Below are positions 1-64,000 of a stretch of DNA of 64,000 nucleotides, in pieces (the first letter of the stretch is position 1; each line of letters opens with the position of its first letter). Source of the DNA: the human T2T-CHM13v2.0 reference genome, Homo sapiens; assembly GCF_009914755.1 (NCBI RefSeq), contig NC_060929.1; one strand, 5' to 3'. The position numbers and the translations under genes are program-made. The notes under the pieces were generated by a model. The model ran no database searches, was not told the DNA's origin, and saw nothing but the letters and a program-made list of their open reading frames with translations.

Positions 1-578
<578 letters not shown>

Positions 579-1111
579 TTAAACAATTTTCTTAAAGTTG
601 TCAAATGCTAGAATCCAGAATTAATCATGAGTTATGTGTCTGTTGTACTGCAATTAAAAAAAAGTGTGTGTGTAGGAGGGAGTGGTATAAGAGAAAAAGA
701 AAGAGAGAGAGATACTTTTCTTATCTGTATAGCAATCATATTTTCCTAATGCAAAATGAGATATAGGGTCAAAATACCTATAAATCTCTGGACTTAGCAG
801 GTAGTTAATAAATATTTGTAATGTTTGTGTGGGTGTGTGTGCATCTTTTGCAGTCTGAGGTGGAAGGAATAGAGAATATAACTGATTAGTCTTTCCTGAG
901 ACAGAATGGAGAATAACATAACAATTGGTTAGATGGGTTATTCTTCTGAGCTTTTGAATGGGTTCTAGCTGAGAATTCACTATTGTTTCACATGGTCCTG
1001 ACAGTCCCTGAGATTGAGAGGGCAGAGAAGCGGGTTCTATTAAGGGATATCCAAGAGCAGAGGATTTCTGGGTTGGATGTCCAGACAAGATGAGAAGGAA
1101 GAGGAAGAGGC

Positions 1112-1408
<297 letters not shown>

Positions 1409-2359
1409 TGGAACAGGCTTTTGTACAGCTTGGTGAGCAGTATTATTGTCCATTATAGATCTTTCTTTAAAGCAGTCTTCATTATAAGACAGAAGGGATG
1501 TCTACTTCTACTTTGTTTTTATTTAGAAATTTTGCAGCAACTCTGTTGTTCCAAGAGGAAAAAGAAAGTCTGCTTTTTTCTTTCTGCTTTGTTTTGTCCA
1601 TGCCTAATCTAGAGAGAATAAGTGAAGTAGGTACCTCTGTTTGGGGTGGACCAGTGGCATGAGGATGAAAAGTGAGAAAACCCTAAGGAAGTAGGGGAAG
1701 CTTAGAGCCCACCAGATAGGGGACCCTGTGGCAAAGAGAGACCCTAACCTCAGAGTTGTTCTATGACTTCATCCATCTGTCCACTAACCCATAAAATTGT
1801 AGATGTTTAAAGCTCAAGTGTAAGATCTATGTTTTCTCTTGTATGCTAACCAACAAACATGATGGGCATATATTATATAATGAATATAATACTGTATGGT
1901 GTCAATTCAGCTTGGAGTTATTGCCAACCAATTCTGCTCCTGTCATAATGATAATTTGGCATGATTAGTTAATTTTCCCTTAACAGCATCCTAAATGTTC
2001 TTAGCTTCTATCACAACTTTTTCCCAGGCAAAGTGAAAATATTTCCTGCCATGAAAGCTCCAAGTTAATACTGTCCATACACTGGTTTCACAGGGTTCCC
2101 TCTCTTATGTCTCACAGGTAATAGTTCTGAGAGTTGAAAGTGACTTTTATAGTGGAAGAGTGAAAATTAAAAGTCCACAGGTAGAGAACAAGTCCAGGTT
2201 AGACAATGTGTAGTATACCTAGATAAGGGAATCTTATTTGGCTATTAAAAAGATGTGATAGATCCATGTAAACTGAAAGGAAAAGATGTTTATGTTACAG
2301 AGTCACATGACAAAGACATGGTGAGGAGCAGAATGGAAACAGCATCATCTACTCAAGGC

Positions 2360-2560
2360 AGAATAATACAGAGGGTTAGAGCCTGGGCTTTGGAGCCAGG
2401 CTGCCTGGGTTTGGACTTCAACTCTGCCCTTACTGTGAGACCTCAAGCAAGTTACTTCTTTGTGCCTCAATTATGTCATCTGAAAATGGGAATAATGTTG
2501 ACAATAGTACCTATCTTGTAGGATTATGTTAATATGTGTAAAGCCCATAAGATAATGGTG
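2360..2560 (+). mobile_element. MIR
   Basis: MIR core: ...ctgcctgggtt...tgtgcctcaatt...catctgaaaatgggaataat... Confidence 0.7.
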
Positions 2561-2577
2561 CACACACAAAATGCGTG

Positions 2578-2578
<1 letters not shown>

Positions 2579-2620
<42 letters not shown>
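2579..2620. repeat. (TA)n microsatellite
   Basis: About 20 AT units read directly. Confidence 0.95.
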
Positions 2621-2622
<2 letters not shown>

Positions 2623-3394
2623 CTATATACCATTTGTCAAATGAATAGCTTTTCTTTCTCTCCTTTCAACTGAGCAAAATAAGCCTTAAAATTTAAATAG
2701 TCCTCAGAAGGGTGACTGGCAAAGTAGGTCATTTTCTTGCCTAATGGATTATAGTTCCCAGATACTAAGTTTTGAAATGTTTCAAAGATTTTCTATTTTG
2801 TATATCTTTACTTGGCTTTGCATGATGAATAGTATTTTAAATTGTAACATACGGGGTATATATGGAAAGCTTATTCCTACATAATTTGACACATGATAAA
2901 ATCTTTAGTACGTATGCACAAATAGAGTCCAATATACCATTTACCTTCAGCTCTTATTCAAAGGTTGTTAGACATAAGAAGAATAAAAATTCATAGTTTT
3001 GGCACAGTTCAGAAAACTGGGTTCATGTCAACAGATTAACATCCTAAAATGATAAGGACTATAATTTAAAAAGAAAAATCTCACCAAATAAAGGAATACA
3101 AGTGCAACTTCTAGAAAATATTATTTATATTGGATATTTTTTACCCCATACATATATTTATAGCCATTTTTCTTTATATGTCAATTGTGACATTTCACCA
3201 TTTTTGAATATATTACATGGTGAAGTAAACATTCCAGGGTTAATTTCAGCAAATTTCACTTACAAAACATTTGTTGAGCATCTAGTATATGCCAGCACCA
3301 TAGTGTGCTTTTAGAAAAGTTTGTACTAATAAACATTGAAAGTTTGATGCATTGGCAATAACTTTTTTTCTTGGCTTTGGGCTTACTTTCTTGT

Positions 3395-3433
3395 TTTTGT
3401 TTTGTTTTGTTTTGTTTTGTTTTGTTTTGTTTT
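3395..3433. repeat. (TTTTG)n microsatellite
   Basis: Read directly. Confidence 0.9.
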
Positions 3434-4071
3434 CAGACAATCTGCTTTCTCTTCTTTGAGGTCTTAGGAATTTGCTCCAGCAGTTTAGAAAGAGTCAAAG
3501 CAAGCACATTGGTTACTCAAGTGTAATAAGAAGAAAGTTATTTCTATTTAAAGGAGTCCCTACTCTTGACCACTTTCTGGGTGGGTGGAGAGAGTCAGGT
3601 GGAAGCACTCCACAGCAGACTTCATTTGTCAAAGAACTATAAATAAAGAAAAGGGACTTACATGTTGAAAATAAGTTTGAATATAACATTAATTACTCTA
3701 ATTGACTGATAACCATATAAATTAAGCTTCTGACACCAGCCAGGCACTGGATAAGGAGCTTTTTAAGCAAAGACAAATGCAGACAAGGATGCTTTTAGGG
3801 ACTGGTTGGTGGAGACAGATAAGAGTGGAAAAAGTTTTCCTGGTAATATGATGGCACACTGAGGACACAAATGGAGAATATCCAGTTCTTTGAGGTGGGG
3901 AGAGGCAGGGCTTGACTGGGACAACAGGCTTCTTAGAAAAAGTGACACTTAGGCTGGGCTTGGTGGTGCCAGCACTTTGGGGGTCAGAAATTATGACATA
4001 TGCTATAACATGGAGAAACCTCGAAGACGTAATGCTAAGTGAAATAAGCCAATCACAAAACAGCAAGTATT

Positions 4072-4352
4072 GGCCGGGTGCTGTGGTTCAATACTGTAAT
4101 CCCAGCACTTTGGGCGGCTGAGGTGGGGATCACTTGAGGTCAGGAGTTCGAGACCAGCCTGGCCAACATGGCGAAACCCCGTCTCTACTAAAAATACAAA
4201 AATTAGCTGGGCATGATGGTGCACCCCTCTAATCCCAGCTACTCAGGAGTCTGAGACAGGAGAATCGCTTGAACCAGGGAGGTGGTTTTTGCAGCGAGCC
4301 GAGATCATGCCACTGAACTCCAGCCTGGATGATGAAGTGAGACTCTGTCTCC
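4072..4352 (+). mobile_element. AluS lacking a poly-A tail, preceded by an L1M 3' fragment (about 3985-4071)
   Basis: The Alu body ends at GACTCTGTCTCC with no A-tail. The upstream ...aatgctaagtgaaataagccaatcacaaaa... is L1M ORF2-end/3'UTR-like. Confidence 0.85.
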
Positions 4353-4423
4353 AGGTAGGGTAGCCTAAATATCTTAAATATTCCCCTTAGAATGGACAAA
4401 GATACCATTGGTGACAGTCTAGC

Positions 4424-4638
4424 ACAACACTGTCCAATGTGGTAGCCATTAGCCACATGTAGCTATTTAAGTTTAAATTTTTGTTAATTAAAATTAAATA
4501 AAATAAACAATTTAATTCCTCAGTTGCACTAGCCACAATTTAAATGCTCAACAGTGAAATGTGGCCAGTGGTTATGGCACTGGGCAGTGCAGACACACAT
4601 GACTTCTCCTTCATCACTGAAATTTCTCTTGGCCAGTG
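4424..4638 (-). mobile_element. MER3-like hAT-Charlie DNA transposon
   Basis: Starts ctgtccaat...tagccacatgtagctatt, has an AT-rich centre and an inverted far end; matches recalled MER3. Confidence 0.75.
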
Positions 4639-4782
4639 TAGGGAACAGTAAGCAGCCAAGCACTGCTGGAGTGTAAGGTTTAAGGGGGCTATAGCAAGAG
4701 CCAAACCTGGGGATAGAGGTTGTGGCCAAAGAATGCCAGCCTTACATGTGATATCATGAAGTTCTGACTTTATCCACTAGGC

Positions 4783-5004
4783 CAGATGTCAGCAAACATT
4801 TTCTGTAAGGGGCCTGATAGTAAATATTTTTGGCTCTTGAGACCACATGGTCTTTGCTGAAATGACGCAGCTCTGCTCTTGTAGTATGAGGGCAGCCATA
4901 TACAGTATGTTAATGTGTGAACATGGCTATGTTCCAATAACACATTCTTTGTAAAAACTGACAATGGGCTGGATTTGTTCACAGCCATAGTTTGCTGACC
5001 CCTG
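4783..5004 (+). mobile_element. MER58A
   Basis: cagcaaacattttctgtaagggg...gtttgctgacccctg. Confidence 0.8.
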
Positions 5005-5359
5005 CACTTGGCCTTTAGGAGCTATATGGAGGGTTGGAGCCAGAAATTTACATAATTAGAAAGACCATTCTAGTAGCAGAGAGGGATGGACTTAAGGGGT
5101 GAGAGATGCAAAACTATAATAGTGAGTCAAAGAGGACAAGAGCCTAAATTCTGAAAAAAGCCTATTGAACATAGTTGGAGAGAAAATGATGTGTATGTGT
5201 TTGTAAGTTTGGTGTCAGTGCACTGGTGGAAATGGAGAAATATAAAATGACTCAGAAGGTGAGGGATGCACTCAGCAAGTTACAGAATACAAGAGGAGGA
5301 ACAGATCTGGTGAAAGATGGTGACTTCATCATGTGAGCCATCAGCAAAGAGTTAGTAGC

Positions 5360-5735
5360 TAATATGGTTTAGCTCTGTGTCCCCACCCAAATCTCATCTC
5401 AAATTGTAATCCCTATAACCCCCATGTGTTGAGGAAAGGACCTGGTGGGAGATGATTGGATCATGGGGGTGGTTTCCCCCATGCTGTTTTCATGATAATG
5501 AATGAGTTCTCATGAGATCTGATGGTTTTATAAGGGGCTCTTCTCCCTTTGCACTCTCTCTCTCTTTCTCTCCCCTGCTGCCATGTAAGACATGCCTGCT
5601 TCCCCTTTTACCATGATTGTAAATTTCCTGAGGCCTCTCCAGCCATGCGGAACTGTGAGTCAATTAAACCTCTTCTCTTTATAAACTAGCCAGTCTCGGC
5701 AGTTCTTTATGGCAGTGTGAGAATGGACTAATACA
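5360..5735 (+). mobile_element. THE1C/THE1D solo LTR (MaLR)
   Basis: T(a)ATATGGTTT..CTCTGTGTCCCCACCCAAATCTCATC...GGACTAATACA. 5-bp TSD GTAGC/GGAGC. Confidence 0.9.
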
Positions 5736-6185
5736 GGAGCTAAAGTCTTGAGAGAAGCAGAGAATGCTGAGGGAGGGCAGGCAGAGTGAGAGAGGGGCAA
5801 AGATGGTGCCTTGTGTGTTACCAAAATACAAAGTGTGATTCAAAGGATACTGAGAAGGACTTGTTAGAGACAGAGGGAGGAGAATCAGGGAAGAATTGTA
5901 TTGCAGAAATCAAGGAAAGACTATCAAATGCCATCAACATGTTTAAAAAGATTCCACTAGGTTTGATGATTAGGAAGCATTTTGGGAACATTATCCAGAA
6001 TAGATTTTGTCAAACAAAATAAAACAAAAATATCACCATCAAAGTGTCTGGAACCTCCTTTTTTGAGTAGTATTAAGTGGAGCGATAGTAGGACTTTTCA
6101 TGTTCTTGGTTCTTTTTCTTCTTTTGGTGTTAAATGGCAGGATTACTCGAAAGCAGAGAGACAATTAGGGTCCTTTGAATCTCAC

Positions 6186-6410
6186 CTTGTAAATTCCATG
6201 GTCCCGCAATCACACTATCCTGGGACGGAAGGGCGGGCGAGATCTTATCACCTCTGGGGTGATCTCTGGAAACTTCTGGTGTGAGCTTCATGCTGCGAGT
6301 GCTGGGAAGTGGCTAGAAAAACTTTCAAAATGATATGATATTCTGATTTCAGGATAAGGAAAAACAAAAATGGATGACGTCTTAAGCTGAGATTTTATGC
6401 AATAACCATT
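6186..6410 (-). promoter_or_regulatory. Candidate intronic promoter or alternative first exon with GATA, ETS, SP1, CRE and C/EBP motifs
   Basis: Local CpG enrichment. CGGAAG 6226, GGGCGG 6231, CTTATC 6244, GGAAGT 6305, GATAAG ~6353, TGACGTC 6375, TTATGCAAT 6395. Minus-strand donor AAG|GTGAGA at 6186. Confidence 0.45.
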
Positions 6411-7377
6411 CTTGATACATACAAATGTTTTACCCTGAAGTCACCTTAATAAAGAAACCAAATATTAACATCTTTAAGATGGAATCATGTCATTTTTGAG
6501 TGTTTTATTTGGCAATTTAATGGTCAAAAGATGAAAGGATTTCAAATGATGATTTATAGCAACCTTTGAGGATGATTATATTAGGAGAATATTTTACATG
6601 TCTTGTGGGTGAATGTATCTCACTCAAACCTTGAGTGATTTGTTGTTTAAAGTTTTAAATTTTAGAACCTGGAAAAACGGAAAATAGAGGCCTGTGATCT
6701 GCAACAGTGTTTCTTGAGATAATAAGAAGTAGTGTTTAATCCTGAAGGAATTAATTTAGACCATGAAATTATGAGAATGATACATAGCCCAACACTTTAT
6801 AAGTTAATATAAATACCCTATAGACCACACTAGGGGAAAATTAAATTGAATTACAACAATGGTAACAACAAAAATATAATAAGTAGCCCTTCATTGCCAG
6901 AGACCACTTAGCTCACTCAGTTAGAGGGGAATCATTTGAACTGGAACTGTATTTACTGTGGGATTGGCTGATGCTCCATATGGGCTGCTCTCTACTCCCC
7001 GGCCAGATCCTGCCTTGACCTTAAAGCCATCCTGAGAATAGGTAGGGCTACTTGAGTAGTTGGAAAAAATCTCTAAAGAGCAAAGTGTGAAAAGTAAGGT
7101 GCACCCTATACATAGGAATGCTAAGAAAGAAAGCTAGACCCTGTATACTAATCCTTTTTTTTTGAAACAGAAAAATACAATTAGAATCAGAGCTAGGATT
7201 TAAGAACTAAGTAAAATTATTATAAAGTTTACTTATTTATACATGGATAAGGACATCAGTAAATGTTGTGAAAATAGAAGCAATGAGGGAAGGAATGAGG
7301 GAGACTAGTTCTATTGGGTAATATAATGTAAAGTAGTAATTTAAAAGGTATGATAAAGGTACAAAAATAAAATATAG

Positions 7378-7702
<325 letters not shown>

Positions 7703-8244
7703 AAAATAAAATATAGATGGCTCAAAACAGAGTCATAATGTGCAATAATTCTAAAGATAACAAAAACAGGGCATGTGTTGCAATAATTAAAAGGATTATG
7801 AAGAGTGTAAGAATGTGAGCTAATGTTTATGAATTAAACTTAAGTGAAAAAATAATATGATAATTATGCAAAATGCATATACTTGTAGATAAAGACTGAA
7901 TGGTCACATAATATAAGGGAAATAGCTATGACTGTGGAATTTTTTTAAATTTTCTTTAATATATTTTTGATCACACACACAAACACACAAACAATCTGTT
8001 ATGCAAGGAAGGAGAAATCAATTGGTATAAATTCTTCCCAATTCTTTTTAAAAAGGTCAAAGCATATGTCTTAAGAGAAGGGCTCACAGTATCATTAGCA
8101 CAGTTAACTAACAATCTGGTACCAACCTAGTAACACACATACAGAGAGAGACATGCAAACTCATACTAAGTTTATGAAACAGCAAGTTCTCTTTGTATTC
8201 TACCGCTAGACTGGGTTGGTGCCATTTCTTTTTACCCTAGAGAA

Positions 8245-8480
8245 CTAGGAGAGTGGAATAGTTTAGACATAGGTTCTAGGGCCAGACAGTCTAGGATTGG
8301 ATCTTTCTGGCTGCTAATCACTTAACTTCTCTCCCCACTGGTTTCCAGATTCATGAAATGGAGTAAAAGTAGTACCTCATCCAGGGTTGCTGCAAGAATT
8401 CAATGATTTGACATTTTAAAAACACTTACAACTATGTCTGGCATAGGGGAAGCACTTAGTAAAATGTTAGCAATTGTTAT
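8245..8480 (+). mobile_element. MIR
   Basis: Degenerate MIR core (cacttaacttctct...tcatgaaatggag...agtacctcat). Confidence 0.6.
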
Positions 8481-8979
8481 TCATATTATATTTCTTATTT
8501 CCTAAAATACAAAGTTTAAAAAGTGATTTGAACCTTGATATAGCTCAGGACAATGCTATGCTTACAAGGGGAAGATAGAAACAATCCGATTTTTTCTATT
8601 CCTAAAGAAAAGTACACGTTTTACTGCTCACATTATCTAGTCTATTAAGCTAATTCTTTGAGATTCACTGAGATGACATTGCAGTGGTAATAAATAAGAT
8701 ACTTCCATAAAATTAGGAAACCATGTTTAAAATTTACAATGCAAGAATGTGAACTGATGGAAACTCCTTGAAGTAGATATATTAAAGATAACTCTCAAAT
8801 ATAAGTGAGTACTTATTTTCACATTTTAAAGACCCAAAGCCTAGTTTTATTCCCATGAAATAAAAATGTCTATAAACACTGCCAAAAAGCCATCTGGGGA
8901 GTCCAGAACCTCTCCTGCTCTTCAGAGACTGAACCTATGACTCATCATGAATCCATGGGAAATGACAACAACAAAATCT

Positions 8980-9938
8980 TTTTTTAAAAAAAAATATTTT
9001 AGGTTCAGGGGTTCATATATAGGATTGTTACATAGGTAAATGTGTGTTGTAAGGCATAGGATTGTTACACAGGTAAATGTGTGTTGTAAGGTATAGGATT
9101 GTTACACAGGTAAATGTGTGTTGTAAGGTATAGGATTGTTACATAGGTAAATGTGTGTTGTAAGGTATAGGATTGTTACATAGGTAAATGTGTGTTGTAA
9201 GGCATAGGATTGTTACATAGGTAAATGTGTGTTGTAATGTATAGGATTGTTACATAGGTAAATGTGTGTTGTAAGGGTTTGTTGAACAGATTATTTCATC
9301 ACCCAGGTGTAAGCCTAGTACCCAATATTTTTCCCGATCCTCTTCTTCCTTCCATCCTCCACCCTCTGATATGCCCCAGTGTGTGTTGTTGCCCTCTATG
9401 AGTCCATGTGTTCTTATCATTTAGCTTGCACTTATAAATGAGAACATGTGGTATTTGGTTTTCTGTTCCTGTGTTAATTTGCTAAGGATAATTGCCTCCA
9501 GTTCCATCCACGTCCCATCCATGAATGAGGACATGATCTCATTCTTTTTTATGGCTCCGTAGTAGTTCTATGGTGTATATGTACCACGTTTTCTTTATCC
9601 AGCCTACCACTGATGGGCATTTAGGTGGATTCCATGTCTTTGCTATTGTGAATAGTTCTGCAAAGAACACACACGTGCATGTATCTTTATAATAGAACAA
9701 TTTATATTCCTTTGGCTCTATACTCAGTAATGGGATTGCTGAGTTGAATGGTATTTCTGTCTTTAGGTCTTTGAGGAATCGCCATACTGTCTTCTACGAT
9801 GGTTGAAGTAATTTACACTCCCATCAAAGGTGTATAAGCGTTCTTTTTTCTCCACAACCTAGCCAGCATCTGTTATTTTTTGACTTTTTAATAATAGCCA
9901 TTCTGACTGGTGTGAGATGATATCTTACTGTGGTTTTG
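8980..9938 (-). mobile_element. 5'-truncated old L1PA (L1PA13-16-like) 3' end
   Basis: Reverse L1 3'UTR and ORF2 end. 16-bp TSD at 8964-8979 and 9939-9954. Confidence 0.88.
9019..9277. repeat. 37-bp minisatellite, 7 copies, inside the L1 3'UTR
   Basis: Unit ATAGGATTGTTACA(T/C)AGGTAAATGTGTGTTGTAAGG(T/C), starting at 9019, 9056, 9093, 9130, 9167, 9204 and 9241. Confidence 0.97.
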
Positions 9939-12900
9939 GACAATGACAAAATCTAAGCAAAAACAGCAGGAGCTGAATCTGGCTTATATTTTCTGAAATA
10001 AAATTCTATTTTACAATTACAATCTCAGTGTTTCCCTAAATTAGCATATATTGGTTGGCATGAATATCCTCATTTCTATCTAGAAGGAGGATTTTGTTTT
10101 AAACTGTGTAGTTACTTATTAAGTTAGAAGCATGGTTTTGCCTTAATCAGAACAGGTTTTTGTAAAATTGCAAGCCTCGTGGAAAACATATTGGCAACTT
10201 GAGGCATGCAAAATAATATGGTGGAATGCAAAATAATTGGGAAGAAAATGCATCTGAAAACTAAAGGTGCTTGATGAGAATTTCAAGGCATTGACAAGAG
10301 AAATGCTGAAGACAGGACACACCAAATCAAGAGGGATTAGTGCTGGAGAGAGTGCAAAGTGGAAGTTTTCATGAAAAAAGAAAGTTGGAACCAAACATTA
10401 AAGGAAGTGCCAGACCTGATCGGGCAGAGGGGAAAGTGAAGGAGAAGCAGCAAAAGCACAGCTGTAAAAGGCAGAAATGGAAAGGCCTTATACTTTGTGT
10501 AGGGATATGTCTAGAAAAATATTTATTGAAGTGTTAATAGTGGTTTTCTTTAGATAGTAAGATTTTTACCTTTTCTACATTTTCTTATATTTTCGGAACA
10601 ATTTATCATCACATGCACCTCATTTTTACAAGAGGAGAAAATCATGGAGCTATTTACATTTGGGGGAAAAGCTTTATTGTGGATATTTCATTTGGTGGAT
10701 AAATGGAGGTATAAACACATGGGTTAAGAATATAGAAAATGGAGTTCCATATTTCCCAGCTCTACTTGCCCAGTCTATGTGACATTTAAACTTTCCCTTC
10801 CACGCTTTTTAAAAAAATTTTAAGCATTTGCAAAAGTTGAAATTAAAGTTGGAAGTTAACACCAACGTACTGCCACCTACATTCTCTAATGGTTAGCATT
10901 TTGCATCCTTGCTTTATCACATCTCTCCATTTATCCATTCACCTGTTTTTTTTTTTTTTTTGGATGAGTTTCAAAGTTGCAGACATCAGTACCTTTTTTT
11001 ATACCAAATTTTAACCACCCCTAAATTCCTTCCACACACGCACACTCAAGACTTGTCCATAACCTCCAAGCAGGATGTTATTCATTTAAATATGACCCCA
11101 TTTTCCACACCTAGATACTGCTTCCAGTCCAAACATGTCCAAAATCAGCTGCCTACGCAGAGGACAAACTTTACCAAACCTTATCCTGACTCTTTCTACA
11201 TACCCAGAACTGTATACTTTAAAGCCAAAGGGAAACTATCTGAACTGCATCACCAACTCCAATGTTTTCAGGAACAAAGTAGGTAACATAAAAAGCAGGC
11301 TTGTGGAAGATAAATCCAGTGGGTCTATTAATGAAGACCAATCCAGTCTCAGTGTGGAGGATGCAACAAGAAGAAAAGAGCTACTCAGAGAACTTGAGAA
11401 AACAGAATTTACTGTCAAGGTAAGGCTTCCACACTCAACCAGCTAGCTTCAAGGAGCCTTGAATTTTAATCAGTATCTCTCCTTTGTTTCCACTGATGAT
11501 CTAGGTCACTTAAAGGTCCAAATGTATTAGAACAGTTAACATAGTAAGTGCTCCGTTAAATAGAATCTTTCTTTAATTACAAGTATTTATGGGGGCAGTA
11601 TTTATAGCCATTCAGTTAAATACACATCTTAGCAATGGAAAGGTAACACAGATATTACAAATGCAAAAATATGGTGTGTTTCTAGTTTGTGCAAATTACC
11701 TGCCCAAGAAGGCATTTTTTCCTCACCTATAGATTGACTACCTGTCTGCAATGAACCCAAAGGAGAAACCAGTATTCACAGTGATCAAAAGGGAGACCTA
11801 GCATCATTTCCCAGGAATGTGTTTGCAGCCCTCCCCACCTTTTTTTGGTGTATGTGGCTTACAAATTAAAAAGAAGGACTTACCGTGTGGAAGGGTAGAA
11901 TAGTGAGAAAAATGAGAATATTGAAGAGTCAAGGAGTCTAGAATATTACGTACGGGTTTTCATGCCGAATTAGCCATCAAGACATGGTTATCCTGGCTGT
12001 TTTATGGGAATGCCCTACCTCTCTCCTTGCCCTGCTTATCAAATTAGCTCAGGGTGGCTAGGTTTTACAACCATCTGCAGTAGGCATGGTTGGTAGCTAC
12101 AGGTGGACTTTGCTTAGAAATCGGAAGCTACGACGATTTCACCCTCACAGTCTTTTTTGTTGGTTTGCTTGATGATTAAGACATAGTTTGGAAATTCCCT
12201 GTCTTCCCCTTCTCTGCCTCCTAGATGACTAATTTGAGCAGTGTTTATTGCAGCTGTATTGTGTTGGGTGGCTATGTTCTGCTATTGAAAAAAGTCCACC
12301 CAGCCTGAAATGCTGTCTCATGTAGTTGTGGGTACATGTGATAAAATTAATTTCTCTCGGATGAATGTCCTCTTGTGATAAAGTGAATGTAACTACTTTT
12401 ATTTCAAAGTTGCAATGAGTAAAAGTGATGGTAGTTCTTTTGGACTATGTCCATACCTTGAAAAGTCAAACATTTTCATGTAAGTTCAGCCTCCCAAACA
12501 TCTGTGAAAGTGTTTTCACTGTTTTCACTAGATTTCACAGAAATAATTTCATCTAAATATCTGTTATAGATCAGATTCAGCAGATGTTAATTTCATCTCC
12601 ATGTCTTTTCACTTCTGCCAGAACTTGCATAAGGGCTGAATTTATTGTTGGCTTATCAGTTTCTGTAGCTGAAATCTGAGTATAGAATATTCTGAACTCT
12701 GGTTTAAAATTCCATTAGCTAGTTTTAAAAGGCATATAGTAAAACTCTAAAATTTTTTATGAGAAAAGTTAATTTTTACCAATGTTTTTAAACAGCATAT
12801 AACAGTTTTTGGGGAAAAGTAGGACTTATAAAGCAAAGGTCCTAATATGAAAAAAAGAGAAATACCCTTTAAATACTTTTTAAAAAGTCTCTCTTCCCAA

Positions 12901-13284
12901 GATACTTATTTTGACTTAGGTTCGTCTTGCAGAATTTTTTTTTTTTTGCATGTAGAACTTACAAAATCTTTTAGAAATATTTTGTGTAGATTTTGCTGTG
13001 TGACAGGCATTATGCTGAAGATATTCACACATAAACCCATGCAACTCTTAAAATAAACTTAACAAGTAGGTATAGTGACTTATCGCTTTTTACATATGGA
13101 GAAATTGAGGCACAGAGAAGGTAAATTGTAATGAGAAGAACTGAAATAGAAATCAAGGGAGTCAAGCTCCAGAAGAGATCACTTTAAACTTTGTTCACTA
13201 GAAGTTTACCAATTTTCGCTTAGAATTCCAAAACACCAGCATAAGTGATGATCAGAATGGGCTAAACAGTAAATGAATAACTAA

Positions 13285-13657
13285 AGCAGACTTTGACCGG
13301 ATGTTTCAATCATTTGGAGACTAAAAAAAAAAAAAGTACCTGAGCCACCAGGCCAGCCAAATCAAAATCTCTGGGCTTGGCACTCAAACAGCTGCATACT
13401 TTAAAATTCAACAGGCAGTTAAAATGGGCAGCCAGGTTGAGGACCACTGATCCAAAGCGTCTTTAGCTGTGTCTGGGTTTGGGAGATCTCAAACTTGAGC
13501 GTGCATCAGAATCACTGGGAAGGCTTTGTTAATACACAGGTGGCTGGGCCCCACCTCCTTTCTTATTTAGCAGGTATTGGGTGCGGCCCAAGAAGTTCTA
13601 TTAAGTTCCCAGGTGATATTGATGTGCTGGTTTGGGAGCACACTTTGAGAACCACCG
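13285..13657. mobile_element. Two adjacent MER5-family (hAT-Charlie) elements
   Basis: ...aggttgaggaccactg (13285-13450) and tctcaaacttgagcgtgcatcagaatcac...ctttgagaaccac (13480-13657). Confidence 0.65.
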
Positions 13658-13789
13658 TCTTAATAGGTTGGAGTAGGGGTGAAGTGTGGTAATGGAGACC
13701 TGGAAGTAACTTGATTAATTCTCCTAGTGTCTCATCTACCCTGATGCTGAAACATTTCCTCTCCTTTGTTGATTTACTCAATACCATTA

Positions 13790-14221
<432 letters not shown>

Positions 14222-14552
14222 TTAGTAAATGAAAGCTTTTGGCTCTCTCACTGACTTAGCACATGTCAGTGATAGATTAAATATAAAATGAAAAAAAATG
14301 TAAAGATAGCAACACTTAAAAAGAAGATAAATCTTTCTGTTTTGGAAAGAGAACAGAGGCACAAGGCAATGAGTGAGACTGGAAGACTGAATAGGCGGCT
14401 GTTGGTTCAGGGTATGGAAGGGTTTGTTAATCTAGCTTTTATAGTGTAGGGTCACTCTGTGAAACCAAGGGCAGTAAGAGACATGCTTTTCCCTCCTCAG
14501 CAACATGAAAGGGGACTAAATCGTATGTTGCTGAGATTGTGTTGGTATAAAC

Positions 14553-14797
14553 CAGTGATTCTCAACTGGGGGGTTGGGGATTTTGCCCCCCCACACCACC
14601 ATGGGCCATTCTATCACATCTGAAAATGCTTTGAGTTGTCACATGGGAGGGTGTGGAGGTGCTACTGCTGTCTAGTTGGTAGAGACCAGAGATGCTACTA
14701 AACATCTAACAATGCACAAAAGTGCTGAAGTCCAACTGTATCTAGCTGGTAGAGACCAGAGATGCTGATAATCATTCTCCAATGCACAAAACTGCAG
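14553..14797 (+). mobile_element. MER20 with an internal 70-bp tandem duplication
   Basis: Starts cagtgattctcaactgggg. tctag(t/c)tggtagagaccagagatgct occurs at both 14671 and 14741. Confidence 0.75.
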
Positions 14798-15388
14798 GAA
14801 ACCCAGTTCCAGAACAAGAAACCCTGGACTAAGTACAGCACAGCACCAGGAGCTAAGCCAGTAGGCTGGTTGACTTAGTAACGAGTATGCGAAATGTCCA
14901 GAATTACTGTGGGCCTGAATCATCCAGATGTTCATGTAGATCTGGCTCTGGGCTGGAGGCCTCAGGAAGAAGTGGTACAGGTAAGTACAGCATGAGAGAA
15001 TGTGGAGTGAAGGCAGGTAGAAAGAAAACTAACCAACCGATCAACAAAGCCTCCTTGAAATTTGTCTACAACATGAAATTCCATAACACAGGAAGAAAAC
15101 TATTAATGACAAAGTGAACTCAACAAAATCATCCATGAAATATACAGTTATATCAATTAAATTAAAACAATAGAATAATCTGAAAAGGACTTTAAGAATT
15201 TAGGATTCATTAAGAAATAATAGAATACTATCCAAAACAGAATATAAGAATATTTAAAACAAAAACATGCACATATTAGGCAGGAACGTGGGGGATAAGA
15301 GAAACAATTCCAAAAATTGGAAATACAAACTTTATCATTAAAACAAAAACTCAAGAAATAGGATAAAATCTGCATTGGACACTCTAGA

Positions 15389-15499
15389 TAGGGTGAGCAA
15401 CTTTCCTGGTCTGTCTGGAATTGAAAGGTTTCTAGGACATGGGATGTTAGTGCTAAAACTGGGAGAGTGCTGGACACACTAGGACAGTTGGTGACTCAA
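15389..15499 (+). mobile_element. MER81-like hAT-Blackjack element
   Basis: Terminal inverted repeats TAGGGTGAGCAAC...GTTGGTGACTCA, about 110 bp. Confidence 0.7.
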
Positions 15500-15747
15500 C
15501 ACATACGAAAAAAAGTTGTGAATGGAAAGATGAAGCTGATAAATGGATTTAAGATTCATCAAAGAGAGACACAGAGATAAAAAGTTTGGAAGAGCAATTA
15601 AAATCATGGAGGATAGGTGATCAGAGACTAGCTTTAATAGGAGCTTTAGACAAAAAGCATAGGAAGGAGGAAATGATAGAGTAATGGCTTTGAAAAGATA
15701 ATGGCTGAGAATTCTAAAGAATTGAAGAAAGTCATTAGGCTTTAGAT

Positions 15748-15968
15748 CAGAGATTGGCAACTATAGCTTGTTGGGTAAATCCAGACTGACATCCATTTTT
15801 ATAAAAAAGTTTTATTGGAGCACAGCCACACCCATTTATTATGCATTGTCTATGGCTACTTTCTTGTTACAACAGTAGAGTTCAATAGCTGTGACAGATG
15901 TCAGAGGGCCTGCAAAGCCTAAAACATTGACTACTGGGCTCTTTAGATAAAATATTCTTAGCCTCCTG
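15748..15968 (-). mobile_element. MER58A
   Basis: Reverse-oriented homolog of 4783-5004 (…aaagttttattggagcacagccacaccc…gcctgcaaagcctaaaa…). Confidence 0.75.
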
Positions 15969-16580
15969 TTTTAAATTGATACTAGGAGTACCAAGCAGGA
16001 TAAGTAAAAATAAATTCACGTCTCTGTGAAGCATAGTAAAAGCTCAGAACATAAAGGTTTTAAAGGAGGTGACAATTTTAAATACAAGGAATGACAATTA
16101 GATTTGAAAGCACACTTCCACTGGCAACAAAGGAAGTGAGAAGCCAATCAAGTAAGTCTGTAAAGTGGTGAGGAAAAGTAACTATATATTTAGAATATTT
16201 ATAGTCAGCTCAACTATCATTTAAGAGTGATGTCAAAATGAAGTTCTCAGTCATTTGAAGACCTATACTGTATACATCGTAGTATATAATATTCCTATTC
16301 TTCCAAATTGTTGATGTTCTTTGACATGACCCTGAATGCGTGGGGATTATACATCCTCATAAATTCTGCCCTGTTTAACTGAGATATGTCCATATGACTT
16401 ACTTTGGCCAATTAAGTGTAAATGACAGTGATGTTCATTTCCTCCAAGCAGAAGTTTTAAGAACCAGAAATAGGGTTGAAGGATTGTATTAAATGGGCAA
16501 TTACCCTGTATTAAGATCCTGGTTGTGTTTGGGTAATAATAGTAGAAATATTGAATAATCTTAGAGATTGTTAGACAGCA

Positions 16581-16832
16581 ATCACAGGAACAGAAAACCA
16601 AACACTGCATGTTCTCACACATGAGTGGGAGTTGAACAATGAGAACATATGGACACAGGGAGGGGAACAACACACACCAGGGCCTGTTGGGGGATGGGGA
16701 GCGAGGGGAGGGAACATAGAGGATGGGTCAATAGGTGCAGCAAACCACCATGGCACACATGTACCTATGTGACAAACCTGCACGTTCTGCACATGTATCT
16801 CCGAACTTAAAGTAGAATTAAAAAAAAAAAAA
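16581..16832 (+). mobile_element. 5'-truncated L1PA (L1PA8-10-like) 3' end with poly-A
   Basis: …catgttctcac…gtgggagttgaacaatgagaac…aacctgcacgttctgcacatgta…aaaaaa. TSD at 16563-16580 and 16893-16910. Confidence 0.88.
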
Positions 16833-16849
16833 GAACATGTGTAGACTAA

Positions 16850-16850
<1 letters not shown>

Positions 16851-16890
<40 letters not shown>
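16851..16890. repeat. (CA)20 microsatellite
   Basis: Read directly. Confidence 0.95.
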
Positions 16891-16893
<3 letters not shown>

Positions 16894-16983
16894 GAAATTG
16901 TTAGACAGCAGGCAAGAGTTATGTGTACCCGTGCAAGAAGATATATGAATCCAGAGCAAAAGAGCATAATTAAGAAACAATGA

Positions 16984-17292
16984 GGCTGGGTGCAGTGGCT
17001 CACGCCTGTACTCCCAGCACTTTGGGAGGCCAAGGCAGGTGGATCACTTGAGGTCAGGAGTTCAAGACCAACCTGGCTAACGTGGTGAAACCCCATTTCT
17101 ACTAAAAGGACAAAGATTAGCCAAGTGTGGTGGTGCGTGCCTGTAATCCCAGCTACTAGGGAGGCTGAGGTAGGAGAGCCACTTGAACCCAGGAGGCGGA
17201 GATTGCAGTGAGCAGAGATCGTGCTACTGCCCTCCAGCCTGGGCAACAAGGCGAGACTCTGTCTCAAAAAAAAGAAAAGAAAAGAAAAGAAA
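16984..17292 (+). mobile_element. AluSx/Sz
   Basis: Full dimer. TSD AAGAAACAATGA / AAGAAATAATGA. Confidence 0.92.
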
Positions 17293-17329
17293 TAATGATG
17301 AACATGGAATTTTATGAACTATATTGATC

Positions 17330-18560
17330 AGTGTAACAGAGTTGGAAGCCCAGAAGCAGAGTCCCACAAAGATGGGAAATGAACATGTGGCAGAGGAGGC
17401 ATTAGAAAGTGATGGGGGAAAAGAACAAGCTAACGTAAATAATACTGCAACCAGTGGTTATCCATATCAGCTAATATTAGATGCCTGCCTTGCATCACAA
17501 ATATAAATGGTATCCTTATGATTAAAGACCTAAACATGAAAATGGAGTCTTAAAAACAAGAACACTTCAAGGAAAAATTAGAAAAATGACTTTAATATTT
17601 AAGGGGTAGGGATTAATTTCTTAAAAGGACATCAAAAGCAGAAATGATAAAGACTTATTTTAAAATTTGACAACATTAAGATTTAAAACTTCTGTATAAA
17701 AAAGAGACACCAAAAGTAAAGTTAAAAAGAAGCCATAGACTGGGAGAGCAAAATTTGCAATGCTTGTAATTGACACAGGATTAATGCCTAGAATATATAA
17801 GAAATTCCTCTAAATCAACACGAAAAAAAAATCTATAAAAAATGGATGAAACACATGAGAGATAATTTACAGAAGGGTTTATTGGAATGGCTAATAAACT
17901 TGTGAAAACATGTTTCATCTCAGTTATAATCAGAAAAATTAAAACTAAAACAATAATGAAGTACAGTTTTACGTGTAACAAATTGTCAAAACTCTATCAA
18001 TAAATATGACAATGTCAAGTTTTAGGGATGATGTAGAGAAATGGCAACTTTTGTACAAGGCTGATGGGAGGTAAATCATTACAATGACCTTAAAGAACAA
18101 GTTGCTAATGTTAGATAAACTTGAAGGTTCTCATACCCTCTATGCCAAAGGATGTTCATCTACCACTGTTTGAAATTGAAAATAATGGCAACAAATCAAA
18201 TGTTGGAGAATACATGAATAAATTACAATAGAATTACACAGCAATTCAATAGATTGAATGTGTCCAAAGGGATATTCTTGAAAAAAACCCAATGTAGAGT
18301 GAAAGAAGGCAAATTGCAGAAATCATGAAAAAAAATCTGGGCAAAACAATACTATATGTTTGGAGATATTATAAGTTTTATGGATACACACAGATAAAAT
18401 CAAAGCATAAAACCATGGCTGGGAAGGCTATTCTGAAAGGCACTTTAAAAATAGTTGTTTCTGTGCTGTGGGAAGGAGGGACATAGAACTGGAAAAGGGC
18501 AGAAAGGGACTTTAATTTTCTCTTTTTTAGTTTTAAAATAGATGCCAGAACAGTAATATG
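17330..18560 (+). mobile_element. Ancient L1ME-like ORF2 end and 3'UTR remnant
   Basis: Degenerate L1 text (…atttaaaacttctgt…, …gactgggagag…tttgcaatgc…, …ggatgttcat…). Confidence 0.6.
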
Positions 18561-19471
18561 CATTAATTGTAGGTTGTGAGTATATGAGCATTTGTTGTAT
18601 TATGTGTTTCATAATAATTTAAAAAGAGAAGGACATGAGAGAAAAGAAAGGGCGGATGGAATGGAGTGCTAGAATTGGGGAAGTGATATTGAAGTTGCCG
18701 AATCAAGAACTGGAGCCCCATGCCTACCCACTTCAAGAGCAAGGGTGCCACAAATTTAGTGTATTCTAACACATGCTCTAAGAAGTGTCTCACATCTCCT
18801 CCTAGATGCACTGATGTGTTATATGAGTGCAAGATATCAGCTAGAATTTGAGCCTCTTATCCTTGGCTTAAAACTAACTTGTCATAGTACAGGATTTTTT
18901 TTTTTTAACACAGTGGGATAGATCTTGCTGCAGAAGGTAGGTGTCCTCTTTTGCAGAAGGAGAGGATATGAATAGGCCAGGGATGGCAACAGGGAAGTGT
19001 GTGGAGTGATATTAGCCTATCACTCAGGACTATGATTGGCCTCCACAGCTTACCTAAAAGAAAAAAAAATCACCTCTTTAATTGAAGGAAGTGGATCAGA
19101 ACTCCAGCCCTCACAGGGAACCTTCTAGCTACGTTTCCATACTCTCAGATTTCCCTGGGACACCAGTTCTCAACTGGGGCTTCCATCATGGCCTACAGTT
19201 TATTTATTTTCACATCTTAGGACCTGTTCCCCTCAGAAATTCTGTACTTACTTTCTAACTTGGATGTAGTCAAATTTGGGGCCACACTTTTGAGGGAGAA
19301 CAGGAACAAAGCCAATATTTAAGGCCCAAGCCAGGATCAAGGCTATCTGGAGAGGATGCACGTCACTTCAGAAGTAGCCCTACCCTCAAAATATGAAGCA
19401 GGTAATGGCACCCACTCCTCAGCTCAGGTGTCTCCAGTGGCTGCTCTGGTGAACAGTATGATCAAATTCCA

Positions 19472-19991
19472 GGTCTGAATGTTTGTGTCCCTCCAAAATT
19501 CATGTGTCAAAATCCTATCCTCCAAGATGATGGTATTAGAAGGTGAGGCCTTTGGGGAGGTGCTTGGACGTAAGGACAGAGCCCTCACTCTGTGCCTTCT
19601 TTCACTCTACATTCGGATATTTTCAAGACATATCCCTTTGGACACATGCAGTTCAATCCAACATTTGACTTGTTGCCATTATTTTCAATTTCAAGCAGTG
19701 GTAGATGAACATTCTTTTGCATAGAGCTGCCATCCACACTTAATGCATATGGGATAATAATAATCCTTATAGGAGAAGCCAAAAGAGCTTATTTGTTCCT
19801 TCTGGTATGTGAGGACACAGCAAGAAGTTGGCAGTCTGCAATCTGCAAGAGGGCCCTTACAAGACTATGACCAATCTGGCATTCTGATCTTGGACTTTGT
19901 AGCCCGCAAAACTGTAAAAAATAAATTTCTGTTGTTTACGAGCTACCCAGTCTAAGGTGTTTTGCTATGGCAGCCCAAATGGACTAAGGCA
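19472..19991 (+). mobile_element. MLT1A-like MaLR LTR split by an inserted inverted duplicate (19588-19742)
   Basis: Left part ctgaatgtttgtgtccctccaaaattcat...gagccctca; right part atgggat...aataaatttctgttgttt...ggactaaggca. Confidence 0.82.
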
Positions 19992-20496
19992 GCCTTAAGA
20001 CCCAGCATTCATGTGGCCACTGCCTGTTCCATAAAGCCATCTCTTGTCACTCTCTTCTTCTCTTGCCTATTCTCCAGCCATCCTGGTCTTTTTACAGCTC
20101 CAAGCTCTCTCCTGCCTCACCTCTTTTGCACCTGCCACTTCCTCAGCTTGAAATGCTTTCTACCCCCATTTACCCCATGCCCAACTCATTCTCACTTTTT
20201 GGTGTAGCAATGCTCAACCCTCACTGAGCCCCACCTCAAGTTTCAGTTTCATTGGTTTCGGGGCCTGAGAAGAGGGATGTTTTATAAGCTGCTGTAGTGA
20301 TTCCCATGTGCAGCCAGAGTAGAGAACTACTGCTTCAGCCTGAACATCCCCTCATCAGAGACCAGACACCTCTCTCAAGAGGATTTCTCCCCTCCATTTT
20401 CTATCTCAGCTCCTCATTTGCCTCCTTCAGAGCTCAGTGCAAGGTATTTTATTTATTTGTTCACTTTGATGTTTTTGATCTATTACTTCCCAGGAA

Positions 20497-21275
<779 letters not shown>

Positions 21276-22489
21276 ACCCTAAGTGTAACCCGTGGGAAGC
21301 CTGGACACCATGTGTTGTTCACCCTGCATTCCAATGACTAGCAGAGTGCAGACTTGAAGTAGGAGCTCAAATAACCTTTGTTGAATGAATGAGTGACAGT
21401 GCAATTTGACTACACTCCTTTCAGGAGCTCCCATGTAGCTTAAAAACTGGATGAAAGGAACAAAACAAACCAGAAACCCCAAACACAATTTTTACTGTTT
21501 TTTTTTTTTTTTACTGACCTAAGGTTTATGCATAAAATACAAAAAAAAATTGTACATGACTAGAACATCTATTTCTTCATTTCTTCCAGAAAATTCTACA
21601 ATTTAAAATGTACCTAAAATTACTTGCCAAGTAAACAAGTATTATTCTATTGTTTTCATTTTAGGACTGTAAAGTGAGCTGATCTAAGGATATAGATTAA
21701 GTCAATTTCCACAGGGGCAGATAAAGTAGAATTCTACTGCCTCTTCTCCCACTTCTAAAATCTAGAATCACACTATGAATAAGGATGTAGGGGAACACCT
21801 AAGCCAACTCTGTATCTTGACTGAGCCTCTTGAAAGAGGGCTGAAGAGATAGGGTCAAGATTCCACAGGGAGAAATGGGAAGGTTGAGCTGGAACCCAGC
21901 ACCCCTTGCTAGGTTGGAAGATGAGCCCAGTGTCGTATGTCCAATGCCCATCAATCTAAATATCTAATGTATCTATCTTCATAAAACACCAAGTGCCTTT
22001 GTGCTTCATTCTCACACATTTCCACAGTTTCCTTACCAATAAGTTACAGGGAAAGGGCAATAAAAGGTGAATTTCCTTATAACCACTTGGTCCCCTTTTG
22101 GCTTGCTCCCTTCCTGGACAGTTCAGGAAGTGGGGGAGGTGGGGATTGGTCACAGTGGTGACACAGCAGATGAGCTTGGGGTGGAGAAGGGAGTTATGTA
22201 GTCATTAAGCCCTGCTTTCTGGATCCTGGGATAAAGAACCACAAAGCCAGGCATTCCTTCAGTCTCTCATCCCAGTGGCCTCTGCAACATTTCAATAAAG
22301 TGCACTTTCTGAAAGTAGGAAAACTCATAGTGACCATAGCAGAAGCAGACATGACAGCTGATCCTCAAGCCTACCAGACATGGTCACCAGCCTGAGAATG
22401 GACCTGGCACACCCCTAAAGGCCAGTCCTGGGCTTTTCTTTGACTACCAGCTTGTCTTCCTAGGTATCTACTTTTTCTGAGACGTAACA

Positions 22490-22700
22490 AAATGTAGAGG
22501 AGCTCCGGCTCTGAGAACAGATAAAATCGTCCTCAAATTCCAGGCCCAATATTCAGTAGCTGTGTGGCTGTTAGAAAATTACTTACTCTCTACAAGACTC
22601 AGTTTACTCAACTAGAAAACAGGGGGAATAGGAATAACTATTTGCAGGAATTGTTAGAGGAATTTAATGAGATAGTGTATGTCAGGGCTTAGCAATGCTA
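22490..22700 (+). mobile_element. MIR
   Basis: …agctgtgtggctgtt…ttacttactctct…ctcagtttactca… MIR core. Confidence 0.6.
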
Positions 22701-22877
22701 ACTGCCAGTATTACTCTCCTGCAATCACTAGGAGTTTCTATGCATACTTTGGAAACTATTTATTTGGGGCTGAAATACAGGAATCCAACATCCATCCAGT
22801 GCCCGGCATGTGCCTGTATTATCACAGGGGCTTTATAATTGCAATCTTACTCTCCACAACAATCCTGTGGGATAGCT

Positions 22878-22908
<31 letters not shown>

Positions 22909-22922
22909 CGTCATCACCATCA
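22878..22922. repeat. (CAT)n trinucleotide repeat
   Basis: About 10 perfect units plus a degenerate tail. Confidence 0.9.
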
Positions 22923-23735
22923 TTGGATGAGGAAACAAACCCAAAGCTTAAGTGACTTATGGAAAACAAGTAGTAAGCAAAACAAGTCAACAAGAAGCCA
23001 GGGATATAGCCTGTTGACTGTATCTGATCTCTTTCAAGGAGAAAAAATGGAGTTTTTTCCTTTCTTTAATATGCTACATGGCTTTCTGCCACTTGTTGAA
23101 GAATGTCAGCAGCAATGTTAGGGAGAAAGAAATTAAGGGGAAGTAACTTAATTTTGAAGTATAACCTTTTCATGCTACAAAAATAGGCATGGGAATACAA
23201 AGATAAGCATGTATATGCCATAATTGCACTGAGAAATTCACTTACTATGCCATTATATAGTAAGAAACTTAAAGTATGCTGCTTAACAACAAGGTAACTT
23301 GTGTTAGAAGTTTTAAATATATGTAGGTTTTCACCTGGCTACTTTGCTAGGAATTCTGTCAATGCAAAATAATCAGACAAAGTATATAAAAAATGCTTGT
23401 GACAGTCTTGTCTATATCACCATAAGGAAAGAAAAAGAGACAACTGAAATGTCCAACTCTATGGAACTGATTAAAACAAATTGTGGGCTACTACACAATT
23501 ATTAAAAATGATTTATCATTAAAAACTACATTGTAACTCCAATATTATTAAAGATATTTTAAATAAAATGTGAGGAAATAGTTCATAAAGTATATAACAC
23601 TTATAAAATTACATTTATAAAATATGCATTTAAAATGATGACATTCTCGAAGGATCTGTACTAACCTGGTGATTGTCCCTTAGTTGACAGAATTATAGAA
23701 CACGCTTAATGTTTCATTTCTGTATATTTATATTT

Positions 23736-24027
23736 CTTTTTTTCTTTTTTTTTTTTTTGAATACAGGGTTGCTTGGGTTGGAGTGTGGTGACATGATCAT
23801 TCATCACTGCCGCCTTGAACTCCTGAGCTCAAATAATCCTCCTGCATCAGCCTCCCTAGTAGGTGGGACAACAGGCATGCACCACTAGGCCTGGCTGATT
23901 TATTTTTTTACTTTATTTTTTATAGAGATGACATCTTGCTTTGTTGCCCCGGCTGGTCTTGAACTCCTTAAGTAATCCTCCCACTTTGACCTCCCAAAAA
24001 ATTGGGATTACAGGCATGAGCCTGACC
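23736..24027 (-). mobile_element. AluJ (Jo/Jr-like)
   Basis: Diverged reverse Alu with J-type gccttgaactcctgagctcaa. Confidence 0.85.
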
Positions 24028-24072
24028 ATTATCTATATTTCTAAGAAGTTTTTTTTGAGAAATATGTGTTAT

Positions 24073-24368
<296 letters not shown>

Positions 24369-24512
24369 ATGTTACTTTTATTATAAGAAAACAATAATCT
24401 TTAAAAACATCGTTACTCATATATTATACCAAATACATGCTATCCAGTTAAACTTCCTTTTTTCCTGCTGTTATCTTGTTTTGCCTAAGAAAATCCAAAT
24501 AGCACTTTATAA

Positions 24513-24852
<340 letters not shown>

Positions 24853-26072
24853 AAGGTCAAGCTGTTTTCTAGGAATCCCGGACCTAAAGACCAAACTTGG
24901 AAACGTAGAGGGATTTATAAGTCTCACTCCCACCTGAGCCTGAGACTGTCTTCTACAGGTGTTGCCGCAGGCAGGGTCATGCACTAACATTTCCTCTACC
25001 GTGTACTCCCCTTCTCAAGACTCAGTGACTTGCACGCTATCACTCTTCCTTCTTCCTCTCTCCCCCATGGGAAGATTACCCTCTCTCACCTCTACTCTTT
25101 CCCTATCCTAACTCAAGGTGCTTTCAGACAATACACAGTCACATCACACATCATTGAATGATCCCTTTATTCTCCCTGTTCCAATGTCTGCAATGCACAA
25201 TCTCCAATTGAGCAAGCACAGGAGTCATCGTCTCAACTCCTGTCTTCTCACTGGGGGCTGACAAAAGGCAGGTATCTTCTCCGTAATAAGAGAAGGAATA
25301 ACCAGTTTCCAGTCTTCTGGGGGCTGGGGAATAGCAGACAAAGACAGAAAATTAGCTCTCTTCTATACTCTGAGAGCATATGAACACCACATATATTTTG
25401 GGAGCCCTCCTTTTTTTTTCCCAAAGAAATAATGGAAAATTATGAAGCAGAATATTACTGCTGTAGTTCAGCTATGTTATGGGTTAAAGTAGTGCTGGGA
25501 ACCCACTCACCATTTTAAGTATGCTCCAAATAATGACTTCCCATTAATTTTGAGAAGACAATCTGTCCTTAAGGTTAAGACTGTTTGGGCTTTTTTTGCG
25601 TCTCTTAATTAAAATAAAAAAATACATTTTCAAACAAAAGAGGTCCCTTTGTAAAATCTACTGTGTTATCAAAATGGCAATCACCATCATTAATGTTTCC
25701 CAACATTCGCCACTGGAGTCCTTTCCTGGGATCCAAACTGCTCATAACAGGAAACTCGACTAAATTACTGGGGCTGGCACCAAGCTATCCTATGAGGCAA
25801 AGACAAAGAATGCATATTTTCTTTCTGCAAGACAGTGCTCTTCCCCTATTCTGAAGGCTAGAATCAAAAAAAGGGAACTCTTGAAGCCATGTCTCTCAAC
25901 TGGCATGAACAAGACTCAGCAGCTTCATCAGCACAAGGAAAAAGTGGCCAAGCAAAATCCCAAAGGCTCAGAGGACCTGACTGTGAAGCACCCTCAACTC
26001 TGACTGTTCTATGCAGAGAAGAGTAGCACATTTGCCAGGAGACCAAGGAGAGTTATAAAATCTATTACTTAC

Positions 26073-26160
26073 CATTTTTATTGAAAAGAGTTGATATGCC
26101 TGGCACACAATGACCCCGAAGATGGTGCAGCTTGGATAGTGAATGTGCAAGTTAGCTATG
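26073..26160 (-). other. FYB1: Candidate FYB1 alternative first exon ending in an ATG at the donor (5' end unknown)
   Basis: Minus strand reads AATAAAAATG|GTAAGT (ATG 26075-26073, consensus donor). This fits the recalled FYB1 isoform whose first exon contributes only Met (M-DGKADVKSL...). Gene identity rests on synteny with C9. Confidence 0.65.
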
Positions 26161-26164
26161 CAGA

Positions 26165-26200
26165 GTGTACTTCCTTTTCTGAGCTGTGTGGTCTGTCCAG
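26165..26200 (-). promoter_or_regulatory. ETS/PU.1 and RUNX motifs upstream of the candidate FYB1 exon
   Basis: ACTTCCTTTT at 26169-26178 (AAAAGGAAGT on minus) and TGTGGT at 26187-26192. Confidence 0.45.
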
Positions 26201-26409
26201 CTTTCACACATTGATATGTGAGGCTACATTTGCATGTTATCTCAACCCTCAGAGCATTTGTATAGCTGGCCAGGTTTATCTTGTTATTATTTTTCAATAA
26301 TACAGGAACAGGTATAGATGTAGCTTTGAAGACTGAAAAATTGACACAAAATTTTTTAGAAGTACCTAGATATTAAATTTTGCTATACATTATTAATGTT
26401 TTATATAAC

Positions 26410-26455
26410 TTCTATATTTTTGGATACATATGTGTGTGTGTGTGTGTGTGTGTGT
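26410..26455. repeat. (TG)n microsatellite
   Basis: Read directly; about 250 bp upstream of the candidate FYB1 exon. Confidence 0.93.
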
Positions 26456-27560
26456 CTCCATCTCTCTCTTATCTATGAAAGACTCACACCAAAATGTGAA
26501 TAGCATTTGACTTGAGTGGATATATTATTATAAATAATTCTTTTTTTGTACTTTTTGGAGTTTTTCAAGTTTTCTATCTTGGGTATATAGCACTTGTGTA
26601 AAAACATAACTATAATCATTATTAAAAAGAGCAAAAGTATATGAAAATTTTAATAAGCAACTCCAATTATATTTAAATTCATATTACCAGTATTTAAATG
26701 AAGGAAACACTCATAAGCTTATCATAGAATGCCATTCATTTCCCTAAAAAAAAAGTACAGCTCAGTCTAGGTTCATGTATTAATTTTGGGGTAATATTTG
26801 TTAGCATCAGATGTTAAGGGCATAGTATTTGATCCCAAGTAGTCAGACTTTCCAATCATCCATGTACCTCTCTGAACACATTCTGATATACAGATTTGGC
26901 CCCTTTAATTGGAATATTTAGCCTTCTACTAAAGTAAGTTCAAGGGTAGAAGGTCATCTTTGTTTTCCATGGCAGAGGAAAGGCATGATTCCTTTTTTGG
27001 TGGTTGCAAATTTCCAGATCTTGTTGTAAGTATTACAGTGCTTATTTAGTATAAGGTCACCAAATTTCTATACATGATGCTGACCAAACACTAATTAATC
27101 CTATATCCATACAAAATCCTTTTTCAAAAAAGATGTTACCTGTTATTTATTCCTTAAAATAAAAATGTTTTCAAAATTAAGACATAATTAGAAATTAATA
27201 GGACAGGCAAAAAGCCAGGGTAGGGGTTGAGTTCCAGAAGTAGAAACTGAGATTGTCCTGAAAACTTTACATATTATAAAGAGGGATGTGAGGCATGGTC
27301 AGAATCTGGTGGATGGTCAGGAATCTGAAATTGCACATTATCTTACACATAATACATGCTTAATGAATGAATAGAGGAGGAAGAGCAAAGCAAGAGCGAG
27401 GTATGGGACCCAGGCATACTTTTAAGTATAACACATTTTCCAGAATGCTTTGAAATGGAGACATTCTTTACTTTCACTAGAAAGCCTCTTATCTACTGTC
27501 TGTTAGAATAGAGATCATCAAAGTGCAGATACAGCTTAGGGTAAAGAGAATCACTCTAAA

Positions 27561-27732
27561 GCAGTGGTTCTCAACCTGGCTGCACATTAAAATCACCTGG
27601 GATGTTTTAAGTCTCAGCTCCCAGGCTTCACCCCAGGTTATTATATGAAAATCTGGGGTTGAAACTCAGGCATCAGTGTATTTCAAAGCTCACCATGTGA
27701 TTCCAAGGTATGTGCATATTTGAGAGCCTTTG
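27561..27732 (+). mobile_element. MER5A/B
   Basis: gcagtggttctcaacctggctgcacatt…tttgagagcc. Confidence 0.7.
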
Positions 27733-27887
27733 CCTTAAAAGAAGGAGCAGGTGACTCATACTAGCAAGATAGTGAACAGATCACCAGGCCAGCCTTGTGG
27801 GTAGAAATAATCGTGACACTCTGACACTGTTCTCTACTAAGTTAATCAACATGTTTACCCCATGTACTACATAAAAATTACTTAATC

Positions 27888-28214
<327 letters not shown>

Positions 28215-28491
28215 TCATGCTACAATTTCCTCTCTATACCAGTAAGTTGGACACAAATTACATGATAAACAGGAATCTAGCAATTATTCAGTTAACAGTG
28301 TAATTTATTGGGTAAGTCTCTGGTTAAGAGAACTTTGAATTTCAATTCATCCATCTAAATTCCATTTCAAGTTGTGCTTATTTCCAAATGCAGATTAAGG
28401 TAATTTTTAGTTGTTATTGAAATAAATTTAGTGGTCTTTCAAACACATATATTTAAGAAAAGTATTTTTGGCTAAGAAAAAAAAAGAAGTT

Positions 28492-28832
28492 CCCCACCCG
28501 GCCGGCTGCCCTGTCCAGGAGGGAGGTGGGGGGCGCCTCCGCCCGGCCAGCCACCCCGTCCGGGAGGTGGGGGGCGCTTCTGCCCAGCCGCCCCTTCTGG
28601 GAAGTGAGGAGCCCCTCTGCCCGGCCACCACCCCGTCTGGGAGGTGTACCCAACAGCTCATTGAAAACGGGCCATGATGACAATGGCGGTTTTGTGGAAT
28701 AGAAAAGGGGAAAAGGTGGGGAAAAGATTGAGAAATCGGATGGTTGCTGTGTCTGTGTAGAAAGAAGTGGACATGGGAGACTTTTCATTTTGTTCTGTAC
28801 TAAGAAAAATTCTTCTGCCTTGGAAAAAAAAA
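28492..28832 (+). mobile_element. SVA fragment: end of VNTR plus 5' part of SINE-R, truncated at both ends
   Basis: GC-rich VNTR units (ccccgtccgggaggtggggg), then aacagctcattgaaaacgggccatgatgac…ttcttctgccttgg and an A tail. TSD-like A(n)GAAGTT / A(n)GAAAAGTT. Confidence 0.93.
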
Positions 28833-29400
28833 GAAAAGTTGAGTTGAAACTCCCAACTATAACTTGTAGTCCACAAGTATATTTTCATATTTAGTTTTTA
28901 AGGCATAATCATGTTATTTGAAAAATATATGTCAAACATCACATATGTGAGTATATCTCCTGTGAAGCCAGAGCTCAGTACATAAGTTCCTGAGCAGGAA
29001 GATGAAACAGGAAATGCAACAAAGATGACAGAGAGCATAGTGATACCATCTGAAAATGATAAACCTATGTTTTCGCAGTATGGGCACTGCAATTAGTCCT
29101 GCTAATAGAAGGGAGAAGTAGCTTACAGAATGCAAAATAAGTTATAATTCTTTAAATACTGGGGCATGCACTCTCTTTTCATACATTTTTATTTTAGAAA
29201 ACAGTTTTTGTTCAGTCAATGGTGCAATGAATGAGTCTGCCCCTTCAGTACTCACTGAAGGTGGTGGCTAGGTGGAGACTGTGAGGTCTAGAAGAATGGG
29301 GTGGCTAGGGAAAACCAACTTCATTTTTTAAACTCATCTTGCAAGTAGATAAAGGAAAGAACACTAATAAAATTTGAGTAATATTAATGATCATTACTGA

Positions 29401-29707
<307 letters not shown>

Positions 29708-29907
29708 ATTAGGTTTTAAAAGAAGCATGGTTAAAACTGTTAGCATAGAAGGTTAGAAATAGTTATAAACTCCGATACATTTTCTTTTTTATAACCCGAA
29801 TGTCTAACATTTTATACAAGAAACAAGTAGCCATCTACTCTACGTGCCCAACATTAATGTGCCTGGTTAAGACCCCTGAGATAGAACAGAGGGATGTCGA
29901 ATCTCAC

Positions 29908-30030
29908 CTTTTCCAGGAAGGCTTCTCTGCTGCTAGCTCACTGATCTCCTGTTTTTTTCTGGAAGCCTGCAGGCCACACTACAAAATTAAGCTCTTTTAA
30001 TATGTTTGCCCTTTATGGTTCTCTAATTGT
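29908..30030 (-). other. FYB1: Candidate far-upstream non-coding FYB1 first exon (5' end approximate)
   Basis: Donor AAAAG|GTGAGA at 29908/29907 in unique sequence. ETS motifs upstream at 30097-30106, 30465-30472 and 30477-30482; IRF-like AAAGTGAAAG near 30500-30510. Confidence 0.4.
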
Positions 30031-31462
30031 ATTGGGTGTATTAGGTTTGGCTCCTCAACTAGATTGGAAACTGCTCCAATGAGAATTAATTTTCATACTT
30101 CCTTTTCTCACTCTAAGGTCCTAGGTCAGCTTTTTTTAAAACACTTTTTCTTTTTTTTTTGCCTCGTGAGTTCCTCAGATGAAAGCAATGTTTGTTTTGT
30201 ACACTGATTCTGCATCTACAACCTTCCTTGAAGCCCATCATTTATGGGAAGCTATAAGAGAACCTTTGGCTAAAATATCGCCAAATACTAAGAGATAGTC
30301 ACTACAGAGCTGCTCTTTGATCATGAAATTAAAGGAAACTTACAAGCAGATTCATAAAAATTCAAGGAAATTCAGTCTCCCTGTTTGGCTAGATATGAAA
30401 TAGCAAATGGGAAGTAGCAGGAAAAAGCAGAATAAGAACAGGCATGCTTAAGAAGGCTGTGCAGGAGGAAGTGGGGACTTCCTTGATTTGGGTTATTTCT
30501 CTTTCACTTTTTGTTTTAAAAACACAGTGAACTTTTTCACTCTTGTACTTTCTACTTTTAATGAAAGAGGGCCTTAACTCTTCAGAACATCAGTGTTCTG
30601 GAAGAAATAGCTTATTAATCAACTTACTTTTGATTAAAAAGAGAGTTTCCACCACATTTTAATGGAACGAGTAGATTGTATTGAAACTCAAGAAAAGAAG
30701 GGAGCATTTGTCTTTACAATTTAAACCCAATCCCAGGTGAATATTTACTACAGTAAAAACAATCTGCTAAAATAGGACAATGAAAAAATTAATCTAGACT
30801 TCACTTAAGGAGTTTTTATCAAACCAGTTAACCTGGAGAGCAAAGAGACAACAAAGCTTATAGAAGAATTCTAGGTTATATATTACCTTGCTTTGTTTTT
30901 TGTAATTTTGTCCATTATTTGTATCACACCCTCTCTTTGGGTCTTTGGGGATGCATGAACTCCATGGGTCTATTGGGTCCTGCTGTTTTCTTCTCGTGAT
31001 TTCTCACATCATTTGTCCTTGCATTTGTTTCACAGAAGCAGAATTCTAAGTCATAATCCCTTTGCTTCAGTGAGTCTCCAAGACAAGATTTAACTGACAC
31101 ACACTCTCATGGGGTTGCTTATTGCTTTTGCCATTTGTTTAATGATAATTTGATCTTTAATGAATAAAATAAAGAAAAGGTCCCACATCAAAAGGGATCT
31201 ATTTCTCATTTTTTCTCCTTTCTTCCTTCCTTCCTTTTTTCTTTCCTACTTTTTTTTAATTATACTTTAAATTTTACGGTATATGTGCACAATGTGCAGG
31301 TTTGTTACATATGTATACATGTGCCATGTTGGTGTGCTGCACCCAGTAACTCGTCATTTACATTAGGTATATCTCCTAATGCTATCCCTGCCCCCTACCC
31401 CCACCCCACGACATGCCCCGGTGTGTGATGTTACCCTTCCTGTGATCATGTGTTCTCATTGT

Positions 31463-35284
<3,822 letters not shown>

Positions 35285-35347
35285 TATGATGTTAGCTGGT
35301 TATTTTGCTCGTTAGTTGATGCAGTTTCTTCCTAGCCTTGATGGTCT

Positions 35348-36364
35348 TTACAATTTGGCATGTTTTTGCAGTGGCTGGTACCGGTTGTTCCTTTCCATGT
35401 TTGGTGCTTCCTTCAGGAGCTCTTTTAGGGCAGTCCTGGTAGTGACATAATCTCTCAGCATTTGCTTGTCTGTAAAGTATTTTATGTCTCCTTCACTTAT
35501 GAAGCTTAGTTTAGCTGGATATGAAATTCTGCATTGAAAATTCTTTTCTTTAAGAATGTTGAATATTGGCCCCCACTCTCTTCTGGCTTGTAGAGTTTCT
35601 GCCGGGAGATCAGCTGTTAGTCTGATGGGCTTCCCTTTGTGGGTAACCAGACCTTTCTCTCTGGCTGCCCTTAACATTTTTTCCTTCATTTCAACTTTGG
35701 TGAATCTGACAATTATGTGTCTTGGAGTTGCTCTTCTCGAGAAGTATCTTTGTGGCGTTCTCTTTATTTCCTGAATCTGAATGTTGGCCTGCCTTGCTAG
35801 ATTGGGGAAGTTCTCCTGGATAATATCCTGCAGAGTGTTTTCCAACTTGGTTCCGTTCTCCCCGTCACTTTCAGGTGCACCAATCAGACATAGATTTGGT
35901 CTTTTCACATAGTCCCATATTTCTTGGAGGCTTTGTTCATTTCTCTTTATTCTTTTTTCTCTAAACTTCTCTTCTCGCTTCATTTCATTCATTTGATCTT
36001 CCGTCACTGATACCCTTTCTTCCAGTTGATTGAATCGGCTACTGATGCTTGTGCATTCATCACGTAGTTCTTGTGCCATGGTTTTCAGCTCCAACAGATC
36101 CTTTAAGGACCTCTCTGCATCAATTTTTCTAGTTAGCCATCCGTCTAATCTTTTTTCAAGGTTTTTAACTTCTTTGCCATGGGTTCTAACTTCCTCCTTT
36201 AGCTCGGAGTAGTTTGATCTTCTGAAGCCTTCTTCTCTCAACTCGTCAAAGTCATTCTCCAACCAGCTTTGTTCTGTTGCTTGTGAGGAGCTGCGTTCCT
36301 TTGGAGGAGGAGAGGCCCTCTGATTTTTAGAATTTTCAGTTTTTCTGCTCTGTTTTTTCCCCAT
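35348..36364 (-). CDS. L1 ORF1p, uninterrupted 338 aa
   Basis: ORF track: MGKKQ…; REKG, ARR and YPAKLS motifs are present. Confidence 0.9.
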   Translation of the reverse strand: MGKKQSRKTENSKNQRASPPPKERSSSQATEQSWLENDFDELREEGFRRSNYSELKEEVRTHGKEVKNLEKRLDGWLTRKIDAERSLKDLLELKTMAQELRDECTSISSRFNQLEERVSVTEDQMNEMKREEKFREKRIKRNEQSLQEIWDYVKRPNLCLIGAPESDGENGTKLENTLQDIIQENFPNLARQANIQIQEIKRTPQRYFSRRATPRHIIVRFTKVEMKEKMLRAAREKGLVTHKGKPIRLTADLPAETLQARREWGPIFNILKEKNFQCRISYPAKLSFISEGDIKYFTDKQMLRDYVTTRTALKELLKEAPNMERNNRYQPLQKHAKL

Positions 36365-36939
36365 CTTTGTGGTTTTATCTACCTTTGGTCTTTGACGATG
36401 GTGACGTACAGATGGGGTTTTGGTTCAGATGTCCTTTCTGTTTGTTAGTTTTCCTTCTAACAGTCAGGACCCTCAGCTGCAGGTCTGTTGGAGTTTGCTG
36501 GAGGTCCACTCCAGACCCTGTTTGCCTGGGTATCAGCAGCAGAGGCTGCAGAACAGCAGATATTTGTGAACAGCAAATTTTGCTGCCTGATCATTCCTCT
36601 GGAAGTTTTGTCTCAGAGGAGTACCCGGCCGTGTGAGGTGTCTGTCTGCCCCTACTGGGGGGTGCCTCCCAGTTAGGCTACTCAGGGGTCAGGGACCCAC
36701 TTGAGGAGGCAGTCTGTCCGTTCTCAGATCTCCAGCTGCATGGTGGGAGAACCACTACCCTTTTGAAAGCTGTCAGACAGGGACATTTAAGTCTGCAGAG
36801 GTTTCTGCTGCCTTTTGTTTGGCTATGCCCTGCCCCCAGAGGTGGAGTCTACAGAAGCAGGCAGGCCTCCTTGAGCTGCGGTGGGCTCCACCCAGTTTGA
36901 GCTTCCAGGCAGCTTTGTTTACCTACTCAAGCCTCAGCA

Positions 36940-37650
36940 ATGGCAGGCGCCCCTCCCCCAGCCTCGCTGCCGCCTTGCAGTTTGATCTCAGACTGCTGTG
37001 CTAACAATGAGCGAGGCTCTGTGGGTGTGGGACCCTCTGAGCCAGGCACAGGATACAATCTCCTGGTGTGCCGTTTGCTAAGACTGTTGGAAAAGTGCAG
37101 TATTAGGGTGGGAGTGACCCGATTTTCCAGGTGCCCTCTTTCACCTCTTTCCTTGGCTAACAAAGGGAATTTTCTGACCCCTTGCACTTCCTGGGTGAGG
37201 CGATGCCTTGCCCTGCTTCGGCTCACACTTGGTGCGCTGCACCCACTCTCCTGTACCCACTGTCTGACTAGCCCCAGTGAGATGAACACGGTAACTCAGT
37301 TGGAAATGCAGAAATCATTTGTCTTTTGCGTCGCTCATGTTGGGAGCTGTAGACTGGAGCTGTTCCTATTCAGCCATCTTGGCTCCACCCCTTTCTTTCT
37401 TTCTTTCTTTCTCTTTCTTTCTTTTTTTTCTTTCTTTTTTCTCTCTCTCTTTCTTTCTTTCTTCTTTCTTTCCTTTCTTTTTTCTTCCTTTCTTTCTTTC
37501 CTTCCCTTCCTTCCATCCTTCTTTCCTTCTTCCTTCCTTCCTTCTCTCTCTCTTTCTTCTTCCTTCCTTCCTTCCTCCCTCCCTCCCCCCCCTCCTTCCT
37601 TCCTTTCTTTCTTTTCTTTCTTTCTTTCTTTTTCTTTCTTTCTTTCTTTT

Positions 37651-37697
<47 letters not shown>

Positions 37698-37779
37698 ACT
37701 CTTCTGTCTGTCTCTGTCTCTGCCTTTCTTTCCTTCCTTCCTTTCTTCATTCCCAGTTTTTATCCCAAAAGAAGATTAG
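36940..37779 (+). CDS. L1 antisense ORF0 homolog, read through to 279 codons (expression unknown)
   Basis: N-terminus MAGAPPPASLPPCSLISDCC…GVGPSEPG…RVGVTRFSRC matches recalled ORF0. No stop until 37779. Confidence 0.45.
37392..37748. repeat. About 350-bp (TTTC/TTCC)n polypyrimidine tract
   Basis: Almost purine-free on the plus strand; abuts the L1 5' end. Confidence 0.95.
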
Positions 37780-38221
37780 GCCAAAAAAGTTGCAAAATAC
37801 ACTGATGTATCTAATGTCACAAATGTTAGTTATACTTTGAAGATTTTTGACTAATAGTCATGTGTTCTAATAATAGTAATAGCCACTATTACTATTTATT
37901 GCTTTTCCAGTCGGTTACAGTATAAATGATCTCAGTAAATCAACCTAACAGTTCTAGGAAAGAGATATTATTTTCCCTGAGCATATTTTAGGGCTTAAGG
38001 GTTTAGTAACTTGCCCATTGTTAAATAGCCATGCCATCCCCTTTTCTTGGGCCATTTTGCTGCTCTTAGCATAATGGTAGGTAATGGGCATGAGGTGGGG
38101 GTGGAAGAGCAAAGAGTGGGGGCCAAATATCTGTCATAGGACAGATATTTGACTGTCCTGTGAATTACATGTGTATATAAAAATTGTTTCATTAAGGAAA
38201 AAAACTGAACTAGCCTTTGAT

Positions 38222-38375
38222 CAGCTCTCGTGAGAATTGACTCACTTATCACAAGGAAAGCATGGGGGAAACTGCCCCTATGATCCAATCACCTCCCACC
38301 AGGTCCTTCCTTTGACACATGGAGATTACAATTTGAGATGAGATTTTGGTGGCAACACAGAGCCAGACCATATCA
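38222..38375 (-). mobile_element. THE1/MST LTR fragment
   Basis: Reverse of the LTR start (…gagattttggtggcaacacagagccagaccatatca), homologous to 5360-5520. Confidence 0.8.
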
Positions 38376-39639
38376 TTTACCATTTTGGGCTGTTTTCATA
38401 AGTAAATATTGGGAGACTAATTTAGGAGATGCTATTGTTGGGTCCCATTAAACAATTAAAAGGGCTTGCAGGGGAGACAATTGTGTAAAGCCAGGGTGAG
38501 AATGCTGACCCACACGTCGAACACTAGACAACAGGTGTATGTTGACTGTCTACTCTGTGATCACTAGAATAAATAAGTGACCTGAATTTTGAGTATAAAA
38601 AGGGAAAAGTGTAAAAATGTAGCAAAACTCTGAGCTTCCTTTATCCATCAGGTCCTAGTGAACATAAATACCCATCCCACTTCTCTAACTTCTTTTGATA
38701 CTGGCTTCTTTCGATAGTGATTTAGTATAACGATCCAACTTTCTGGACTGGGCTTCACAGGGCTGTTGTTTTCACCTGTCCTTTTCCTTGAATTGGTGGT
38801 GCACCCCCTCAGAGAGCATGTGGAGTAGGGGGCACCTATAATGCACTCCATTTGGGCAAACTAAGCTACATCTGCTCTCTCCAAACAACAGTCCACGCTG
38901 ACACATGCTAGGCCTAGTGGGTCCTCATCTTTCCCGGTTTCTAGAGATTCTCCTTTAGTTTAGGCCTGGAGACTTTCTGCTCTGTGTTGATTACTGTTGA
39001 GCAGTTTCTGGTGTCTCAATAGTGCTCCCTGCTGGAGATGCTCTATCATCAGATATACCACCTTTGGCAAGAAGTCGGAGGACTCTCCATCAAGTGTGAA
39101 CCTGGGCTGTTCCTGCTATTCATTACCCTAGAAAGGACTCTGATAAATCATTAAGCTAGCCCTAGGGGGTCTGGTCAAGGCTCAGCTCTTTTATTGTTTG
39201 ACATTTGTAATTCCTAAGGGTGGAAGGAATTCTCAGGTGTTACTCTAATAACAGCCTTGAGCCAGATGCTGTCCATCAAAAACTCTCTCAATAGTGGATT
39301 GTTCAAGAACAGAGTTCAGTATTTATACACATTTAACAAATCTTACTCCTCTCTAATTCACACAGTGTTTTGAAGGGCAGGGGACAGAACTTCTCTGGAG
39401 CTCCCAGGGCAAATGCAAGACTCTTAAGGGCCAGGGCACATTTATTAGTATGATCTCCATATCATACCTAACATATTAAAATACATCCCACATCCAGTAA
39501 TCTTTTTATTTGCTATTTAAAAACAATTTTGAAAATTATTTTTAAAAATTTTGCTTTTGAAATTATTTTCATGTAGGTAATTTAGTTACTGTTATCTCCC
39601 AGCAATCAAATGCATTCTTGTGAATTTCTGCCAAGTGAG

Positions 39640-40712
39640 AGAAAGTAACATAATTTATTTATAAATGTGTGAAATGTTTATTAATAGTAACAATAAAGTT
39701 AACATGATACATACTGATGTTTAAGCATTTATTAATTCTCATTTTGCATTTTTTTATTTTGATATATTTTTCCTCTTTTCTTTCTTTCTTTCCTTTTTTT
39801 AAAGAGTTCTCAGACCTTTCAAAAGGACTCAGACCCTAAGCACCATGTTCTCTAATGAATAAGATTGTACAACCAATGTTAATCAGCTTCTCAGGTAGGT
39901 AACCTTACCTTATACAACTCATAAGGCTAGGTATTAAGTTGGACTATATAAAATTGATGTTTTTTCTTGTAAAATATGATCAAATAGAAGGAATTTCACA
40001 TAATTTAAACTAATAGTTTATGTTCATTCTATTCTGCTACTGAACACTATCTATATTATTCCTTTCATCTAACTGGATTTTTGTACCCATTAACCAACTC
40101 CTCTTTATCTCCCTTCAGTCCTCTGGTAAACTAGTAGTTTTTGGTTACAAATATAATATGTTTTCCCCCTTGGACACATGGATTTAAATCGTAGAGCTAA
40201 GACTAGTAAAAGCAACTGCTGTGCACGTGGCTGGTGCTCAGCATTTGCTGAATGAATGTATGCACACCTAAGCAAATAACCAAACTAAACATAACAATGT
40301 AAATAAGAGTTAAATTGCATGGTACAGACGTGTGGTCATGGACCTGGCAGAATATGTTAACCATACAAAGCCGTTTGAAAATTACTTTGAAGTTTTTTAA
40401 ACCAACATTCTGTTTTTAATTTAATTTTGTTTTTTTTTAGAAGAGATTGGCATTTTCCGTGGGATAAAGCAGTTCTGGCGTATTTCACTGTTGACTTCTC
40501 ATTAGGGAACAAAAAATGGAAACATCACAGGAGTTTAAGGAAGAAAAATTAAAAAAAAAATTATAGACCTAAGAGAGAAGAGACTTCAGAGGTTGGTAGG
40601 ATTTTCATGAAGCATGTTGCTATTTACTTGGCAGCTAAGATTATCTTCAGGGGTAGGATCTGAAGGTACTAGTGTTTTCTTCTTCCACTGGAGCTCAGAG
40701 AAGCCAACAGCT
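39640..40712 (-). other. C9: C9 3'UTR (distal end approximate)
   Basis: Follows the stop codon. Candidate polyA signals on the minus strand: ATTAAA at 40425-40420 and 40420-40415; AATAAA at 39733-39728, 39682-39677, 39659-39654 and 39510-39505. Confidence 0.75.
39654..39733 (-). terminator. C9: Cluster of AATAAA signals, candidate distal C9 polyadenylation region
   Basis: Three TTTATT hexamers on the plus strand within 80 nt, about 1 kb downstream of the C9 stop. Confidence 0.55.
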
Positions 40713-40724
40713 CTATTTTTCATT
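40612..40724 (-). pseudogene. Vestigial C-terminal TSP1 domain coding sequence spanning the C9 stop and proximal 3'UTR
   Basis: In frame: AAT GAA AAA TAG AGC TGT TGG CTT CTC TGA GCT CCA = N-E-K-*-S-C-W-L-L-*-A-P, versus TSP1 D-G-x-W-S-C-W-S-S-W-S-x-C. After a +1 shift: D-P-T-P-E-D-N-L-S-C-Q, versus N-P-A-P-Q-N-G-G-A-S-C-P. Confidence 0.7.
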
Positions 40725-40747
40725 GGGGAACTCTAGGGCTGGCAATC
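40713..40747 (-). CDS. C9: Complement C9 terminal exon, coding part (G)LPALEFPNEK*
   Basis: Acceptor TTTTCTCTAG|GA. 35 coding nt ending in TAG at 40715-40713. Matches the recalled human C9 C-terminus. Confidence 0.96.
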
Positions 40748-42699
40748 CTAGAGAAAACAAATAAGTATCAAATCTTAATCATCAATAGGATTTTACTTTG
40801 GGTCCATCCACCCATCCGCTTTTTCACCTTCTTATCCTCTTGCACCACGTTGTGCCATACTGTCTAGGTACTGGGAATAGAATGTGGTGTAAGGTACAAG
40901 GCACATTTTCATACCAGAAAGGGCTATTTGTCTTGTATACAGAGAGTCAATGTGATTAGTGCTGGAAAAACAGAGGGAAAGTTCTCAGGCAGCATAGATA
41001 GAGAACTGATTCCTGGAGAAATTGGAGAAGGTTTCATCAAAGATATGCTAATTGGACTGGGTTCAAAATAGAGGTTTTTAACCCTGGCTAAAGATTAGAA
41101 TAACCAGTAGATTTTTTAAAAATTCAAAAAACAAAAAACCCATGCCCAGGCAGGATCTACCATGGCTGCTTTTGTTTAATTGGCTTAGGATAGACATCTG
41201 TTTTGTTTTGTTTCTTTTTTTTTTTTTCCTTTAAGGAAGTGAGCCAGATGAATCCAATGACCAACCTGGTTGAGAGCCATTGGTCTAGGAGTAGAAACGC
41301 ACACAAGGAATAAGGGAGAAGGAGGTTCGGTTAGTTGAGGGAGAGAAAGTTGGAAGCATTTCAAGCTAAGTAAATGGTATAGAAAAAGAAAGATGATGTG
41401 TTACGGTTTTCAATCTCATCATGGGTGTAAGCTAGTGTAAATTGGAAACTAGAACATTCTATGTCAACATGGATGCTTGGAAGATCTACCTTGAGGGAAA
41501 AATTCAACAAGAAAATGTCTAATGTCTCAGCAAGAAGCTGTGGGCCATCCTGGGTCAGGTTTGAAAGGTCAACCAAACAATGCCTAGTGATCAAAGATAA
41601 TTTTATATTGGGGAAGGGACCTTGATATTCATTATCTATGAAACACAACATATGGAACCCGAACCAAGAACTTTACATAAAAATCTAGTGCAAGACTGAT
41701 GAAAATGATAGGACCTCCTAAGAAACAAACTAACCCTAAGAATATGTTCATTATCCAGGGAAGACGGGTTTCCACAGGAAATAATTCCCACCAAAAACTA
41801 AGCCTGTAATAAAAAATCACTAAGTACTGAAGAAAGCATAATATGCCATGAGAATGAATTGGTAGACTTAGCAGAGAATTGCACTGCAGAAACAATATAT
41901 ACTGGAACAATTTGAAAGAATTCCGTGAAGATATATTTAACATGTTGAAAGCTATAAAGGTAGGAAAATAATCCAGTAGACTAGACAACAGAAAAAACTA
42001 GACAAAAGAAAATTGAAAAAGAACCAAATCAAAATTTTAGAAAAATACTTTTAAAATAATCTCAATAGGTCAGCAAATGGATCGACTATACAAAGTTGAA
42101 TAAAATAATTGGAAAATTAAAAGCTAGAACTAAAGAAATCACAGAGAAATCAGCAGAATATTCTACATAGAGAGAAATAGGTAGAAAATAGACGTTCCAA
42201 GTACCAAGTAGTATACATTTTTGGAGAGTGAGAGTTTTTTTTGGAACGCAAAGCACTAGATTGAGACTTTAGACCGATGAGAGACAGAGTTAGCATACAT
42301 TTATAAATCAATCATTCTAAAATTTAAATTAAATTCTAACTTACATATTTTGTCACCACATGATTGAGTTTCTAAGCCATTTGCTGAGAAGTGTAAAAAA
42401 TTCATAAAATATTAAAAATTTATATTGTAAGAGATGAAAATATGGTTGAATGATAAACGAGGCTGTGAACTTTGGCTACATAATTGTTTTAGAATTTTGT
42501 TTCAGGAAACTGTATTTGTTCAAACAATGATTGCCATAGAAAGTTAATCTTAATAGCTAATCTTGTGATATTAACACTTGGACTAAGATCTCACTAATCT
42601 ATTAGGAGTCTGAATAATTCTACCAGAATGAAATACTAAGCATAAACTCTTAGGATTAGAAACATGACTAAAGTCATGTTTACTTGTAGGAAGTAAAAT

Positions 42700-43497
42700 A
42701 GTTTAATTGAGTCCTATTTGTCTATTTTTGTTTTTATTGCATTTGCTTTTGAGGTTTTAGTTATAAATTATTTGTCTAGGCCAATGTCCAGGAGAGTTTT
42801 TCCTAGATTTTCCTCTAGGATTTTTATAGTTTCAGATCTTACATGTAAGTCTTTAATCTATCTCAAGTTAATTTTTGTATATGGTAAGAGAATAGAGATG
42901 ATTTCTCAAAAAATTAAAAATAGGACTACCACTCAACAGTCCCACTACTGGGTATCTACCGAGAGGAAAATAATCTTTATATGAAAAAGATGCCTGCACA
43001 CATATGTTTACTGCAGCACATATTTTGATGTGCAATAGCACATATTTACAATACATATTTACAATAGCAAAGTCATGGAATCAACTTTCATGTCCATCAA
43101 TGGATGATTGGATAAAGAAAATGTGGTACATATGTACCATAGAATATTATTCAACCATGAAAGAGAATGAAATCATGTCTTTTGGAGCAACATGGTTGGA
43201 GCTGGAGGTCATTATCCTAAGTGAAATAACCCAGAAATAGAAAATCAAATACCACATGTTCTCGCTTATAAGTGGGAGCTGAACAATGGGTATGTATGGA
43301 CATAAAGAAGGAAATAATAGACAGTGGGGACTCCAAAAATGGCGAGGATGGGAGGGGGATGAGGGTTGAAAAATTACCTGTTGGGTACAATGTTCACTAT
43401 TTGGGTGATGCGTACACCAGAGGCCCAAAGCTTATCATTATGCAATATATCCTTGTAACAAACCTTCACATGTACCCTTTAAATTCATAATAAAAAT
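42700..43497. mobile_element. L1PB-like element with 5' inversion (minus 42700-42893, plus 42898-43497)
   Basis: An antisense ORF2 piece directly abuts a sense ORF2 end, 3'UTR and poly-A. Short TSD-like GTAAAATA on both flanks. Confidence 0.75.
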
Positions 43498-44236
43498 ATT
43501 TTTAATGTAAAATAATGTTTCCTTATGATTAACTTAAAAATACAATACAGAATCTCAGCTTTCAAAAACACAAATACAGTTAAAAATGCAAAATAAAAAT
43601 CTAGTGAATATCATTTATATAAAATTTAAAAACATACAAAACAATATCACATATTTTTCATTGGTACATACATATTTAGTACAAGCACAAAAATATGAAC
43701 TGGAAAGATACATACCAACTTAATGAAAGTGACTGTATCTGAGTAGTAGAAGAGAGAAAAGGCAATAGAATTTTTTTGGGGGGCGGGGATGTGGTACAAA
43801 GTAATTAATTGGATGTATTATTGTTGCTTCTTAAAAAAGGGTTTTAAAGTATATATGTCTACGTCTATACACATAAACACATATATATGCAAAGTGTATA
43901 TGATATATATGTATTAACATTCATCAATTCTATATAGTGAGTACCTGATGTTTGTTGTATTTCTGTAAACCTTCTATAAGAATATTTTTATAAAGAGTAA
44001 TACAATAATTATAATTTATTTATTTATAATTCTATCTTAATATATACAAGTAGAATATGTCAGAATGACACATAAAGGCTGATTTACCCATTTTCACTAT
44101 TCACTCAATCTTTATCTTCTGTTTATATAAATAATCTAGAGATTTAGTACAAATTAATTCAAGAGCTAGTTTTCAAATTAGATAACCCCAAAGTGCATAT
44201 TTTTGTCTTTAATCACATCAAATAAATTGTCCTCAC

Positions 44237-44465
44237 CTTCAGAAATTTTTTGTTTACTGATTTCACAGGCAATTCCCTCAAATTTGAATGGGCAGGCACA
44301 CAAACACTTTCCATCCATTAGAATCACTGTACCTCCATTTTGGCATGTGTGGCATTTTCTTACACTAAATTCATTGATATAGTCTTCAATGGCTCTTTCC
44401 AAGTTTTGTTTCTTTAGGTGTGCATTTTTCATTTTCACTGGAACCAGATTATATATAGGAGACAG
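44237..44465 (-). CDS. C9: Complement C9 exon 10 (end of MACPF plus EGF-like domain)
   Basis: Acceptor TTCCTTTCAG|CTG, donor GAAG|GTGAGG, 229 nt. Translates [76 protein letters not shown]. Overlaps ORF 44178..44438. Confidence 0.98.
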
Positions 44466-46029
44466 CTGAAAGGAAGCAAAACATTTAATTTTAGGTCCTT
44501 TTTAACTGAGAGAACTTGTAGAATACACTTTACTTAATTATTCATTCACTGATTCATTAATTCAACAAAGACTTATTGAATGTATAGTATTGCCAGATGT
44601 GATGTTAGCTTTTAAACAATCAAAACTAGTCAAGATGACTGCTATCAGGGAGGTCATATTACGGAGTTAAGGAGGCTGATATTAATAAAATAATGATGCA
44701 TAAATTTCAAATAGAAAGTGTGATAGGTGCTACAAAAAAAAAACAGGTATATGTGCTTTAAAAATGAACAACTGAGGGACTTAAACTTCTGGCTTGATAA
44801 TTTATTGACATATTTTGTGAATTGTTTTTGCTGCCTTCTTCCTTCTCTTCCAGAAGGTAACCAGATGCTTGCTATCTCTTGCCTAAGAGGAGGTTTGTGT
44901 GCAAGGCCAAGTCCAGAATGCCCCTGAAGGCAACCTTTTTCTAATTTCTTTCTTGTTTTTTTTTTCCTCTAAAAGTCTAAATTCATTGAGAAATTTTTGT
45001 AGAGGGAAGGAATATAGAAGAATGCCACCAAGGAAAGAGATTCCTCCAGAATAGAAAGGGGATAGAAGTTAGTATATACCTCAAGTAACAGGAAACCATA
45101 GCTAGATATTTAGCAGCTATTTTGGGAGATAGAAGGACCTATGGGGTGCCTTGAGGAAGCTGCATATGAAGTATCAGGAATCCAGTCTTGTCAGTGATTT
45201 CCATTTGCAAGCCTGGCATGGAGGGCTTGGAAATATTTGACTTCTAGTGAACATGTGAGCCTGAACAATAAGGTTATTGAGGTAACTACGATGAACTAAA
45301 GGCATATGTAAATTATATCTCCATTTCCCAGATGGAAGTGTTAGGATTCTTATACCAATTTAGACAGCAGGGAAAAAATTTCCTGAGCCCCATCCAACAA
45401 GTAAATGAAAGGTGAATTTTCTAGCAACATGGAGGGACATGATCTCAAAATCACATTTAATTAGATGTAAAGAAAATGAAGTAAAAGTATTTATTTGGCA
45501 CACTCAAATTCCTGCAGTAAGATACACAGTTGCTACACTGAAATCAAGGAAGTTTGGAAAGCTTTGACAATAAATACTGAGCTGAGATTTGAAGGTGTCA
45601 AGGCAGAGAGAAGACTATTTCAGGCATACAGTAAAGAATTTTGAAAGTTTTTAAATGGAGGAGGAAGTTGGGAAGATGTTGTTCCAAAGATACAAAATTG
45701 TAGTTAGATAGAAGGGGTAAGTTCAGAAGATCTATTGTGCAGCTTGATGATCATAGAAAAAAATTAAAAAGTTCTTATAATGGAGATATCATAACATATA
45801 CAGGGAAATTTATATGTTCACTTAATTTAAGCAAATTCAATTGTGTAACTAGCAAGAGCTGTTTGAGTGAATAAACTGTTAGAAATAGAGGCACTTTGGT
45901 GGCAGAGCACTTTAAAACAAGAGACCACAAAACTTAAAAGAAATGAGAATCTATAGAGCCCAGAGCTAAAACAAACAAACAAACAAACAAACAAAAACAA
46001 AAAACAAACCAAAAAAACCCCACAAATTC

Positions 46030-48480
46030 CTGCAGAAGAATAATGATGGATTAAATAATGTGGACTCATCTTTTCCCTAAGGACAATGAGGAAAGCTAAA
46101 CAAAATAAAACCAAACATTTTTTTTTAAAACTGCTAAAATGCCCTGGAGAACTAATAAGAAAATAAAAAATCACTGATCTAAGATCTGGGAGGAGGTGGA
46201 AATCCAAGAGGTGGGCCCAGTATTCTAGGGCTACTAGTCCTCTTGACACATTTCCTAATTCAGCAAGAGTTAGTAGAGAGACTAGGAGGTAGAGCAACAC
46301 ATTACTGAGCTGAGGAAAAAACATTGGAATTCAGATCAACCAAGGTAGACATGCTATCCTTTGATTTGGGGACTAAGAGGGAAGTGGAAGTAGGATAGCT
46401 CTGGCAGAAACTGCAGCCCAGTTTGGATTAAAATAATCTTGGATCATTAGTGGGGATGCTGGAAGCTTTTCAAATATAAATATATATGTTTGAAATATAC
46501 AAAATTACCCCAGGCATCAGGCTACTCCTATAATAATTTTACGTACAGTATTTAGCCCACAGTAAAAATAACTAGGCACACAAGGAAATAACACAACATG
46601 AATGAGACCAGTGGAAATTATGGAAAATAGAAACAGCTATGGTGGCTGCCAATGTTTGTGCTATCAGACTTCAAACAATTATCAGACTTTAAACCAACTG
46701 TTTGCATAAACAGGGAGATAAGAGACAAGTCTGAAAATTTTAGCAAAGAACTGGAAGTTATTAAAAATAGATTTGAAAAAAAGAAACAAATATTAGAATA
46801 CAAATTAGTGAATTAGTTAAATAGCAAATGTGATAAAACTGAAGCAATTTAATGAATTGCAATATAGGTAAGAAGAAAATATTGACAATAAAGCATGAAG
46901 AGACAAAAGGATAGGATATACAGAAAGAGGGAAGGAAACATAAGTGATAGTGTGGGAAGGGAAAAGATCCATATATTTTGAGCCCCAGAAGGAGAACAAA
47001 GGACAGAATAAATAAGAAGCAATATTTGAAAAACTAATGACTGAGAATATTCCAGACCTGGTGAAAAACAACAAGATATCTTATGAATAAAAACTACGGT
47101 GAAAAATAATTTTGCACCTAGGTATTATCAGAGAAAAATTGCTAAAAAAACAAAACCCAAAGACAATGGAGAAAATCTTAAAAACAGTTTAGTAAAAAGC
47201 CTTAGTATTTTGAAAGTAGACTAAATTTGACTTTACTAGATACAATCAATAATATTATAAAGAGTCAAATGGAAATGTAAAAAATAAAAAGCATGATAAA
47301 AGAGATGAAAAATATCTTTGATGAGTTTGTCAGTAGATTTGACACAGCAAAAGAAAGAATCAGTAAACTTGATAAAAGGGTGGTAGAAATTAGCCAAATT
47401 AAAGTGCAAAGAGATAAAAGAATTGAAGGGAGGGAACCCAGAACTAAGCATCCAAGAGTGTGGGGCAATATGAAAGAGACTAGCACATGTGTTACTGGAA
47501 TCATTGAAAAAAGTGAAGAGGTTATAAGAAGGGGTTGAGAGGGGGAGAGAAAGAGAATGTGATTGTGGCAGAAGAAATATTTGAAGATATAATGACCAAG
47601 AATTTTTCAAAAGTAATTAAATAATCAAACCATAGACTCCAGAAATTTAGGGAACTTCAAGCAGAATAAATATACATCTCATTCAAACTGTGGAAAACCA
47701 AAGATTAAAATGAAATCTTCAAGGCGATGACAACAAAGGGAAATGCTACAAGCAGAAGGTCAAAGATAAGAGTTACAGCATACTGCTTATTTAAAAACTA
47801 TGCAAGCCAGAAGACAAAGGGGTAATATCTTTAAGTACTGAAAGACAAAAACAAAACAAAACAAAAAAAAATCCACACAAACTGTAAACATAGAATTTTA
47901 TACCTAATGAAATGTCATTGAAAAAAATACTTTTTTTTTCAGAGAAGAAAAAGCCAAGAGAGTTTGATACTAGCTAATGCACACTAAAAGAAATGCCAAA
48001 GGAAATTTTTCAGGCAGAAGAATTACCACAAAGAACTAAAATTTGGACCTACATAAAGTAATCATGAGCTCTGAGCATAACTAAAATGAAGGCAAAAATA
48101 TACCTTTCTAGTTTTAATTGCTCTAACATATATTATCTACAGCAAATGTTGTCGCATTGTAGTATGAGTTTATAGTGTATGTAAAAATTTAAAAATATGT
48201 ATGTAAAATATACATACACTATAAACTCATGATACAATATGATAAAAATAGCATTAAAAATGGGAGGGAGGATTTGGAAATATAGTGTATTTGTTTTACA
48301 CTATACATAAGGCAGCATAATATCATTTGAAGGCAGACTATGATAAATTAAGGATGTATATTGTGAATCATATGTTATAGAGTAAAAAATATTTTTTAAA
48401 AGAGACATGAGTAATATATCAATACTGGAAATAAAATGGAATCATATAACATACTGAATAAAAAAGAATAGTCAGGACAA
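46030..48480 (+). mobile_element. Old L1M (L1MC/MD-like) 5'UTR-ORF1 remnants in C9 intron 9
   Basis: Degenerate ORF1-like ORF 47293-47538 (SRFDTAKERISKLD…EISQ). Confidence 0.65.
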
Positions 48481-48609
48481 GAAAGGAACAATGTAATGAA
48501 TAAACAAGATTTAACTGAAATGTTAAAGGGAGAGTGCTGGAGTTCAGGGGGAAGCAGAAAGGCATCTGTGGTGGTTGGAAGGCCAGGGGGTCTTACATGC
48601 CCAGATTAC

Positions 48610-51600
48610 TACAGAAAGCCATTCAACTGCAAAGATAAACAACTAGGAAGGAAAAAAGAAACAAAAGATATTCAGAATAACCAGAAAACAATCAATAAAA
48701 AGACAGGGATAAGTCCTCACCTATCAATAATAACCTTGAAGGTAAATACATTAAGTTCCCCATTTAAGAGATATAGATAGCCTAAATGGACAAAAAGAAA
48801 TAATAGCCAACTATATGTTCCCTATAAGAAACTCACTTCACCTGTAAAGACATACATAGATGGGATGTGAAGGATGGAAAAAGATATTTCATGCAAAGGT
48901 AAACCAAAAGCAAGCAAGAGTAGCTATGCTTATATCAGACAAAGCAGACTTCAAGTCAAAAACTGTAAAAAGGAGAAAAATAATAACATTATATAATAAT
49001 AAAGGGATCAATTCAGCAAGAAAATATAACAATTTTAAATATATATGCAACCAACACTGGAGCACCCAGATACATAAAGCAAATATTAGATCTAAAGTGA
49101 AATAACAAAATAATATTTGGGTACTTCAACATTTCACTGTCAGCGTTGGAGAGATTATCTAAACAGAAAAATCAAAAATCCAAGAACACAGGATTTAAGC
49201 TGCACCATAGACCAAATGAACCTAACAGACATTTACAGAACTTTTTGCCCAAGAGCTGCAGAGGGCACATTCTTTTAATCAGTGCGTGGAACATTTTCCA
49301 AGATTAATCATATGTTAGAAAACATAACAAGTCTCGAAAAAATTTTACAAATTGAAATTATATTAAATACCTTCTAAGACCACATGGAATAAAACCAGAA
49401 GTCAATAATCAGGGAAACTTTGGAAACTGTACAAATACATGGAAATTAAACAATATGCTCCTGAATGACCATTAAATCAATTAAGAGATTAAGAAGGAAA
49501 TGTTTTAAATTTCTTGAAATAAATGAAAATAGAAACAGAACATACCAAAACTGACGATACACAGAAAAGGCAGTAGTAAGAGGGAAGTTTATAGAAACCA
49601 ATGTCTACTTCAAAAATCTAGAAAATTTTCAAATAAACATCTTAATGATACATTTCAAGGAGCTAGAAAAGCAAGAACAACCCAAACCCCAAAATAGTAG
49701 AAGGAAAGAGATAATAATGATCGGAGCAGAAATAAACGAAATTGAGACTGAAAACATATACAAAGGATTAATGAAACAAAAAGTTGATTAAAGGTTTTTA
49801 TTTTAAAAGAAAGACAAAATAAACAAACAATAGCTAGACTAAGAAAAAGAAAAAAGAAGCCCCAAATAAATAAAATCAGATACAAAAATAGAGATATCAC
49901 AACAGATACCACAGAAACACAAAGGGTCATTAGATACTGCTATGAACAACTATAAACCAATAAATGTAAAAACTTAGAGAAAATGGATAAATTTCTAGAC
50001 ACATACAACCTCTCGAGTTTGAACCAAGAATAAATAGAATACCTGAATAGCCTAATAATAAGTAAAGAGATTGAAGTTGTAATAAAAAGTCTTTCAACAA
50101 AGAAAGGTCCAGGACCAGATGGCTTCAATGTTGCATTCTACCAAATCTTTAAACAAGAATTAACACTAATTCTTCTCAAAAATTTTTTTAAAGACTGAAA
50201 TGAAGGGAACTCTTCCTAACTCATTTTATGAGACCAGCATAACCCTGATATCAAAACCAGACAAGGACACAACACACAAAAAAACCCATAGACCAATATC
50301 CCCAATGAACATAGATGCAGAAGTCCTCTACAAAATATTAGCAAACTGATGGCAACAATACATCAAAAAGATAATACAGCATGATCAAGTGGGCATGAAT
50401 TATCCGAGAAATAGTTCAACATATGGAAATCAATAAATGAGAAACATCACATCAGCAAAATTATGAACAGAAACCATGTGATCATCTCAATAGATGCAGA
50501 AAAACCATTGGATAAAATTTAACTTCTCTTTGTGATACAAATTCTCGATAAATTAGGTATAGAATAAAAGTAATTAAACACAATAAAGGCCATATATGAC
50601 AAACCCACAGCCAACATAATACTGAATGAGAAAAAGCAGAAAGCTCTCCCTCTAAGAACTGAAACAAAGATGCCCACTCTCACCACTCTTATTTAACATA
50701 GTACTGGAAATCCGAGCCAGAGCACTTAGGCAAGAGAAAGAAATAAAGGACACCTAAATTGGAAAAGAGGAAGTTAAATTGTCCCTGTTTGCAGAAGACA
50801 TGATCTTATATGTAGAAAATCCTAAAGACTTTACCAAAATACACTTAGAACTGACAATCGACTTTAGTAAATCTGCAGAATATAAAATCAACATGCAAGA
50901 ATCAGTAACATTTCTATTAAAGAACAACAAACTAGGCCAAAAAAGAATGCAAAAAGTCAATACCATTTACAATAGCTACAAAAGAAGATACTGAGGAATA
51001 AATTTAACCAAAGATGTAAAAGAAAAACTATGAAACACTATTGAAAGAAATGGAAGAGGATACAAACAAATGGAAAGAAATCCCATGCTCCAGGCTTCGG
51101 CCTTACTACCAAAAACAATCTACAGATTCAGTGCAATCTCTATCAAAATGACAATGACATTCCTCACAGAAATTGAAAAAAAAATCTTAAAATTTGTGTA
51201 GAACCACAAAGACCTCAAATAGCCAAAGCAATCTTAAACAAACAACAACAACAACAAAAACAAAGCTAGGAGTATCGCATTATCGGATCTCGAAATATAT
51301 TACAAAGCTGTAGTAACCAAATCAGCATTGTACTGCCATAAAAACAGGCACATAAGCAAATGGAACAGAACAGAGAACCGGAAATTAATATATCTATCTA
51401 CAGTCAACTAATTTTTGACAAAAGTACCAAGAAAAATAACTGGTTTCTTTTCAATCTTTTCAATAAATTGTGCTAGGAAAAACTGATTGTCCATATGCAG
51501 AAGAATAAAATTAACCCCCCACTTTTTGTCCTATAAAAAATCAACCCAATATAGAATACTTTATTGTAAGACCTAAAACTATAAAACTACTGGAAGAAAA

Positions 51601-52817
51601 CATAAGGGAAATGCTTCAGGACATTGGTCAGGGAAAAAATTTTCTGAATAGGATCTCAAATGCACAGGGAACAGAAGCAAAAATACACAAATGGTTTATA
51701 TCCAATTGAAAAGCTTCTGTATAGCAAATAAAACAATCAACACGTGACCTGCAGAATGGGGAAAAATATTTTCAAACTATGCATCTGACAGGACACTAAT
51801 ATCCAGAATTTAGAAGGAACTCAAACAACTAACAACAACAAAATAAATAATCTGATTGAAAAATAAACAAATGATCTGAAGAGCCATTTTGCAAAAGAAC
51901 ACACATAAAAGGCCAAAAAGTATATTTAAAAATGTTCAATATCAAACGGATAAAAATAAACAATGCTGGCAAGGATGTGGAAAAAAAAGGAACTCATAAC
52001 ACTGTTGGTGGGAATGTAAACTAGTATAGTCACTATGTAGAACTATATGAAGGTTCTTTTGAAAACTATAAACACAATTATCACATGATCCAGCAATTCC
52101 AATGCTGGCATTTATCCAAAGGAAAGAAAATAAGTATATAAAAGAGACATCCGCACCCTTCTGTTTATTGCAGCATTATTCACAGTAGCCACATGGATAA
52201 ATAAATAATGTATTTTTTCTTTTTAAAGAAAATAATGTATGTACACAATGGAATACTATTAAGCCATAAAAAAGAACAAAATCTTGTCATTTGTGGCCAC
52301 ATAGATGGAACTGGAGGATATTATGTTAAGTGAAATAAGCCAGAAAGAGAAAGCTAAACACCGCATGTTTTCTCTTATATGTGGAAGCTAAAAAAAAAAC
52401 TGATCTCATAGATGTAAAAAGTAGAACAGAGGATACTAGAGGTTGGGAAGGGTAGGGGAAAGACAATACAATAAAGGCCATATATGACAAAACCACAGCC
52501 AACATCATACTGAATGGGAAAGAGCATACTGAAAGGGATATTTGTTAAAAGATACAACATTACAACTACATAGGAGGAATAAGTTCTAGTGCTCTATAAC
52601 ATTGTAGGATTACTATAGTTAATAATTATGTGTTATTATACATAGTTTCAGGTATCTAGAAGAAGAATATTGAATGTTCCCAACACAAATAAATGACAAA
52701 TGTTTTAGATGATGGATACACTAATTACCCTGATCCGATAACTATACATTATCATTATCAAAATATCACTATGTACCCCATAAGTATGTACAATTCTTAT
52801 ATGTCAGTTTAAAAAAG
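48610..52817 (+). mobile_element. L1MA-like element (ORF2 to poly-A) nested in the older L1M
   Basis: Degenerate EN (GWKKIFHA…SDKADFKSK), RT (SLFAEDMILYVENPKD) and an L1MA-type 3'UTR ending tatatgtcagtttaaaaaa. Confidence 0.85.
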
Positions 52818-52819
52818 AA

Positions 52820-55350
52820 ATGTCGGAAATGAGCAAAAAGGAGACAAAGAATATACAGAACAAATAAAAACAACTAGCAAGTACAGATTTTAATTTAACT
52901 GTTTCATTAATTACATTAAATGCAAATGGATTTAATACACTAATTAAAATACAGATAGTTACTTTAGATAAAAATAGCAAGACCCAACTATATACTGTCT
53001 ACAAGAAACTCACTTTAAATACAAAGCTGTAGATAGTTTCAAAGTAAAAGGATGGAAAAAGTTATCCCATACAACATTAATTAAATGGAACCTCCTTGGC
53101 TATATTACCATACAAAAAATTCTTAACAAATAATATTGTTAGGAATAAAAAGTTGAAGTTTTCAATATACAAAGAAGATATATAATCTAAATGTGTATGC
53201 ACCCAATGACAGAACTTTAAAATACATAAAGCTCAAACTGATAGAACTGAAAAGAGAAATAATAAATATACCTAGACATTTCAAAGTTCTGCTCTCTATA
53301 ATTGAAAGAGTAAGGGCACAGGAAAAGAAGTCCTGGGCTGTGCTATCAACTAATTGACCTAACTGACATTTACAGAGCATTCTACCCAACAACAGCAGAA
53401 TACATATTCTTTTCAAGTGCACATAGGCATATCTATGCCTTAAAAATACTCAATATATTGAGAATAATGAAAATAATACAAAGTATGTCCTCAGACCAAA
53501 CAAAATGAAAGTTGAAATAAGTAACAGAAAGCTATCTGAAAAATCCCCAAATATTTACCCCATTAATTACCACATTTCTGAATAACCCATGTGTAGAAGA
53601 GAAAGTCACAAAAAATTAGAAAATATTTTAAATTGAATGAAAATGAAAACACATCAAAACTTGTGGGACACAGTTAAAGAAATGCTTAAAGGTCAATTTA
53701 CAGCACAAAATACCTATATTAGACAAGAAAAAAATATCTAAAATCAATAATAACAGCACCCAGCTTAAGAAACTAGAAACAGAAGAAAAATTTAAGTACA
53801 AAGCATAAGGAAGGAAATAATGAGAATTGAAATAGAAATTGAAATGGGAAAAAAATAGAGAAAATTTTTTTAAAGCTGCTTTTTTGAGATTACAAAAAAT
53901 GATAAACCTCTACCAGATTAATTAAAAATCAAACAAGATAAGACAAAAGGGAAAAACTTTAAATTAACAATACCAGGAATCCAAGACAGGATATCACTAT
54001 AGAATCTACAGACATCAGCTGCTTAATAAAATGGAAAAATTCCTTGAAAGACAATTGATAAAAACTGAATCAGAAAAAATGCATAATTGGACTTCTAATA
54101 TCTATTTAAATAATTGAATTTAGAGTTAAATTTTTTTCTAACAAAGAAGGCCTAGATGGCATTATTGGTGAATTCTACAAACATTTAAAAAAGACATATC
54201 AATTCTACAAAAACTTTTTCATAAAATAGAGAAGAATTTACTTCTCACTTATTTTACAGTTAGCATTACTTTGATACCAAAACCAAATAAAAATAGTTAG
54301 GAGAAGAAAATTACAAATCAATATCACTCATGAACATATTTGCAAAATATCCCAAGACAATAGCAAACCAAATACAATAGTTTTTAAGCACCAGGTTTGC
54401 TCAAAATTTAAATAATCAATATCATTCACCATAACAACTTATTAAAAGTGAAAAACCATATGATCATCTCAATAAAGAAAAATTCTTGGACAAAATTCAA
54501 CATCTATTTATGACAAAAATTCTGAGCAAACTAGGAATTAAAGGGAACTTCCTCAACCTGATAGAGATAATCTATGTAAAACCTACAGCTAACATCATAC
54601 TTAATGGTGCAATATTATATTAGATGCATTAGACAATGCAATAATGCAAGAAAAAGAAATAAAATACATAGAGATTGAGAAAATAAAGAAATCTCTATTT
54701 CAGATGACATGATTATCTAAGGAATTGAAACTCTCATATATTTCTGGTGGTAATGCAACTACTTTGGAAAAAAATTTGGCTATTTCTTATGTAATTTTGT
54801 ATAAACACACATATCATATGACCAAGCAATCTCTCTCCTAGAGAAAAGAAAAGTATGTTCATGCAAAATTCTGTATTCAAATATTTATAATGGCTTTATT
54901 CATAATCACCAAAAAATATCCCCGTCTGGGAACAAATAAATGTCCTTCAACAGATGACTAGATAAACAAACTGTTTAATCTATATCATGGAACTACATAT
55001 AATGGAATACTACTGAGCAATGAAAATGAAAGGAACTACTCATACATACAAGAATGTCGATGTGTGAATGTGGATGGATCTCAAATGTGTAACACTAAGT
55101 GAAAGAAGCCAAATTCAAAAAGTTACATGATTACATTTATATGGCAGTAAATAGATCAGTGGTTATGTAGAAGTGGGGCAGGAAAGAGGAGTTGATTGAA
55201 AATGGACATGATAGAACTGTGTGGTAGAAATGTTTTATGTATTGGTTTTCATGGTAGTTTCATGATTGTAAGTGTTTGTGGAAACCTAGGGCCCTTTACA
55301 CTAAAAAAAATAAATTTTACTTTACATAAGTAATGTCTATTTTTAAAAAT
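52820..55350 (+). mobile_element. Continuation of the older L1M (ORF2 and L1MC-like 3' end)
   Basis: attacattaaatgcaaatgga…caagaaactcactttaaa… ORF2 start resumes after the L1MA. Confidence 0.7.
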
Positions 55351-55644
55351 CTAATTACATTAAAATGTATCTATATACTACTCACTAAAAACCAAGATAT
55401 AAAATTATATTATATGAATTCAAATTGGCTAACTATACCTCTGATAAAGACTCTGATGACTGGAAAATGTACACTAAAATATTAACATTATGATATCTAT
55501 TTCACTTGTGTTTTTGGATTATATTAGAAAAGGTTTGTTAGGTTAGAGATTTTTATCTCTTTTATTCACTGCTTTAGACTCAATGCCACAATAGAGCCTG
55601 GTACACTGCAGGTGCCTAAGAAGTATTTGTCAAAGATGAAAATA

Positions 55645-55978
55645 GGCTGGGTGCAGTGGCTCCTGGCTGCAATCCCAGCACTTTGGGAGGCCAAGGCAGG
55701 TGGATCATTTGAGGTCAGGAGTTTGAAAACAGCCTGGCCAGCATGGTGAAACCTGTTTCTACTAAAAATACAAAAATTAGCTGTGCATGGTGGCAAGCAC
55801 CTGTAATTCCAGCTACTTGAGAGGCTGAGGCAGAAGAATCCTTTGAAGCCAGGAGGTGGAGGTTGCTGTTAGACAAGACTGCACCACTGCACTCCTGCCT
55901 GGGTGACAGAGTGAGACTCGATCTTTAAAACAAAAACAAAAAGAAAAGAAGCAAAAAGAAAAGAAAAAGAAAAGAACA
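55645..55978 (+). mobile_element. Alu (Sz/Jb-like)
   Basis: Full dimer with a patterned A tail. Confidence 0.88.
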
Positions 55979-56659
55979 AAGATCATCACATTTGATTTAA
56001 AAAGTCCAACTAATCCAAACAAAACTTGAGGACACAAACAAATTGAGAAAAAAAGACTGGAGAATGTGTGCTATGTGCATACCAACAGAGACGTCTGGCA
56101 AACATAGGTAATTTAAAAAAAAAAATTGAGGCAGAAAACATTTACTAGAAATAAAGGAAGACATTTTAATTGACCAAGAAAATGTAATAATTCTAAATTT
56201 GTATGCCTTTGGTAATATGCCTTAAAATATATAAAATAAAAATTGATCCAAGTACAAGGAGAAATAAATACACAAATGTAGTGTAGAGTTATAGATTTCT
56301 TAGAATTTTCTATTTAAACAACATACCATGTATAGAAAGACAGTTTAACTTCTTCCTTGCAGTCCTTAGGTATTTTATTTATTTTTCTTGCTTTATTTCA
56401 CTGGCTAGGACTCAGTGTAATATGAAATAAAAATGATGAGAGTTAATATTTTTCGTGTATTCCTTATTTTAGTGAGACCAAGTTTAATATTGTAGATCTA
56501 AATATAAAAGCAAAATAATAAAGCTGTTGAAGGATAATACATAGGAAAGTATCAAGGCCTTGAGGTAGGAAACAACTTTAATTCAAACATTAAAAGCACT
56601 AACTATAGTGAATAGAAAGATACATTTAACTAAGTCAAAATAAAAAAATCATCAACATC

Positions 56660-57200
56660 ATAACCCATAATATGATGCACTGAGAATAACAGAACATTAC
56701 TTCTGTAGTATTCTTGCCAAATATGCATAACCTTAACCTACTTGAATGCTAAATTGGGAGACATTTGACGTGATAACTGACCAGTCCTCATAAAAAGTGT
56801 CAAGGTTGAGAAAGACTAGGAAAGTCTGAAGACCTATAACAGATTGGGAGACAGTAAAGAGATGTGACAACTAAATGCAATGTGGGACCCTAGATTGGAT
56901 CCTGAAACAGGAAAAAAAAAAGGTTAAGGGAAAAACTTGTGAAATTTGTACAAAACCTGTGCTTTAGCTAATTACTCAGTGTGAATTTTCTGATTTTGAT
57001 AATTTTACTATGCTTATGTAAATTACTAACATTAGGAGCTGGGAGATGAAGCTTATAAGTGAATTCTCTCTACTATTTCTGCAATATTACTCTCTGTACT
57101 ATTCTGCAATATTACTTCTGCAATACTACTTCTGCAATATTACTATCTGCACTATTTGTGTAATTTTGCTGTGTCTAAAATTAGTTCAAAATAAAAAGTA
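56660..57200 (+). mobile_element. Old L1MC/ME 3'UTR with a ~15-bp tandem repeat (57069-57165)
   Basis: …aactaaatgcaatgtggg…gattggatcctg…; TTCTGCAATATTAC is repeated about 4-5 times. Confidence 0.65.

Positions 57201-64000: not shown

What the first reader, a model, noticed from the sequence alone, without database searches (positions are those of the whole stretch)
40612..40724. The C9 stop codon is probably a mutated Trp codon, and the 3'UTR holds a fossil C-terminal TSP1 domain
Seen: reading on in frame from ...FPNEK gives AAT GAA AAA TAG AGC TGT TGG CTT CTC TGA GCT CCA = N-E-K-*-S-C-W-L-L-*-A-P. Both stops (TAG 40715-40713, TGA 40697-40695) are one G>A change from TGG, and with TGG 40706-40704 they sit at exact W-x-x-W-x-x-W spacing with S-C before the middle W. 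Further on, T-S-T-F (TTC, one change from TGC) and a 1-nt shift give D-P-T-P-E-D-N-L-S-C-Q, and a last TGC lies at 40614-40612. Established: C6, C7, C8A, C8B and teleost C9 carry a TSP1 domain after the EGF domain (C8A-type DGSWSCWSSWS.C...REC.NPAPQNGGASC), and human C9 lacks it. Inference: the domain was lost by a nonsense mutation inside a still-spliced exon, turning coding sequence into UTR. The short LPALEFPNEK tail would be the old linker. I cannot tell whether this has been published.
Basis: partly seen in the sequence, partly recalled or inferred. Interest (0 to 1): 0.85.

Follow-up and report, generated by a model that had tools for sequence, protein, structure and literature searches.

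The report
Decayed TSP1 domain in C9 3'UTR
The stretch just after the stop codon of the human complement C9 gene looks like the worn-down remains of a protein domain that platypus, bird, reptile, frog and fish C9 still make, so marsupial and placental mammals probably lost it by cutting translation short, not by deleting the DNA.

Summary
On the minus strand the C9 frame reads ...LPALEFPNEK-TAG-AGC-TGT-TGG-CTT-CTC-TGA. That is *-S-C-W-x-x-*, and both stops are one G>A change from TGG.

Database C9 proteins from platypus, echidna, birds, geckos, amphibians, lungfish, coelacanth and ray-finned fishes carry a C-terminal TSP1 domain beginning [DN]G-x-W-S-C-W. All placentals seen and 6 of 6 marsupials lack it.

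I wrote a codon-decay profile aligner for the test. It places 40724-40665 in frame on columns 1-21 of the amniote C9 TSP1 profile at 22.6 bits.
- 0 of 1000 dinucleotide shuffles reach that score.
- 0 of 1000 column-permuted profiles reach it.
- 4 of 1358 real windows reach it.
- Anchored at the stop codon, every equal or better site lies beside one (GAAA)n microsatellite.

Similarity falls with distance, from amniote C9 to amphibian, then fish and paralogues, then an N-terminal TSP1 control. The human C6, C7, C8A and C8B TSP1 exons all follow a phase-1 intron, as C9 exon 11 does.

Plain HMMER with X at the stops is not significant, and the second half adds no score. A 2022 preprint and my tail table suggest that a stop in exon 10 came first.

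The relic is probably real. That the TAG was the causal lesion is doubtful.

The parts
44237..44465 (-). C9 exon 10: end of the MACPF domain plus the EGF domain. It ends ...AAA ATT TCT GAA G|gt (phase 1). The last full codon GAA (Glu) is where many placental C9 models have their stop.
   Evidence: 31 of 118 models stop exactly 8 residues after the last EGF Cys and 35 stop earlier.
40748..44236 (-). Intron 10, phase 1. It corresponds in position and phase to the intron before the C-terminal TSP1 exon of C6, C7, C8A and C8B.
   Evidence: Searches give the donor gtgagg and acceptor ctctag. One search shows that all four paralogue exons begin with 2 bases that complete a split codon, 6-7 codons before the first Trp.
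40716..40747 (-). Coding start of exon 11: (G)LPALEFPNEK, probably the old EGF-TSP1 linker. N-E-K aligns with the [DN]-G-x that precedes the first Trp.
   Evidence: By-eye comparison with the lungfish linker EKISQPAVINGGW and frog DGKW.
40713..40715 (-). TAG, the human C9 stop codon. It aligns with the first Trp (W1) column of the TSP1 profile and is one G>A change from TGG.
   Evidence: Anchored test.
40704..40712 (-). AGC TGT TGG = S-C-W. This matches the invariant S-C-W of W-S-C-W in tetrapod C9 and gives the strongest columns of the alignment (1.8, 3.6 and 5.1 bits).
40695..40697 (-). TGA in frame, aligned with the third Trp (W3) column. It is probably TGG in laurasiatherians.
   Evidence: alpaca P0031, Artibeus P0091 and polar bear P0064 have Gly where human +1 frame has Glu. 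This is an inference, because third codon positions are unknown.
40665..40694 (-). GCT CCA GTG GAA GAA GAA AAC ACT AGT ACC = A P V E E E N T S T. It aligns with S P (C deleted) V N G E R T R T of the amniote profile.
   Evidence: traceback and (13 of 60 nucleotide differences over the 20 codons).
40625..40664 (-). Candidate second half: TTC (Cys column), a 1-nt shift, then DPTPEDNLSCQV against C-N-N-P-A-P-x-x-G-G-x-P-C-Q-G. It is colinear but carries no statistical weight.
   Evidence: the path score stays at 18-20 bits and the gaps cancel the matches.
40612..40614 (-). It lies in another frame, about 4 codons short of the expected spacing, and is not supported.
   Evidence: and my own count against the profile.

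Best explanation
Exon 11 of human C9 is the descendant of the exon that encodes the C-terminal thrombospondin type-1 (TSP1) domain in non-therian C9. The DNA from about 40724 to 40665, and possibly on to about 40625, is the neutrally decayed start of that domain. It has no present function as protein.

The domain was switched off by premature termination, not by deletion. The splice acceptor and the polyadenylation end of the exon stayed in use, and the former coding sequence became proximal 3'UTR. This happened after the split from monotremes.

The human stop TAG sits on the former first Trp codon and the in-frame TGA on the third. The first lesion was probably not this TAG. It was more likely a stop at the last codon of exon 10, which most placentals still have. 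In the line to monkeys and apes that codon became GAA. Translation now crosses the old phase-1 junction, reads ten codons of old linker and ends at the dead Trp codon.

Shown: the sequence, the intron phases, the taxonomic distribution of the domain in protein models, and the alignment statistics. Inferred: orthology of the exon, the order of the lesions, and neutrality.
For: 1. Distribution.
- 11 of 118 C9 models carry a C-terminal TSP1 domain beginning [DN]G-x-W-[SGN]-C-W. They are the 2 monotremes, 1 bird and 8 frogs.
- All 15 further non-therian models carry it too (birds, geckos, salamanders, Ascaphus, coelacanth, ray-finned fishes and two unnamed). So does the lungfish model P0128.
- Every placental model lacks it, and 6 of 6 marsupials lack it.

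2. Gene structure.
- C9 intron 10 is phase 1.
- The TSP1 exons of human C7, C8A, C8B and C6 also start with two bases of a split codon, 6-7 codons before W1. C9 has 11 codons before the TAG.
- Preprint 10.1101/2022.04.21.489004, section 13 (read), reports 11 coding exons in fishes, amphibians, reptiles, birds and platypus.

3. Alignment with my codon-decay profile aligner, which allows frameshifts.
- Amniote profile: 23.4, 22.6 and 20.4 bits at decay 0.2, 0.3 and 0.4. At each setting 0 of 1000 dinucleotide shuffles and 0 of 1000 column permutations reach the score.
- Tetrapod profile: 0 of 1000 shuffles and 1 of 1000 permutations.
- The result is stable over four gap and frameshift settings.
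- Anchored with W1 on the TAG, 21 of 127,400 positions score as high. With the Ser column on the codon after the stop, 28 do. Both counts include the site itself, and all the others lie at 37249-37335 or 37784-37800, beside a (GAAA)n run.
- The aligned codons show 13 of 60 base differences. The minimum over 18,270 placements was 18.

4. Gradient. Mean single-sequence scores were:
- sauropsid C9 18.4
- monotreme C9 17.9
- amphibian C9 15.7
- paralogues 14.9
- lungfish and coelacanth C9 14.8
- ray-finned fish C9 14.1
- N-terminal TSP1 control 11.3

5. Order of lesions.
- 31 of 118 models stop 8 residues after the last EGF Cys and 35 stop earlier.
- In models that read on, the residue at that codon includes E, K and Q. 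Birds show E, K and Q there too. This fits an NAA codon one step from TAA.
- The preprint states that the 11th coding exon was regained independently in several orders.
Against: - Standard tools do not see it. Pfam gives no TSP_1 hit at E<=10 for any of the three frames with X at the stops.
- An HMM built from the 14 tetrapod sequences gives 2.8 bits, rank 53 of 4260 six-frame pieces.
- The whole-genome six-frame search with platypus C9 listed 72 matches and not this stretch, though it ran with a stricter first look.
- The positive statistics come from a scoring scheme I wrote for this purpose.
- The anchor at the stop codon was suggested by the data.
- A few real windows reach the unanchored score: 5 of 1358 and 4 of 1358.
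- Only 2 of the 6 Cys columns hold a Cys codon.
- The second half adds nothing.
- Three GAA codons in a row contribute about 4.5 bits and are low-complexity sequence.
- No DNA of another species could be read, so orthology, the W3 state and the order of lesions rest on protein models. The alpaca match is BLASTP E=0.30 and Artibeus gave none.
- The linker before the TAG is 4-5 codons longer than in the paralogue exons.
Confidence: 0.62

Rival explanations
1. The relic is real and the TAG at 40715-40713 is the original TGG>TAG nonsense mutation that removed the domain. On this view the stops in exon 10 of other mammals are later, recurrent and tolerated truncations of a useless tail.
For: - The relic statistics are the same as for the best explanation.
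- A stop right after E-K is shared by primates, a lemur model and several bats, so it is old within Boreoeutheria.
- Once the tail is useless, upstream stops can accumulate and are hard to reverse. Stops occur at several different positions, with tails of 4, 5, 6, 7 and 8 residues.
- The exon-10 codon is E, K or Q in birds. A C>T change from CAA to TAA could recur.
Against: - A stop exactly 8 residues after the EGF Cys occurs in afrotherians, rodents, lagomorphs, a tree shrew, lemurs, horse, rhinoceros and pangolin. That would need many identical events.
- Lineages that read on use different residues there (E, K, Q), as expected from separate losses of one ancestral stop.
- All 6 marsupials also stop inside exon 10.
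- The preprint concludes that the exon was regained.
Confidence: 0.2
2. Chance resemblance. The TSP1 coding part was deleted or has decayed beyond recognition, and the *-S-C-W-x-x-* pattern is a coincidence in ordinary 3'UTR sequence, which may be conserved for regulatory reasons.
For: - HMMER and Pfam with X at the stops find nothing significant.
- The second half carries no signal.
- Four of six Cys columns are not Cys.
- The pattern was found by eye after the fact.
- 4-5 of 1358 real windows score as high without an anchor.
Against: - 0 of 1000 shuffles and 0 of 1000 column permutations reach the score with the amniote profile at three decay settings.
- No non-repeat site in 127,400 positions matches the anchored score.
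- 0 of 18,270 placements come within 4 differences of the observed 13 of 60.
- The score falls with phylogenetic distance and reaches background for the N-terminal TSP1 control.
- The match lies in the exon, frame and position where gene structure predicts it.
Confidence: 0.15

Closest known systems
C-terminal TSP1 domain of non-therian complement C9 (platypus P0105, echidna P0107, birds, geckos, amphibians, lungfish, fishes)
   Same: - It occupies the same place in the gene: the last exon, after the EGF exon.
- The opening is the same: [DN]-G-x-W-S-C-W-x-x-W-x-P, then E and T-x-T. The human stretch reads N-E-K-*-S-C-W-L-L-*-A-P-V-E-E-E-N-T-S-T.
- These sequences give the highest similarity scores of all groups tested.
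   Different: - The human copy is not translated beyond the TAG.
- Two of the three Trp codons are stops.
- One Cys column is deleted and others are mutated.
- At least one frameshift is needed to follow the domain further.
C-terminal TSP1 exons of human C6, C7, C8A and C8B
   Same: Each follows a phase-1 intron after the EGF exon. Each begins 6-7 codons before W-[SNG]-C-W.
   Different: - They are paralogues, intact and translated.
- Their similarity to the C9 relic is lower than that of amniote C9 (14.9 against 18 bits).
- C9 has 11 codons between the acceptor and the W1 position.
Exon-10 stop and 'regained' 11th coding exon of mammalian C9 (bioRxiv 10.1101/2022.04.21.489004, section 13, read)
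   Same: It describes the same exon and the same variation in where mammalian C9 ends.
   Different: In the passages and the section I read, the preprint does not connect exon 11 with the TSP1 domain. It also does not describe a remnant of that domain in the 3'UTR.
Unitary pseudogenes and decayed coding exons retained in transcripts
   Same: Former coding sequence decays at a neutral rate while still being transcribed. It is recognisable only by codon-aware comparison with intact orthologues.
   Different: Here only one domain of an otherwise essential, intact gene is affected, and the relic serves as 3'UTR.

Membership tests
TSP1 repeat (Pfam PF00090), as a decayed relic | W-x-x-W-x-x-W tryptophan ladder | tested here: inconclusive
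   The spacing is exact, but only the middle codon is TGG. The outer two are TAG and TGA, each one transition from TGG.
TSP1 repeat (Pfam PF00090), as a decayed relic | Six conserved cysteines | tested here: not met
   Only TGT 40709-40707 and, after a frameshift, TGC 40633-40631 fall on Cys columns. Column 13 is deleted, column 24 is TTC and the last is absent. This is expected for a dead domain, but the feature is not met.
TSP1 repeat (Pfam PF00090), as a decayed relic | Significant match to the family HMM | tested here: not met
   Pfam gives no hit at E<=10 in the three frames with X at the stops. My own C9-TSP1 HMM gives 2.8 bits, rank 53 of 4260 pieces.
TSP1 repeat (Pfam PF00090), as a decayed relic | Codon-level similarity above sequence and profile controls | tested here: met
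   0 of 1000 shuffles and 0 of 1000 column permutations at three decay settings. 13 of 60 differences against a minimum of 18 in 18,270 placements.
C-terminal TSP1 exon of the MAC family (C6, C7, C8A, C8B, non-therian C9) | Last or next exon after the EGF exon, entered through a phase-1 intron a few codons before W1 | tested here: met
   for C9. for the four human paralogues.
C-terminal TSP1 exon of the MAC family (C6, C7, C8A, C8B, non-therian C9) | W-[SNG]-C-W signature with a Cys inside the Trp ladder | tested here: met
   All 53 family members collected were selected by W-x-C-W after an EGF motif. Human has TAG-AGC-TGT-TGG at the aligned place.
C-terminal TSP1 exon of the MAC family (C6, C7, C8A, C8B, non-therian C9) | Closest to C9 orthologues rather than paralogues | tested here: met
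   amniote C9 17.9-18.4 bits, paralogues 14.9, N-terminal TSP1 control 11.3.
C-terminal TSP1 exon of the MAC family (C6, C7, C8A, C8B, non-therian C9) | Orthologous DNA alignment to the TSP1 exon of monotreme or sauropsid C9 | not testable with these tools
   No vertebrate genome other than the window's own could be read. Only protein models were available.

The most novel reading that the evidence does not exclude
The last ten residues of human C9 (LPALEFPNEK) are an ancient linker that spent tens of millions of years as untranslated RNA after a stop arose in exon 10 of early therians or placentals. It was re-translated in the ancestor of monkeys and apes when that stop reverted. Translation now ends at the corpse of the first tryptophan codon of a domain lost after the monotreme split. 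On this reading the relic dates the remodelling of the pore-forming subunit of the membrane attack complex to early therian mammals and shows how it happened. It also gives a natural experiment for asking what removal of the C-terminal TSP1 did to C9 polymerisation: monotreme and sauropsid C9 with the domain against therian C9 without it.
Probability: 0.45. Interest if true: 0.6.

Novelty: new member of a known kind. Interest (0 to 1): 0.5.

Why it matters
C9 is the polymerising subunit of the complement membrane attack complex. It is the only human MAC protein without a C-terminal TSP1 domain.

Fish-immunology papers treat the second TSP1 of C9 as a fish feature (PMC4813206, passages read). 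The protein models seen here show it in amphibians, geckos, birds and monotremes as well. That places the loss in early therian mammals.

A recognisable relic in the 3'UTR would show that the domain went by truncation of translation inside a still-spliced exon. It would give a dated, mechanistic example of domain loss in an essential immune gene. It would also show that coding signal can survive this long in the slowly evolving human lineage.

The finding has no medical consequence. Its value is for the evolution of complement and as a test case for codon-aware detection of dead exons.

Tried and rejected
1. Pfam scan of the three frames with X at the stops found no TSP_1 match.

2. HMMER with my own 14-sequence C9-TSP1 HMM over all six frames of the window, stops as X, gave 2.8 bits, rank 53 of 4260. 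This is not significant, because masking the stops removes two of the three Trp signals.

3. A first window-wide scan used one global base composition. GC-rich repeats swamped it, with scores up to 47 against 21 for the relic. I replaced it with local-composition scoring.

4. I tried extending the alignment through the frameshift to C-Q-V. There was no net gain, so I dropped the second half as evidence.

5. A homologue search with the platypus C-terminal region found only 3 proteins. The representative-library search and a search with the lungfish C-terminus supplied the sequences instead.

6. BLASTP of the human +1 frame gave E=0.30 against alpaca and no relevant match against Artibeus. The laurasiatherian inference about the TGA site therefore stays a by-eye argument.

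7. The whole-genome six-frame search with platypus C9 found the paralogue exons but did not list the relic.

9. Seven literature searches found no paper describing a TSP1 remnant in the C9 3'UTR. The Fugu C9 gene paper that I recall is not in the library.

Full report
**The observation**

The minus strand of 40400-40900 shows the acceptor ...ttctctag|GATTGCC at 40747. Exon 10 (44465-44237) translates to ...[39 protein letters not shown] and is 76 codons plus one base long. Its donor is GAA G|gtgagg, so intron 10 is phase 1.

From 40745 the C9 frame reads LPALEFPNEK, TAG, S C W L L, TGA, A P V E E E N T S T F. The +1 frame reads ...RAVGFSELQWKKKTLVPSDPTPEDNLSCQV.

**Who has the domain**

I searched with the exon-10 translation for longer proteins. 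This returned 120 vertebrate C9 models from 128 candidates. I sorted their C-terminal tails.
- 118 of the 120 had a recognisable EGF motif.
- 11 carry a C-terminal TSP1: platypus, echidna, one bird and eight frogs.
- 31 stop exactly 8 residues after the last EGF Cys.
- 35 stop earlier.
- 41 read further without a TSP1.

A second search with the lungfish C-terminus gave 15 more non-therian C9 models. These cover birds, two geckos, salamanders, Ascaphus, coelacanth, ray-finned fishes and two unnamed entries. All carry the domain. It also gave four more marsupials. All six marsupials end 6 residues after the EGF Cys.

The domain is therefore not a fish speciality, as PMC4813206 states (passages read). 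It was lost after the monotreme split.

**Gene structure**

The window's own assembly could be searched. The C-terminal TSP1 exons of human C7, C8A, C8B and C6 each begin with two bases that complete a split codon. Each starts 6-7 codons before W-[SNG]-C-W.

C9 exon 11 begins the same way (GA|TTG...), 11 codons before the TAG. Preprint 10.1101/2022.04.21.489004 (section 13 read) reports 11 coding exons for C9 in fishes, amphibians, reptiles, birds and platypus. Human exon 11 is therefore, by position, the TSP1 exon.

**Is the resemblance more than chance?**

Standard tools say no when the stops are masked.
- Pfam found nothing in the three frames.
- An HMM built from 14 tetrapod C9 TSP1 sequences gave 2.8 bits, rank 53 of 4260 six-frame pieces of the window.

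I therefore wrote a profile-to-DNA aligner. Each profile column is turned into a codon distribution and decayed by a per-site substitution probability (0.2, 0.3 or 0.4, transitions favoured). It is scored against the local base composition. Codon gaps and frameshifts are allowed. Under this scheme TAG and TGA score as decayed TGG, in the controls as well.

Tetrapod profile (14 sequences), 188 nt from 40747:
- Score: 22.8, 21.7 and 19.2 bits at the three decay settings.
- Dinucleotide shuffles: 0 of 1000 reach it at any setting; at decay 0.3 their mean is 10.6 and sd 1.8.
- Real 188-nt windows: 5 of 1358 reach it.
- Column-permuted profiles: 1 of 1000 reaches it.

Amniote profile (10 sequences: 2 monotremes, 5 birds, 2 geckos, 1 unnamed):
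- Score: 23.4, 22.6 and 20.4 bits.
- Shuffles and column permutations: 0 of 1000 for both at each setting.
- Real windows: 4 of 1358 reach it.

The alignment runs from 40724 to 40665. It pairs N E K * S C W L L * A P - V E E E N T S T with D G G W S C W S A W S P C V N G E R T R T.

Anchored tests used the amniote profile.
- With the W1 column on the TAG, 21 of 127,400 positions in the window score as high.
- With the Ser column on the codon after the stop, 28 do.
- Both counts include the site itself. All other positions lie at 37249-37335 or 37784-37800, on either side of a (GAAA)n run.
- With the tetrapod profile the other loci are also all inside annotated repeats.

The result holds for four gap and frameshift settings.

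A simpler count gives the same answer. The 20 aligned codons differ at 13 of 60 bases from the nearest codon of any residue seen in the amniote column. The mean over 18,270 placements in the window was 29.4 and the minimum 18.

Two cautions apply. The scoring scheme is my own, and the anchor and the one-codon gap were suggested by the data.

**Specificity**

Mean single-sequence scores against the UTR fall with phylogenetic distance.

| Group | Mean score (bits) |
|---|---|
| Sauropsid C9 | 18.4 |
| Monotreme C9 | 17.9 |
| Amphibian C9 | 15.7 |
| C6/C7/C8-like paralogues | 14.9 |
| Lungfish and coelacanth C9 | 14.8 |
| Ray-finned fish C9 | 14.1 |
| N-terminal TSP1 of the same C9 proteins (control) | 11.3 |

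The control sits at about the shuffle mean. This is what orthology predicts.

**What is not supported**

I followed the alignment through TTC, a one-base shift and DPTPEDNLSCQV. The path score stayed at 18-20 bits, because the gaps cancel the matches. The second half is compatible but adds no evidence. The last TGC is in another frame and too close.

**Which lesion came first**

The evidence points elsewhere.
- Models from afrotherians, rodents, lagomorphs, a tree shrew, lemurs, horse, rhinoceros and pangolin stop at the last full codon of exon 10.
- Lineages that read on have E (monkeys, apes, tarsier, alpaca), K (fox) or Q (hyena, a shrew) at that codon.
- Birds also show E, K or Q there. 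It is an NAA codon one step from TAA.
- The preprint states that many mammals have a stop in exon 10. [quoted passage not shown]

On that reading exon 11 was already UTR when TGG decayed to TAG. The human reading frame was re-extended later and now ends at the dead Trp codon.

I cannot exclude the reverse order. A stop right after E-K is shared by primates, a lemur model and several bats, so it is old.

**The TGA site**

Alpaca (P0031), Artibeus (P0091) and polar bear (P0064) models read this stretch in the human +1 frame...EKRAVGFPGII......EKRVVGFSGIT... and ...NKAFDFLGIKEK. Each has Gly where human has Glu. That puts GG where human has GA in the TGA codon.

This fits an ancestral TGG. It rests on a by-eye alignment with unknown third positions (BLASTP E=0.30 for alpaca and none for Artibeus).

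**Literature**

Seven searches and passages from four papers turned up no description of a TSP1 remnant in the C9 3'UTR. The closest is the preprint's account of the exon-10 stop.

**Verdict**

| Claim | Probability |
|---|---|
| The relic is real | about 0.8 |
| The TAG occupies the old W1 codon | about 0.7 |
| The TAG was the primary lesion | about 0.2 |

This is a new, tidy example of a known kind of event, of moderate interest. It can be settled with a multi-species DNA alignment, which these tools do not offer.

Noticed in passing
window 44236-44170 (-), intron 10 start: Reading through the exon-10 donor gives [13 protein letters not shown]. This matches the tail of the gelada model P0015 ([20 protein letters not shown]) and resembles the ends of beaver P0042 and pangolin P0123. 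Those models are retained-intron readings, not real alternative C-termini.
   Followed up: partly
window 37640-37750: A long (GAAA)n/(GGAA)n microsatellite lies here. Its flanks gave the only scores above the relic in the anchored tests, because purine-rich codons fit the E/K/R/G columns of the profile.
   Followed up: partly
window 9000-9290 (-): A minisatellite of about 45 bp units (...acaacacacatttacctatgtaacaatcctata...) lies here. It gave the top plain-HMMER score (11.6 bits) in the six-frame control.
   Followed up: no
proteins P0105-P0121, P0272-P0286: The literature read here calls the second TSP1 of C9 a distinctive fish feature (PMC4813206). Database models show it in lungfish, coelacanth, salamanders, frogs, geckos, birds and both monotremes.
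   Followed up: yes
proteins P0122 (Anolis sagrei 'C9-like') and P0111 (Eudromia 'C9-like'): These two sauropsid models end shortly after the EGF domain without a TSP1. They may be truncated models, or the second squamate copy that the preprint mentions may have lost the domain independently.
   Followed up: no
window 40724-40695 (-): Against frog and lungfish D-G-K-W or N-G-G-W, the human N-E-K-* and the TGA can each be derived by G>A transitions on the sense strand (GAT>AAT, GGA>GAA, TGG>TAG, TGG>TGA). I did not test whether this bias is more than chance.
   Followed up: no
L005, L015, L020, L018 (own genome): In all four human paralogues the C-terminal TSP1 exon starts with a split codon. 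It is Gly (G|GA) in C7 and C8A, as in C9, and x|AT in C8B and C6. The junction is conserved in phase and nearly in sequence across the family.
   Followed up: partly
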